Source of the DNA: Escherichia coli
Lineage (GTDB): Bacteria; Pseudomonadota; Gammaproteobacteria; Enterobacterales; Enterobacteriaceae
Strand: one strand, 5' to 3'
Length of the DNA stretch: 64,000 nucleotides
Assembly: GCF_003018255.1 (NCBI RefSeq)
Contig: NZ_CP027440.1
The position numbers and the translations under genes are program-made. Shown piece by piece: positions 1-64,000 of the stretch. The notes under the pieces were generated by a model. That model saw nothing but the letters and a program-made list of their open reading frames with translations. It did no database searches and was not told the origin of the DNA. Within the stretch, counting starts at the first letter, position 1, and every line of letters begins with the position of its first letter.

Positions 1-462
1 TTTATGCGCCACACCATCGATTCCACGCGCCAGTCCACTCGTAATTGTCACTCCACGCGTCGCCAGAGTTTCGCAAAATAATCGTCCCCATCGCTCGCCA
101 TACCATGAATGCGCCCGACTCCCCACTACGGCAAGCTGAAATGAATGCAGCGCGTGCAGTTCTCCTTCAACAAACAGTGCGCCGGGGTAATCTGTCGTCG
201 CAAGAAGTTGAGGAGGATAAAATTCGCTGTCCGCAGGAATTAAATGATGGTTGGGTTGCTCCAACCAAGAAAGTGAGCTTTCGATACTCTTTCGCGGAAA
301 TGAAAGAAAGCGTTGTGCCTGCCGCAATGTAAGCCCAGTTTGCTGCAATACAACCGCATCAATATTCGACTGTTTTGCCAGCCAGTGAGCTATACGGACC
401 ATATCATCGCCGTACAAGCTGCTGATGCTCATTAAACGCAGCCAAATTTCTGTATCGACCAT
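1..462 (-). CDS. dprA: DNA-protecting protein DprA/Smf, 5' portion (3' end lies beyond window start)
   Basis: Minus-strand ATG at 460-462 opens a frame reading MVDTEIWLRLMSISSLYGDDMVR... to the window edge; divergent from def. Absent from ORF track because it is truncated. Confidence 0.8.
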   Translation of the reverse strand, partial: MVDTEIWLRLMSISSLYGDDMVRIAHWLAKQSNIDAVVLQQTGLTLRQAQRFLSFPRKSIESSLSWLEQPNHHLIPADSEFYPPQLLATTDYPGALFVEGELHALHSFQLAVVGSRAHSWYGERWGRLFCETLATRGVTITSGLARGIDGVAHK

Positions 463-591
463 CCTTATCTCCCTGCCATAAGCAGCCTTAGCAATCTTTG
501 CGATTGGTCAGTGATGCTGTCAATCAGAGGGGGATTTGTCTAGAATAGAAGAAATAATCTTTCTAACTCCTGAACACATCTCTGGAGATTT

Positions 592-1101
592 ATGTCAGTT
601 TTGCAAGTGTTACATATTCCGGACGAGCGGCTTCGCAAAGTTGCTAAACCGGTAGAAGAAGTGAATGCAGAAATTCAGCGTATCGTCGATGATATGTTCG
701 AGACGATGTACGCAGAAGAAGGTATTGGCCTGGCGGCAACCCAGGTCGATATCCATCAACGTATCATTGTTATTGATGTTTCGGAAAACCGTGACGAACG
801 GCTGGTGTTAATCAATCCGGAGCTTTTAGAAAAAAGCGGCGAAACAGGCATTGAAGAAGGATGCCTGTCGATCCCTGAACAACGTGCTTTAGTGCCACGC
901 GCAGAGAAAGTTAAAATTCGCGCCCTGGACCGCGACGGTAAACCATTTGAACTGGAAGCAGAGGGTCTGTTAGCCATCTGTATTCAGCATGAGATGGATC
1001 ACTTGGTCGGCAAACTGTTTATGGATTATCTGTCACCGCTGAAACAACAACGTATTCGTCAGAAAGTTGAAAAACTGGATCGTCTGAAAGCCCGGGCTTA
1101 A
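592..1101 (+). CDS. def: Peptide deformylase
   Basis: ORF track 169 aa; [13 protein letters not shown] and QHEMDHL metal-site motifs. Confidence 0.97.
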
Positions 1102-1115
1102 GGATAAGAACTAAC

Positions 1116-2063
1116 GTGTCAGAATCACTACGTATTATTTTTGCGGGTACACCTGACTTTGCAGCGCGTCATCTCGACGCGCTGTTGTCTTCTGGTCATA
1201 ACGTCGTTGGCGTGTTCACCCAGCCAGACCGACCGGCAGGACGCGGTAAAAAACTGATGCCCAGCCCGGTTAAAGTTCTGGCTGAGGAAAAAGGTCTGCC
1301 CGTTTTTCAACCGGTTTCCCTGCGTCCACAAGAAAACCAGCAACTGGTCGCCGATCTACAGGCTGATGTTATGGTTGTCGTCGCCTATGGCTTAATTCTG
1401 CCTAAAGCAGTGCTGGAGATGCCGCGTCTTGGCTGTATCAACGTTCATGGTTCACTGCTGCCACGCTGGCGCGGTGCTGCACCAATCCAACGCTCACTAT
1501 GGGCGGGTGATGCAGAAACTGGTGTGACCATTATGCAAATGGATGTTGGTTTAGACACCGGAGACATGCTCTATAAGCTCTCCTGCCCGATTACTGCAGA
1601 AGATACCAGTGGTACGCTGTACGACAAGCTGGCAGAGCTTGGCCCACAAGGGCTTATCACCACGTTGAAACAATTGGCAGACGGCACGGCGAAACCAGAA
1701 GTTCAGGACGAAACTCTTGTCACTTACGCCGAGAAGTTGAGTAAAGAAGAAGCGCGTATTGACTGGTCACTTTCGGCAGCACAGCTTGAACGCTGCATTC
1801 GCGCTTTCAATCCATGGCCAATGAGCTGGCTGGAAATTGAAGGACAGCCGGTTAAAGTCTGGAAAGCATCGGTCATTGATACGGCAACCAACGCTGCACC
1901 AGGAACGATCCTTGAAGCCAACAAACAAGGCATTCAGGTTGCGACTGGTGATGGCATCCTGAACCTGCTCTCGTTACAACCTGCGGGTAAGAAAGCGATG
2001 AGCGCGCAAGACCTCCTGAACTCTCGTCGGGAATGGTTTGTTCCGGGCAACCGTCTGGTCTGA
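1116..2063 (+). CDS. fmt: Methionyl-tRNA formyltransferase
   Basis: ORF track 315 aa; GTG start 14 nt after def stop; formyltransferase motif [14 protein letters not shown]. Confidence 0.95.
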
Positions 2064-2108
2064 TAGTCCACTCTTCTAAGCCCGGTCTTGCCGGGCATTT
2101 TTATACTT

Positions 2109-3398
2109 ATGAAAAAACAACGTAATTTACGTAGCATGGCGGCCCAGGCCGTTGAACAAGTCGTCGAGCAAGGGCAATCATTAAGCAACATTCTGCCACC
2201 GCTCCAGCAAAAAGTTTCCGATAAAGACAAAGCACTTCTTCAAGAGTTGTGCTTTGGCGTACTGCGTACGCTTTCGCAGTTAAACTGGCTGATTAATAAG
2301 TTAATGGCCCGTCCGATGACCGGCAAACAGCGGACCGTGCATTACCTGATTATGGTTGGTTTGTATCAACTGCTTTATACCCGCATACCACCTCATGCTG
2401 CGCTGGCTGAAACGGTTGAAGGCGCTATCGCAATTAAGCGCCCGCAACTTAAAGGGTTGATAAACGGTGTATTACGCCAGTTCCAGCGTCAGCAAGAAGA
2501 GTTATTAGCCGAGTTTAATGCCAGTGATGCACGTTATCTGCATCCTTCCTGGTTGCTGAAGCGTCTGCAAAAAGCGTATCCAGAGCAGTGGCAATCCATC
2601 GTCGAAGCCAATAACCAGCGTCCGCCAATGTGGCTGCGCGTTAATCGTACGCATCATTCCCGCGACAGCTGGCTTGCATTGCTGGATGAAGCAGGAATGA
2701 AAGGTTTCCCGCCTGCGGATTACCCTGATGCTGTACGTCTGGAAACACCTGCACCTGTTCATGCGCTACCTGGTTTTGAAGACGGATGGGTTACCGTTCA
2801 GGATGCCTCAGCACAAGGTTGCATGACCTGGCTTGCGCCACAAAACGGTGAACACATTTTGGATCTTTGTGCCGCCCCCGGCGGTAAAACAACGCATATC
2901 CTTGAGGTGGCACCAGAAGCGCAGGTTGTTGCGGTTGATATTGACGAACAGCGCCTCTCTCGCGTTTACGACAATTTAAAACGCCTTGGTATGAAGGCAA
3001 CCGTGAAACAAGGTGATGGCCGCTACCCTTCCCAATGGTGTGGCGAGCAACAGTTTGATCGCATTTTATTAGATGCGCCTTGTTCAGCAACCGGTGTGAT
3101 TCGTCGCCATCCGGATATTAAATGGTTACGTCGCGATCGCGATATCCCGGAACTCGCGCAATTGCAGTCTGAAATTCTCGACGCCATTTGGCCGCATTTA
3201 AAATCCGGTGGAACCCTGGTCTATGCCACCTGTTCGGTGTTACCGGAAGAGAATAGCCTGCAGATTAAAGCCTTTTTGCAACGTACCGCTGATGCCGAAC
3301 TTTGCGAAACAGGAACACCAGAGCAACCGGGTAAACAAAATCTGCCTGGTGCCGAAGAGGGCGACGGCTTCTTTTACGCTAAGCTAATCAAAAAGTGA
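2109..3398 (+). CDS. rsmB: 16S rRNA m5C967 methyltransferase
   Basis: ORF track 2088..3398; start set to ATG 2109 (MKKQRNLRS...); SAM-MTase motifs [10 protein letters not shown] and DAPCSATG. Confidence 0.9.
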
Positions 3399-3419
3399 TG
3401 AGATAACGGGTCGCGACTG

Positions 3420-4796
3420 ATGAAAATTATCATTCTGGGTGCCGGCCAGGTTGGCGGCACACTGGCGGAAAACCTGGTTGGCGAGAACAACGATATTACT
3501 GTTGTCGATACCAACGGTGAGCGTCTGCGGACCTTGCAGGATAAATTTGACCTGCGAGTCGTGCAGGGGCATGGCTCTCATCCACGCGTATTGCGGGAGG
3601 CAGGTGCCGACGACGCCGATATGCTGGTTGCTGTAACTAGTTCAGATGAAACCAATATGGTTGCCTGCCAGGTAGCCTACTCACTTTTCAACACCCCTAA
3701 TCGCATCGCTCGTATCCGCTCACCAGACTACGTGCGCGATGCCGATAAACTATTTCATTCAGATGCTGTACCGATTGATCATCTGATCGCACCAGAGCAG
3801 TTGGTTATCGATAATATTTACCGACTGATTGAGTATCCCGGCGCATTGCAGGTGGTGAACTTCGCTGAGGGTAAAGTCAGCCTGGCTGTGGTTAAAGCCT
3901 ATTATGGCGGCCCGCTGATTGGTAATGCACTTTCGACCATGCGCGAACATATGCCCCATATCGATACTCGTGTGGCAGCAATTTTCCGCCACGATCGCCC
4001 CATTCGTCCGCAAGGTTCGACCATTGTTGAAGCTGGTGATGAAGTGTTCTTTATTGCCGCTTCACAGCATATCCGCGCGGTGATGAGTGAATTACAGCGA
4101 CTGGAAAAACCGTATAAGCGGATCATGCTGGTTGGCGGCGGTAATATCGGTGCAGGGCTGGCGCGTCGTCTGGAAAAAGATTACAGCGTTAAACTCATCG
4201 AACGTAATCAGCAGCGCGCTGCCGAACTGGCGGAAAAGTTGCAGAATACGATCGTCTTTTTTGGTGATGCGTCGGATCAAGAACTGCTGGCCGAAGAACA
4301 TATCGATCAAGTTGATCTGTTTATTGCTGTCACCAACGATGACGAAGCCAATATCATGTCCGCCATGCTTGCCAAACGTATGGGTGCGAAAAAGGTGATG
4401 GTATTGATCCAGCGTCGCGCTTATGTGGATCTGGTTCAGGGGAGCGTGATCGATATTGCGATTTCACCGCAACAAGCAACTATTTCTGCGTTGCTTAGCC
4501 ATGTGCGAAAAGCTGATATTGTTGGTGTTTCCTCACTGCGCCGCGGCGTAGCAGAAGCTATTGAAGCCGTTGCTCACGGTGATGAAAGCACCTCACGCGT
4601 TGTCGGCAGAGTCATTGATGAAATCAAGCTACCGCCAGGAACGATTATTGGAGCGGTGGTACGTGGAAACGACGTGATGATTGCCAATGACAATCTGCGC
4701 ATTGAGCAAGGCGATCACGTAATTATGTTCCTCACAGATAAAAAGTTTATTACCGACGTCGAAAGACTCTTCCAGCCAAGTCCTTTCTTCTTGTAA
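3420..4796 (+). CDS. trkA: Trk potassium uptake protein TrkA (NAD-binding)
   Basis: ORF track 458 aa; two Rossmann motifs ([15 protein letters not shown]). Confidence 0.95.
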
Positions 4797-4801
4797 TTAA
4801 T

Positions 4802-4835
4802 AAGGCGTCTAATGACGCCTTATTATTTCCCTTTG
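4802..4835 (+). terminator. Rho-independent terminator after trkA
   Basis: Hairpin aaggcgtc-taat-gacgcctt followed by T-rich tract directly after trkA stop. Confidence 0.6.
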
Positions 4836-4925
4836 ATTATCAGGGATTAATTAAATTCACTCCTGGCAGGAAAATAGCTTAACATTTGTTAGACTTATGA
4901 TTGTCGGCTTCATAGGGAGAATAAC

Positions 4926-5336
4926 ATGAGCATTATTAAAGAATTTCGCGAATTTGCGATGCGCGGGAACGTGGTGGATTTGGCGGTGGGTGTCATTATC
5001 GGTGCGGCATTCGGGAAGATTGTATCTTCACTGGTTGCCGATATCATTATGCCACCTCTGGGGTTATTAATTGGCGGGATCGATTTCAAACAGTTTGCTG
5101 TCACGCTACGCGATGCGCAGGGGGATATCCCTGCTGTTGTGATGCATTACGGTGTCTTCATTCAAAACGTCTTTGATTTTCTGATTGTAGCCTTTGCCAT
5201 CTTTATGGCGATTAAGCTAATCAACAAACTGAATCGGAAAAAAGAAGAACCAGCAGCCGCGCCTACACCAACTAAAGAAGAAGTATTACTGACAGAAATT
5301 CGTGATTTGCTGAAAGAGCAGAATAACCGCTCTTAA
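4926..5336 (+). CDS. mscL: Large-conductance mechanosensitive channel
   Basis: ORF track 136 aa; recognisable MscL sequence (two TM helices, charged C-terminal tail). Confidence 0.97.
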
Positions 5337-5551
5337 CAAGCGCCTGAAAGCAGAAGGCCAGTGGTAAAAAAGTGATTTACTTTCTTGCCACTGGCCTCCC
5401 AGTTCCCCCGATTGCCATGTTTTCCTTTTCGCATGTAACTGCCTTTCCCTTTCTTATTTCTCTCTACGCGCTGTCGGAATAAGGGATCATGTAGTAATGC
5501 TTCTATCGCATTATCCTTTATCTGCCCTTTAGTATGCTGATATCGGCTCAT
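5333..5551 (-). CDS. arfA: Alternative ribosome-rescue factor A (full-length 72-codon frame)
   Basis: ORF track 72 aa ([44 protein letters not shown]...); convergent with mscL with 4-nt 3' overlap. Confidence 0.9.
5356..5396 (-). other. Stable hairpin inside arfA coding region (RNase III / truncation site by established knowledge)
   Basis: Perfect 9-bp inverted repeat ggccagtgg ... ccactggcc read in sequence, covering about codons 52-65 of arfA. Confidence 0.7.
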
Positions 5552-5606
5552 AAAAACTCCAATTGGTTATTTAACGGCGCGAGTGTAATCCTGCCAGTGT
5601 AAAAAA

Positions 5607-6032
5607 TCAACAGCCACTCTTAACGCCACTCGCCCCTTGTTCAAGAGCTTCAAGAATCGAGCAATAAACACTGCTATGGGCGGTCCCACAACAGGCATCG
5701 TTAAGGCGTTGGAGGGAACGCTGCATACTCTGCAACTCGGCTATCCGTGCTTCGACTTCCTGCAATCTTTCCTGCACAATGCCTTTTGACTCCTGACAGG
5801 TATGGTGTTCAGGATCGATACGGATCGACAGCAACTCGCGGATCGACTCTAGACTGAAACCTAGTTGTCTGGCATGGCGGATAAATTTCAATCGCTGGAG
5901 ATCGCTTTCGGTATACAGGCGAAACCCACCTTCAGTACGCACTTCATGCTCCATCATCTGCTGTTTTTCGTAATAACGAATCGTGTCGGGTGTTACTTCC
6001 GCCATTTTTGCCAGCTCACCAATGCGATACAT
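5607..6032 (-). CDS. zntR: Zn(II)-responsive MerR-family regulator
   Basis: ORF track 141 aa; N-terminal MerR HTH, C-terminal Cys-rich metal site. Confidence 0.93.
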   Translation of the reverse strand: MYRIGELAKMAEVTPDTIRYYEKQQMMEHEVRTEGGFRLYTESDLQRLKFIRHARQLGFSLESIRELLSIRIDPEHHTCQESKGIVQERLQEVEARIAELQSMQRSLQRLNDACCGTAHSSVYCSILEALEQGASGVKSGC

Positions 6033-6042
6033 ACATACTCCA

Positions 6043-6411
6043 CTAGTTATCGTTGATTTTATTCAACAACTTGTCAGCATAATCGCCGCGTAAAAAATCG
6101 GTGCTCAGTCCAGCTTGTCGCAGCTTCAATTCCAGTAATGACAATCGACGGCTAACCTCTTGATATTGCGGATCATCGTGACGGATACCTCTCAGGATAT
6201 CCAGAAGCTGAATTGCTTCCCTCCGCTGCTCAAGTTCTGGCGGTAAGCAACCGGCATTCTTCAGCAAGCGATACCCCGCACGTAATTCCGGTGGCACATG
6301 AGAATCATCAGCCAGTATCAATGGTTCGCCGCTACCTGCCAGGTTATCAAACTCACCTTTCGCTTGCGCTTCTGCTATATGACGCTCTGCCCACTGGTCA
6401 AGTAACCACAT
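6043..6411 (-). CDS. yhdN: Uncharacterised protein YhdN (DUF1992-like)
   Basis: ORF track 122 aa; ends 10 nt upstream of zntR start, same strand. Confidence 0.85.
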   Translation of the reverse strand: MWLLDQWAERHIAEAQAKGEFDNLAGSGEPLILADDSHVPPELRAGYRLLKNAGCLPPELEQRREAIQLLDILRGIRHDDPQYQEVSRRLSLLELKLRQAGLSTDFLRGDYADKLLNKINDN

Positions 6412-6476
6412 ATATACTCCAGGGGATGAACAAAAAGAGTACAGCTATTGTAGATAAGTGGGGATGCTACGGGTAT

Positions 6477-6504
6477 AAAAAAACCCGCCGGGGCGGGTTT
6501 TTTT
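6477..6504 (-). terminator. Rho-independent terminator after rplQ (alpha operon end)
   Basis: A-run, GC hairpin cccgcc/ggcggg, T-run; palindromic so it reads as a terminator on both strands. Confidence 0.75.
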
Positions 6505-6517
6505 ACGTTGCTTCAGA

Positions 6518-6925
<408 letters not shown>

Positions 6926-6941
6926 TTAACCTGTGATCCGG

Positions 6942-7931
6942 TTACTCGTCAGCGATGCTTGCCGGTGGCCAGTTTTCCAGGCGCATGCCCAGAGACAGTC
7001 CACGGGAAGCCAGCACGTCTTTAATCTCAGTAAGAGATTTTTTACCAAGGTTAGGCGTTTTAAGGAGCTCAACCTCGGTACGCTGTACCAGATCACCGAT
7101 ATAGTGGATAGCTTCTGCTTTAAGGCAGTTAGCAGAGCGGACAGTCAATTCCAGATCGTCAACAGGGCGCAGCAGGATCGGATCGAACTCTGGTTTCTCT
7201 TCTTTCACTTCAGGCTGACGTACATCACGTAAGTCAACGAAAGCTTCCAGTTGTTCAGCCAGAATGGTTGCCGCACGACGAATCGCCTCTTCAGGATCGA
7301 TTGTGCCGTTGGTTTCCATTTCGATGACCAGCTTGTCCAGGTCGGTACGCTGTTCTACACGCGCTGCTTCAACATTGTAGGCAATACGCTCCACAGGGCT
7401 GTAGCATGCGTCGACCAGCAGACGGCCGATTGGGCGCTCATCTTCTTCCGAATGAATTCGGGTAGAAGCCGGCACATAACCACGACCGCGCTGAACTTTG
7501 ATACGCATGCTAATAGACGCGTTCTCATCGGTCAGGTGGCAGATCACGTGCTGCGGCTTGACGATTTCGACATCACCGTCGTGGGTGATATCGGCTGCAG
7601 TCACAGGGCCAATGCCAGATTTATTCAAGGTAAGAATAACTTCATCTTTGCCCTGAACTCTCACCGCCAGCCCTTTCAGGTTGAGCAGGATTTCCAGGAT
7701 ATCTTCCTGAACGCCTTCTTTGGTGCTGTACTCATGTAGTACACCATCAATCTCAACCTCGGTCACCGCGCAACCCGGCATCGATGAGAGCAGAATACGG
7801 CGCAGTGCGTTACCCAGAGTATGGCCAAAGCCACGCTCTAAAGGCTCAAGGGTCACCTTGGCGTGCGTCGAACTCACTTGCTCGATATCAACCAGGCGCG
7901 GTTTTAGAAACTCTGTCACAGAACCCTGCAT
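6942..7931 (-). CDS. rpoA: DNA-directed RNA polymerase alpha subunit
   Basis: ORF track 329 aa; recognisable RpoA sequence. Confidence 0.98.
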
Positions 7932-7956
7932 TGTGTCCTCTCTTTGGTACTAAGCT

Positions 7957-9003
<1,047 letters not shown>

Positions 9004-9016
9004 TCAATCACCCCGA

Positions 9017-9472
<456 letters not shown>

Positions 9473-9501
9473 AATCTAGCCAGCTCAACCCAACTTTGCA
9501 A
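9473..9501 (-). promoter_or_regulatory. Candidate sigma70 promoter for alpha operon
   Basis: Minus-strand TTGCAA - 17 nt - TAGATT read in the rpmJ-rpsM intergenic region. Confidence 0.5.
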
Positions 9502-9519
9502 GAAAAATATGCGAAAAAA

Positions 9520-10999
<1,480 letters not shown>

Positions 11000-11006
11000 C
11001 TGCTAC

Positions 11007-12140
<1,134 letters not shown>

Positions 12141-12145
12141 CTACC

Positions 12146-13453
<1,308 letters not shown>

Positions 13454-13480
13454 TTACTCCCGTGATTCAATTGGTGACAA

Positions 13481-13789
<309 letters not shown>

Positions 13790-13800
13790 GTAACCCTACC

Positions 13801-15156
<1,356 letters not shown>

Positions 15157-15189
15157 TAGAAAAAATAAACGGCTCATTTCTGAGCCGTT
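15157..15189 (-). terminator. Rho-independent terminator of S10 operon
   Basis: Hairpin aaacggctca-tttc-tgagccgttt followed on minus strand by a U-run, 27 nt after rpsQ stop. Confidence 0.8.
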
Positions 15190-15215
15190 TATTCGTATCG
15201 AGAGAGTGTACTGTA

Positions 15216-17144
<1,929 letters not shown>

Positions 17145-17149
17145 CTACC

Positions 17150-17431
<282 letters not shown>

Positions 17432-17444
17432 TTATCCTCTAAAA

Positions 17445-19840
<2,396 letters not shown>

Positions 19841-19860
19841 TCAATCGCTCAATGACCTGA

Positions 19861-20349
<489 letters not shown>

Positions 20350-20377
20350 ATTATACATACTTAACCACCGAACGCAA
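20350..20377 (-). promoter_or_regulatory. Candidate S10 operon sigma70 promoter
   Basis: Minus-strand TTGCGT - 16 nt - TATAAT read in sequence about 175 nt upstream of rpsJ. Confidence 0.65.
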
Positions 20378-20409
20378 GCGTATTGCTAGTAAAGTAAACA
20401 GCCTTCGGG

Positions 20410-20829
20410 TTATCTCTCAAGTTCGTTCAGCGCATTTTTGACACGCTCTCTTAAACCGGCTTTCTCGTCGCTTTCTTCTACAGTATTTTCTTCGTCTTCA
20501 GAAGAAGAGGGAGCATTCTCAACCGCGACGTCTGGGTCATCTTCCTCCTCGACGGATTCGACGACGGGGAGTGGCTGTTTTTTGAAGAAATAGTGTTGTG
20601 TTGATTGTTTAAAAGCGGGCGTTTCAGCCTCTACAGTGACTTCTGCTTTTACTATCCAAAGCGCCCATAGCTGCCTGGCATACCCACCAACCAACACCAT
20701 TCCTGCAAACCACAGGCAAATCAGCAATAAACAAATGACATATATTATGGTGCTGTGTTTTTGTCGGGAGAAGATACCAGGGTGACCTGTTTCTTTCTGC
20801 TCACGCGCGGCGATATAGAATTCAAACAT
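20410..20829 (-). CDS. gspB: Type II secretion accessory protein GspB
   Basis: ORF track 139 aa; single TM segment and acidic C-terminal region; immediately downstream of gspA. Confidence 0.85.
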   Translation of the reverse strand: MFEFYIAAREQKETGHPGIFSRQKHSTIIYVICLLLICLWFAGMVLVGGYARQLWALWIVKAEVTVEAETPAFKQSTQHYFFKKQPLPVVESVEEEDDPDVAVENAPSSSEDEENTVEESDEKAGLRERVKNALNELER

Positions 20830-20830
20830 G

Positions 20831-22300
20831 TCATTTCCCCTTCACTGTTGTTTCCGGGGAAATATTTGCTTCATCCCGATATAAGTAGGCACTCTCCCCT
20901 GCCACCTGCCAGAGATGTACTAACGTTGAAAAGCCAACAACACCGTCAGTTTTCAAGTGGTGGCTTTTTTGAAATTGCTTTATTTTTTCTACCAACAAGG
21001 GACGCCACTCTGCCGAAGGTTCTGTCGAAATATGCAATGCGCGGTTTAACATCGTTTCCAGCCAGAGAATCTCTTCCTCGCTGCTATCACGCGTAATGGT
21101 ACTCTCCCCTTCCGGCGACATTTTCCATAACAGAAGATAATCACCCGTCCATACCGACTCAAACCATTGATGTGTCAGCGTCCAGGTTTGCTGCCCTACG
21201 AGGACATCAACGGTAGCATCACCGACGCGAACGACCACAACAGGCAATTTTTTGTCCCCGACTTTAAGCGATGCGATCCAGGGCAAATTCTGATCTACCA
21301 ATGTTTGTAAAGAAGCATTCCCACTTTTACATGCCAGCCCCGCTCTTACTGCCTGATCGCACCAGGCCGAATCAGCTGGGACCTCGTACCCCCATACGCC
21401 GTATAACACGCTTAGCGCCTCACTATCGCGCATCACTACATGAGCAATATCCTTAGTCATATCTTGTTTAACTACTGGCGTTACGGGTACCAGCCACGCA
21501 GGAACGGGGAACGGATCTGTGAAAGAGGACAGCAGTAGCCAACCACAGGTAAGTGCGATAATGGTTCCACTCATCACCACGGCAAGCTGCATTTTCCGGG
21601 GGCGGTTATCACCTAATACGCGGTAAATCATTCGCCAATGTTTTGCAGTGAAAACGCTGGTCTGCTCGGCTTGCTGTAATAAGCTAATTGTTTCGCCGGC
21701 AAGCGCCAGCTTTCTGCGATCTCCCCGACATAATAAAGCTATCCGTTTCAGAACTCTGGCAGTTAAAAGGAGATCGGGCTGGTCAATATTCTGACCTTCA
21801 AGGATGCTTGCCTTAAGCTCGTGCTCCATCAGACGTCCTGTTGAGACAAGTTCAATGCCCTGTTTTTTAAAATCACGTTCGACTTTTCGATCGGGTCTGC
21901 CGATCAGCAAAAATTGACCGTCAGGAATAAGAGATATCGCGCGTTGGAGATCATCAAGTATGCGGCGGTGATTCAGGTGAGCATTTTCAATAATAATAAG
22001 AGGGCAGCGACTATCAGTTCGATGAAGCGCATGCAGTAATTGACCCGCCATCTCATCTCGCGTCCAGGCGCTGTCACGGCAGCCCTGTTCAGCCGCATTA
22101 TCGTCGGTAACGATCCATGCGGCCTTACCTTGCGAGGAAACAACGAGGCTTAAAGTAATCACACGGCGATGTTTATCTTTTTGTAGTTGCTGCGCCAGCC
22201 AGGTTTTTCCACTTCCAGCCTCACCCAACAAATAGCACAGACGCCAGGTCTGACGTTTCTCACGCAACCAGGAAAGAATAACTTCTCTTCTCGTAGACAT
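20831..22300 (-). CDS. gspA: Type II secretion accessory ATPase GspA
   Basis: ORF track 489 aa; Walker A GEAGSGKT near the N-terminus. Confidence 0.9.
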   Translation of the reverse strand: MSTRREVILSWLREKRQTWRLCYLLGEAGSGKTWLAQQLQKDKHRRVITLSLVVSSQGKAAWIVTDDNAAEQGCRDSAWTRDEMAGQLLHALHRTDSRCPLIIIENAHLNHRRILDDLQRAISLIPDGQFLLIGRPDRKVERDFKKQGIELVSTGRLMEHELKASILEGQNIDQPDLLLTARVLKRIALLCRGDRRKLALAGETISLLQQAEQTSVFTAKHWRMIYRVLGDNRPRKMQLAVVMSGTIIALTCGWLLLSSFTDPFPVPAWLVPVTPVVKQDMTKDIAHVVMRDSEALSVLYGVWGYEVPADSAWCDQAVRAGLACKSGNASLQTLVDQNLPWIASLKVGDKKLPVVVVRVGDATVDVLVGQQTWTLTHQWFESVWTGDYLLLWKMSPEGESTITRDSSEEEILWLETMLNRALHISTEPSAEWRPLLVEKIKQFQKSHHLKTDGVVGFSTLVHLWQVAGESAYLYRDEANISPETTVKGK

Positions 22301-22479
22301 AGAACTTCCTGTTTTAATTATTGATTATCCTTAATCATAAAAATAATGTATGCATTTATTAATTAAATACATATTACTAATATAAATAAATTTTGCTTGA
22401 TTCATGCAAGCGGCATTAATACTATTTATACTAACGTCAATATACAACCCACCCAATCTATTTTATTAGAACATACATC
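22301..22479. promoter_or_regulatory. AT-rich divergent gspA / gspC control region
   Basis: 179-bp intergenic region, by eye well over 75% A+T with A/T tracts; divergent gene starts on both sides. Confidence 0.6.
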
Positions 22480-23295
22480 GTGCCCACACTACGCTTCCCC
22501 TTCCATCTGGCGAATCATAATAAAGATGCTGCCATCAATATATTGATTATATTTATAAGCATAGGGTTGATTATTTTTAATGTGAATTATTTCCATACAA
22601 CTATAGTTAAAAATGGACAGATCATTAATCAACCAACAAACGCATTTCAGTCTGAGTTCAGCCTTGCCGCTTTATGGCGTAACGAAAATCATGCTGGGGT
22701 AAAAGATGCAAATCCCGTGGCAGTTAATCAGGAAACACCTAAGCTCTCTATAGCGCTTAATGGCATTGTACTCACATCGAATGATGAGACTTCTTTTGTC
22801 TTAATTAATGAGGGGAGCGAACAAAAGCGATACTCCCTCAACGAAGCCCTTGAGTCAGCGCCGGGAACGTTTATTAGAAAAATAAATAAAACCAGCGTTG
22901 TGTTTGAAACTCACGGGCATTACGAAAAAGTAACTCTCCATCCAGGGCTACCTGACATCATCAAGCAGCCTGATTCAGAAAGTCAAAATGTACTCGCTGA
23001 TTATATTATCGCCACGCCGATACGTGATGGAGAACAGATATACGGGCTTCGATTGAACCCTCGTAAGGGCCTCAATGCATTTACCACCAGCTTGCTACAA
23101 CCAGGGGATATCGCCCTCAGGATCAATAATCTTTCGCTGACCCACCCTGATGAGGTTTCACAGGCATTAAGTTTACTGCTAACTCAACAAAGTGCTCAGT
23201 TTACAATTCGTCGCAACGGCGTACCCCGCTTGATAAATGTTTCCGTCGCGGAACTTACAGGAATGAATGGACAGCGTCATGAAAGGACTCAATAA
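22480..23295 (+). CDS. gspC: Type II secretion protein GspC
   Basis: ORF track 271 aa; GTG start; N-terminal TM segment. Confidence 0.88.
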
Positions 23296-25231
23296 AATCA
23301 CCTGCTGCTTGCTGGCAGCACTACTCATGCCTTGTGCAGGGCACGCTGAGAACGAACAATACGGCGCTAACTTCAATAACGCCGATATCCGCCAGTTCGT
23401 GGAAATAGTGGGTCAGCATCTTGGCAAAACGATCCTGATCGACCCTTCGGTACAGGGAACCATTTCCGTACGCAGTAATGATACGTTTAGCCAACAGGAG
23501 TACTACCAGTTCTTTTTAAGTATTCTTGATCTTTACGGTTATTCCGTGATCACGCTGGACAATGGTTTTCTGAAAGTGGTGCGCTCAGCTAATGTAAAAA
23601 CATCGCCAGGGATGATTGCTGACAGTTCTCGTCCAGGCGTAGGTGATGAGTTGGTCACCCGAATCGTACCGCTTGAGAACGTTCCTGCTCGTGACCTGGC
23701 TCCCCTGCTCCGCCAGATGATGGATGCGGGTAGCGTCGGTAATGTTGTGCATTATGAACCCTCCAACGTTCTTATTCTGACCGGTCGTGCCTCCACCATT
23801 AATAAACTGATTGAAGTCATAAAGCGCGTTGATGTCATCGGCACAGAGAAGCAGCAAATTATTCATCTGGAATATGCGTCAGCGGAAGATCTCGCCGAAA
23901 TTTTGAATCAATTAATCAGCGAAAGCCACGGTAAAAGCCAGATGCCTGCCCTCCTTTCCGCGAAGATTGTGGCGGATAAGCGAACCAACTCTCTTATCAT
24001 CAGCGGGCCGGAAAAAGCACGCCAGCGCATCACTTCATTACTGAAAAGCCTTGATGTAGAAGAGAGCGAGGAAGGAAATACTCGGGTTTATTACCTGAAA
24101 TATGCTAAAGCCACGAATCTGGTGGAAGTGCTAACCGGTGTTTCCGAAAAGCTGAAAGATGAAAAAGGGAATGAGCGTAAGCCCTCCTCTTCTGGCGCGA
24201 TGGATAACGTCGCCATTACCGCCGATGAACAGACTAACTCTCTGGTCATTACCGCTGACCAGTCCGTCCAGGAAAAACTCGCCACGGTAATTGCGCGTCT
24301 GGACATTCGCCGTGCACAGGTGCTGGTTGAGGCAATCATCGTTGAAGTTCAGGATGGAAATGGACTTAACCTCGGCGTGCAATGGGCGAATAAAAACGTT
24401 GGAGCACAGCAATTTACCAATACCGGATTACCGATTTTTAACGCTGCGCAAGGTGTGGCTGATTATAAAAAGAATGGTGGGATCACCAGCGCGAATCCTG
24501 CCTGGGATATGTTTAGCGCCTACAATGGCATGGCCGCAGGCTTTTTCAATGGCGACTGGGGCGTATTGTTGACTGCGCTGGCCAGTAACAATAAAAATGA
24601 CATCCTCGCCACCCCGAGCATCGTAACGCTGGATAATAAACTCGCGTCCTTCAACGTTGGTCAGGATGTGCCGGTGCTATCTGGCTCTCAGACCACTTCT
24701 GGGGATAACGTCTTTAATACTGTCGAACGCAAAACGGTGGGCACAAAACTCAAAGTCACTCCGCAGGTCAATGAAGGCGACGCGGTACTGCTCGAAATAG
24801 AGCAGGAGGTTTCCAGCGTTGACTCTTCGTCTAATTCGACGCTCGGCCCGACATTTAACACCCGAACTATTCAAAATGCCGTGCTGGTCAAAACCGGTGA
24901 AACGGTGGTCCTGGGCGGATTGCTGGATGATTTTTCTAAAGAGCAAGTGTCAAAGGTTCCTCTGCTTGGCGATATTCCTTTAGTGGGGCAACTCTTCCGC
25001 TATACTTCGACCGAGCGCGCTAAACGCAACCTGATGGTATTTATCCGCCCAACGATTATCCGTGACGATGATGTTTATCGCTCACTGTCAAAAGAGAAAT
25101 ACACCCGCTACCGTCAGGAGCAACAACAGCGAATCGACGGGAAATCAAAAGCGCTGGTTGGCTCGGAAGATTTGCCGGTGCTGGATGAGAACACGTTCAA
25201 CAGCCATACCCCTGCGCCCTCGGCACGGTAA
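23279..25231 (+). CDS. gspD: Type II secretion outer-membrane secretin GspD
   Basis: ORF track 23267..25231; start placed at second in-frame ATG ([23 protein letters not shown], signal peptide), 650 aa; overlaps gspC 3' end. Confidence 0.9.
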
Positions 25232-25240
25232 GGCATTCTT

Positions 25241-26722
25241 ATGAGAATTCACTCACCGTACCCCGCCAGTTGGGCGCTGGCACAACGAATTGGTTATCTC
25301 TATTCAGAGGGCGAGATTATTTATCTCGCCGATACGCCATTCGAACGGTTACTCGATATTCAACGTCAGGTTGGCCAGTGCCAGACCATGACCAGCTTGT
25401 CACAGGCTGATTTTGAAGCCCGGCTGGAAGCGGTGTTCCATCAGAATACCGGTGAGTCGCAACAGATTGCGCAGGATATCGATCAATCCGTCGATCTTCT
25501 CTCGCTTTCGGAAGAGATGCCCGCAAATGAAGATCTCCTGAATGAAGATTCAGCGGCACCGGTTATCCGCTTGATCAATGCGATTTTGAGTGAGGCCATC
25601 AAAGAAACCGCCTCCGATATCCACATTGAAACCTATGAAAAAACAATGTCGATCCGTTTTCGCATCGACGGCGTTTTGCGGACAATTTTACAGCCAAACA
25701 AAAAACTGGCGGCACTGCTTATCTCCCGAATTAAGGTCATGGCTCGTCTTGATATCGCCGAAAAACGTATTCCACAGGATGGACGTATTAGTTTGCGTAT
25801 CGGGCGACGTAACATAGATGTCCGCGTATCCACACTGCCGTCCATCTATGGTGAACGCGCCGTGCTCCGTCTGCTGGATAAAAACAGCCTCCAGCTTTCA
25901 TTGAACAACCTGGGGATGACGGCAGCGGATAAACAGGATTTAGAAAATCTCATCCAGCTTCCACACGGTATTATCCTGGTGACCGGACCGACAGGCTCCG
26001 GTAAAAGCACCACGCTCTACGCCATCCTTTCGGCGCTGAATACTCCCGGCCGCAATATTCTGACGGTAGAAGATCCCGTGGAATATGAGCTGGAAGGCAT
26101 TGGGCAAACGCAGGTGAATACCCGTGTGGATATGTCTTTCGCTCGCGGCCTGCGCGCCATACTTCGCCAGGACCCGGATGTCGTCATGGTGGGGGAAATT
26201 CGTGATACAGAAACCGCGCAGATTGCGGTTCAGGCCTCGCTCACCGGCCATCTGGTACTCTCAACACTCCACACTAACAGTGCATCAGGCGCAGTGACCC
26301 GGCTCCGCGACATGGGCGTCGAATCATTCCTGCTTTCGTCTTCCCTGGCAGGGATTATCGCGCAACGTCTGGTTCGTCGCCTGTGTCCGCAATGCCGACA
26401 ATTCACGCCCGTATCACCCCAACAAGCGCAGATGTTTAAATATCATCAGCTCGCGGTGACAACAATTGGCACTCCCGTAGGCTGCCCTCATTGCCATCAA
26501 TCCGGCTATCAGGGGCGCATGGCGATCCACGAAATGATGGTGGTGACGCCGGAATTACGGGCCGCTATTCATGAAAATGTGGATGAACAAGCACTGGAGC
26601 GACTGGTCCGGCAACAACACAATGCCTTAATCAAAAATGGCCTGCAAAAAGTGATAAGCGGTGACACCTCCTGGGATGAGGTTATGCGCGTCGCCAGTGC
26701 CACGCTGGAGAACGAAGCATGA
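25241..26722 (+). CDS. gspE: Type II secretion ATPase GspE
   Basis: ORF track 493 aa; Walker [11 protein letters not shown]-terminal tetracysteine (CPQC...CPHC). Confidence 0.95.
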
Positions 26723-27915
26723 ATTATCGCTATCGCGCCATGACCCAGGATGGTCAAAAATTGCAGGGGATCATTGATGCTAACGATGAACGTCAGGCAC
26801 GACTGCGGCTGCGTGAAGAAGGGCTTTTCCTGCTGGATATTCGCCCCCAAAAAAGTTCGGGAGTAAAAACACGTCGCCCGAGGATCAGCCATAGTGAACT
26901 GACGCTTTTCACCCGGCAGTTGGCAACCTTAAGCGCAGCGGCATTACCTCTGGAAGAGAGCCTTGCCGTAATCGGTCAACAAAGCAGTAATAAACGACTG
27001 GCTGATGTGTTAAATCAGGTACGCAGCGCCATCCTTGAAGGGCATCCCCTTTCCGATGCGTTACAACATTTTCCCACGCTTTTCGATTCGCTCTACCGTA
27101 CCCTGGTTAAAGCGGGCGAAAAGAGCGGGCTGCTGGCCCCGGTGTTGGAAAAACTGGCTGATTACAATGAAAATCGGCAGAAAATCCGCAGCAAACTCAT
27201 TCAGTCGCTGATCTACCCCTGCATGCTGACTGCGGTGGCGATTGTGGTCGTGATTATTCTCCTCACTGCTGTCGTGCCCAAAATTACCGAACAGTTCGTG
27301 CATATGAAGCAGCAACTGCCGCTGAGTACACGCATTCTTTTAGGTCTGAGCGACACGTTGCAACATACCGGCCCGACATTACTAGCGACAGTGTTTATTG
27401 TCGCTGTAGGTTTCTGGCTCTGGTTAAAACGCGGCAATAACCGCCACCGTTTTCATGCCATGTTGCTGCGCGTTGCACTCATCGGCCCGCTGATTTGCGC
27501 CATTAACAGCGCACGCTATCTCCGCACTTTAAGTATTTTGCAATCCAGCGGCGTCCCTCTGCTGGATGGGATGAATTTGTCCACCGAAAGTCTCAGCAAC
27601 CTCGAAATCCGCCAGCGTCTGGCAAATGCGGCAGAAAACGTTCGGCAGGGTAACAGCATTCATCTTTCGCTGGAACAAACGGCAATCTTCCCGCCGATGA
27701 TGCTCTACATGGTGGCCTCTGGCGAAAAAAGCGGGCAGCTCGGCACGTTAATGGTCAGAGCAGCAGATAACCAGGAGACACTCCAACAAAATCGGATCGC
27801 CTTAACGCTCTCCATCTTCGAGCCAGCACTCATTATTACGATGGCACTGATCGTCCTGTTTATTGTCGTCTCGGTACTCCAACCTCTTCTTCAACTTAAC
27901 TCAATGATTAATTAA
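26719..27915 (+). CDS. gspF: Type II secretion inner-membrane platform protein GspF
   Basis: ORF track 398 aa; 4-nt overlap with gspE. Confidence 0.93.
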
Positions 27916-27924
27916 GGAAAGTAT

Positions 27925-28362
27925 ATGCGCGCAACGGATAAGCAACGCGGTTTTACATTACTGGAAATTATGGTGGTGATCGTCATCATTGGCGTACTTG
28001 CCAGCCTGGTGGTTCCCAACCTGATGGGCAATAAAGAAAAGGCGGATAAACAAAAAGCCGTCAGCGATATTGTGGCGCTGGAAAACGCCCTGGATATGTA
28101 CAAGCTCGACAATCATCGCTATCCAACCACAAATCAGGGACTTGAATCCTTAGTCGAAGCGCCGACACTGCCACCGCTGGCCGCAAACTATAACAAGGAA
28201 GGTTATATCAAGCGTCTGCCTGCCGATCCCTGGGGCAATGATTATGTCCTCGTTAATCCTGGTGAACATGGTGCATACGATCTGCTTTCAGCAGGGCCCG
28301 ATGGTGAAATGGGAACCGAGGACGACATCACCAACTGGGGTTTGAGCAAGAAGAAAAAGTAA
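27925..28362 (+). CDS. gspG: Major pseudopilin GspG
   Basis: ORF track 145 aa; prepilin leader with [12 protein letters not shown]. Confidence 0.95.
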   Translation: MRATDKQRGFTLLEIMVVIVIIGVLASLVVPNLMGNKEKADKQKAVSDIVALENALDMYKLDNHRYPTTNQGLESLVEAPTLPPLAANYNKEGYIKRLPADPWGNDYVLVNPGEHGAYDLLSAGPDGEMGTEDDITNWGLSKKKK

Positions 28363-28369
28363 GTCAGCG

Positions 28370-28879
28370 ATGAATCAGCAACGCGGGTTTACCCTGCTGG
28401 AGATGATGCTGGTGCTGGCGCTGGTCGCTATCACGGCAAGTGTGGTGCTCTTCACATATGGTCGGGAGGATGCCGCCAACACTCGTGCGCGCGAAACAGC
28501 GGCGCGGTTTACCGCTGCACTTGAATTAGCCATCGACAGCGCTACGCTCAGTGGTCAGCCTGTCGGTATCCATTTCTCTGATTCAGCATGGCGCATTATG
28601 GTACCGGGCAAAACACCATCAGCCTGGCGCTGGGTTCCATTACAAGAAGATGCCGCAGACGAGAGCAAAAATGACTGGGATGAAGAACTCTCAATTCATC
28701 TTCAGCCATTTAAACCTGATGACAGCAACCAACCGCAGGTGGTGATTCTGGCCGACGGACAAATCACGCCCTTCTCTTTGTTGATGGCTAACGCAGGGAC
28801 CGGTGAGCCGCTCCTGACGTTAGTCTGTTCAGGATCATGGCCCCTGGATCAAACGCTCGCCAGAGATACCCGCCCATGA
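28370..28879 (+). CDS. gspH: Minor pseudopilin GspH
   Basis: ORF track 169 aa; [10 protein letters not shown] prepilin motif. Confidence 0.92.
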
Positions 28880-29253
28880 ACAAACAATCAGGGATGACAC
28901 TGCTTGAAGTCTTACTGGCGATGAGTATTTTCGCCACTGTTGCGCTGGCTTTAATGAGCAGCATGCAAGGGCAACGAAATGCCATCGAGCGGATGCGTAA
29001 TGAGACGCTGGCGCTGTGGATCGCAGATAACCAGCTTAAGTCGCAAGATACATTCAACGATGAAAACACGTCCAGTTCAGGCAAAGAGATAATTAATGGC
29101 GAAGAGTGGAACTGGCGCAGCGATGTCCATTCAAGCAAAGACGGCACGCTTCTGGAACGCACCATAACGGTGACGTTACCCAACGGTCAGAAAACCGCTC
29201 TGACTCGTTATCAGAGCATCCATGATAGATCCGGGCAGGCGCAAGATGATTAA
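28876..29253 (+). CDS. gspI: Minor pseudopilin GspI
   Basis: ORF track 28837..29253; start set to ATG 28876 ([12 protein letters not shown]...), overlapping gspH stop as ATGA. Confidence 0.9.
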
Positions 29254-29833
29254 TCGCCAACAGGGTTTCACATTGCTGGAAGTCATGGCGGCACTGGCGA
29301 TCTTCTCAATGCTTGGCGTGCTGGCGTTTATGGTTTTTTCGCAAGCGTCTACGCTACATCAACGCTCACAGAAAGAAATCCAGCAGTTCAATCAACTGCA
29401 ACGCACCATCACCATTCTTGATAACGATCTCCTGCAACTGGTCGCTCGCCGAAATCGGAGTACGGATAAAATCATGGTGTTGGGTGAAGAGGCTATTTTT
29501 ACCACGCAAAGTCGCGATCCGCAGGCCCCGCTCAATGAAGCGCAAACCTTACAAACGGTTCACTGGTATCTGCGAAATCATACGCTTTACCGTGCTGTTC
29601 GTACTTCTGTGGATGGCAGGAAGGATCAACCTGCCCAGGCGATGCTGGAACATGTCGAGAGCTTTCTTCTGGAAAGTAACAGCGGGGAAAGCAAAGAACA
29701 TCCTCTCTCAGTCACGCTACATCTGAAGACTCAGCAATATGGGGCACTACAGCGTCGTTTTGCATTACCTGAGCAATTAGCAAGAGAAGAGTCGCCAGCC
29801 CAGACTCAGGCCGGGAATAATAACCATGAATAA
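29246..29833 (+). CDS. gspJ: Minor pseudopilin GspJ
   Basis: ORF track 29222..29833; start set to ATG 29246 ([13 protein letters not shown]...). Confidence 0.9.
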
Positions 29834-30809
29834 TGAACAACGCGGCGTCGCGCTGCTCATTGTATTGATGCTACTGGCGCTCATGGCTGCACTGGCAGCA
29901 GACATGACGAGCAGTTTTCACGGCCAGCTTCAGCGAACCCGCCAGGTAAACCATCATCTGCAACGGCAATATGATATTGAACTGGCGGAGAAACTTGCGC
30001 TTGCCAGCCTCACCCAGGACGTTAAAGATAACGACAGACAGACCACGTTGCAGCAGTACTGGGCACAGCCGCAACAGTTGCAGCTGGAAGATGGCAATAC
30101 AGTGAAGTGGCAGTTACGCGATGCCCAGCACTGTTTTAATCTCAATGCGTTAGCAAAAATCTCTGACGATCCGCTGGCTTCCCCCGATTTCCCCGCCCAG
30201 GTATTCAGTGCGCTGCTGATTAACGCCGGTATCGATCGCGGAAACACCGATGAGATCGTGCAATCAATTGCTGACTATATTGATGTCGATGACTCACCAC
30301 GCTTTCACGGCGCAGAAGATAACTTTTACCAAAGCCAGACGCCGCCCCGGCATAGTGCCAATCAGATGCTTTTTCTGACCGGCGAATTGCGTCAGATAAA
30401 AGGCATAACCGAAAACATCTATCAGCGGCTTATCCCGTATGTCTGCGTTCTCCCAACCACGGAACTTAGCATCAATCTTAATATGCTTACGGAGAACGAT
30501 ATTCCGCTCTTCAGAGCGTTATTCCTCAATAACATCACGGATGCTGACGCTCGGGTCTTATTACAAAAAAGGCCCAGGGAAGGCTGGCTAACCACGGATG
30601 CATTTCTTTACTGGGCGCAGCAGGATTTCTCCGGCGTGAAGCCTCTGGTAGCTCAGGTGAAAGGGCATCTCTTTCCCTATAGCCGCTATTTTACGCTGAG
30701 TACGGAAAGTATCAGCGACGAACAATCCCAGGGATGGCAAAGCCATATTTTCTTCAACCGTAAACAGCAGAGCGCCCAAATCTATCGGCGTACGCTGCAA
30801 CTCTACTAA
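29826..30809 (+). CDS. gspK: Minor pseudopilin GspK
   Basis: ORF track 327 aa. Confidence 0.9.
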   Translation: MNNEQRGVALLIVLMLLALMAALAADMTSSFHGQLQRTRQVNHHLQRQYDIELAEKLALASLTQDVKDNDRQTTLQQYWAQPQQLQLEDGNTVKWQLRDAQHCFNLNALAKISDDPLASPDFPAQVFSALLINAGIDRGNTDEIVQSIADYIDVDDSPRFHGAEDNFYQSQTPPRHSANQMLFLTGELRQIKGITENIYQRLIPYVCVLPTTELSINLNMLTENDIPLFRALFLNNITDADARVLLQKRPREGWLTTDAFLYWAQQDFSGVKPLVAQVKGHLFPYSRYFTLSTESISDEQSQGWQSHIFFNRKQQSAQIYRRTLQLY

Positions 30810-30820
30810 TCATAAGGATC

Positions 30821-31987
30821 GTGATGCCTGAATCGTTGATGGTCATACGTTCTTCCTCGACGCTGCGTAAGCATTGGGAATGGATGACGTTCTCCGCAGA
30901 TAGCGTATCTTCGGTACATACGCCCACGGACGATCTTCCGCTGGAGTCGCTGGCCGATCAGCCCGGTGCCGGAAATGTTCATCTTTTGATCCCACCAGAG
31001 GGCCTTTTATATCGTTCCCTCACGCTGCCCAACGCCAAATACAAACTCACCGCACAAACATTGCAATGGCTGGCAGAGGAGACGTTACCCGACAACACCC
31101 AGGACTGGCACTGGACGGTTGTCGATAAACAAAACGAAAGTGTCGAGGTGATAGGCATTCAGTCGGAGAAACTCAGTCGCTATCTTGAGCGTTTACATAC
31201 TGCCGGACTCAACGTGACGCGGGTTTTGCCAGATGGCTGCTATCTTCCCTGGGAAGTAGATAGCTGGACTCTGGTTAACCAGCAAACAAGCTGGCTTATT
31301 CGCAGTGCCGCACATGCCTTCAATGAACTGGATGAACACTGGTTACAGCATCTTGCTGCCCAGTTTCCGCCTGAGAATATGCGTTGTTATGGTGTGGCAC
31401 CTCACGGCGTTGCAGCGACCAATCCACTTATCCAGCATCCTGAAATACCATCACTGAGTTTGTATTCTGCCGATATTGCATTCCAGCGCTATGACATGCT
31501 GCATGGTGTTTTTCGTAAACAGAAAACTGTAAGCAAATCGGGAAAATGGCTCGCCCGCCTGGCAGTAAGCTGTCTCGTTCTCGCCATTCTTTCTTTTGTT
31601 GGCAGCCGGGGCATCGCGCTCTGGCAAACGCTTAAGATTGAAGATCAACTTCAGCATCAACAGCAAGAAACCTGGCAACGTTATTTCCCGCAGATCAAAC
31701 GCACCCACAACTTTCGTTTTTACTTTAAGCAGCAACTCGCTCAGCAATATCCTGAAGCTGTGCCGTTGCTCTATCATTTACAAACACTTCTGCTGGAACA
31801 CCCTGAACTGCAGTTAATGGAGGCGAACTATAGCCAGAAGCAAAAGTCGCTGACCTTAAAAATGAGTGCTAAGAGTGAAGCCAATATCGATCGTTTCTGT
31901 GAATTAACACAGTCCTGGCTTCCGATGCAAAAAACAGAAAAAGATCCGGTCAGTGGTGTATGGACAGTAAGGAGCTCAGGGAAATGA
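30821..31987 (+). CDS. gspL: Type II secretion inner-membrane protein GspL
   Basis: ORF track 388 aa; start could be the second ATG at 30824. Confidence 0.88.
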   Translation: MMPESLMVIRSSSTLRKHWEWMTFSADSVSSVHTPTDDLPLESLADQPGAGNVHLLIPPEGLLYRSLTLPNAKYKLTAQTLQWLAEETLPDNTQDWHWTVVDKQNESVEVIGIQSEKLSRYLERLHTAGLNVTRVLPDGCYLPWEVDSWTLVNQQTSWLIRSAAHAFNELDEHWLQHLAAQFPPENMRCYGVAPHGVAATNPLIQHPEIPSLSLYSADIAFQRYDMLHGVFRKQKTVSKSGKWLARLAVSCLVLAILSFVGSRGIALWQTLKIEDQLQHQQQETWQRYFPQIKRTHNFRFYFKQQLAQQYPEAVPLLYHLQTLLLEHPELQLMEANYSQKQKSLTLKMSAKSEANIDRFCELTQSWLPMQKTEKDPVSGVWTVRSSGK

Positions 31988-32445
31988 TTAAATCATGGTG
32001 GGCAGAAAAATCCACATCGGAAAAACAGCTCGTTGCGGCGCTGGCGGTTCTCTCGCTCGGCGTTTTTTGTTGGCTTGGGGTGATAAAACCGATAGATACC
32101 TACATTGCAGAGCATCAGTCCCACGCGCAAAAAATTAAGAAGGACATCAAATGGATGCAGGATCAAGCGAGCACCCATGGTTTACTCGGTCATCCTGCGC
32201 TTACGCAGCCCATCAAAAATATCCTTCTCGAGGAAGCAAAACGTGAGAATTTGGCTATCACGCTGGAAAACGGTCCGGACAATACTCTGACAATTCATCC
32301 TGTCACAGCTCCCCTCGAAAACGTCTCCCGCTGGCTCACTACGGCACAGATTACATACGGTATTGTTATTGAAGACCTTCAGTTTACTCTTGCCGGAAAC
32401 GAACAGATCACCCTCAAGCATTTGTCCTTCAGGGAGCAACCATAA
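31984..32445 (+). CDS. gspM: Type II secretion inner-membrane protein GspM
   Basis: ORF track 31960..32445; start set to ATG 31984 (MIKSWWAEKS...), overlapping gspL stop. Confidence 0.88.
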   Translation: MIKSWWAEKSTSEKQLVAALAVLSLGVFCWLGVIKPIDTYIAEHQSHAQKIKKDIKWMQDQASTHGLLGHPALTQPIKNILLEEAKRENLAITLENGPDNTLTIHPVTAPLENVSRWLTTAQITYGIVIEDLQFTLAGNEQITLKHLSFREQP

Positions 32446-33122
32446 TGACAATGCTACTGCCGCTCTTCATTCTGGTTGGTTTTATTGCAGGTTATTTTGT
32501 TAATGCCATGGCCTATCACCTCTCGCCGTTGGAGGATAAAACGGCGTTAACGTTTCGCCAGGTATTGGTTCATTTCAGGCAAAAAAAATATGCCTGGCAT
32601 GATACAGTGCCCCTGATACTTTGCGTTGCTGCTGCTATCGCCTGCGCCCTGGCACCTTTCACGCCCATCGTGACTGGCGCACTCTTTCTCTATTTCTGTT
32701 TCGCACTCACGCTCAGTGTTATTGATTTTCGCACTCAGCTCCTGCCCGACAAACTCACCTTACCGCTGCTCTGGCTTGGCTTGGTATTTAATGCGCAGTC
32801 TGGATTAATTGATTTACATGATGCGGTTTATGGCGCGGTAGCTGGCTATGGGGTGCTGTGGTGTGTTTACTGGGGCGTCTGGTTAGTTTGTCACAAAGAG
32901 GGATTGGGCTACGGTGATTTCAAGCTACTGGCCGCTGCAGGCGCGTGGTGTGGCTGGCAAACGTTGCCAATGATACTGCTAATTGCCTCACTGGGTGGCA
33001 TTGGTTACGCCATCGTTTCACAACTTCTGCAACGCCGGACTATAACCACTATCGCATTCGGCCCGTGGCTTGCGCTCGGCAGCATGATAAACCTGGGGTA
33101 TCTGGCCTGGATCTCGTATTAA
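32445..33122 (+). CDS. gspO: Prepilin peptidase / N-methyltransferase GspO
   Basis: ORF track 225 aa; polytopic membrane protein. Confidence 0.92.
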   Translation: MTMLLPLFILVGFIAGYFVNAMAYHLSPLEDKTALTFRQVLVHFRQKKYAWHDTVPLILCVAAAIACALAPFTPIVTGALFLYFCFALTLSVIDFRTQLLPDKLTLPLLWLGLVFNAQSGLIDLHDAVYGAVAGYGVLWCVYWGVWLVCHKEGLGYGDFKLLAAAGAWCGWQTLPMILLIASLGGIGYAIVSQLLQRRTITTIAFGPWLALGSMINLGYLAWISY

Positions 33123-33150
33123 CCGGGAGGGTTCTCCCTCCCGACACGGC

Positions 33151-33627
33151 TCAACTTTCTTCGCGGATCTGTGCTTGCAGATAATTTTGCAGGCCCATCT
33201 TCTGAATCAGATCAAGTTCCGTTTCCAGCCAGTCGATATGGCCTTCTTCATCACGCAAAATTTCTATCATCATATCGCGGCTGACGTAATCATGAACGCT
33301 ATCGGCATAACCAATTGCCTCACGCAAATTCTTCGCGCCATCCAGCTCAAGTGCCAGATCAGAACGCAGCATTTCCTCAACATCCTCACCAATGTTCAGT
33401 TTGCCCAGGTCCTGTAAATTTGGAAGACCTTCCAGAAAAAGAATGCGCTCAATATAACGATCGGCGTGTTTCATCTCATCAATGGATTCATGATACTCCA
33501 CATCATTGAGACGTTTGAGACCCCAGTTTTTAAACATCCGGGCATGGAGAAAGTACTGATTGATTGCGACAAGCTCATTTCCCAACAGTTTGTTGAGATA
33601 ATTTATAACCTTAGTATCACCTTTCAT
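33151..33627 (-). CDS. bfr: Bacterioferritin
   Basis: ORF track 158 aa; [37 protein letters not shown]... Confidence 0.97.
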
Positions 33628-33698
33628 TTTTTGACTCCTTCGCTTCCACTCTTTGAAGCGTAGAACGGCTTACGAGTAAGTCAAAAAACACACTCCGT

Positions 33699-33893
33699 TT
33701 ATGCGGACTCCTTAAACTCCGGCAACTGCATTAATTCATCCTCCATCACTTCACGCGCGGCCCGGACACATTTACCGCACTGATTGCCGACCGGAATAAA
33801 TTTTTTTAATTGCTGGAACGAGTGAGGGGAAAACTGGCGCACAGCCTGACGAATTTTTTTATCGCTGATACCATTACAAAGACAAACGTACAT
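33699..33893 (-). CDS. bfd: Bacterioferritin-associated [2Fe-2S] ferredoxin
   Basis: ORF track 64 aa; four Cys (C4, C6, C39, C42 pattern MYVCLCNG...CGKC). Confidence 0.93.
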   Translation of the reverse strand: MYVCLCNGISDKKIRQAVRQFSPHSFQQLKKFIPVGNQCGKCVRAAREVMEDELMQLPEFKESA

Positions 33894-33920
33894 AGAGACT
33901 CCCGTATACTTTCTTCAAAA

Positions 33921-33950
33921 ATAAATGAAAATAGTTCTTATTTCAATTAC
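33921..33950 (-). promoter_or_regulatory. Putative Fur-box-like A/T-rich site upstream of bfd
   Basis: Minus strand gtaattgaaataagaactattttcattt about 30-60 nt upstream of bfd start; resembles the A/T-rich hexamer-repeat Fur consensus. Eye match only. Confidence 0.3.
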
Positions 33951-34023
33951 GGAAAGACTCTTTTTTAAGCAAAGAATAGAAATATGAATAAAAATAATGG
34001 GCTACCAAAAGTAGCCCATTGAC

Positions 34024-34054
34024 AAAAAATGCGGCGATACCGGAAGGTATCGCC
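34024..34054 (-). terminator. Rho-independent terminator after chiA
   Basis: Hairpin ggcgatacc-ggaa-ggtatcgcc followed on minus strand by a 6-nt U-run, 8 nt after chiA stop. Confidence 0.7.
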
Positions 34055-34061
34055 AACACAT

Positions 34062-36764
34062 TTATTGCTTAGTAAACGGCGCGAAGATTTCGCTAAATGC
34101 GTACTTCGGTGCCTGTTCTTTAGTCAGGCCGTGGAATTCCGGAGACAGGTTAGTGCCGCCTGGCAGGTCGCGCGCGATTGACCAGATACCAACCATACCG
34201 AGATTACGCTTCTGCGCATCCTGCATGACCAGACGAGCATCAGAGAGATAGAACACCTCGCCCTGAACGTCGTTCACGCCAACCATCGGCGTGGTACCCA
34301 TCATAGCGTCAATTTCTGCATCGCTCTTATTGGGATGGAGGCCTTTCAATTGTGAATGCAGGTTGGCAATCGCAGACGTTGCACACTTACCGTGAATGTT
34401 CTGGCCTTCGGTATTTGCAGACTGACAAATCGCGTTACCGTAGTCCATTGTCATCACGTTCACACCCGCCAGCTCAACACCTTTCGCTTTGGCATCGCTC
34501 AGGACATTCATCCCTTCCGGCGTCAGGCCAGTCGGCAGAATTGGCAAGGTGTACCAGATAGCAATATCTTTGCCCTCTGACTTCCATTTATCCTGCACTT
34601 TCTTCACAGCAAGGTTACGACGTTCAATAGATGCCTGATCCGCAACCCAGGTGCCTTCGATATCGAAGTCCAGGACTCTGAGGTTCAGGTTATCAACGAT
34701 GTCATAATAATGCTGCATCAGATCGTCTACGTTCTTACAGGAAGCAGCCAGCGGAGCGTTGTTAGCACCACCGATAGACAGCATCACATCGCCGCCAGCT
34801 TCACGCAGAGCTTTGATTTTGCTGTACTGAGCGTAATTCTGCATACCGTAAGCGGTACCCCATGTCGGCAGACAGGTGTTCGCATCTTTACTCACCACAA
34901 ACGCCAGCGTGAAGTGGTTGACGTTATGATTCTTAGCCAGCGCAGCCAGATCCGGGATCGTATTCAGCGTAAAGTCAACATACGGTGCATAAACGTGTTT
35001 CGGCCACGCTTTCTTCGGCGTACCTACACGTTCTTTGGTTCCGGTCCAGTCAACAAAAACACGCCACGGGTTGCTGTCAGAAGGAGAAACTTTCTGCACT
35101 TTACTCTGAGAAATGTAGTTCGCACCGTTAAAGCGAATCAGCGTATCGCTGGCATAAAGCGTTTCTGGATTAAACTGCGGCGCATTATTCAGCTCTTCGT
35201 TGCTATAGCTCTGAGCCTTACCTAACGGCTTCCACGGGCGGCTATTGCTACCGGTGGCGTTTTGGTTCGCAACCAGAGCAGGGTTGTCGCTTTGCGTCCA
35301 GAACAGCGCTTCATAAGCCTGCCCATCAACAACAACGCGATCACCTTTCACGTACACGGTGGAAGCGGACCATGCTTTCGCCGGTTCGTATTTCTTCCAC
35401 GGGTTATCGCCGCCCGGGACAAAGCCCCATGCGTCTTGATCGACAGAGGTTTTATAATGTGCATCGTTATAATCTACGATGCTGTTCGCGCTGTACGCTT
35501 TGCTGGCCTGGAAACCATCCGCAACAATGACGCCGCCATTATCAATTTCACAGGTAGTTGGGTTACCGTACTGACTCATTTCCGCAGCGGTAGCTGTACG
35601 CACGAGACGCCATGGGTTATTGGAGTTTTCTGCACTAGTGCCACGTGGGCAATCTTCAGAACCAACCCACCAGGCATTCTGATAAACATTACCATTGAAG
35701 ATAACATGGTAAATTTCGCTACCTTCCTGGCCACTCCACGCCTGCAGTGAGTAATCGTTACTGCTATCCGCTGGTGTTGATGGCTCGTTATTATCCGGAG
35801 TAGGAGTAACTGGAGTTACCGGTGTTTCCGGAGTTGGATCAACCGGAGTCACAGCACCGCTATTATTATCCGGCTTAACGGAACAGGAACCCGGATTACC
35901 ATACTGGCTGATTTCTGTTGCCGTTGCCGCGCGAACATAACGCCATGGGTTGCTGGCATCGTTTTCTTTCGCATCGCCTGGGCAATTTGCCGCGCCTACC
36001 CACCAGGCGTTCTTATAAATGCCGCCGTTGTAGATAACGTACCATGTAGAAGAACCTTCCTGACCTTTCCAGGCTACGACAGCATAGTTGTCGTTTGACT
36101 TATCAGCTGGAGCTGGCTGAACATCAGGAGCCGGTTTAACGTCCGGTGCCGGTTTCACATCCGGCGCAGGCTGTGGTGCTGAAGTACAGGACTGTGGATT
36201 ACTGGTTTCTGAGATTTCCGTTGCCGTAGCGGCACGAACATAACGCCATGGGTTGCTGGCATCATTGCCTTTCGCATCACCCGGGCAGTTAGAAGAGGCT
36301 ACCCACCAGGCATTTTTATATACCGCACCATTAAAGACGACATACCAGGTCTGACCGCCCTGCTGTTTATTCCAGGCAACTACAGAAGAATTAGACGGAA
36401 CAGTGCCCTGTGCTGGTGTAGCCGAACCGCCATTAGCCGGCGTATTGGATGCAGGCGTATTTGAATTTGAAGAAGATGAGCTGCCGCTCTTTTCGCAGGA
36501 AAGTGTATTGCCAAACTGACTAATTTCAGCAGCTGTCGCGGTACGCTTTAAACGCCATGGGTTAGTTGCATCATTTGCTTTTGCTTTTCCCGGGCAATTT
36601 GTAGAAGAAACCCACCAGGCATTTTCATAAATTTTGCCATCGAAAATAACCTGATATTTATTACCACCTTGTTGGTTATTCCATACTTCCATTGCCAATG
36701 CTGGCAGAGCGGAACACACCAGCCCCATACCAATCATAGATTTAGTAAATATATTTAATTTCAT
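34062..36764 (-). CDS. chiA: Periplasmic/secreted endochitinase with four N-terminal chitin-binding-type modules
   Basis: ORF track 900 aa; signal peptide; four repeated ~65-aa W/C-rich modules (NAWWV...CPG...NPWR), Pro/Thr linkers, C-terminal catalytic domain. Confidence 0.92.
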   Translation of the reverse strand: MKLNIFTKSMIGMGLVCSALPALAMEVWNNQQGGNKYQVIFDGKIYENAWWVSSTNCPGKAKANDATNPWRLKRTATAAEISQFGNTLSCEKSGSSSSSNSNTPASNTPANGGSATPAQGTVPSNSSVVAWNKQQGGQTWYVVFNGAVYKNAWWVASSNCPGDAKGNDASNPWRYVRAATATEISETSNPQSCTSAPQPAPDVKPAPDVKPAPDVQPAPADKSNDNYAVVAWKGQEGSSTWYVIYNGGIYKNAWWVGAANCPGDAKENDASNPWRYVRAATATEISQYGNPGSCSVKPDNNSGAVTPVDPTPETPVTPVTPTPDNNEPSTPADSSNDYSLQAWSGQEGSEIYHVIFNGNVYQNAWWVGSEDCPRGTSAENSNNPWRLVRTATAAEMSQYGNPTTCEIDNGGVIVADGFQASKAYSANSIVDYNDAHYKTSVDQDAWGFVPGGDNPWKKYEPAKAWSASTVYVKGDRVVVDGQAYEALFWTQSDNPALVANQNATGSNSRPWKPLGKAQSYSNEELNNAPQFNPETLYASDTLIRFNGANYISQSKVQKVSPSDSNPWRVFVDWTGTKERVGTPKKAWPKHVYAPYVDFTLNTIPDLAALAKNHNVNHFTLAFVVSKDANTCLPTWGTAYGMQNYAQYSKIKALREAGGDVMLSIGGANNAPLAASCKNVDDLMQHYYDIVDNLNLRVLDFDIEGTWVADQASIERRNLAVKKVQDKWKSEGKDIAIWYTLPILPTGLTPEGMNVLSDAKAKGVELAGVNVMTMDYGNAICQSANTEGQNIHGKCATSAIANLHSQLKGLHPNKSDAEIDAMMGTTPMVGVNDVQGEVFYLSDARLVMQDAQKRNLGMVGIWSIARDLPGGTNLSPEFHGLTKEQAPKYAFSEIFAPFTKQ
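35549..36689 (-). repeat. Intragenic tandem module repeats in chiA (~310-bp period) plus PAPDVK x3 micro-repeat
   Basis: Near-identical DNA stretches, e.g. gcgaacataacgccatgggttgctggcatc at ~35925 and gcacgaacataacgccatgggttgctggcatc at ~36235; PAPDVKPAPDVKPAPDV encoded at ~36115-36170. Confidence 0.8.
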
Positions 36765-36995
36765 TATAATCCCTTGTGACGTAAAAACTGCAAAACAAAA
36801 GTCCTACGCAGGAATTATTTACGTTTTACGAGAACCCTTCAATATGAATTAAATTACGGCATTAAAAATAAGAAAAAAGCCTGACAAAAGAAGCATTTTA
36901 AAAACAGAAACATTCATATTTAAGATATTAAATTTAATTTATATTTTAAATATGAATAATTTATTCGTTCTGACAGTACGAATAAGATATGCAGT
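36765..36995 (-). promoter_or_regulatory. AT-rich chiA upstream/promoter region
   Basis: About 230 bp of very A+T-rich sequence with A/T tracts between tufA terminator and chiA start. Confidence 0.5.
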
Positions 36996-37005
36996 CAACA
37001 AATGC

Positions 37006-37031
37006 AAAAAGGGCGCCGAAGCGCCCTTTTT
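37006..37031 (-). terminator. Rho-independent terminator after tufA (str operon end)
   Basis: aaaaa-gggcgc-cgaa-gcgccc-ttttt, a perfect symmetric hairpin 25 nt after tufA stop. Confidence 0.85.
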
Positions 37032-37055
37032 AATTCGAAACTAATTAACGTGTAA

Positions 37056-38297
<1,242 letters not shown>

Positions 38298-38310
38298 TTA
38301 ACCCTTAGGC

Positions 38311-40437
<2,127 letters not shown>

Positions 40438-40521
40438 TTATCTTTTAGGCGTTCAATTTAAGTAGCCCAAAGCGGGCTGCTTACTGGAAGCGCCCGCCTG
40501 GTGACTAAAACTCCGAAGGGA

Positions 40522-41566
<1,045 letters not shown>

Positions 41567-41588
41567 GAAATATACAACGATCCCGCCA

Positions 41589-41876
41589 TCACCAGGCCAT
41601 CTGGCTGGAGTGCTTAACCGTAAGTCTGACGAAATCAGTATAGTCAATGAGAATGATATCGTTCGAAATTTGACCAGCCAAACCGCGGGCAATAAGGTCT
41701 TCGTTCAGGGCATAGACCTTAATGGGGGCATTACGCAGACTTTCAAGGTAGCGGTTACCGTCAACTGCGGCAGTTACACCATCTTGCAATAATAGCAGTT
41801 CGTCGCCCTCACTTAGCAGGCGCAGCAGCGCAGCAAAATCCGTCAGCCAGGGTGAACGATGTAATGTGTGCAGCAT
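41589..41876 (-). CDS. tusB: Sulfurtransferase complex subunit TusB
   Basis: ORF track 95 aa. Confidence 0.9.
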
Positions 41877-41883
41877 AAACGCC

Positions 41884-42242
41884 TCAAAACCTCAAAATAA
41901 CATCGTAGTTGGCGAGTTCGCGGCGTAAGGCATCTGCTTCGAGCGGCGTGGCTTCGACAACAAAGGGTGTCTGCGGATCTAACCCGCGTTCGCGCAGTGA
42001 AGCCGCACAAACCCAGCACTGTTCAATGTCGTACAGACCCAACAATTTAAAAGTGGCGATGTAATCACGCGCCAGCACTGCATCGGGCTTTTGTCCTGGC
42101 AGCAGCTGAAAAACGCCATCAGCAATAAAGAAGACGGCCAGATCGTCAGTTAATGCGGAAGTTGCCAGTAAAGCATCTAAACCTTCCCGACCAGCAGCTG
42201 TACCATGAGGCACAGTAGAAAAAACAAACGCAATTCGTTTCA

Positions 42243-42243
<1 letters not shown>
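41884..42243 (-). CDS. tusC: Sulfurtransferase complex subunit TusC
   Basis: ORF track 119 aa. Confidence 0.9.
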
Positions 42244-43351
<1,108 letters not shown>

Positions 43352-43476
43352 GAAAAAAAACACTCCTTTTCAGGAGCCTGTCGTTAACTTTTCAGGGCAG
43401 GCTCATTAATGATGCGGGTAACTAAATTAATACAGCGGAGGTTCCGCTTTCCAGCACTAATTATATCCGGCCTGTA

Positions 43477-43507
43477 ATAAAAAAACCGCCGCCTGGTCAG
43501 GCGGCGG
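43477..43507 (-). terminator. Rho-independent terminator after fkpA
   Basis: GC-rich hairpin ccgccgcctg/caggcggcgg followed on minus strand by a long U-run. Confidence 0.8.
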
Positions 43508-43517
43508 TTCTTAATGC

Positions 43518-44330
43518 TTATTTTTTAGCAGAATCTGCGGCTTTCGCATCAGCTTCCGGCTTTGCATCAGCCTTCGGCGCTGGTTTCACATCCAGCAGCT
43601 CTACGTCAAACACCAGGGTAGAATTCGGTGGGATCCCCGGAACACCCGCTTTGCCGTAAGCCAGTTCTGGTGGAATAACCAGTTTGATCTTACCGCCTTT
43701 CTTGATGTTCTTCAGACCTTCTGTCCAACCCGGAATAACACCGTCCAGACGGAAAGAGAGCGGTTCACCACGGGTGTAAGAGTTGTCGAACTCTTTACCG
43801 TCGATCAGCGTACCTTTGTAGTTCACGACAACAGTATCGCTGTCTTTCGGTGCTTCGCCTTTACCGGCTTCGACTACCTGATAAACCAGACCAGTTGAAG
43901 AGGTTTTCACACCTTTCTCTTTGGCAAATTTCTCGCGGTACTCTTTACCTTTCGCTTCGTTATCTGCCGCGTCTTTTTCCATCTTCGCCTGAGCAGAAGA
44001 CTTCACGCGAGCTTCGAATGCTTGCAGTGTCTGTTCGATCTCTTGGTCGGAGAGTTTGCTCTTATCAGCAAATGCATCCTGAACACCAGCGATCAGCTGA
44101 TCTTTATCCAGTTTGATGCCCAGTTTTTCTTGTTCTTTAAGAGAATTTTCCATGTAACGACCCAGCGAAGCACCCAGTGCATAAGCTGATTTCTGATCGT
44201 CATTTTTGAACGCTGCTTTGCTGTCAGCAGTTGTAGCAGGTTTTGCAGCTTCAGCAGCAAAAGTGATCGGTGCATGCAGGGCAACGGCCATTGTGGTCGC
44301 CAGCAGCGTTACTTTAAACAGTGATTTCAT
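43518..44330 (-). CDS. fkpA: Periplasmic FKBP-type peptidyl-prolyl isomerase FkpA
   Basis: ORF track 270 aa; signal peptide; C-terminal FKBP domain. Confidence 0.95.
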   Translation of the reverse strand: MKSLFKVTLLATTMAVALHAPITFAAEAAKPATTADSKAAFKNDDQKSAYALGASLGRYMENSLKEQEKLGIKLDKDQLIAGVQDAFADKSKLSDQEIEQTLQAFEARVKSSAQAKMEKDAADNEAKGKEYREKFAKEKGVKTSSTGLVYQVVEAGKGEAPKDSDTVVVNYKGTLIDGKEFDNSYTRGEPLSFRLDGVIPGWTEGLKNIKKGGKIKLVIPPELAYGKAGVPGIPPNSTLVFDVELLDVKPAPKADAKPEADAKAADSAKK

Positions 44331-44550
44331 CCATATCTCCAGGATCGGGGCATCTCACCCCAGGGTTAACTATTATCAGAAGGGTACTATAAAGCGTTGT
44401 CGAACAAATCTACATACAGACACGCCCTATTATCATCTATTTTCAGACTCTTTTTGTTTAAATTAGTTTCGATGACCGCGAAATGAGTGCTGTCTCGGGC
44501 AGCAAAGTTAAGTAGAATCCGCGGCGACCATTCGACAAAAGAGGTGAATC

Positions 44551-44769
44551 ATGCAGGATTTATCATTGGAAGCACGCCTGGCAGAGCTGGAGAGCCGACT
44601 GGCTTTTCAGGAAATCACCATTGAAGAACTGAACGTCACGGTGACCGCTCATGAAATGGAGATGGCGAAACTGCGCGATCATCTGCGTCTGCTGACCGAG
44701 AAGCTAAAAGCCAGCCAGCCGTCGAACATCGCGTCGCAGGCTGAAGAAACGCCACCGCCACATTATTGA
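44551..44769 (+). CDS. slyX: Protein SlyX
   Basis: ORF track 72 aa; coiled-coil-like sequence. Confidence 0.9.
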
Positions 44770-44775
44770 GGCGTA

Positions 44776-44802
44776 AAAAAAGCGGGGATTCCCCGCTTTT
44801 TT
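44776..44802. terminator. Bidirectional rho-independent terminator between slyX and slyD
   Basis: aaaaaaa-gcgggga-tt-ccccgc-tttttt; symmetric A-run / hairpin / T-run between convergent genes. Confidence 0.85.
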
Positions 44803-44817
44803 GTCACTTTTTCGGTA

Positions 44818-45408
44818 TTAGTGGCAACCGCAACCGCCGTTACCTTTACCGCCGCAGCAGCCTTCGCCACCGTGTTCATGACCGTGATCGTGGCCATGAC
44901 CACCGCAGCAACCGTCGTGGTCGTGATCGTGGTGATGATCGTGCGCACCGTGAACGTGGCCATGAGCCAGTTCTTCTTCAGTCGCTTCGCGAATCGCCAC
45001 AACTTCAACGTTGAATTTCAGGTTCTGACCGGCCAGCATGTGGTTACCATCAACCACGACGTGATCGTCTTCAACCGCAGTGATTTCAACCGGTACCGGA
45101 CCCTGGTCGGTTTCAGCCAGGAAACGCATACCAACCTGCAGTTCATCAACGCCCATAAATACGTCTTTAGGAACGCGTTGAACCAGGTTTTCGTCGTACT
45201 GACCGTAAGCGTCGTTCGCGCCAACAGCGACATCAAATTTGTCGCCAACTTCGTGACCTTCCAGCGCCGTTTCCAGGCCAGAGATCAGGGAACCGTGACC
45301 ATGCAGGTAGTCCAGCGGCGCACTCACCGGAGACTCATCAACCAACACACCGTCTTCTGTACGTACCTGATAGGCCAGGCTGACCACCAGGTCTTTTGCT
45401 ACTTTCAT
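44818..45408 (-). CDS. slyD: FKBP-type peptidyl-prolyl isomerase SlyD with His/Cys-rich metal-binding tail
   Basis: ORF track 196 aa; C-terminus HGHVHGAHDHHHDHDHDGCCGGHGHDHGHEHGGEGCCGGKGNGGCGCH. Confidence 0.96.
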   Translation of the reverse strand: MKVAKDLVVSLAYQVRTEDGVLVDESPVSAPLDYLHGHGSLISGLETALEGHEVGDKFDVAVGANDAYGQYDENLVQRVPKDVFMGVDELQVGMRFLAETDQGPVPVEITAVEDDHVVVDGNHMLAGQNLKFNVEVVAIREATEEELAHGHVHGAHDHHHDHDHDGCCGGHGHDHGHEHGGEGCCGGKGNGGCGCH

Positions 45409-45502
45409 GATATCTCCTGAGCATGGGAAGAATAGTGGCGCAGATTGTAGCGGAATTCTGCAGCCGTGTACTCACTAGCTTAAAAAAACTCGGCGCATAT
45501 CG

Positions 45503-45703
45503 CTAGTCCGGATGAAAAATCCCGATCACTTGCTCATCTTTGCGAACGTGATCGCGGGCTTCTTTGTCCGCTTCTCGCATCTGATGTCCGCACTTAACAC
45601 ATTCAACAATATCAATATTATTTTCGCGCCACATCGCCATTGAATCCTGCGCCTGACAGGCCGGGCATTTTGCCCCCGCAATAAAACGTTTTCGGATTGC
45701 CAT
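45503..45703 (-). CDS. yheV: Small zinc-ribbon-like protein YheV
   Basis: ORF track 66 aa; CPAC ... CVKCGH pattern. Confidence 0.85.
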   Translation of the reverse strand: MAIRKRFIAGAKCPACQAQDSMAMWRENNIDIVECVKCGHQMREADKEARDHVRKDEQVIGIFHPD

Positions 45704-45712
45704 CTTTACCCT

Positions 45713-47518
45713 CTACTCAAATTCATCCCAGCCGTCCAGCTGGCGTCGTTCTTGTTGCATTTCACGCTGGAAAATCTCTTCCAGTTCGCGTCGGGCTTCC
45801 CTGGCGCGAGAAATTTGTACGGTGTCGGCATGCATTGGGATGAGCTCCCGCAACATCCGCATATCCAGGCGGCGAAAATGCAGTTGCGCCCGCTGCGCCT
45901 GATGTGGATGCATGCCTAGCGTGACCAGCGTCTTGCGCCCCAGCTCTAACGCACTGGAGAATGTCTCACGAGAAAACTGCGTCACCCCTGCCTGTAATAA
46001 CTCATGCGCCTCCACACGTCCGCGCGCTCGCGCAAGAATATGTAAATGCGGAAAGTGCTGCTGGCATATTTCCACCAGTTTCATGGTGTCTTCCGGCTCA
46101 TTACAGGTAATGACGATAGACTCAGCGGCCTCTGCACCCGCAGAACGTAAAAGATCTACCTGCGTGGCGTCGCCGTAATAAACTTTGTAGCCATATTTGC
46201 GCATCAGGTTAACGGCACTGATATCCCGCTCCAGCACAGTAATGCGCATTTTATTTGCCATCAGCAAACGACCAATCACCTGACCAAAACGCCCGAAGCC
46301 CACGACAATGACCTGCGGTTTATCATCGTTGACCCACGGTTTTTCGTCTTCTTCTTCCGGTCCGTTAAACTGGCGGGATAGCCATTTATCCACCAGCTTC
46401 ATCAGCAACGGCGTGGTCATCATGGAAAGCGTCACCGTCACCAGCAACAGCGCCATCTGGTCGCCCTGGAATAAGCGTTGCGAAGAAGCGGTAGAAAAGA
46501 GCACAAAGGCAAACTCGCCGCCCTGACTCAACACGCCAGCAAACTGCATCCGCTCTGAGCTACGCACGCCATACAATCGCGCCAGCAGATACAGCACGAG
46601 AATTTTCACCGCCACCAGCACAACCACGCTTATCACTACCCACAACAGATGGGTATAAAGCACCCCGAGATTGAGCGACATGCCGACAGAGATAAAGAAC
46701 AAACCGAGCAGCAACCCCTTAAACGGATCGATAGCCGTTTCCAGTTCATGGCGATATTCACTTTCCGCCAGCAGCACGCCCGCAATAAACGTACCAAGCG
46801 CCATCGACAGCCCCAGCGCATCCATAAATAACGCGGAACCCAACACCAGCAGCAGAGTCGCGGCGGTGAACACTTCCCGCACGCCAGAAGCTGCAATAAA
46901 ACGGAATACCGGACGCAGTAAATAACGCCCGCCAATCAGCATGCCGACAAACGCCAGCACCTTCATGCCGATCTTCATCCAGTCGAAATGTTCGTCTGCC
47001 GACCCCGCCAACAACGGCACTAACGCCAGTGCCGGGATCACCGCCAGATCCTGAAACAGCAGTACCGAGAAACCTAACTGGCCGGATTCGCTGCGATTCA
47101 TCCCTTTATCACGCATCAGTTGCAACGCCATTGCAGTTGAAGACATCGCAAGGCCAATGCCACCGACCACCGCCGCCTGCCAGGCGAAATCCGTCAGCAT
47201 CAATAATCCCGCCAGCAACGCCGCGCTTAACAGCACCTGTGCCGCACCTACGCCAAAAATCGAACGCCGCAATTGCCAAAGCTTGGAGGGATTCAACTCC
47301 AGGCCGATGATAAACATCAGGAACACCACGCCGAGTTCCGAAAAGTGGAGGATCTCATCGACGTCGCTAATAAAACCCAGCCCCCACGGGCCAATTGCAA
47401 TCCCTGCCAGCAAATATCCCAACACAGCGCCAATACCCAGCCGCGATGCCAGCGGCACCGCAGCCACCGCCGCGAAGAGAAACAACACTCCTGCGAGTAA
47501 AAAATCGGAACCTTCCAT
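45713..47518 (-). CDS. kefB: Glutathione-regulated K+ efflux system protein KefB
   Basis: ORF track 601 aa; N-terminal polytopic membrane domain, C-terminal Rossmann (GFGRFGQ) domain. Confidence 0.95.
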
Positions 47519-48072
47519 CAGCGGCCTCCTGGAGACAGCGGATTTGCCAGCCAGTCACCGTAGGCTCTGGCGTGACTCGCCAGCTCCTGTGCGCTTTGCC
47601 GTCTCGCCCAGTAAATAATGATGGGACTCAACCAATGCATCCGGCACATGCCCGCCGCTAGTTCAAAGGGGCGCAGAACATCGCTCATCGGGTAGCGATT
47701 CAAGGCGTCATAACGGTAAGCACTTTCCGGCTCGCCGGTGGTAATCACGCTACGCCAGTACTTTCCCGCCAGTTGGTTTCCTCCCGGCCCGCTGGCAAAA
47801 CCACGGCTTAATACCCGGTCCAGCCACTCTTTCAGTAGCGCCGGGCAGCTATAGGTATAAAGAGGATGCTGAAAGACAATCACCTCGTGCTCGCGCAGTA
47901 ATGCCTGCTCACGGGGGATATCAATAAAAAAATCCGGATAGTGCGCATAAAGGTCGTGCACGGTAACATTGCTGAGCTGCGTGGCCGGTTTAAGCAGTAC
48001 CCGGTTTGCCACCGAGTCCTGAGATTCCGGATGGGCATACAGCAGCAAAACTTTCGCTGGCTGAGACATCAT
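47518..48072 (-). CDS. kefG: KefB ancillary protein KefG (flavodoxin-like)
   Basis: ORF track 184 aa; stop shares 1 nt with kefB start. Confidence 0.92.
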
Positions 48073-48199
48073 CCCCCTCCCGGTATGGTTTTTGTGTATA
48101 GTCGCTGTTTTGGGCTACCATTGCGCCCGGTGCGGCAGCTCGCCCATACATTACATTATCATAATGATAAGTTAACATAGTCTGAACATACGGCGCCTT

Positions 48200-50113
48200 A
48201 TGATTGTTTTCTCCTCGTTACAAATTCGTCGCGGCGTGCGCGTCCTGCTGGATAATGCCACCGCCACCATCAACCCCGGGCAGAAAGTCGGCCTGGTGGG
48301 TAAAAACGGCTGTGGTAAATCTACCCTGCTGGCATTGCTGAAAAATGAAATCAGCGCCGACGGCGGCAGCTACACCTTTCCGGGAAGCTGGCAACTGGCG
48401 TGGGTGAATCAGGAAACACCAGCGCTACCGCAAGCGGCGCTGGAATATGTCATTGACGGCGACCGTGAATATCGTCAACTGGAAGCGCAGCTACACGACG
48501 CCAACGAACGTAACGACGGGCACGCCATCGCCACTATTCATGGCAAGCTGGATGCTATCGACGCATGGAGTATTCGCTCCCGTGCCGCCAGCCTGCTGCA
48601 CGGCCTCGGTTTCAGCAATGAACAACTGGAGCGCCCGGTAAGTGATTTCTCCGGTGGCTGGCGTATGCGTCTTAACCTTGCCCAGGCGCTGATTTGCCGT
48701 TCAGACTTGCTGCTGCTCGATGAACCGACTAACCACCTCGATCTCGATGCCGTTATCTGGCTGGAAAAATGGCTGAAGAGCTATCAGGGCACGCTGATCC
48801 TGATCTCTCACGACCGCGACTTCCTCGATCCGATCGTTGATAAAATTATTCATATCGAACAACAAAGCATGTTCGAGTACACCGGCAACTACAGTTCGTT
48901 TGAAGTACAGCGCGCCACCCGTCTGGCGCAGCAACAAGCGATGTATGAAAGCCAGCAGGAACGCGTGGCGCATCTGCAAAGTTATATCGACCGTTTCCGT
49001 GCCAAAGCCACCAAAGCGAAGCAGGCCCAGAGCCGTATTAAGATGCTGGAGCGTATGGAGCTGATTGCCCCGGCGCACGTCGACAACCCGTTCCGCTTTA
49101 GCTTCCGCGCGCCGGAAAGCCTGCCTAATCCGTTATTAAAGATGGAAAAAGTCAGCGCAGGCTATGGTGATCGCATTATTCTCGACTCGATTAAACTGAA
49201 TCTGGTCCCCGGCTCGCGCATTGGTCTGCTAGGCCGTAACGGCGCGGGTAAATCGACATTAATCAAACTGTTAGCCGGCGAACTTGCGCCAGTCAGCGGT
49301 GAAATTGGTCTGGCGAAAGGGATCAAGCTCGGCTACTTCGCCCAGCATCAACTGGAATACCTGCGCGCCGACGAATCGCCTATTCAACATCTGGCACGTT
49401 TAGCGCCGCAGGAGCTGGAGCAAAAACTGCGTGACTACCTCGGCGGCTTTGGTTTCCAGGGCGATAAAGTAACCGAAGAAACACGCCGCTTCTCCGGTGG
49501 GGAAAAAGCCCGCCTGGTGCTGGCATTAATTGTCTGGCAGCGTCCGAATCTGCTGCTGCTCGACGAACCGACCAACCACCTTGACCTCGACATGCGTCAG
49601 GCACTCACCGAAGCATTAATCGAGTTCGAAGGTGCGCTGGTTGTCGTCTCGCACGACCGTCATTTGCTGCGTTCCACCACTGACGATCTCTACCTGGTTC
49701 ACGATCGTAAAGTCGAACCGTTCGACGGCGATCTGGAAGATTATCAACAGTGGTTGAGCGACGTACAAAAGCAGGAAAACCAGACCGACGAAGCGCCAAA
49801 AGAGAACGCGAACAGCGCCCAGGCACGTAAAGATCAGAAGCGTCGGGAAGCGGAGCTGCGTGCGCAAACCCAGCCACTGCGTAAAGAGATTGCCCGTCTG
49901 GAAAAAGAGATGGAGAAGCTGAACGCGCAACTGGCGCAGGCGGAAGAGAAACTCGGCGACAGCGAACTGTATGACCAGAGCCGTAAAGCGGAGTTGACCG
50001 CCTGCCTGCAACAGCAAGCCAGCGCCAAATCCGGCCTGGAAGAGTGCGAAATGGCGTGGCTGGAAGCCCAGGAGCAGCTTGAGCAGATGCTGCTGGAAGG
50101 GCAAAGCAACTGA
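48200..50113 (+). CDS. yheS: ABC-F family ATPase YheS (two ABC domains, no TM domain)
   Basis: ORF track 637 aa; two Walker A motifs (GKNGCGKST, GRNGAGKST), two LSGG signatures, C-terminal coiled-coil. Confidence 0.93.
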   Translation: MIVFSSLQIRRGVRVLLDNATATINPGQKVGLVGKNGCGKSTLLALLKNEISADGGSYTFPGSWQLAWVNQETPALPQAALEYVIDGDREYRQLEAQLHDANERNDGHAIATIHGKLDAIDAWSIRSRAASLLHGLGFSNEQLERPVSDFSGGWRMRLNLAQALICRSDLLLLDEPTNHLDLDAVIWLEKWLKSYQGTLILISHDRDFLDPIVDKIIHIEQQSMFEYTGNYSSFEVQRATRLAQQQAMYESQQERVAHLQSYIDRFRAKATKAKQAQSRIKMLERMELIAPAHVDNPFRFSFRAPESLPNPLLKMEKVSAGYGDRIILDSIKLNLVPGSRIGLLGRNGAGKSTLIKLLAGELAPVSGEIGLAKGIKLGYFAQHQLEYLRADESPIQHLARLAPQELEQKLRDYLGGFGFQGDKVTEETRRFSGGEKARLVLALIVWQRPNLLLLDEPTNHLDLDMRQALTEALIEFEGALVVVSHDRHLLRSTTDDLYLVHDRKVEPFDGDLEDYQQWLSDVQKQENQTDEAPKENANSAQARKDQKRREAELRAQTQPLRKEIARLEKEMEKLNAQLAQAEEKLGDSELYDQSRKAELTACLQQQASAKSGLEECEMAWLEAQEQLEQMLLEGQSN

Positions 50114-51135
50114 TGGCGCAGATAACGACGACCGATGCCAATGAATTCAGCAGCAGTGCTGAATTCACCCCTATGCGCGGCTTTAGCAATTGTCATCTAC
50201 AAACCATGCTGCCGCGTCTGTTTCGTCGCAAGGTGAAATTCACCCCGCACTGGCAGCGACTGGAGTTGCCCGACGGCGATTTTGTCGATCTCGCATGGAG
50301 TGAAGACCCTGCCCAGGCGAACCATAAACCGCGTTTAGTGGTGTTTCACGGGCTGGAGGGCAGCCTCAATAGCCCTTACGCCCACGGTCTGGTCGAGGCG
50401 GCGCAAAAACGCGGCTGGCTGGGCGTGGTGATGCATTTTCGCGGATGCAGCGGTGAACCAAACCGTATGCACCGCATTTACCATTCGGGCGAAACCGAAG
50501 ACGCCAGCTGGTTTTTACGCTGGCTGCAGCGCGAATTTGGACATGCGCCAACGGCTGCCGTCGGCTATTCGCTCGGCGGTAATATGCTCGCCTGTTTGCT
50601 GGCAAAAGAAGGTAATAACCTCCCGATTGATGCAGCGGTAATTGTCTCCGCGCCATTTATGCTGGAAGCCTGTAGTTATCATATGGAAAAGGGCTTTTCC
50701 CGCGTTTATCAGCGTTACTTGCTGAACCTGTTAAAAGCCAATGCCGCGCGCAAGCTGGCAGCCTACCCCGGAACACTGCCGATTAATCTCGCGCAGTTAA
50801 AATCGGTACGTCGCATCCGTGAATTTGACGATCTGATCACCGCCAGAATTCACGGCTACGCTGACGCTATCGACTATTATCGTCAGTGTAGCGCCATGCC
50901 GATGCTGAACCGGATCGCCAAACCGACGCTGATTATTCACGCCAAAGACGATCCGTTTATGGATCATCAGGTGATCCCGAAACCGGAAAGTCTCCCCCCG
51001 CAGGTGGAGTATCAACTGACTGAACATGGCGGTCATGTTGGCTTTATTGGCGGTACATTACTTCATCCGCAAATGTGGCTGGAGTCACGCATTCCTGACT
51101 GGTTAACAACGTATCTGGAGGCGAAATCATGTTGA
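50113..51135 (+). CDS. yheT: Alpha/beta-hydrolase-fold protein YheT
   Basis: ORF track 340 aa; nucleophile elbow GYSLGG. Confidence 0.88.
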
Positions 51136-51347
51136 TTCCGTGGCAAGACCTCTCCCCCGAAACGCTGGAAAATTTAATTGAAAGCTTTGTGTTACGTGAA
51201 GGCACCGATTATGGTGAACATGAGCGTACACTTGAACAGAAAGTCGCCGACGTCAAACGCCAGCTACAGTGCGGAGAAGCGGTGCTGGTATGGTCGGAGC
51301 TGCACGAAACGGTCAATATCATGCCGCGCGGTCAGTTTCGCGAATAA
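51129..51347 (+). CDS. yheU: Uncharacterised protein YheU
   Basis: ORF track 72 aa; 7-nt overlap with yheT. Confidence 0.8.
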
Positions 51348-51400
51348 CCTGCAACCGTCGGCGGACGAGATAATAATGATAGCTAAGTCATGGAGTTACT

Positions 51401-52270
51401 ATGTCTGCCAAACATCCGGTCATTGCGGTAACAGGATCCAGCGGCGCGGGGACCACCACCACCAGCCTCGCGTTTCGTAAAATATTCGCGCAGTTAAATC
51501 TGCATGCAGCCGAGGTGGAAGGCGATAGTTTTCACCGTTACACCCGCCCGGAAATGGACATGGCGATCCGCAAAGCGCGCGACGCCGGGCGGCATATCAG
51601 CTACTTCGGCCCCGAAGCGAACGACTTTGGCCTGCTGGAACAAACCTTCATTGAATATGGTCAGAGCGGCAAAGGGAAATCTCGCAAATATCTGCATACG
51701 TACGACGAAGCCGTACCGTGGAATCAGGTGCCGGGAACATTCACCCCATGGCAACCTTTACCGGAACCCACTGATGTACTGTTTTATGAAGGGCTACACG
51801 GCGGCGTAGTCACGCCACAGCATAACGTTGCGCAGCATGTGGACTTACTGGTCGGCGTGGTGCCTATCGTTAACCTTGAGTGGATTCAAAAACTGATCCG
51901 CGACACCAGCGAGCGCGGGCACTCACGAGAAGCCGTGATGGACTCGGTAGTGCGTTCAATGGAAGACTATATCAACTACATCACACCGCAGTTTTCCCGC
52001 ACCCATCTTAACTTCCAGCGCGTTCCCACCGTCGACACTTCAAACCCGTTCGCGGCAAAAGGTATCCCGTCGCTGGATGAAAGCTTTGTGGTGATCCATT
52101 TTCGTAATCTGGAAGGGATCGATTTCCCCTGGCTGCTGGCGATGTTGCAAGGCTCATTCATTTCCCACATCAATACGTTAGTGGTGCCCGGCGGCAAAAT
52201 GGGTCTGGCAATGGAATTAATTATGCTGCCGCTGGTGCAACGATTGATGGAAGGAAAGAAAATCGAGTAA
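51401..52270 (+). CDS. prkB: Phosphoribulokinase homologue
   Basis: ORF track 289 aa; P-loop-like GSSGAGTTT near the N-terminus. Confidence 0.9.
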   Translation: MSAKHPVIAVTGSSGAGTTTTSLAFRKIFAQLNLHAAEVEGDSFHRYTRPEMDMAIRKARDAGRHISYFGPEANDFGLLEQTFIEYGQSGKGKSRKYLHTYDEAVPWNQVPGTFTPWQPLPEPTDVLFYEGLHGGVVTPQHNVAQHVDLLVGVVPIVNLEWIQKLIRDTSERGHSREAVMDSVVRSMEDYINYITPQFSRTHLNFQRVPTVDTSNPFAAKGIPSLDESFVVIHFRNLEGIDFPWLLAMLQGSFISHINTLVVPGGKMGLAMELIMLPLVQRLMEGKKIE

Positions 52271-52282
52271 CTTTGCTATTAC

Positions 52283-52304
52283 GCCGGATAAAATACTATC
52301 CGGC
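52283..52304. terminator. Inverted repeat between convergent prkB and yhfA (likely bidirectional terminator)
   Basis: gccggata-aaatac-tatccggc read in sequence. Confidence 0.5.
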
Positions 52305-52324
52305 TTCACAACGGGATAGTTAAA

Positions 52325-52729
52325 TCACGCGGCAACCACTTCATATGAGTGAGTAATATTCACCGCTTTTTCCAGCATCAACGCCACTGAACAATATTTC
52401 TCCGCAGAGAGATCAACCGCACGCGCAACCGCTGCGTCTTTCAGGTCGCGACCGGTGACGATAAAATGCAGATTAATGTGCGTAAACAGGCGTGGTGCCT
52501 CTTCGCGGCGTTCAGAGGTCAATTTTACTTCACAATCGACCACATCCTGACGCCCTTTTTGCAGAATAGAAACCACATCGATGGCACTGCAACCACCCGC
52601 CGCCATCAACACCATTTCCATCGGACTTGGTGCTTTATCGCCTGAGTTGCCGTCCATTAAAATCTGGTGACCAGAGGCGGATTCGCCCAGAAAAGTTAAC
52701 CCTTCGACCCACTTCACTCGCGCTTGCAT
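52325..52729 (-). CDS. yhfA: OsmC-family protein YhfA
   Basis: ORF track 134 aa. Confidence 0.88.
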   Translation of the reverse strand: MQARVKWVEGLTFLGESASGHQILMDGNSGDKAPSPMEMVLMAAGGCSAIDVVSILQKGRQDVVDCEVKLTSERREEAPRLFTHINLHFIVTGRDLKDAAVARAVDLSAEKYCSVALMLEKAVNITHSYEVVAA

Positions 52730-53030
52730 TTTTGCTACTCCACTGCGTCAATTTTCCTGACAGAGTACGCGTACTAACCAAATCGCGCAACGGAAGGCGA
52801 CCTGGGTCATGCTGAAGCGAGACACCAGGAGACACAAAGCGAAAGCTATGCTAAAACAGTCAGGATGCTACAGTAATACATTGATGTACTGCATGTATGC
52901 AAAGGACGTCACATTACCGTGCAGTACAGTTGATAGCCCCTTCCCAGGTAGCGGGAAGCATATTTCGGCAATCCAGAGACAGCGGCGTTATCTGGCTCTG
53001 GAGAAAGCTTATAACAGAGGATAACCGCGC

Positions 53031-53663
53031 ATGGTGCTTGGCAAACCGCAAACAGACCCGACTCTCGAATGGTTCTTGTCTCATTGCCACATTCATAAGT
53101 ACCCATCCAAGAGCACGCTTATTCACCAGGGTGAAAAAGCGGAAACGCTGTACTACATCGTTAAAGGCTCTGTGGCAGTGCTGATCAAAGACGAAGAGGG
53201 TAAAGAAATGATCCTCTCCTATCTGAATCAGGGTGATTTTATTGGCGAACTGGGCCTGTTTGAAGAGGGCCAGGAACGTAGCGCATGGGTACGTGCGAAA
53301 ACCGCCTGTGAAGTGGCTGAAATTTCGTACAAAAAATTTCGCCAATTGATTCAGGTAAACCCGGACATTCTGATGCGTCTGTCTGCACAGATGGCGCGTC
53401 GTCTGCAAGTCACTTCAGAGAAAGTGGGCAACCTGGCGTTCCTCGACGTGACGGGCCGCATTGCACAGACTCTGCTGAATCTGGCAAAACAACCGGATGC
53501 TATGACTCACCCGGACGGTATGCAAATCAAAATTACCCGTCAGGAAATCGGTCAGATTGTCGGCTGTTCTCGTGAAACAGTGGGGCGCATTCTGAAGATG
53601 CTGGAAGATCAGAACCTGATCTCCGCACACGGTAAAACCATCGTCGTTTACGGCACTCGTTAA
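53031..53663 (+). CDS. crp: cAMP receptor protein
   Basis: ORF track 210 aa; unmistakable CRP sequence with C-terminal HTH ([20 protein letters not shown]). Confidence 0.99.
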
Positions 53664-53674
53664 TCCTGTCAGAG

Positions 53675-53707
53675 TGGCGCGTTACTGAGTAGCGCGCCAT
53701 TTTGTTT
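53675..53707 (+). terminator. Rho-independent terminator after crp
   Basis: Hairpin tggcgcg-ttactgagta-gcgcgcca followed by ttttgttt. Confidence 0.8.
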
Positions 53708-53713
53708 CCCCCG

Positions 53714-55804
53714 ATGTGGCGCAGACTGATTTATCACCCCGATATCAACTATGCACTTCGACAAACGCTGGTGCTATGTTTGCCCGTGGCCGTTGGGTTA
53801 ATGCTTGGCGAATTACGATTCGGCCTGCTCTTCTCCCTCGTTCCTGCCTGTTGCAATATTGCGGGCCTTGATACGCCTCATAAACGTTTTTTCAAACGCT
53901 TAATCATTGGTGCGTCGCTGTTTGCCACCTGTAGCTTGCTGACACAGCTACTACTGGCAAAAGATGTTCCTCTGCCCTTTTTGCTGACCGGATTAACGCT
54001 GGTACTTGGCGTCACTGCTGAGCTGGGGCCATTGCACGCAAAATTGCTTCCCGCATCGCTGCTCGCCGCCATTTTTACCCTCAGTCTGGCGGGATACATG
54101 CCGGTCTGGGAACCGTTGCTCATCTATGCGCTGGGCACTTTGTGGTACGGATTGTTTAACTGGTTTTGGTTCTGGATCTGGCGCGAACAACCGCTACGCG
54201 AGTCACTAAGTCTGCTGTACCGTGAACTGGCAGATTACTGTGAAGCCAAATACAGCCTGCTTACCCAGCACACCGACCCTGAAAAAGCGCTGCCGCCGCT
54301 GCTGGTGCGCCAGCAAAAAGCGGTCGATTTAATTACCCAGTGCTATCAGCAAATGCATATGCTTTCCGCGCAAAATAATACCGATTACAAGCGGATGCTG
54401 CGTATTTTCCAGGAGGCGCTGGATTTGCAGGAACATATTTCGGTCAGTTTGCATCAGCCGGAAGAGGTGCAAAAGCTGGTCGAGCGTAGCCATGCGGAAG
54501 AAGTTATCCGCTGGAATGCGCAAACCGTCGCCGCTCGCCTGCGCGTGCTGGCTGATGACATTCTTTACCATCGCCTGCCAACGCGTTTTACGATGGAAAA
54601 GCAAATTGGCGCACTGGAAAAAATCGCCCGCCAACACCCGGATAATCCGGTTGGGCAATTCTGCTACTGGCATTTCAGCCGCATTGCCCGCGTGCTGCGC
54701 ACCCAAAAACCGCTCTATGCCCGTGACTTACTGGCCGATAAACAGCGGCGAATGCCGTTACTTCCGGCGCTGAAAAGTTATCTGTCACTAAAGTCTCCGG
54801 CGCTACGCAATGCCGGACGACTCAGTGTGATGTTAAGCGTTGCCAGCCTGATGGGCACCGCACTGCATCTGCCGAAGTCGTACTGGATCCTGATGACGGT
54901 ATTGCTGGTGACGCAAAATGGCTATGGCGCAACCCGTCTGAGGATTGTGAATCGCTCCGTGGGAACCGTGGTCGGGTTAATCATTGCGGGCGTGGCGCTG
55001 CACTTTAAAATTCCCGAAGGTTACACCCTGACCTTGATGCTGATTACCACCCTCGCCAGCTACCTGATATTGCGCAAAAACTACGGCTGGGCGACGGTCG
55101 GTTTTACCATTACCGCAGTGTATACCCTGCAACTGTTGTGGCTGAACGGTGAGCAGTACATCCTTCCACGTCTTATCGATACCATTATTGGTTGTTTAAT
55201 TGCTTTCGGCGGTACTGTCTGGCTGTGGCCGCAGTGGCAGAGCGGGTTATTGCGTAAGAACGCCCATGACGCTTTAGAAGCCTATCAGGACGCGATTCGC
55301 TTGATTCTGAGCGAGGACCCGCAACCAACGCCACTGGCCTGGCAGCGAATGCGGGTGAATCAGGCGCATAACACTCTGTATAACTCATTGAATCAGGCGA
55401 TGCAGGAACCGGCATTCAACAGCCATTATCTGGCAGATATGAAACTGTGGGTAACGCACAGTCAGTTTATAGTTGAACATATCAATGCCATGACCACGCT
55501 GGCACGGGAACACCGGGCATTGCCACCTGAACTGGCGCAAGAATATTTACAGTCTTGTGAAATCGCCATTCAGCGTTGTCAGCAGCGACTGGAGTATGAC
55601 GAACCGGGTAGTTCTGGCGATGCCAATATCATGGATGCGCCGGAGATGCAGCCGCACGAAGGCGCGGCAGGTACGCTGGAGCAGCATTTACAGCGGGTTA
55701 TTGGTCATCTGAACACCATGCACACCATTTCGTCGATGGCATGGCGTCAGCGACCGCATCACGGGATTTGGCTGAGTCGCAAGTTGCGGGATTCGAAGGC
55801 GTAA
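53714..55804 (+). CDS. yhfK: Large inner-membrane protein YhfK (FUSC-like)
   Basis: ORF track 53702..55804 starts at a TTG inside the crp terminator T-run; ATG 53714 (MWRRLIYHP...) preferred. Confidence 0.85.
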   Translation: MWRRLIYHPDINYALRQTLVLCLPVAVGLMLGELRFGLLFSLVPACCNIAGLDTPHKRFFKRLIIGASLFATCSLLTQLLLAKDVPLPFLLTGLTLVLGVTAELGPLHAKLLPASLLAAIFTLSLAGYMPVWEPLLIYALGTLWYGLFNWFWFWIWREQPLRESLSLLYRELADYCEAKYSLLTQHTDPEKALPPLLVRQQKAVDLITQCYQQMHMLSAQNNTDYKRMLRIFQEALDLQEHISVSLHQPEEVQKLVERSHAEEVIRWNAQTVAARLRVLADDILYHRLPTRFTMEKQIGALEKIARQHPDNPVGQFCYWHFSRIARVLRTQKPLYARDLLADKQRRMPLLPALKSYLSLKSPALRNAGRLSVMLSVASLMGTALHLPKSYWILMTVLLVTQNGYGATRLRIVNRSVGTVVGLIIAGVALHFKIPEGYTLTLMLITTLASYLILRKNYGWATVGFTITAVYTLQLLWLNGEQYILPRLIDTIIGCLIAFGGTVWLWPQWQSGLLRKNAHDALEAYQDAIRLILSEDPQPTPLAWQRMRVNQAHNTLYNSLNQAMQEPAFNSHYLADMKLWVTHSQFIVEHINAMTTLAREHRALPPELAQEYLQSCEIAIQRCQQRLEYDEPGSSGDANIMDAPEMQPHEGAAGTLEQHLQRVIGHLNTMHTISSMAWRQRPHHGIWLSRKLRDSKA

Positions 55805-55817
55805 TGCAGGCTAAACC

Positions 55818-55847
55818 ATCGGATACAGCGTTCACGCCGCATCCGAC
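55818..55847. repeat. REP (repetitive extragenic palindromic) element
   Basis: Reverse complement gtcggatgcggcgtgaacgctgtatccgat is a close match to the REP consensus GCCGGATGCGGCGTGAACGCCTTATCCGGC; lies between convergent yhfK and argD. Confidence 0.75.
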
Positions 55848-55866
55848 ATCTTTGGCCTGATGCGTC

Positions 55867-57105
<1,239 letters not shown>

Positions 57106-57175
57106 TTACGCATAAACCAATGTGAAATTATAATCACAAAATATGCATAAAAAATCACTTAATAGCAATCAGAAA

Positions 57176-57739
57176 TCAGCGATGCAGGAAATTAGCCAGC
57201 AGTTGATGTCCTTGTTCGCTGAGAATACTTTCTGGATGGAACTGCACGCCTTCCAGATCCCACTGGCGATGGCGAATCCCCATAATCTCGCGGGTTTCGC
57301 TCCAGGCCGTCACTTCAAAGCACGCTGGTAATGAGTCAGGTTCCACCACCAGCGAATGGTAGCGTGTCACGGTAAGTGGATTTGCCAGCCCCCGAAATAC
57401 GCCCACACCGTTATGTATAATCGGCGAGGTTTTGCCGTGCATGACCTTTGCGGCGCGCACAACTTTGCCGCCAAATGCCTGCGCCATTGCCTGATGACCG
57501 AGGCAGACGCCAAGAATCGGCAAGCACCCGGCATAGTTGCGAATAACGTCAAGGGAGATCCCGGCTTCATCTGGCGTACAGGGTCCGGGTGAGATGACAA
57601 TTTTTTGTGGTTTAAGGGCGTCGATATCCGCCAGCGTCAACGCATCGTTGCGCTTAACCAGCACATCCGCCCCCAGTTCACAAAAGTACTGGTAGAGGTT
57701 CCAGGTAAAAGAATCGTAGTTATCAATAAGCAGGATCAT
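57176..57739 (-). CDS. pabA: Aminodeoxychorismate synthase glutamine amidotransferase subunit
   Basis: ORF track 187 aa; class-I GATase with catalytic Cys in GVCLGHQ. Confidence 0.95.
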
Positions 57740-57770
57740 GGCGGCTCCGGTACGAAAGAACCGCGCTATT

Positions 57771-58373
57771 TTACTCAGATTCCCCGGCTTCGCTTACCAC
57801 TTTGCTAAATATCATCTGCAGCGCGGTGAGATCCCCCATTGCCCCACTCTGATTTGCCTGATTCCAGGCCTCTTTTTCGATACCCTGCCAGCTCAGTTGG
57901 TAGCCCGCATGAATCGCCAGCTGCTCGAAGAAGATCCGCTGTGCCAGTCCGCTTCCCACACGGAAGGGATGCAGCACGTTGATTTCACAATAGTAATGCG
58001 CCAGCCGCTCGACGAACTTCGCTTTCTCCAGGCCAACCAGATAACCTTCTTCCTCCAGATCCTGCATCAGGGCATTGCCCTCTTTTTCGATATAAGCAAA
58101 GTGGCAGAACGGCGTATCACCCTGATAAATATCAACTTCACGCAGTTGCCCCGCCCAGTCGAAAATATCCTGATACAGCTGGCGATGGATAGTGCGCAAA
58201 TGCGGTAAACCGCGCACCAGCGGACCAAGCTCAATGGTCGCAGCACGTAGCGCCGTCATTTCGTAAGCGGCCTGTTCCAGCCGCTGTTGCTGGCGGATGT
58301 TCAGCCGGTTACGCATGATATCAAGGCCAGGATAAAGATACGGATCGCGCCCTTCGCCGAATTTATCGCTCAT
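57771..58373 (-). CDS. fic: Fic-domain protein
   Basis: ORF track 200 aa; FIC motif region reads [12 protein letters not shown]. Confidence 0.93.
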
Positions 58374-58530
58374 AGTGCCTCCTCAGCTCTTCAAGGCGCG
58401 CTAAAGCCTCTGCGGCAGTAAGAGTGACTAAAGGCATCTCGACGCCTTCAAGACGGCGACTGGCCTGGAAATTACGATTACGCTGAAGCTCCCAGAGACG
58501 GGACTTTTGCTTATCGGTGAGTTTCTTCAC
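58363..58530 (-). CDS. yhfG: Small protein YhfG (putative Fic-inhibitory antitoxin-like partner)
   Basis: 55-codon minus ORF below track cut-off, read by hand ([55 protein letters not shown]); GTG start with GGGAGG SD 7 nt upstream; stop overlaps fic start. Confidence 0.8.
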
Positions 58531-58634
58531 TTGATGCCTCCCTGAACGTGTCCATTTGCCACAAGTATAAGCGGCAAATCCGGGTTACGCCGGGAGAGCA
58601 GAAGCGCGGGCAAGATTGCCCGCGCGAGAAATCA

Positions 58635-59216
<582 letters not shown>

Positions 59217-59477
59217 TTAACAAACAGAGCAGAAAAAAAGCAAGTGAAGAGATTCTAAATAGCCTTCAAGAACAAGGCCATCCCTTTACCTAATTTTACG
59301 TATCTGAAATATATGTAACCTGACGATCACTTTTTATTCTGTGATCAAAATCACCTCTTAAAATGCAATTTAGCAACCGATTGCAATAAAACATTTAATC
59401 AGATCACAAAATCACCTAAAATCGCCCGCTCGCGGCATAGCCCGCTATGCCATTTTATTTTTGAACGCAGGCCAATC

Positions 59478-60659
59478 ATGACTAACAGCAATCGCATCAA
59501 GCTCACATGGATTAGCTTTCTCTCCTACGCACTGACTGGTGCGTTGGTTATTGTCACCGGGATGGTGATGGGAAATATCGCCGATTATTTCAATCTGCCT
59601 GTTTCCAGTATGAGTAACACCTTCACCTTCCTCAACGCCGGCATTTTAATCTCTATCTTCCTCAACGCCTGGCTGATGGAAATCGTCCCGTTGAAAACGC
59701 AGTTACGTTTTGGCTTTCTCCTGATGGTGCTGGCGGTTGCCGGTTTGATGTTCAGCCACAGCCTGGCGCTGTTCTCGGCGGCGATGTTCATTCTCGGAGT
59801 GGTCAGCGGCATCACCATGTCGATTGGTACATTCCTGATAACACAAATGTATGAAGGGCGTCAGCGCGGTTCCCGCCTGTTATTTACCGACTCCTTCTTC
59901 AGTATGGCCGGGATGATTTTCCCAATGATCGCCGCGTTTCTACTGGCGCGCAGCATTGAGTGGTACTGGGTTTATGCCTGCATCGGGTTGGTGTATGTCG
60001 CTATTTTTATTCTGACCTTCGGCTGTGAGTTCCCGGCGCTGGGCAAACATGCGCCAAAAACGGATGCTCCGGTAGAGAAAGAAAAGTGGGGGATCGGCGT
60101 GCTGTTTCTCTCCATTGCGGCACTGTGCTACATCCTCGGTCAGTTAGGTTTTATCTCCTGGGTGCCGGAGTATGCCAAAGGCCTGGGCATGAGCCTGAAC
60201 GACGCGGGCACGCTGGTGAGTAACTTCTGGATGTCATATATGGTCGGCATGTGGGCGTTCAGCTTTATTCTTCGCTTCTTTGATTTGCAACGTATTCTGA
60301 CCGTACTGGCTGGTCTGGCTGCGATTCTGATGTACGTCTTTAACACCGGAACACCAGCACATATGGCGTGGTCAATTCTCGCTCTGGGCTTCTTCTCCAG
60401 CGCGATCTATACCACCATCATCACCCTGGGTTCACAGCAAACCAAAGTACCGTCGCCAAAACTGGTTAACTTTGTCCTGACCTGCGGGACCATCGGTACT
60501 ATGTTGACCTTTGTGGTTACCGGCCCGATTGTTGAACATAGCGGTCCGCAGGCGGCACTGCTTACAGCAAACGGTCTGTACGCTGTCGTCTTTGTGATGT
60601 GCTTCCTGTTAGGTTTCGTCAGCCGTCACCGTCAGCATAACACCCTGACCTCTCATTAA
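59478..60659 (+). CDS. tsgA: MFS-type transporter TsgA
   Basis: ORF track 393 aa; 12-TM hydrophobic profile. Confidence 0.9.
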
Positions 60660-60848
60660 TTGCTCATGCCGGGCGGCGCTATCGTCGTCCGGCCTTTTCC
60701 TCTCTTACCCTGCTACGTGCATCTATTTCTATAAACCCGTTCAATTTGTCTGTTTTTTGCACAAACATGAAATGTCAGACAATTCCGTGACTTAAGAAAA
60801 TTTATACAAATCAGCAATATACCCCTTAAGGAGTATATAAAGGTGAAT

Positions 60849-60862
60849 TTGATTTACATCAA
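60849..60862 (+). promoter_or_regulatory. FNR-binding site of the nirB promoter
   Basis: Perfect TTGAT-TTAC-ATCAA palindrome read in sequence about 60 nt upstream of nirB ATG. Confidence 0.85.
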
Positions 60863-60920
60863 TAAGCGGGGTTGCTGAATCGTTAAGGTAGGCGGTAATA
60901 GAAAAGAAATCGAGGCAAAA

Positions 60921-63464
60921 ATGAGCAAAGTCAGACTCGCAATTATCGGTAACGGTATGGTCGGCCATCGCTTTATCGAAGATCTTCTTGATAAATCTGA
61001 TGCGGCCAACTTTGATATTACCGTTTTCTGTGAAGAACCGCGCATCGCTTATGACCGCGTACACCTCTCGTCTTACTTCTCTCACCACACCGCCGAAGAG
61101 CTGTCGCTGGTGCGCGAAGGCTTCTACGAGAAACACGGCATCAAAGTTCTGGTCGGCGAACGCGCTATCACCATCAACCGTCAGGAGAAGGTGATTCACT
61201 CCAGCGCCGGGCGCACCGTTTTTTATGACAAGCTGATCATGGCGACCGGTTCCTACCCGTGGATCCCGCCAATCAAAGGTTCTGATACTCAGGACTGCTT
61301 TGTCTATCGCACCATTGAAGACCTCAACGCCATTGAATCCTGCGCCCGTCGCAGCAAACGCGGTGCCGTTGTTGGTGGCGGCCTGTTAGGTCTGGAAGCC
61401 GCTGGCGCGCTGAAAAACTTAGGTATTGAAACCCACGTTATCGAATTTGCCCCTATGCTGATGGCGGAACAGCTTGATCAGATGGGTGGCGAGCAGCTGC
61501 GTCGCAAAATCGAAAGTATGGGCGTGCGCGTTCACACCAGCAAAAACACCCTTGAGATTGTGCAGGAAGGTGTCGAAGCGCGTAAAACCATGCGTTTTGC
61601 CGACGGCAGCGAACTGGAAGTCGACTTTATCGTCTTCTCTACCGGTATCCGTCCGCGCGATAAGCTGGCAACCCAGTGTGGTCTGGACGTTGCTCCGCGT
61701 GGGGGTATCGTCATAAATGATTCCTGCCAGACTTCCGATCCGGATATCTACGCCATCGGTGAATGCGCAAGCTGGAACAACCGTGTATTTGGTCTGGTAG
61801 CACCAGGCTACAAAATGGCGCAGGTCGCCGTTGACCATATTCTTGGTAGCGAAAACGCCTTTGAAGGTGCAGACCTTAGCGCCAAGCTGAAACTGCTGGG
61901 CGTAGACGTAGGCGGTATTGGTGATGCGCACGGTCGCACGCCTGGCGCACGTAGCTACGTTTACCTCGACGAAAGCAAAGAGATCTACAAACGCCTGATT
62001 GTCAGCGAAGACAACAAAACCCTGCTCGGTGCGGTACTGGTGGGCGATACCAGCGACTACGGCAACCTGCTGCAACTGGTGCTGAACGCTATCGAACTGC
62101 CGGAAAACCCGGATTCTCTGATTCTGCCGGCGCACTCAGGTAGCGGTAAGCCGTCTATCGGTGTTGATAAACTGCCGGACAGCGCGCAAATCTGCTCCTG
62201 CTTCGACGTCACCAAAGGCGATCTGATTGCAGCTATCAACAAAGGCTGCCACACCGTTGCGGCGCTGAAAGCTGAAACCAAAGCGGGTACTGGCTGCGGT
62301 GGCTGTATCCCGCTGGTCACTCAGGTACTGAACGCGGAACTGGCGAAACAGGGCATCGAAGTTAACAACAACCTGTGCGAACACTTTGCTTATTCGCGTC
62401 AGGAACTGTTCCATTTGATCCGCGTTGAAGGCATTAAAACCTTCGAAGAACTGCTGGCGAAACACGGCAAAGGCTACGGTTGTGAAGTTTGTAAACCGAC
62501 CGTCGGTTCGCTGCTGGCCTCCTGCTGGAACGAATACATTCTGAAGCCGGAACATACTCCGCTGCAGGATTCAAACGACAACTTCCTCGCTAACATCCAG
62601 AAAGACGGCACCTACTCGGTGATCCCGCGTTCTCCGGGCGGTGAAATCACCCCGGAAGGGCTGATGGCAGTAGGTCGTATCGCGCGTGAATTTAATCTCT
62701 ACACCAAAATCACCGGCTCTCAGCGCCTGGCGATGTTTGGCGCACAGAAAGACGATCTGCCGGAAATCTGGCGTCAGCTGATTGAAGCCGGCTTCGAAAC
62801 CGGTCATGCCTATGCGAAAGCACTGCGTATGGCGAAAACCTGCGTGGGTAGCACCTGGTGCCGCTACGGCGTTGGCGACAGCGTCGGCCTCGGCGTGGAA
62901 CTGGAAAACCGCTACAAAGGCATCCGTACGCCGCACAAAATGAAGTTCGGTGTCTCTGGCTGTACCCGTGAATGTTCAGAAGCTCAGGGTAAAGACGTGG
63001 GTATCATCGCCACCGAAAAAGGCTGGAACCTGTATGTTTGCGGTAACGGCGGCATGAAACCGCGTCATGCGAATCTGTTGGCAGCGGATATCGATCGCGA
63101 AACGCTGATCAAATATCTCGACCGCTTCATGATGTTCTACATCCGTACCGCCGACAAACTGACGCGTACCGCGCCGTGGTTAGAAAACCTCGAAGGTGGC
63201 ATCGATTACCTGAAAGCGGTGATCATTGACGACAAACTGGGGCTGAACGCACATCTGGAAGAAGAGATGGCGCGCCTGCGTGAAGCGGTAGTGTGTGAGT
63301 GGACTGAAACGGTCAATACCCCGTCTGCGCAGACTCGCTTCAAACACTTCATCAACAGCGATAAGCGTGACCCGAACGTGCAGATGGTGCCAGAGCGCGA
63401 ACAGCACCGTCCGGCAACGCCGTATGAACGTATCCCGGTAACTCTGGTGGAGGACAACGCATGA
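60921..63464 (+). CDS. nirB: NADH-dependent nitrite reductase large subunit
   Basis: ORF track 847 aa; N-terminal FAD/NAD Rossmann motifs, Cys clusters for Fe-S/siroheme. Confidence 0.98.
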   Translation: MSKVRLAIIGNGMVGHRFIEDLLDKSDAANFDITVFCEEPRIAYDRVHLSSYFSHHTAEELSLVREGFYEKHGIKVLVGERAITINRQEKVIHSSAGRTVFYDKLIMATGSYPWIPPIKGSDTQDCFVYRTIEDLNAIESCARRSKRGAVVGGGLLGLEAAGALKNLGIETHVIEFAPMLMAEQLDQMGGEQLRRKIESMGVRVHTSKNTLEIVQEGVEARKTMRFADGSELEVDFIVFSTGIRPRDKLATQCGLDVAPRGGIVINDSCQTSDPDIYAIGECASWNNRVFGLVAPGYKMAQVAVDHILGSENAFEGADLSAKLKLLGVDVGGIGDAHGRTPGARSYVYLDESKEIYKRLIVSEDNKTLLGAVLVGDTSDYGNLLQLVLNAIELPENPDSLILPAHSGSGKPSIGVDKLPDSAQICSCFDVTKGDLIAAINKGCHTVAALKAETKAGTGCGGCIPLVTQVLNAELAKQGIEVNNNLCEHFAYSRQELFHLIRVEGIKTFEELLAKHGKGYGCEVCKPTVGSLLASCWNEYILKPEHTPLQDSNDNFLANIQKDGTYSVIPRSPGGEITPEGLMAVGRIAREFNLYTKITGSQRLAMFGAQKDDLPEIWRQLIEAGFETGHAYAKALRMAKTCVGSTWCRYGVGDSVGLGVELENRYKGIRTPHKMKFGVSGCTRECSEAQGKDVGIIATEKGWNLYVCGNGGMKPRHANLLAADIDRETLIKYLDRFMMFYIRTADKLTRTAPWLENLEGGIDYLKAVIIDDKLGLNAHLEEEMARLREAVVCEWTETVNTPSAQTRFKHFINSDKRDPNVQMVPEREQHRPATPYERIPVTLVEDNA

Positions 63465-63787
63465 GCCAGTGGAAAGACATCTGCAAAATCGATGACATCC
63501 TGCCTGAAACCGGCGTCTGCGCGCTGTTAGGTGACGAACAAGTAGCAATTTTCCGCCCGTATCACAGCGATCAGGTGTTTGCGATCAGCAACATCGATCC
63601 GTTCTTCGAGTCCAGCGTGCTGTCACGCGGGCTGATTGCGGAACACCAGGGCGAGCTGTGGGTCGCCAGCCCGCTGAAAAAACAGCGTTTTCGCTTAAGT
63701 GATGGCTTGTGCATGGAAGACGAACAGTTTTCCGTCAAACATTACGAAGCACGAGTGAAAGACGGCGTGGTGCAGCTGCGCGGTTAA
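63461..63787 (+). CDS. nirD: Nitrite reductase small subunit
   Basis: ORF track 108 aa; 4-nt overlap with nirB. Confidence 0.96.
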   Translation: MSQWKDICKIDDILPETGVCALLGDEQVAIFRPYHSDQVFAISNIDPFFESSVLSRGLIAEHQGELWVASPLKKQRFRLSDGLCMEDEQFSVKHYEARVKDGVVQLRG

Positions 63788-63796
63788 TGTTTTAAC

Positions 63797-63821
63797 GGGA
63801 GGCGCAATGCCTCCCCTTTTT
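63797..63821 (+). terminator. Intra-operon terminator-like hairpin between nirD and nirC
   Basis: gggaggc-gcaat-gcctccc followed by ctttttg, 10 nt after nirD stop. Confidence 0.6.
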
Positions 63822-63912
63822 GCATGGTCCTGTAATGACCTTCGGTATATTGCAGGACATTTTTTAAACTTTTTGTTTTATTTTTTTGTTTTTATTTTTT
63901 AAAGGATAATCA

Positions 63913-64000
63913 AATGTTTACAGACACTATTAATAAGTGTGCGGCTAACGCTGCGCGCATTGCACGCCTGTCGGCAAATAACCCGCTCGGCTTTTGGGTC
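63913..64000 (+). CDS. nirC: Nitrite transporter NirC, 5' end only (continues past window end)
   Basis: ATG at 63913 opens MFTDTINKCAANAARIARLSANNPLGFWV... to the window edge; preceded by AAGGA SD. Confidence 0.8.

What the first reader, a model, noticed from the sequence alone, without database searches (positions are those of the whole stretch)
51401..52270. Phosphoribulokinase homologue with no Calvin-cycle context
prkB encodes a full-length PRK-like P-loop kinase, but nothing resembling RuBisCO or other Calvin-cycle genes occurs in this window; the neighbours are yheSTU and yhfA/crp. Its physiological substrate in this context is not evident from sequence.
Basis: partly seen in the sequence, partly recalled or inferred. 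Interest (0 to 1): 0.2.

Follow-up and report, generated by a model that had tools for sequence, protein, structure and literature searches.

The report
Orphan phosphoribulokinase gene prkB
This is the known but still uncharacterised E. coli gene prkB, an intact and strongly conserved copy of the Calvin-cycle enzyme phosphoribulokinase in bacteria that have no RuBisCO, so the use of its product remains a modest, long-standing puzzle.

Summary
Window 51401..52270 (+) is E. coli prkB (b3355), 289 aa and identical in protein sequence to K-12 PrkB. It is single-copy and full-length in 5,424 of 5,426 complete E. coli genomes. Neither the window nor 80 orthologous loci contain RuBisCO, FBPase or transketolase.

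PrkB is a class-I phosphoribulokinase. It is 50% identical end to end to R. sphaeroides PRK (1A7J), and the model matches that structure at TM 0.90. Every P-loop, catalytic and Ru5P-binding residue is invariant in 81 orthologues.

These orthologues form a discrete, vertically inherited clade in heterotrophic Gammaproteobacteria (Enterobacterales, Aeromonas, Vibrionaceae, Alteromonadales). The clade is separate from RuBisCO-linked CbbPs and shows strong purifying selection (dN/dS 0.02-0.04).

It differs from Calvin-cycle PRKs in three ways:
- The universally conserved lid Arg187 is Ser in 81/81.
- Lys53 is Asp or Glu.
- An arginine cluster invariant in CbbPs is fully lost in Enterobacterales.

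So the sequence does point to ribulose-5-phosphate, or a very close analogue, as substrate. What stays unknown is the fate of the product, which is regarded as a toxic dead end in E. coli.

Verdict: a real, already known orphan enzyme of modest interest.

The parts
51401..52270 (+). prkB coding sequence (289 aa plus stop), a class-I phosphoribulokinase orthologue
   Evidence: ORF. PF00485 at 1.3e-76 and NF011997 at 524.7 bits. 50% identity over 288 aa to 1A7J. AlphaFold pLDDT 90.2, TM 0.90/0.93 to 1A7J.
51392..51395 (+). Shine-Dalgarno GGAG, 5 nt upstream of the ATG
   Evidence: Sequence read directly. It is the only element of the yheU-prkB spacer conserved across Enterobacterales.
51434..51457 (+). 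P-loop, residues 12-19 (GSSGAGTT), lysine-less as in R. sphaeroides PRK (GSSGAGTS)
   Evidence: G12, S13, S14, G15, G17 and T18 are invariant in 81 orthologues.
51524..51547 (+). Residues 42-49 (DSFHRYTR), containing D42, H45 and R49 (catalytic and Ru5P-phosphate binding)
   Evidence: Invariant in 81/81. H45 is cited as a Ru5P-binding residue in PMC5241800.
51557..51559 (+). Asp53 codon (GAC), a clade-specific replacement of the Lys/Arg53 found in all other class-I PRKs examined
   Evidence: D in 74, E in 6 and A in 1 of 81 orthologues. K or R in all CbbPs and in P0126, P0132 and P0133.
51890..51916 (+). Lid and catalytic segment, residues 164-172 (KLIRDTSER): K164, R167, D168, R172, equal to Rs K165, R168, D169, R173
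   Evidence: Invariant in 81/81. K165 (Ru5P) and R168 (ATP) are cited in PMC5241800.
51953..51958 (+). Arg185-Ser186 (CGT TCA). Ser replaces the universally conserved lid Arg187 of PRKs. The neighbouring Arg (Rs R186) is retained.
   Evidence: S in 81/81 and R186 in 81/81. Arg187 is conserved in 1A7J, 5B3F, 6GVE, 9QKO and 9QKN, where position 186 varies.
48200..51347 (+). yheS (48200-50113), yheT (50113-51135) and yheU (51129-51347): upstream genes on the same strand with overlapping junctions, the probable transcription unit that carries prkB
   Evidence: ORF overlaps. No terminator-like or consensus promoter site in the 53-bp yheU-prkB gap. bioRxiv 10.1101/2023.06.11.543863 calls yheT, yheU and prkB co-cistronic downstream genes of yheS. 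yheT-yheU-prkB adjacency is kept in 57 of 80 loci, out to Vibrio and Aeromonas.
52283..52304 (.). Perfect 8-bp hairpin (GCCGGATA-aaatac-TATCCGGC) between the convergent stop codons of prkB and yhfA, a possible bidirectional transcript end
   Evidence: RNA fold of -16.8 kcal/mol, z = -2.8. There is no U-run, so a terminator function is inferred only.

Best explanation
prkB encodes a catalytically competent class-I (R. sphaeroides-type) phosphoribulokinase. It transfers the gamma-phosphate of ATP to C1 of D-ribulose-5-phosphate, or a near-identical ketopentose phosphate, to give ribulose-1,5-bisphosphate.

It is not part of a Calvin cycle. It belongs to a discrete orthologous group inherited vertically in the heterotrophic gammaproteobacterial lineage Enterobacterales-Aeromonadales-Vibrionales-Alteromonadales. 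In this group the enzyme kept the whole catalytic machinery. It lost the arginine cluster that is invariant in RuBisCO-linked CbbPs, which I take to be the NADH/AMP allosteric site. It also remodelled two basic residues near the active site and lid (K53 to D/E, R187 to S).

In E. coli the gene is the last in the yheS-yheT-yheU-prkB string. It is probably expressed at low level by read-through.

Shown here: identity, fold, residue conservation, clade structure, selection and absence of cbb genes.

Inferred: enzymatic activity, loss of NADH control, co-transcription, and a low-flux, non-carbon-fixing role for the product. That role could be an effector or signal of pentose-phosphate status, or the substrate of an unidentified RuBP-consuming or RuBP-dephosphorylating step.
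For: - Full-length homology: E 7.8e-94 and 50% identity to 1A7J. NF011997 scores 524.7 bits, higher than genuine CbbPs at 441-489.
- Fold: model pLDDT 90.2; TM 0.90/0.93 and rmsd 1.9 A to 1A7J, including the C-terminal oligomerisation domain.
- Active site: the P-loop, D42, H45, R49, Y98, H100, E131, K165, R168, D169, R173 and R186 are 100% invariant in 81 orthologues. By contrast, other orphan homologues (P0132, P0138) have lost them. This shows the catalytic site is specifically maintained here.
- Selection: dN/dS is 0.02-0.04, the lowest in the neighbourhood after crp. There are 17 synonymous and 0 non-synonymous differences to K-12. The gene is full-length in 5,424 of 5,426 E. coli genomes.
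- Clade: 63-99% identity within the clade against 48-58% to CbbPs. The clade is monophyletic and tracks the species tree.
- No cbb genes in the window or in 80 loci (1.64 Mb). True CbbPs sit beside RuBisCO.
- Operon.
- The product is detected in an E. coli differential-abundance table.
Against: - No enzymatic assay of this protein was found, and K-12 annotation still says 'putative'.
- Arg187, conserved in every solved PRK of all classes, is Ser in the whole clade, and K53 is acidic. This could mean altered ATP handling or a shifted substrate.
- The E. coli engineering literature treats RuBP as a non-metabolisable, toxic product. It assumes there is 'no substrate for Rubisco' without a heterologous PRK (PMC7463662).
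- From memory, early cloning work used E. coli as a PRK-null background. That argues for very low native activity or expression under laboratory conditions.
- No RuBP-consuming partner is suggested by the gene neighbourhood.
- The residue numbers of the allosteric site (R31, R221, R234, R257) are recalled from Kung et al. 1999. I could not verify them, because the papers are not held.
Confidence: 0.6

Rival explanations
1. Substrate- or donor-shifted kinase. The enteric-lineage PrkB keeps the PRK scaffold and phosphate-binding pocket. It now phosphorylates a different phosphosugar (for example xylulose-5-P, ribose-5-P or sedoheptulose-7-P), or uses a different phosphoryl donor or affinity regime. 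The annotation 'phosphoribulokinase' would then be wrong in detail.
For: Two charge-changing, clade-fixed substitutions occur at otherwise invariant basic positions. R187 to S is seen in 81/81, against Arg in all solved PRKs of every class. K53 to D/E is seen in 80/81. Ten positions are fixed differently from CbbPs. There is no known sink for RuBP in E. coli.
Against: Every residue assigned to Ru5P binding and catalysis is invariant. The adjacent R186 is retained in 81/81 and may substitute for R187. PrkB scores higher on the NCBIfam PRK model than true CbbPs do. From memory, R187Q in the R. sphaeroides enzyme mainly affected ATP saturation, not sugar specificity.
Confidence: 0.22
2. Non-catalytic or moonlighting role. 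PrkB acts mainly as a ligand-binding regulator or scaffold, for example sensing Ru5P or ATP and acting on the neighbouring crp or yheS functions, rather than as a flux-carrying enzyme.
For: Synteny with crp is conserved in 59 of 80 loci, and crp lies directly downstream in Vibrionaceae. The gene is co-cistronic with the ABCF translation factor yheS. PRK-derived proteins with dead active sites exist elsewhere (P0132, P0138).
Against: Catalytic Asp, Lys and Glu and the P-loop are invariant across 81 orthologues, which is unnecessary for a pure binder. The whole kefB-argD block is syntenic, so adjacency to crp carries little functional information. Alteromonadales keep prkB without crp nearby.
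Confidence: 0.08
3. Evolutionary relic. prkB is a leftover of an ancestral Calvin cycle with no present function and is drifting towards loss.
For: The clade is closest to the CbbP clade in the tree. The arginine cluster decays stepwise from Alteromonadales to Vibrionaceae to Enterobacterales. One E. coli genome has a truncated copy and one lacks the gene.
Against: dN/dS is 0.02-0.04, lower than argD, yheS and kefG. 110 of 289 positions are invariant across orders. The gene is full-length in 5,424 of 5,426 E. coli genomes. There are 0 non-synonymous against 17 synonymous changes to K-12.
Confidence: 0.02
4. Cryptic Calvin-cycle enzyme. RuBisCO or a RuBisCO-like protein is encoded elsewhere in the genome and uses PrkB's product.
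For: Only 64 kb of this genome and 20 kb or less of each other genome were examined here.
Against: Established knowledge: E. coli has no RuBisCO. Autotrophy and CO2-recycling engineering require heterologous RuBisCO and PRK (PMC7463662 and PMC10715213). There were 0 RuBisCO hits in 1.64 Mb around 81 prkB genes. True CbbPs are adjacent to RuBisCO.
Confidence: 0.01

Closest known systems
Rhodobacter (Cereibacter) sphaeroides phosphoribulokinase PrkA/CbbP, PDB 1A7J (class/type I bacterial PRK, octamer, NADH-activated, AMP-inhibited)
   Same: Same length (289 vs 290 aa). 50% identity end to end. Same fold (TM 0.90/0.93, 1.9 A). Identical lysine-less P-loop. All catalytic and Ru5P- or ATP-binding residues are shared.
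   Different: The PrkB gene is not in a cbb operon and has no RuBisCO nearby. R187 is Ser and K53 is Asp. The arginines R30, R31, R221, R234 and R257, invariant in CbbPs, are A, Q, K, H and H in E. coli. Quaternary structure and NADH/AMP control are untested.
RuBisCO-linked CbbP genes of other proteobacteria (represented by P0127 in cbbR/cbbF-cbbP-cbbT-cbbA-cbbL and P0129 in cbbM-cbbP)
   Same: Same family model (NF011997) and same active-site residues.
   Different: They form a separate, well-supported clade (97% bootstrap) and are 48-58% identical to the PrkB clade. Their context is a Calvin-cycle operon.
Other orphan class-I PRK homologues in heterotroph-like contexts (P0126 marine leuS-lptE/uvrD, P0133, P0132, P0138)
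   Same: No RuBisCO nearby. They share L150 and H202 with PrkB where CbbPs have K151 and D203.
   Different: They are only 44-52% identical to PrkB and branch elsewhere. They keep R187. P0132 and P0138 have lost the P-loop or catalytic residues and are probably pseudokinases, whereas PrkB has not.
Class/type II PRKs (cyanobacteria, plants; 6HZK, 6H7H, 6KEW) and archaeal PRK (M. hungatei 5B3F)
   Same: Same PRK/uridine-kinase superfamily core. H45, K165 and R168 equivalents are conserved (PMC5241800). Foldseek probability 1.0.
   Different: About 20% identity, TM 0.52-0.64, and a different C-terminal domain and dimer architecture. They are redox- or CP12-regulated or unregulated (bioRxiv 10.1101/422709). 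All work with a RuBisCO.
Uridine/cytidine kinase (Udk), the other branch of Pfam PF00485
   Same: Shared P-loop kinase core (Foldseek hits to UCK2 and T. thermophilus Udk, TM about 0.5).
   Different: The Udk models score far below their cut-offs (NF004018 27.5 vs 180; TIGR00235 22.7 vs 220). PrkB carries the PRK-specific Ru5P residues and the extra C-terminal domain.

Membership tests
Class-I (bacterial) phosphoribulokinase, EC 2.7.1.19 (Pfam PF00485 PRK branch; NCBIfam NF011997) | Full-length match to the curated family model, above its cut-off | tested here: met
   NF011997 at 524.7 bits against a cut-off of 362, covering residues 1-288. PF00485 at E 1.3e-76.
Class-I (bacterial) phosphoribulokinase, EC 2.7.1.19 (Pfam PF00485 PRK branch; NCBIfam NF011997) | Adenylate-kinase-like fold with lid plus the class-I C-terminal domain, as in 1A7J | tested here: met
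   AlphaFold model pLDDT 90.2. Foldseek to 1A7J: E 1.6e-35, TM 0.90/0.93, rmsd 1.9 A over 283 columns.
Class-I (bacterial) phosphoribulokinase, EC 2.7.1.19 (Pfam PF00485 PRK branch; NCBIfam NF011997) | Lysine-less P-loop G-S-S-G-A-G-T-[ST] | tested here: met
   GSSGAGTT at residues 12-19. Invariant in 81 orthologues except position 19, which is T or S.
Class-I (bacterial) phosphoribulokinase, EC 2.7.1.19 (Pfam PF00485 PRK branch; NCBIfam NF011997) | Catalytic and substrate residues D42, H45, R49, Y98/H100, E131, K165, R168, D169, R173 (Rs numbering) | tested here: met
   All present in E. coli and 100% invariant in 81 orthologues. The roles of H45, K165 and R168 are cited in PMC5241800. The roles of the others come from my memory of the Miziorko-lab papers listed.
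Class-I (bacterial) phosphoribulokinase, EC 2.7.1.19 (Pfam PF00485 PRK branch; NCBIfam NF011997) | Universally conserved mobile-lid arginine R187 | tested here: not met
   Ser in E. coli and in 81/81 orthologues. Arg in all CbbPs, in the other orphans, and in 5B3F, 6GVE, 9QKO and 9QKN. The neighbouring R186 is retained in 81/81 and may compensate (inference).
Class-I (bacterial) phosphoribulokinase, EC 2.7.1.19 (Pfam PF00485 PRK branch; NCBIfam NF011997) | Arginine cluster R30/R31/R221/R234/R257, invariant in CbbPs (recalled to be the NADH/AMP allosteric site) | tested here: not met
   E. coli has A30, Q31, K220, H233 and H256. The cluster is invariant in 9 CbbP-type sequences. It is partly kept in Alteromonadales and Vibrionaceae and lost in Enterobacterales. 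The functional assignment of these residues could not be verified.
Class-I (bacterial) phosphoribulokinase, EC 2.7.1.19 (Pfam PF00485 PRK branch; NCBIfam NF011997) | ATP:D-ribulose-5-phosphate 1-phosphotransferase activity | not testable with these tools
   No assay of E. coli PrkB was found in the held literature. K-12 annotation says 'putative'.
Class-I (bacterial) phosphoribulokinase, EC 2.7.1.19 (Pfam PF00485 PRK branch; NCBIfam NF011997) | Homo-octameric quaternary structure | not testable with these tools
   The C-terminal domain that forms the dimer and octamer contacts in 1A7J (PMC5241800) is present and superposes. The oligomeric state needs SEC-MALS or a crystal or cryo-EM structure.
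CbbP, the PRK operating in a Calvin-Benson-Bassham cycle | Genomic and physiological coupling to RuBisCO (cbb operon or co-occurrence) | tested here: not met
   No RuBisCO, FBPase or transketolase in the 64-kb window or in 80 orthologous loci. True CbbPs are adjacent to cbbL or cbbM. By established knowledge, E. coli lacks RuBisCO.
CbbP, the PRK operating in a Calvin-Benson-Bassham cycle | Phylogenetic placement inside the RuBisCO-linked clade | tested here: not met
   In the NJ tree, CbbPs (Rs, P0127, P0129, P0124) form their own clade at 97% bootstrap. PrkB orthologues form a separate monophyletic group. This is a small distance tree, so the deep order is not reliable.
Uridine kinase (Udk) | Score above the cut-off of the Udk equivalog models | tested here: not met
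   NF004018 at 27.5 bits against 180. TIGR00235 at 22.7 against 220.3.

The most novel reading that the evidence does not exclude
Enterobacterales, Vibrionales, Aeromonadales and Alteromonadales have a RuBisCO-independent ribulose-1,5-bisphosphate metabolism. PrkB deliberately makes RuBP, or a close bisphosphate, either as a regulatory metabolite reporting pentose-phosphate or energy status or as the entry to an undiscovered consuming enzyme. The clade-specific R187S and K53D/E changes and the loss of the CbbP arginine cluster would be adaptations that retune the enzyme from a high-flux, NADH-gated Calvin-cycle step to this new role.
Probability: 0.25. Interest if true: 0.65.

Novelty: already known. 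Interest (0 to 1): 0.3.

Why it matters
prkB is a core gene of the best-studied bacterium. It is more constrained than many biosynthetic genes, yet it has no assigned role. Its predicted product is treated as a toxic dead end by everyone who engineers CO2 fixation in E. coli. Resolving it would close a gap in the E. coli metabolic map. It could reveal a RuBP sink or phosphatase relevant to synthetic autotrophy strains. It would also clarify how a Calvin-cycle enzyme was repurposed in heterotrophs.

The present analysis makes the question sharper and directly testable. It defines a discrete subfamily, a short list of diagnostic substitutions (S186, D53, lost arginine cluster), and contrast proteins with dead active sites.

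It remains a single-gene annotation puzzle, not a new kind of system.

Tried and rejected
- Literature. Hits for 'prkB' were R. sphaeroides cbb genes, KEGG labels, plasmid names such as pRKbarA, or gene lists. The Miziorko-lab mutagenesis papers and Zheng et al. 2004 are not held.
- CRP regulation suggested by the crp neighbour. There is no CRP-consensus site in the prkB upstream gap. Window-wide CRP-like matches are at chance (27 found, 28.5 expected).
- Own promoter, terminator or RNA element. There is no consensus sigma-70 site or terminator in the yheU-prkB gap. The spacer is not conserved except for the SD. There were no Rfam hits in 48000-53200.
- Functional hint from the neighbourhood. 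The conserved neighbours are the same syntenic block (kefGB, yheSTU, yhfA, crp, argD, ast genes), with no sugar-phosphate or RuBP-related enzyme. I judged this to be inherited synteny rather than functional coupling.
- Natural PRK-RbcS fusion (P0001). Rejected: it is a plant transit peptide fused to E. coli PrkB, a synthetic construct.
- Searching with R. sphaeroides PRK for diverse CbbPs returned only Rhodobacterales at 84% identity or more. The CbbP comparison set is therefore small: 4 diverse sequences plus 5 Rhodobacterales.
- The genome-collection scan returned only the 80 best of more than 599 matches. The share of orphan versus cbb-linked class-I PRKs across all species could not be measured.
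Full report
OBSERVATION

The ORF list shows an ATG-initiated ORF at exactly 51401..52270 on the + strand, encoding 289 aa. A GGAG Shine-Dalgarno precedes it.

- It matches Pfam PF00485 (PRK, E 1.3e-76) and the NCBIfam equivalog NF011997 'phosphoribulokinase' over residues 1-288 (524.7 bits; cut-off 362). Uridine-kinase models score far below their cut-offs.
- The DNA is 100% identical to E. coli AR_0077, where the gene is annotated prkB.
- The segment occurs once in 5,425 of 5,426 complete E. coli genomes and is full-length in 5,424.
- The protein is identical to K-12 b3355, despite 2% DNA divergence (17 synonymous and 0 non-synonymous differences).
- K-12 still annotates b3355 as 'putative phosphoribulokinase'.

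The annotation of the whole window runs acrF, rrn operon, ribosomal-protein clusters, tufA/fusA, tusBCD, kefGB, yheSTU, prkB, yhfA, crp, yhfK, argD and nirBD. It contains no Calvin-cycle gene.

An explicit tblastn search used form I and form II RuBisCO, FBPase and transketolase taken from true cbb operons. It found nothing in the window.

WHAT THE PROTEIN IS

PrkB aligns end to end with the only solved class-I PRK, R. sphaeroides 1A7J (E 7.8e-94; 145 of 288 identical). An AlphaFold model (pLDDT 90.2) superposes on 1A7J with TM 0.90/0.93 and 1.9 A rmsd over 283 columns. That includes the C-terminal domain which mediates dimer and octamer contacts in the R. sphaeroides enzyme (PMC5241800).

Class-II, archaeal and uridine-kinase structures follow at TM 0.4-0.64.

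WHO ELSE HAS IT, AND IN WHAT CONTEXT

The family is compact. An exhaustive search of 1.84 billion cluster representatives gave only 183 at E of 1e-30 or better. The nearest full-length non-self representatives are only 44-54% identical.

Across Enterobacterales the protein is 83-97% identical.

The 80 best (68-99% identity) are all heterotrophic Gammaproteobacteria: Enterobacterales, Aeromonas, Vibrionaceae, Shewanella, Colwellia, Pseudoalteromonas, Idiomarina, Alishewanella and Rheinheimera.

Synteny is ancient. Of the 80 loci:
- 63 keep argD.
- 59 keep crp.
- 57 keep yheT.
- 57 keep yheU.
- 56 keep yhfA.

The tight same-strand string yheT-yheU-prkB is retained out to Vibrio, Photobacterium and Aeromonas. 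Where E. coli neighbours are missing, the flanks hold ast/arg genes or unrelated ORFs. None of the 80 loci contains RuBisCO, FBPase or transketolase, while the CbbP control query hits all 81.

Context look-ups for the 50%-cluster representatives show that class-I PRKs come in two kinds:
- P0127 lies in cbbR/cbbF-cbbP-cbbT-cbbA-cbbL, and P0129 directly follows cbbM.
- P0126 (marine, between leuS-lptE and uvrD), P0132 and P0133 are orphans in unrelated contexts.

Gurrieri et al. had already noted putative PRKs in heterotrophic prokaryotes (bioRxiv 10.1101/422709). The phenomenon itself is therefore not new.

In a small NJ tree the PrkB orthologues are monophyletic, and their branching follows organismal phylogeny. 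The RuBisCO-linked sequences form their own clade at 97% bootstrap. The deep branching order of such a tree should not be over-read.

RESIDUE-LEVEL ANATOMY

In 81 PrkB orthologues, the following are 100% invariant (Rs numbering):
- The P-loop: G12, S13, S14, G15, G17, T18.
- D42, H45, R49, Y98, H100, E131, K165, R168, D169, R173 and R186.

PMC5241800 cites H45 and K165 as Ru5P-binding and R168 as ATP-binding. The other assignments I recall from the Miziorko-lab papers whose titles appear. I could not read those papers.

The contrast with other orphans is informative:
- P0132 has a destroyed P-loop plus D42G, E131R, K165R and R173Q.
- P0138 has H45L, R49D, Y98K, H100N and R168G.

Loss of catalysis does happen in this family when it is not needed, and it has not happened in PrkB.

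Three systematic deviations separate PrkB from Calvin-cycle PRKs.

(i) R187 is Ser in 81/81. This arginine is conserved in all CbbPs, in the other orphans, and even in archaeal, cyanobacterial and 'cyanobacteria-specific' PRK structures. In those structures the preceding position 186 varies. PrkB instead fixes Arg at 186.

(ii) K53 is Asp (74), Glu (6) or Ala (1). It is Lys or Arg everywhere else.

(iii) The arginines R30, R31, R221, R234 and R257 are invariant in nine CbbP-type sequences and degenerate in PrkB. The decay is stepwise:
- Alteromonadales keep R30, R234 and R257.
- Vibrionaceae keep R234 and R257.
- Enterobacterales keep essentially none. E. coli has A30, Q31, K220, H233 and H256.

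I recall this cluster as the NADH/AMP allosteric site of Kung et al. 1999. That assignment is unverified here. The conservation pattern is a direct result.

SELECTION

Pairwise dN/dS of prkB against Citrobacter, Enterobacter, Pluralibacter, Erwinia and Pectobacterium is 0.021-0.041. That is the lowest in the neighbourhood after crp (0.002-0.007), and below argD, yheS, yheT, yheU, kefG and yhfK. 110 of 289 positions are invariant across four orders. The gene is clearly functional.

EXPRESSION SIGNALS

- yheS/yheT and yheT/yheU overlap, and yheU-prkB are 53 bp apart.
- No consensus promoter, terminator or CRP site lies in that gap.
- The gap is not conserved except for the SD.
- There were no Rfam matches.
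- An ABCF preprint describes yheS-yheT-yheU as an operon and lists prkB as a co-cistronic downstream gene.
- A stable hairpin (52283-52304) sits between the convergent prkB and yhfA stops.

Co-transcription is inferred, not shown.

MECHANISM AND RIVALS

The best-supported reading (confidence about 0.6) is that PrkB is an active ATP-dependent kinase of ribulose-5-phosphate, or a near-identical substrate. It has been uncoupled from carbon fixation and from the CbbP-type arginine cluster, and it operates at low flux.

The main rival (about 0.2) is a shift in sugar or nucleotide specificity linked to R187S and K53D/E.

A purely regulatory role (about 0.08), a decaying relic (about 0.02) and a hidden RuBisCO (about 0.01) are much less likely, for the reasons given in their entries.

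The chief difficulty for the main reading is physiological. The E. coli engineering literature states that RuBP 'cannot be further metabolized', that PRK is toxic, and that RuBisCO alone has 'no substrate' (PMC7463662). This implies very low native activity or expression in laboratory conditions, or a substrate other than Ru5P.

COMPARISON AND NOVELTY

PrkB works like, and by sequence and fold is, a class-I PRK. It fails two family-wide conservation features (R187 and the arginine cluster). It also fails both tests for being a Calvin-cycle CbbP (context and clade).

The gene, its annotation and the existence of PRK homologues in heterotrophs are already known. What may be new is the delineation of the enteric-lineage subfamily and its diagnostic substitutions.

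I rate the finding as real, ordinary in kind and of modest interest (0.3). I give about a one-in-four chance that it hides a genuine RuBisCO-independent RuBP metabolism or signalling role.

Noticed in passing
protein P0001; corresponds to window 51401-52270: A 377-aa database entry is 100% identical to PrkB. It carries an N-terminal plant RbcS chloroplast transit peptide plus the first mature RbcS residues. This is a synthetic, patent-type construct targeting E. coli PrkB to plastids, not a natural fusion.
   Followed up: partly
proteins P0132 (locus L088 8001-8939) and P0138: These are PRK homologues with destroyed active sites. P0132 has P-loop GASDHST plus D42G, E131R, K165R and R173Q. P0138 has H45L, R49D, Y98K, H100N and R168G. 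They look like PRK-derived pseudokinases. P0132 still passes the NCBIfam 'equivalog' cut-off (365.3 vs 362), so it would be auto-annotated as phosphoribulokinase.
   Followed up: partly
loci L084-L086 (P0126) and L090-L091 (P0133): These are further orphan class-I PRKs outside the enteric lineage. One is marine/TARA, between leuS-lptE and uvrD, with an intact active site. The other lies between a YkuD-domain gene and truA. Orphan PRKs are therefore polyphyletic or widespread.
   Followed up: partly
window 51074-51130 (inside the 3' end of yheT, upstream of yheU): A CRP-like sequence TGTGGCTGGAGTCACG (2 mismatches) is followed by the only promoter-like site on the + strand (TTAACA-16-AATCAT). 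The window-wide count of such CRP-like matches is at chance (27 vs 28.5 expected), so this is probably meaningless.
   Followed up: partly
loci L043, L045, L049-L052, L054, L056, L059, L064, L068 (Vibrionaceae): yhfA is absent, and crp follows prkB directly on the same strand with a gap of about 230-250 bp. This raises the untested possibility of read-through from prkB into crp in vibrios.
   Followed up: no
E. coli records NZ_AP043965.1 (hit H23) and the summaries: One complete E. coli genome has prkB truncated to 53% of its length, annotated 'nucleoside/nucleotide kinase family protein'. One genome lacks it. One match lies on a record labelled plasmid. These are natural or assembly-level exceptions that could serve as knock-out comparisons.
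   Followed up: no
window about 52864-53142 (- strand), by transfer from K-12 coordinates: K-12 annotates a small antisense RNA, AsCRP (b4841), between yhfA and crp, overlapping the crp 5' end. Rfam has no model matching it in the window.
   Followed up: no
window 52283-52304: A perfect 8-bp GC-rich hairpin lies between the convergent stop codons of prkB and yhfA (dG -16.8 kcal/mol, z -2.8). It has no U-tract on either strand.
   Followed up: partly
window 51100-52400: Only 13 of 5,425 E. coli genomes are 99% or more identical to this window at the locus. K-12 is 97.8% identical over 12 kb. The source strain therefore belongs to a less-sampled E. coli lineage, though all the differences in prkB are synonymous.
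   Followed up: partly

Follow-up and report, generated by a model that had tools for sequence, protein, structure and literature searches.

The question raised by the yhfG-fic locus is whether the Fic protein of Escherichia coli, the founding member of the FIC family, still acts as an enzyme, given that its own signature motif departs from the family consensus and that an antitoxin-like ORF lies directly upstream of it. A first-pass annotation, made from the sequence of the window (the whole 64-kb stretch of DNA that was analyzed), had pointed out both of these features, described the gene architecture as toxin-antitoxin-like and left the activity of Fic open, which was appropriate for a judgment from sequence alone.

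Identity and layout of the locus

The locus comprises the following features:

57771..58373, minus strand: fic (EcFicT), an ORF of 200 aa with an ATG start, encoding a FIC-domain protein (RefSeq name fic)
58363..58530, minus strand: yhfG (EcFicA), an ORF of 55 aa with a GTG start, encoding a FicA-type antitoxin homologue
58363..58373, minus strand: 11-nt overlap of the 3' end of yhfG and the 5' end of fic, from the ORF coordinates
57936..57971, minus strand: FIC signature loop, Fic residues 135-146, with E changed to V139, N to S141 and R1 to L143
58444..58461, minus strand: inhibitory-helix motif SRRLEG, YhfG residues 24-29, with the DNA reading AGT CGC CGT CTT GAA GGC

Profile searches with Fic recovered the Pfam family PF02661 (Fic/DOC) at 52.5 bits (cut-off 24; E = 9e-14) over residues 58-152 and the NCBIfam model NF007672 at 430 bits against a cut-off of 181, while YhfG matched Pfam PF10832 (YhfG; E = 1.6e-24) and NCBIfam NF007573; both NCBIfam models are equivalogs made for precisely these E. 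coli proteins. Fic is identical to PDB chain 5JFZ_A at 198 of 200 positions, the differences being H27R and S2G, of which the latter looks like a change in the expression construct and not natural variation, and YhfG is identical to chain 5JFF_B at 54 of 55 positions, differing by S51R. These Pfam, NCBIfam and PDB matches bear out the names fic and yhfG given in the first-pass annotation. The locus is the chromosomal fic-yhfG (EcFicT-EcFicA) pair of E. coli, sharing with that of K-12 its position, signature motif, SRRLEG segment and the neighbors ppiA and pabA, and showing only allelic differences from it (Fic H27R, YhfG S51R). The RefSeq annotation of the region likewise lists pabA, fic, yhfG and ppiA. 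The 64-kb window as a whole is collinear with, and 99.5% identical to, E. coli 2014C-3338, and its genes extend from dprA/def over the ribosomal protein operons, gsp, tufA, crp and pabA-fic as far as nirBD.

The yhfG stop had been described as overlapping the fic ATG; instead the two ORFs overlap by 11 nt, with the yhfG stop codon TAA at 58365..58363 located 5 nt downstream of the fic ATG at 58373..58371. This overlap suggests that yhfG and fic are translationally coupled. The remainder of the earlier description of yhfG, namely 55 codons, a GTG start and a strong Shine-Dalgarno sequence (GGGAGG, 6 nt before the GTG), agrees with the DNA. Rfam and tRNA scans gave no match at or near the yhfG-fic locus.

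A signature loop lacking three canonical residues

Read directly from the DNA, Fic codons 135-146 are CAT CCC TTC CGT GTG GGA AGC GGA CTG GCA CAG CGG. The register of the motif was set by ungapped alignment to the AMPylase Fic-1 (PDB 8WT0, motif HPFREGNGRAQR) and also to VbhT. A comparison with the consensus HxFx(D/E)GNGRxxR, position by position and across the 113 full-length close homologues described below, showed that: 1) the catalytic histidine is present as His135, in 113 of 113 homologues. 2) The acidic Mg2+ ligand at motif position 5 is replaced by Val139, with L, I, V or F in the clade. 3) The asparagine at motif position 7 is replaced by Ser141, the clade having S in 69 and N in 44 sequences. 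4) R1, which binds the β-phosphate of ATP, is replaced by Leu143, with L, M or I in the clade. 5) R2 is retained as the invariant Arg146, and Phe137, Gly140 and Gly142 of the motif are kept as well. At three of the five signature positions by which the canonical AMPylating enzymes are recognized, Fic departs from them, and these are the acidic, asparagine and first arginine positions that the first-pass annotation had singled out as degenerate.

The protein also scores far below the cut-offs of the NCBIfam equivalogs for VbhT (138 against 800 bits) and NmFic (66 against 230 bits). Nor does it carry the motif of a Doc-type kinase, for Gly142 is retained and there is no lysine. All the features of the EcFicT-like subgroup 3 (Stanger 2016) are found in it: hydrophobic residues at R1 and at the D/E position, together with A36, T40, Y67 and F71, which are conserved in 110-113 of the 113 homologues, and a syntenic chromosomal position. 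Fic belongs to the FIC domain family, to class I on the grounds of architecture and structure, and to the EcFicT-like subgroup 3.

The inhibitory helix of YhfG and the published complex

The SRRLEG motif alone is weak evidence, because 3.3% of shuffled 55-mers with the composition of YhfG contain [ST]xxxE[GN] by chance; the assignment is made secure by family membership and the solved structures. Stanger, Harms, Dehio and Schirmer (PLoS One 2016, PMC5033356) renamed the pair EcFicT/EcFicA, identified YhfG as a homologue of class I FicA antitoxins and determined the crystal structures 5JFF and 5JFZ; these structures and the published assays concern proteins that differ by 1-2 residues from those of the window. 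Fic and YhfG associate in a stable 1:1 complex with a Tm of 63 C and an interface of 1641 A2, in which the SRRLEG segment juts into the Fic active site and S24 and E28 of YhfG bind R146 (R2) of Fic, the latter contact being a Glu28-Arg146 salt bridge, and the E28G exchange lowers the Tm by 10 C (PMC5033356). Both hallmarks of class I Fic systems are accordingly present, the small separate upstream ORF with (S/T)xxxE(G/N) in yhfG itself, and the complex with a salt bridge between the inhibitory glutamate and R2 by virtue of the identity of the two proteins to the 5JFF/5JFZ chains. The earlier reading of SRRLEG as the class I inhibitory-helix motif is upheld by the Pfam YhfG match and by these contacts, and the structure of the complex, which had been proposed as a check, was already solved.

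Among 120 YhfG homologues 105 sequences were tallied, of which 94 have SRRLEG and the others variants that occur singly or in pairs; most of the 15 untallied sequences also have SRRLEG by reading, with three SCRLEG and one GRRLEG. The YhfG family (PF10832) also provides the partners of canonical FicT proteins.

As stated in PMC5033356 with reference to Harms et al. (2015, Cell Rep), auto- and target-AMPylation were undetectable, even with YhfG E28G, and, per the literature cited there, fic in the absence of yhfG is reported to give neither AMP transfer to gyrase or topoisomerase IV nor growth arrest. To the extent of that citation, the AMPylation assay with and without an E-to-G mutant that the first-pass annotation suggested is already in print, with a negative outcome. 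The same paper described the degenerate signature motif, saw in the replacement of R1 by L143 the principal reason why ATP should not bind, delineated a clade-specific extended hydrophobic pocket formed by A36, T40, Y67, F71 and V139, and documented vertical inheritance and synteny in Enterobacteriaceae, the synteny and phylogeny being shown in its S3 and S4 Figs. It further reported that a knock-out of fic is viable and shows no distinct phenotype, and that the structures give no explanation for the filamentation phenotype of G55R (fic-1). A paper of June 2026 still calls the biochemical mechanism "elusive" (PMC13327609). The degenerate motif, the inhibitory motif of YhfG, the complex and the negative AMPylation result were all published by 2016; in these points the present finding adds nothing beyond the structural paper of that year and does not advance the role of the founding Fic protein.

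Conservation and selection in the enterobacterial clade

We collected 120 close Fic homologues at 79% identity or more, 113 of them full-length. All 120 display a motif of the HPFR[LIVF]G[SN]G[LMI][AV]QR type. Across the 113 full-length sequences Y12, T40, G55, Y67, F71, E79, Y83, H135, P136, F137, G140, G142, Q145 and R146 are invariant, variation being seen at positions 139 (L/I/V/F), 141 (S/N) and 143 (L/M/I), and a single homologue has C at R138. Because 92 of the 200 positions show no variation in the sampled clade, the invariance of His135 is not strong proof of catalysis. An exhaustive HMMER search covered 1.84 billion proteins as 50%-identity representatives, and of the best 150 representatives 112 are strictly canonical (H.F.[DE]GNGR..R), while eight, none of them below 68% identity to the query, possess the hydrophobic-substituted motif, and the remaining 30 are fragments or single-position variants. 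The motif state shows a sharp break, relatives at 48% identity or below being mostly canonical and many of them located on plasmids. The substitutions at the Mg ligand (V/L/I/F), the asparagine (S/N) and R1 (L/M/I) define a single, vertically inherited enterobacterial clade.

Comparison with Salmonella, Klebsiella and Leclercia by the Nei-Gojobori method gave dN/dS values of 0.05-0.09 for fic, 0.07-0.09 for yhfG and 0.06-0.09 for pabA, which are approximate as dS is saturated (>1). Both fic and yhfG are under strong purifying selection, equal to that on pabA. The possibility that the pair is a decaying toxin-antitoxin remnant on its way to becoming a pseudogene, which the departure of the motif from the consensus might suggest, is ruled out by these values, obtained across genera with saturated synonymous sites, and by the integrity of the ORFs in 5425 of 5426 genomes; moreover, four other genera or species have the same length, the same overlap and the same synteny. 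Rather than decay, the substituted motif represents a state that defines the clade and is conserved and selected.

Distribution and relatives elsewhere

Searched with a 1.1-kb query spanning the locus, 5425 of 5426 complete E. coli genomes gave a match. The median is a single copy per genome, and of the 5428 places matched only one does not lie on a chromosome. Salmonella, two Klebsiella species and Leclercia have the same order, tsgA-ppiA-yhfG-fic-pabA-argD, and also share the 11-nt yhfG/fic overlap and a fic-pabA spacing of 31-32 nt. The patchy, mobile distribution of type II toxin-antitoxin systems is not what we find here; the pair is a single-copy, chromosomal component of the core genome. 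The first-pass description of the locus as toxin-antitoxin-like stands for its architecture and ancestry and does not extend to its behavior, considering the vertical inheritance in the core genome and the reported viability of the fic knock-out.

In the plasmid collection, most of the matches at 69% identity or more fall in very large records resembling chromosomal sequence that was filed as plasmids, including three multi-megabase E. coli records; one is an 11-kb record whose sequence is identical to that of E. coli, and all other matches there are below 60% identity. Two relatives below 50% identity were examined, both canonical and one of them a plasmid record. The nearest canonical relatives occur in mobile contexts, each with its own SxxxEG partner: one on a contig carrying Toprim/DUF3991 and AbiEii genes, a second adjoining a HigB-like gene and a third on a conjugative plasmid of Acinetobacter beside a HipA toxin-antitoxin pair, the antitoxins of the second and third being YhfG-family proteins.

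Expression signals

The sequences flanking the two ORFs contain the following features:

58378..58383, minus strand: Shine-Dalgarno sequence AGGAGG of fic, within yhfG, 4 nt before the ATG
58537..58542, minus strand: Shine-Dalgarno sequence GGGAGG of yhfG, 6 nt before the GTG
58564..58569, minus strand: -10 hexamer TATACT, assigned to the sigma-S fic promoter, which is without a -35 element; located by eye
58604..58625, minus strand: GC-rich hairpin GCGCGGGC / GCCCGCGC after ppiA, read from the DNA
57740..57770, minus strand: fic-pabA spacer of 31 nt, covered by the terminator scan

TATACT is the -10 element given for the fic promoter (Utsumi 1993) in Table 2 of PMC5650638, and we infer that the hexamer of the window is this published sigma-S element; it is kept in a divergent relative (L008). 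In O157:H7, yhfG-fic is among the RpoS-dependent genes (PMC2907692). A sigma-70 promoter scan of 57100..59500 made no call upstream of yhfG, as expected since the published sigma-S promoter lacks a -35 element. The hairpin is probably the terminator of ppiA and would set that gene apart from the yhfG-fic promoter; its absence from the output of the terminator scan is accounted for by the lack of a T-run. Downstream of fic, the terminator scan of 57100..59500 detected no minus-strand terminator before pabA, and transcription is hence likely to read through from yhfG-fic into pabA. Tran and Nichols are said to have described fic-pabA co-transcription in 1991. Our literature search for a link between fic and PABA or folate synthesis brought up nothing usable, the sole trace being an entry 'Fic (PABA or folate)' in a table of PMC5650638, and we read no more than likely co-transcription into the fic-pabA adjacency. 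A Mol Cell 2019 article was discarded, since 'FIC' there denotes the fractional inhibitory concentration.

Comparison with characterized Fic systems

VbhT/VbhA of Bartonella schoenbuchensis, a class I FicTA pair, resembles the E. coli pair in the fold of the Fic protein, in the small upstream antitoxin with (S/T)xxxE(G/N) and in the glutamate of VbhA, which, like that of YhfG, forms a salt bridge with R2. However, VbhT, at about 33% identity, has the canonical HPFREGNGRxxR and is an active, toxic AMPylase of GyrB/ParE carried on a mobile element, and the helices number three in VbhA and two in YhfG. Of the solved relatives whose activity is known, the closest is Fic-1/AntF of Pseudomonas bijieensis 2P24 (PDB 8WT0, PMC13327609). 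Fic aligns to Fic-1 with 39% identity over 196 residues and no gaps, such that H135, R138 and R146 have the same numbering in both, and AntF shares Ser24 and Glu28 with YhfG. Unlike EcFicT, which has V139, S141 and L143 and is without the acidic residues at 29 and 36, Fic-1 possesses E139, N141, R143, E29 and E36. Fic-1 AMPylates Y111 of GyrB, and its complex with AntF removes the modification (PMC13327609). Doc/Phd of phage P1 and AnkX illustrate that a variant FIC motif may go with another transferred group, phosphate and phosphocholine respectively (PMC5033356). EcFicT matches neither of them: the Doc motif HxFx(D/N)(A/G)NKR has a lysine for the second glycine and no R2, and AnkX keeps R1, whereas EcFicT keeps Gly142 and R2 and has lost R1.

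Possible activities of the Fic-YhfG pair

We propose that the yhfG-fic operon, a class I FicTA module, has been domesticated, being fixed in the core genome between ppiA and pabA under a sigma-S promoter. In the crystal structures YhfG wraps around Fic, with the end of its SRRLEG helix entering the active site, where Ser24 and Glu28 clamp Arg146. The retention of the histidine base, the phosphate-binding loop, R2 and the hydrophobic pocket (A36, T40, Y67, F71, V139) suggests that Fic may still be an enzyme, re-tooled to use a donor other than ATP, whose phosphate-linked group it would pass to some target docked on the flap, and YhfG would gate access to the site. We give this whole package, a re-tooled FIC enzyme with a non-ATP donor and YhfG as its gate, a probability of about 0.6, most of the uncertainty being carried by the step that Fic is still catalytic, for which residue conservation is the sole argument. 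Against the re-tooled enzyme, variation within the clade at the three substituted positions might just as well signify that the chemistry has been lost, and the fic knock-out is viable with no clear phenotype (PMC5033356).

A rival reading is that of a pseudoenzyme, in which catalysis would be gone and the Fic-YhfG pair would only bind, as a stationary-phase scaffold or regulator. Three catalytic or substrate-binding positions have indeed been lost and drift among similar residues in the clade, forty years of work have found no activity, and strong purifying selection fits a binding role equally well. Yet none of the 113 homologues departs from His135, the two anion-nest glycines, R2 or the pocket residues T40, Y67 and F71, and the Ser/Glu plug of YhfG is conserved, though a pure binder has no obvious need of a conserved plug on a dead site; we consider the pseudoenzyme unlikely. 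A conventional FicTA toxin-antitoxin system, with free Fic AMPylating GyrB/ParE as do VbhT and Fic-1 and YhfG neutralizing it, is suggested by the class I architecture (small upstream SxxxEG ORF, overlapping genes), by the match of the fold and the mode of complex formation to VbhTA and Fic-1-AntF, and by the 39% ungapped identity to a GyrB AMPylase. Against this, R1, the acidic Mg ligand and, in E. coli, the asparagine are replaced, the locus belongs to the vertically inherited core genome and is not mobile, the scores fall far short of the VbhT and NmFic cut-offs, and adenylylation was not found even with YhfG E28G, going by the account in PMC5033356, such that free Fic is very improbable as a toxin of this kind.

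The conserved plug is open to yet another interpretation, by which the Fic-YhfG holo-complex would be an obligate two-subunit enzyme with Glu28 of YhfG as a catalytic residue, an 'eraser' hydrolase of a nucleotidyl or phospho modification that might possibly reverse the modifications made by incoming plasmid FicT toxins. Its model is Fic-1-AntF, which deAMPylates GyrB and needs E28 of AntF to do so (PMC13327609), and the role of the inhibitory glutamate of FICD and EfFic in hydrolysis is comparable. If true, such an eraser would account for the retention of S24 and E28 of YhfG and of H135 and R146 of Fic after the loss of the ATP-binding residues with which the glutamate competes. The complex is very stable, its genes appear translationally coupled, and plasmids in circulation carry canonical FicT toxins together with YhfG-family partners. 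However, deAMPylation by Fic-1-AntF requires a divalent metal as well as a negative patch made up of E29, E36 and E139 of Fic-1 and E28 of AntF (PMC13327609), and with Q29, A36 and V139 at these places EcFicT is missing the metal site and most of the patch. We have down-weighted deAMPylation of the Fic-1-AntF type because of these replacements, and regard the eraser as distinctly unlikely. The re-tooled enzyme remains our preferred reading of the locus.

For the E. coli-type clade 'putative adenosine monophosphate-protein transferase Fic', the product name used by RefSeq, is probably a misnomer; in the two cases examined, the same name is given to a degenerate chromosomal Fic and to a canonical plasmid FicT.

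Apparent single-chain and fused forms of YhfG and Fic

In a locus from the Logan contig ERR4228981_3458 (L008), where ppiA and pabA lie on either side in the syntenic positions, YhfG and Fic sequences occur together in a single open reading frame:

L008:1011-1613, YhfG/Fic hybrid ORF, 200 aa

This protein, which was found in one sample only, is composed of YhfG residues 1 to ~29, followed in the same reading frame by Fic from approximately residue 31, with the junction falling in the 'RLE/RLD' stretch that is common to the two proteins. The SxxxEG motif of YhfG is replaced by SSRLDI. The sequence of the FIC motif is HPFFVGSGRAQR, in which the first arginine is retained and both the acidic residue and the asparagine are lost. 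Either a natural deletion produced a single-chain, class II-like Fic, or the hybrid is a chimera introduced by assembly.

Two further in-frame YhfG-Fic fusions were observed in Logan assemblies, both with sequences identical to those of E. coli. The first of these (P0001; 252 aa, 15 member sequences) reads '...LEELRVTMSDKF...', and this sequence implies a frameshift within the 11-nt overlap of yhfG and fic. The second (P0005; 233 aa) carries an internal deletion. These fusions could be rare but natural, or they could stem from constructs or from errors in sequencing.

Motif degeneration and product naming

Degeneration of the FIC motif is also seen outside the enterobacterial clade: a longer and more distant Fic protein (P0236; 511 aa, 36% identity to Fic) displays the motif HPFRRGNGLAIR, an independent instance in which the first arginine is substituted by leucine and the acidic residue by arginine. 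RefSeq/PGAP labels the chromosomal protein with the degenerate motif 'putative adenosine monophosphate-protein transferase Fic', and uses the identical product name for a FicT with the canonical motif encoded on an Acinetobacter conjugative plasmid. According to the literature, no AMPylation by the degenerate-motif chromosomal Fic is detectable.

Suspect database records

Two of the Fic homologues (P0129 and P0125) show R to C, P to L or F, H to Y and A to V replacements throughout when compared to Klebsiella pneumoniae or E. coli sequence, and look like translations of C-to-T-converted (bisulfite-like) or error-laden reads rather than true variants. In the PLSDB record NZ_CP069919.1, an 11,338-bp 'Klebsiella oxytoca plasmid', the fic-yhfG pair is 100% identical in protein sequence to the E. 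coli allele, whereas Fic proteins of the K. oxytoca group are ~84% identical; contamination or misassembly is likely. The fic-yhfG matches in PLSDB also include several very large 'plasmid' records, of which three multi-megabase E. coli records and one 5.4-Mb K. pneumoniae record look like misfiled chromosomes.

Other features of the window

9341..9452, minus strand, Alpha_RBS element (Rfam, 102.7 bits), heading the rpsM-rpsK-rpsD-rpoA-rplQ operon
20831..22300, minus strand, gspA, intact ORF, 489 aa
32445..33122, plus strand, gspO, intact ORF, 225 aa
35910..36017 and 36213..36320, two direct repeats of 108 bp each within chiA, 84% identical and ~300 bp apart

In E. coli 2014C-3338, which is otherwise 99.5% identical, the annotation lists both gspA and gspO as pseudogenes interrupted by internal stops. 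For the repeats in chiA, duplication of a chitin-binding domain module is the most likely explanation. The Alpha_RBS element is an ordinary, expected feature of its operon.

What the first reader, a model, noticed from the sequence alone, without database searches (positions are those of the whole stretch)
63788..63912. Terminator-like hairpin between nirD and nirC inside the nir operon
A GC hairpin followed by a T-run (63797-63821) lies directly after nirD, and a second T-rich stretch (ttttttaaactttttgttttatttttttgtttttatttttt) precedes nirC. This may set the nirBD to nirC expression ratio by partial termination.
Basis: inference. Interest (0 to 1): 0.15.

Follow-up and report, generated by a model that had tools for sequence, protein, structure and literature searches.

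The report
Known internal terminator after nirD
The hairpin and T-rich stretch between nirD and nirC are real and match a partial transcription stop already characterised in Salmonella, so this is a correct but largely known observation.

Summary
A G+C-rich hairpin (63797-63815, -14.7 kcal/mol) followed by CUUUUUG lies 9 nt after the nirD stop. The 41-nt tract at 63860-63900 is the most T-rich stretch of the whole 64-kb window.

Wang et al. 2020 (PMC7038943) showed for the orthologous Salmonella hairpin that deleting it lowers nirBD transcripts and raises nirC-cysG transcripts. Across 41 distinct enterobacterial sequences the stem covaries (92% paired, compensatory changes in 6 of 8 pairs). 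In E. coli MG1655, published coverage falls 24-fold across this junction, and still 6-fold when Rho is inhibited.

- A second hairpin (63827-63858, -17.6 kcal/mol, followed by AUUUUUU). It occurs only in Escherichia and looks like an insertion into an ancestral U-tract.
- A 15-nt site (63901-63915) over the nirC ribosome-binding site that is perfectly complementary to the small RNA NarS.
- Length variation of the T-tract between E. coli strains (intergenic region 124 to 155 nt).

Verdict: an already known kind of element at an already studied locus, so low interest. The only new details are the Escherichia-specific second hairpin, the variable U-tract and the Rho-sensitive share of the step.

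The parts
63461..63787 (+). nirD coding sequence (stop codon TAA at 63785-63787)
   Evidence: ORF list. Annotated as nirD in all matching E. coli genomes.
63797..63815 (+). Hairpin 1: GGGAGGC-GCAAU-GCCUCCC, the conserved operon-internal terminator stem-loop
   Evidence: -14.7 kcal/mol, z = -4.1. Covariation in 41 distinct sequences: 92.4% of cells paired, 6 of 8 pairs with compensatory change, 0 of 500 shuffles reach this. Orthologous to the Salmonella element tested by Wang et al. 2020.
63816..63822 (+). Short U-run after hairpin 1 (CUUUUUG)
   Evidence: It is shorter than in Salmonella (U6, then GUAUUUUUUU) and in Klebsiella (U8).
63827..63858 (+). Hairpin 2: GUCCUGUAAU...AUUGCAGGAC with an apical ACC-UUC-GGU. 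Found only in Escherichia and single-copy in the genome.
   Evidence: -17.6 kcal/mol, z = -6.0. One place per genome in 5,425 E. coli genomes. Lies in a gap relative to genera with short intergenic regions. The E. albertii version keeps the stem through a matched A/U insertion and a U.G to C-G change.
63860..63900 (+). U-rich tract (33 T of 41), built of T4-7 runs separated by purines. Predicted mostly unpaired and variable in length between strains.
   Evidence: Strain alleles put the intergenic region at 124-127, 140, 149 and 155 nt. In Salmonella the U-rich region holds RNase E-type 5' ends and is proposed as an Hfq site.
63901..63915 (+). NarS pairing site over the nirC Shine-Dalgarno sequence (AAGGA at 63902-63906) and the start codon
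   Evidence: 15-nt perfect complementarity to nt 144-158 of the annotated E. coli narS gene (b4813). It matches the -12 to +1 footprint reported in Salmonella. The AAGGATAATCA motif is conserved in most loci that have nirC, with variants such as GGGATAACA or AAGGAAACC in others.
63914..64000 (+). Start of nirC (the coding sequence runs off the window end). The published Rho termination region coordinate maps to about 63942.
   Evidence: MG1655 nirC starts at 3,497,003. Adams et al. 2021 supplementary file 2.

Best explanation
The nirD-nirC spacer is a composite control region inside the nirBDC-cysG mRNA. Hairpin 1 with its U-run is a leaky intrinsic terminator. It ends a share of transcripts after nirD and also caps the 3' end of nirBD RNA against exonucleases. 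Transcripts that read through carry hairpin 2, a long unpaired U-rich leader and the nirC ribosome-binding site. In that leader the RNA is probably cut by RNase E and bound by Hfq. The small RNA NarS pairs with the ribosome-binding site to shut off nirC alone. Rho removes further transcripts near the start of nirC. The net result is much less nirC than nirBD.

Status of each step:
- Shown here: the structures, their conservation and covariation, and the NarS complementarity.
- Shown by others in Salmonella: the effect of deleting the terminator, the RNase E dependence and the NarS repression.
- Shown by others in E. coli: the coverage step and its partial relief when Rho is inhibited.
- Inferred: that hairpin 1 itself terminates in E. 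coli, and any role of hairpin 2. My guess for hairpin 2 is a second weak terminator or a 3'-end barrier.
For: - Hairpin 1 plus its U-run sit 9 nt after the nirD stop.
- The hairpin keeps the same position in Escherichia, Salmonella, Citrobacter, Klebsiella, Leclercia, Kosakonia, Siccibacter and Atlantibacter. Compensatory changes occur in 6 of 8 pairs, and slid-partner controls pair only 52-64% of cells against 92% for the real structure.
- Salmonella experiments (PMC7038943): nirBD (2.8 kb) and nirC-cysG (2.5 kb) RNA species were detected. Terminator deletion lowers nirBD and raises nirC-cysG. Processing depends on RNase E. Deleting the terminator and U-track cuts NarS repression from about 30-fold to about 5-fold.
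- E. coli NarS is perfectly complementary to window 63901-63915 over 15 nt. About 3e-5 such matches are expected by chance for sequences of these lengths (my own calculation).
- MG1655 coverage drops from 586 to 24 across the junction. With bicyclomycin it drops from 920 to 149, giving a Rho score of 3.95 and p = 6e-12.
- The U-tract is predicted mostly single-stranded (centroid structure).
Against: - No curated Term-seq 3' end is listed at nirD in three aerobic conditions (Adams et al. 2021 supplementary files 1 and 3). Precise termination at hairpin 1 is therefore not documented in E. coli, where the operon is poorly expressed aerobically.
- The E. coli U-run is only 5 U. It is interrupted by hairpin 2 and scores lower than the Salmonella and Klebsiella tails. 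Hairpin 1 may be a weak terminator here.
- The coverage step comes from one aerobic experiment with 800-nt windows. It could partly reflect differential RNA decay rather than termination.
- Roughly a four-fold part of the step is Rho-sensitive and therefore not intrinsic.
- The Salmonella spacer is organised differently, with an ERIC-like insertion and no hairpin 2. Transfer of the Salmonella results to E. coli is by orthology of hairpin 1 only.
Confidence: 0.75

Rival explanations
1. The hairpins do not terminate transcription. They act only as RNA stability elements. RNase E cuts the full-length mRNA in the U-rich spacer, and the hairpins block 3'-5' exonucleases. nirBD RNA then outlives nirC RNA, as happens with REP stabilisers in other operons.
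For: Wang et al. state that the stem-loop may stabilise cleaved nirBD fragments. They show RNase E-dependent processing and processed (monophosphate) 5' ends for nirC. No Term-seq 3' end is listed at nirD in E. coli. In other genera the same spacer holds REP- or ERIC-like palindromes. The E. coli U-run is short.
Against: Hairpin 1 is always followed by a U-run in the genera where it is conserved. A pure exonuclease barrier would not need that. Deleting the terminator in Salmonella raised the downstream nirC-cysG transcript, as expected for read-through. The two roles do not exclude each other.
Confidence: 0.15
2. The expression step between nirD and nirC in E. coli is mainly Rho-dependent polarity. 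The long untranslated spacer, a poorly translated nirC and NarS repression let Rho load and terminate early in nirC. The hairpins are secondary.
For: Adams et al. 2021 list a Rho termination region 29 nt into nirC with a Rho score of 3.95 and p = 6e-12. The 126-nt spacer is ribosome-free.
Against: With Rho inhibited, a 6-fold drop remains (920 to 149). The spacer is U-rich and poor in C, which by general knowledge of rut sites is unlike a typical one. Covariation shows selection on the hairpin 1 structure.
Confidence: 0.08
3. The spacer encodes something of its own: a small Phe-rich peptide (ORF 63807-63902, possibly the historical 'nirE'), an independent small RNA related to sroE, or a promoter for nirC in the AT-rich tract.
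For: A 31-aa ORF exists. There is a weak full-length match to Rfam sroE (22.3 bits, E = 0.005-0.017). The tract is very AT-rich.
Against: - The ORF starts at an ATG in the loop of hairpin 1. It changes frame or length with T-tract alleles (31, 33, 38 and 41 aa) and is cut to 6-9 aa in E. albertii and in strain 4/1-1. Salmonella has ACG instead of ATG in the loop.
- The sroE score is far below the gathering score of 51, and the similarity is limited to a two-hairpin layout.
- No sigma-70-like promoter was found in 60000-64000.
- Salmonella nirC 5' ends are processed, not primary.
Confidence: 0.02

Closest known systems
Intra-operonic nirD terminator of the Salmonella nirBDC-cysG operon (Wang, Chao, Matera, Gao, Vogel, NAR 2020; PMC7038943)
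   Same: Same operon and same position directly after the nirD stop. The stem-loop is nearly identical (one loop base differs from S. enterica subsp. arizonae and diarizonae). The energy is similar (-14.7 against the reported -14.9 kcal/mol). A U-run follows, then a U-rich region, and the same NarS site lies over the nirC Shine-Dalgarno sequence.
   Different: The E. coli spacer is 125-126 nt. It has an extra Escherichia-specific hairpin that splits the U-tract, and the long U-rich tract abuts the ribosome-binding site. In the Salmonella-type loci the spacer is about 194 nt, with an ERIC-like insertion between the U-tract and the ribosome-binding site, so the NarS site is about 200 nt from the U-track. 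None of the Salmonella experiments has been repeated in E. coli as far as I could find.
Operon-internal attenuating terminators and stabilising palindromes in general (for example REP elements between cistrons)
   Same: A stable stem-loop between cistrons gives more of the upstream than of the downstream product.
   Different: Hairpin 1 has a U-run and is single-copy and locus-specific. REP elements are multi-copy and lack U-runs. Hairpin 2 is also single-copy.
sroE RNA (Rfam RF00371), a two-hairpin RNA
   Same: Two consecutive stem-loops, the second followed by a U-run. The first stem, GGGaaGCG..CGCuuCCC, resembles hairpin 1.
   Different: The score is 22.3 bits against a gathering score of 51, so this is not a member. 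It is a different locus.

Membership tests
Rho-independent (intrinsic) terminator | G+C-rich stem-loop on the transcribed strand | tested here: met
   7-8 bp stem with 6 G-C pairs, -14.7 kcal/mol, z = -4.1.
Rho-independent (intrinsic) terminator | U-run immediately 3' of the stem | tested here: met
   CUUUUUG at 63816-63822, i.e. five U after one C. It is short relative to orthologues.
Rho-independent (intrinsic) terminator | Structure maintained in evolution (covariation) | tested here: met
   92.4% of cells paired, 6 of 8 pairs with compensatory changes, 0 of 500 shuffles as high, slid controls 52-64%.
Rho-independent (intrinsic) terminator | RNA 3' ends or termination observed at the U-run | not testable with these tools
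   Published E. coli Term-seq tables (aerobic conditions) list no 3' end at nirD. A 24-fold coverage drop across the junction is recorded. The Salmonella orthologue has northern-blot and deletion evidence.
Salmonella nirD intra-operonic terminator (Wang et al. 2020) | Stem-loop plus U-track directly after the nirD stop within nirBDC-cysG | tested here: met
   Gene order nirB-nirD-spacer-nirC. The hairpin starts 9 nt after the stop.
Salmonella nirD intra-operonic terminator (Wang et al. 2020) | Sequence orthology of the hairpin | tested here: met
   GGGAGGCGCAAUGCCUCCC against GGGAGGCGCAACGCCUCCC in the S. enterica subsp. arizonae and diarizonae loci L011 and L030. The figure in the paper that shows its sequence could not be read. 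The reported energy (-14.9 kcal/mol) and the TTAATT stop-codon context match L011.
Salmonella nirD intra-operonic terminator (Wang et al. 2020) | Deletion lowers nirBD RNA, raises nirC-cysG RNA and weakens NarS control | not testable with these tools
   Needs genetics in E. coli.
NarS sRNA target site | Base-pairing with the NarS seed over the nirC Shine-Dalgarno sequence and start codon | tested here: met
   15 consecutive Watson-Crick pairs between window 63901-63915 and nt 144-158 of E. coli narS (b4813). This agrees with the -12 to +1 footprint.
sroE RNA (Rfam RF00371) | Score at or above the Rfam gathering threshold | tested here: not met
   22.3 bits against 51.
REP/BIME or another dispersed palindromic repeat (for hairpin 2) | Many copies per genome | tested here: not met
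   Median of one place per genome in 5,425 E. coli genomes, using the sensitive blastn mode at E <= 1.
Small protein gene (ORF 63807-63902) | Reading frame conserved among relatives | tested here: not met
   The frame and length change with T-tract alleles, and the ORF is cut to 6-9 aa in E. albertii and strain 4/1-1. The ATG is absent in Salmonella and Citrobacter.

The most novel reading that the evidence does not exclude
In the Escherichia lineage, a 30-40 nt palindrome (hairpin 2) inserted into the ancestral long U-tail of the nirD terminator. This weakened hairpin 1 (only 5 U remain). It created a tandem arrangement in which the decision between nirBD-only and full-length RNA is shared among two weak intrinsic terminators, Rho, and NarS/Hfq. 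In addition, the slippage-prone U-tract next to the nirC ribosome-binding site (intergenic region 124 to 155 nt between strains) would act as a heritable tuning knob for nitrite uptake between E. coli lineages.
Probability: 0.12. Interest if true: 0.4.

Novelty: already known. Interest (0 to 1): 0.15.

Why it matters
The element explains how one promoter yields much nitrite reductase (NirBD) but little nitrite importer (NirC). That balance limits nitrite toxicity during nitrate respiration. The principle and the locus are already published for Salmonella, so the value here is confirmatory. The hairpin is conserved and covaries across many enterobacterial genera, and E. coli public data show the predicted expression step. 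The only new leads are the Escherichia-specific second hairpin, the strain-variable U-tract next to the nirC ribosome-binding site, and the Rho-sensitive share of the step. All three are modest and untested.

Tried and rejected
- **Rfam scans of the spacer.** Only sub-threshold chance-level matches were found (sroE 22 of 51 bits, IsrM 18 of 376, rli48 15 of 100). Rejected as family members.
- **The 31-aa ORF starting in the loop of hairpin 1.** Rejected as a gene because its frame is not conserved. I recall from memory that older E. coli literature named an ORF 'nirE' here, but I could not retrieve those papers.
- **Hairpin 2 as a dispersed repeat.** Rejected: it is single-copy.
- **A promoter in the AT-rich tract.** No sigma-70-like site was found.
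- **A d'Aubenton-Carafa-style terminator score, with the formula taken from memory.** I used it only to compare U-tails. Absolute values are unreliable, because the independent tsgA terminator also scores negative.
- **RNAduplex on full-length NarS against the spacer.** The output was a meaningless long duplex. I used the exact-complement search instead.
- **Other 3'-end data sets.** The TERMITe supplements do not mention nirD or nirC. Supplements for Dar & Sorek 2018, the 3'-UTR valves paper, the 3'-seq comparison preprint and Wang et al. 2020 are not held.
- **Predicted pairing between the U-tract and the Shine-Dalgarno region (MFE structures).** It is weak and absent from the centroid, so I did not pursue it.

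Full report
**Locus.** The end of the window is the E. coli ppiA-tsgA-nirB-nirD-nirC region. nirB is 60921-63464 and nirD is 63461-63787. nirC starts at 63914 and runs off the window end. The same 540 bases occur once in 5,425 of 5,426 complete E. coli genomes and are annotated nirB/nirD/nirC there. The spacer is 63788-63913, which is 126 nt here and 125 nt in K-12.

**Checking the observation.** Hairpin 1 (GGGAGGC-GCAAU-GCCUCCC, 63797-63815) followed by CUUUUUG is present. Three tools recover it: the terminator scan, the fold (-14.7 kcal/mol, z = -4.1, no shuffle as stable) and the inverted-repeat search. The simple terminator pattern is common (8 found in 4 kb against 4.4 expected), so it carries little weight alone. 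The T-rich stretch (63860-63900, 33 T of 41) is the most extreme T- or A-rich 41-mer of the whole 64-kb window. No other region reaches even 28 of 41. Tandem Repeats Finder reads it as about 2.3 copies of a 14-nt unit.

There were three omissions:
- A second hairpin lies at 63827-63858 (GUCCUGUAAU...AUUGCAGGAC with an apical ACC-UUC-GGU). It is more stable than the first (-17.6 kcal/mol, z = -6.0) and is followed by AUUUUUU.
- The 15 nt at 63901-63915 (AAAGGAUAAUCAAAU) cover the nirC Shine-Dalgarno sequence and the first two bases of the start codon. They are perfectly complementary to nt 144-158 of the RefSeq-annotated E. coli narS gene (b4813).
- The T-tract varies in length between strains, as described below.

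**Comparative evidence.** A search with NirD returned 80 loci from enterobacterial genomes. I located the nirD stop and the nirC start in each.
- A hairpin of the same design sits directly after the nirD stop in Escherichia, Salmonella, Citrobacter, Klebsiella, Leclercia, Silvania, Kosakonia, Phytobacter, Siccibacter, Atlantibacter and others.
- On a gapless alignment of 41 distinct sequences, 92.4% of cells form a standard pair and 6 of 8 pairs show compensatory double changes. No shuffle of 500 reaches these values, and sliding the 3' partner by 1-3 columns drops pairing to 52-64%. The alignment was anchored on the predicted loop, which favours the structure somewhat, but the compensatory changes (A-U to G-C, G-C to C-G) are plain in the raw sequences.
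- The rest of the spacer is highly variable (67 to 402 nt). Some genera have hairpin 1, a U-rich run and the ribosome-binding site only (K. grimontii 67 nt, Huaxiibacter 68 nt, S. diarizonae 81 nt).
- Citrobacter carries REP-like palindromes. S. arizonae, several Citrobacter, Leclercia and Phytobacter carry an element that I recognise from memory as ERIC-like.
- A T-rich run and the motif AAGGATAATCA before the ATG recur in most loci that have nirC.
- Hairpin 2 exists only in Escherichia. In an alignment with the short spacers it falls in a gap between the U-run of hairpin 1 and the U-rich tract, so it looks like an insertion into an ancestral long U-tail.
- Hairpin 2 is single-copy in E. coli genomes. 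In E. albertii-type sequences the apical part is unrelated, but the basal stem is kept through a matched A/U insertion and a U.G to C-G change (-16.3 kcal/mol, z = -4.1). One Escherichia lineage (L015) has a mismatch and a weaker hairpin.

**Variation within E. coli.** A spread sample of 60 of 5,426 records shows spans equivalent to spacers of 124-127 nt, with the window allele (T7 in the fourth run) in roughly a quarter of them. Rare alleles carry a 14-nt duplication (O178:H19 strain 2012C-4431, 140 nt) or (TTTTTA)n expansions (VG38-53E1 at 149 nt; possum strain A4 at 155 nt, with 9.8 copies). Point variation in hairpin 2 is concentrated in its apical part.

**Published experiments.** Wang et al. 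2020 (PMC7038943) studied this spacer in Salmonella.
- nirBDC-cysG is transcribed as one mRNA, and nirBD (2.8 kb) and nirC-cysG (2.5 kb) species accumulate.
- nirC 5' ends are processed, lie in the U-rich region and depend on RNase E.
- A stem-loop of -14.9 kcal/mol with a U-track after nirD 'resembling an intrinsic terminator' was deleted. nirBD RNA fell and nirC-cysG RNA rose.
- Unexpectedly, NarS repression of nirC dropped from about 30-fold to about 5-fold. The authors suggest that the U-track binds Hfq.
- NarS, cut from the narK 3' UTR, pairs with the nirC Shine-Dalgarno region (footprint -12 to +1).

For E. coli I found no dedicated study. Adams et al. 2021 (PMC7815308), supplementary file 2, lists a Rho termination region at MG1655 3,497,031 (+). 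That position is 29 nt into nirC and corresponds to about window 63942; I verified the coordinates. About a four-fold part of it is Rho-sensitive and about six-fold remains without Rho. The same paper's curated Term-seq tables contain no 3' end at nirD. Those cultures were aerobic, where the nir promoter is weak, so this absence is not strong evidence.

**Mechanism.** The best-supported reading is a composite control region.
1. Hairpin 1 is a leaky intrinsic terminator and 3'-end cap for nirBD RNA.
2. The read-through RNA carries an unpaired U-rich leader (centroid structure). It is a substrate for RNase E and a likely Hfq site.
3. NarS pairs with the ribosome-binding site to silence nirC alone.
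4. Rho adds termination early in nirC.

In E. coli the U-run of hairpin 1 is shorter than in Salmonella or Klebsiella because hairpin 2 interrupts the tail. Hairpin 1 may therefore be weaker here, and hairpin 2 with its own U-run may act as a second terminator or exonuclease barrier. That last point is inference only.

**Rivals.** A pure RNA-stability role is compatible with much of the data, but it does not explain the conserved U-run or the increase of downstream RNA on deletion. Rho-only polarity is contradicted by the six-fold step that persists under bicyclomycin. A peptide gene, an sroE-like small RNA and a promoter are each rejected on conservation, score and scan results.

**Verdict.** Interest is low. 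The Escherichia-specific hairpin, the variable U-tract and the Rho-sensitive component are minor leads.

Noticed in passing
window 63808-63812 (loop of hairpin 1); alignment A2 columns 12-16: The loop GCAAY is more conserved across genera than the stem. The stem switches between GGGAGGC, GGGGGY and GCGGGGG while the loop stays the same. This is unusual for a plain terminator, and I have no explanation for it.
   Followed up: partly
window about 63765, minus strand (MG1655 3,496,855): Adams et al. 2021 supplementary file 2 also lists a minus-strand Rho termination region antisense to the 3' end of nirD (262 to 12 reads; 405 to 66 with bicyclomycin). This implies antisense transcription across nirC and the spacer. 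The only minus-strand promoter-like site in nirC is at chance level.
   Followed up: partly
L033-L039, L044-L049, L052-L061, L064, L079, about 1830-1990: Enterobacter, Kluyvera, Pseudocitrobacter, Trabulsiella and related genomes lack nirC; nirD is followed by cysG. Most of these spacers share a long conserved hairpin (AACAGCAGGAA...TTCCTGCTGTT) that has no Rfam match.
   Followed up: partly
L011, L012, L016, L017, L021, L041, L062, L070 spacers; L091 2338-2521: An ERIC-like element (ATCCCCAGGAGC...GTGACTGGGGTGAGCG, recognised from memory) fills the nirD-nirC spacer in S. arizonae, several Citrobacter, Leclercia and Phytobacter. A copy in the opposite orientation lies inside the annotated E. 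coli narS RNA.
   Followed up: no
L010, L013, L014, L018, L019, L022, L023, L027-L029, L031 spacers: Citrobacter spacers carry one to three REP/BIME-like palindromes (GCCTGATAAGCGTAGCGCCATCAGGC, GCCGGATGGCGGC). They sit at the position where Escherichia has hairpin 2.
   Followed up: no
window 63807-63902: A 31-aa Phe-rich ORF starts at the ATG in the loop of hairpin 1. Its length and frame change with the T-tract alleles, and it is truncated in E. albertii. It is not a gene.
   Followed up: yes
window 63937-63958: A stable hairpin lies in nirC codons 8-15 (GUGUGCGGC-UAAC-GCUGCGCGC), next to the published Rho-region coordinate.
   Followed up: no
window 60668-60693: A strong terminator-like hairpin (11 pairs, 9 of them G-C) lies after tsgA and upstream of the nirB promoter region.
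   Followed up: no
L074, L075, L082, L084 spacers: In Cedecea and Buttiauxella, hairpin 1 is replaced by one to three copies of a different palindrome (CCCTCTCCC...GGGAGAGGG), which looks like another dispersed repeat family.
   Followed up: no
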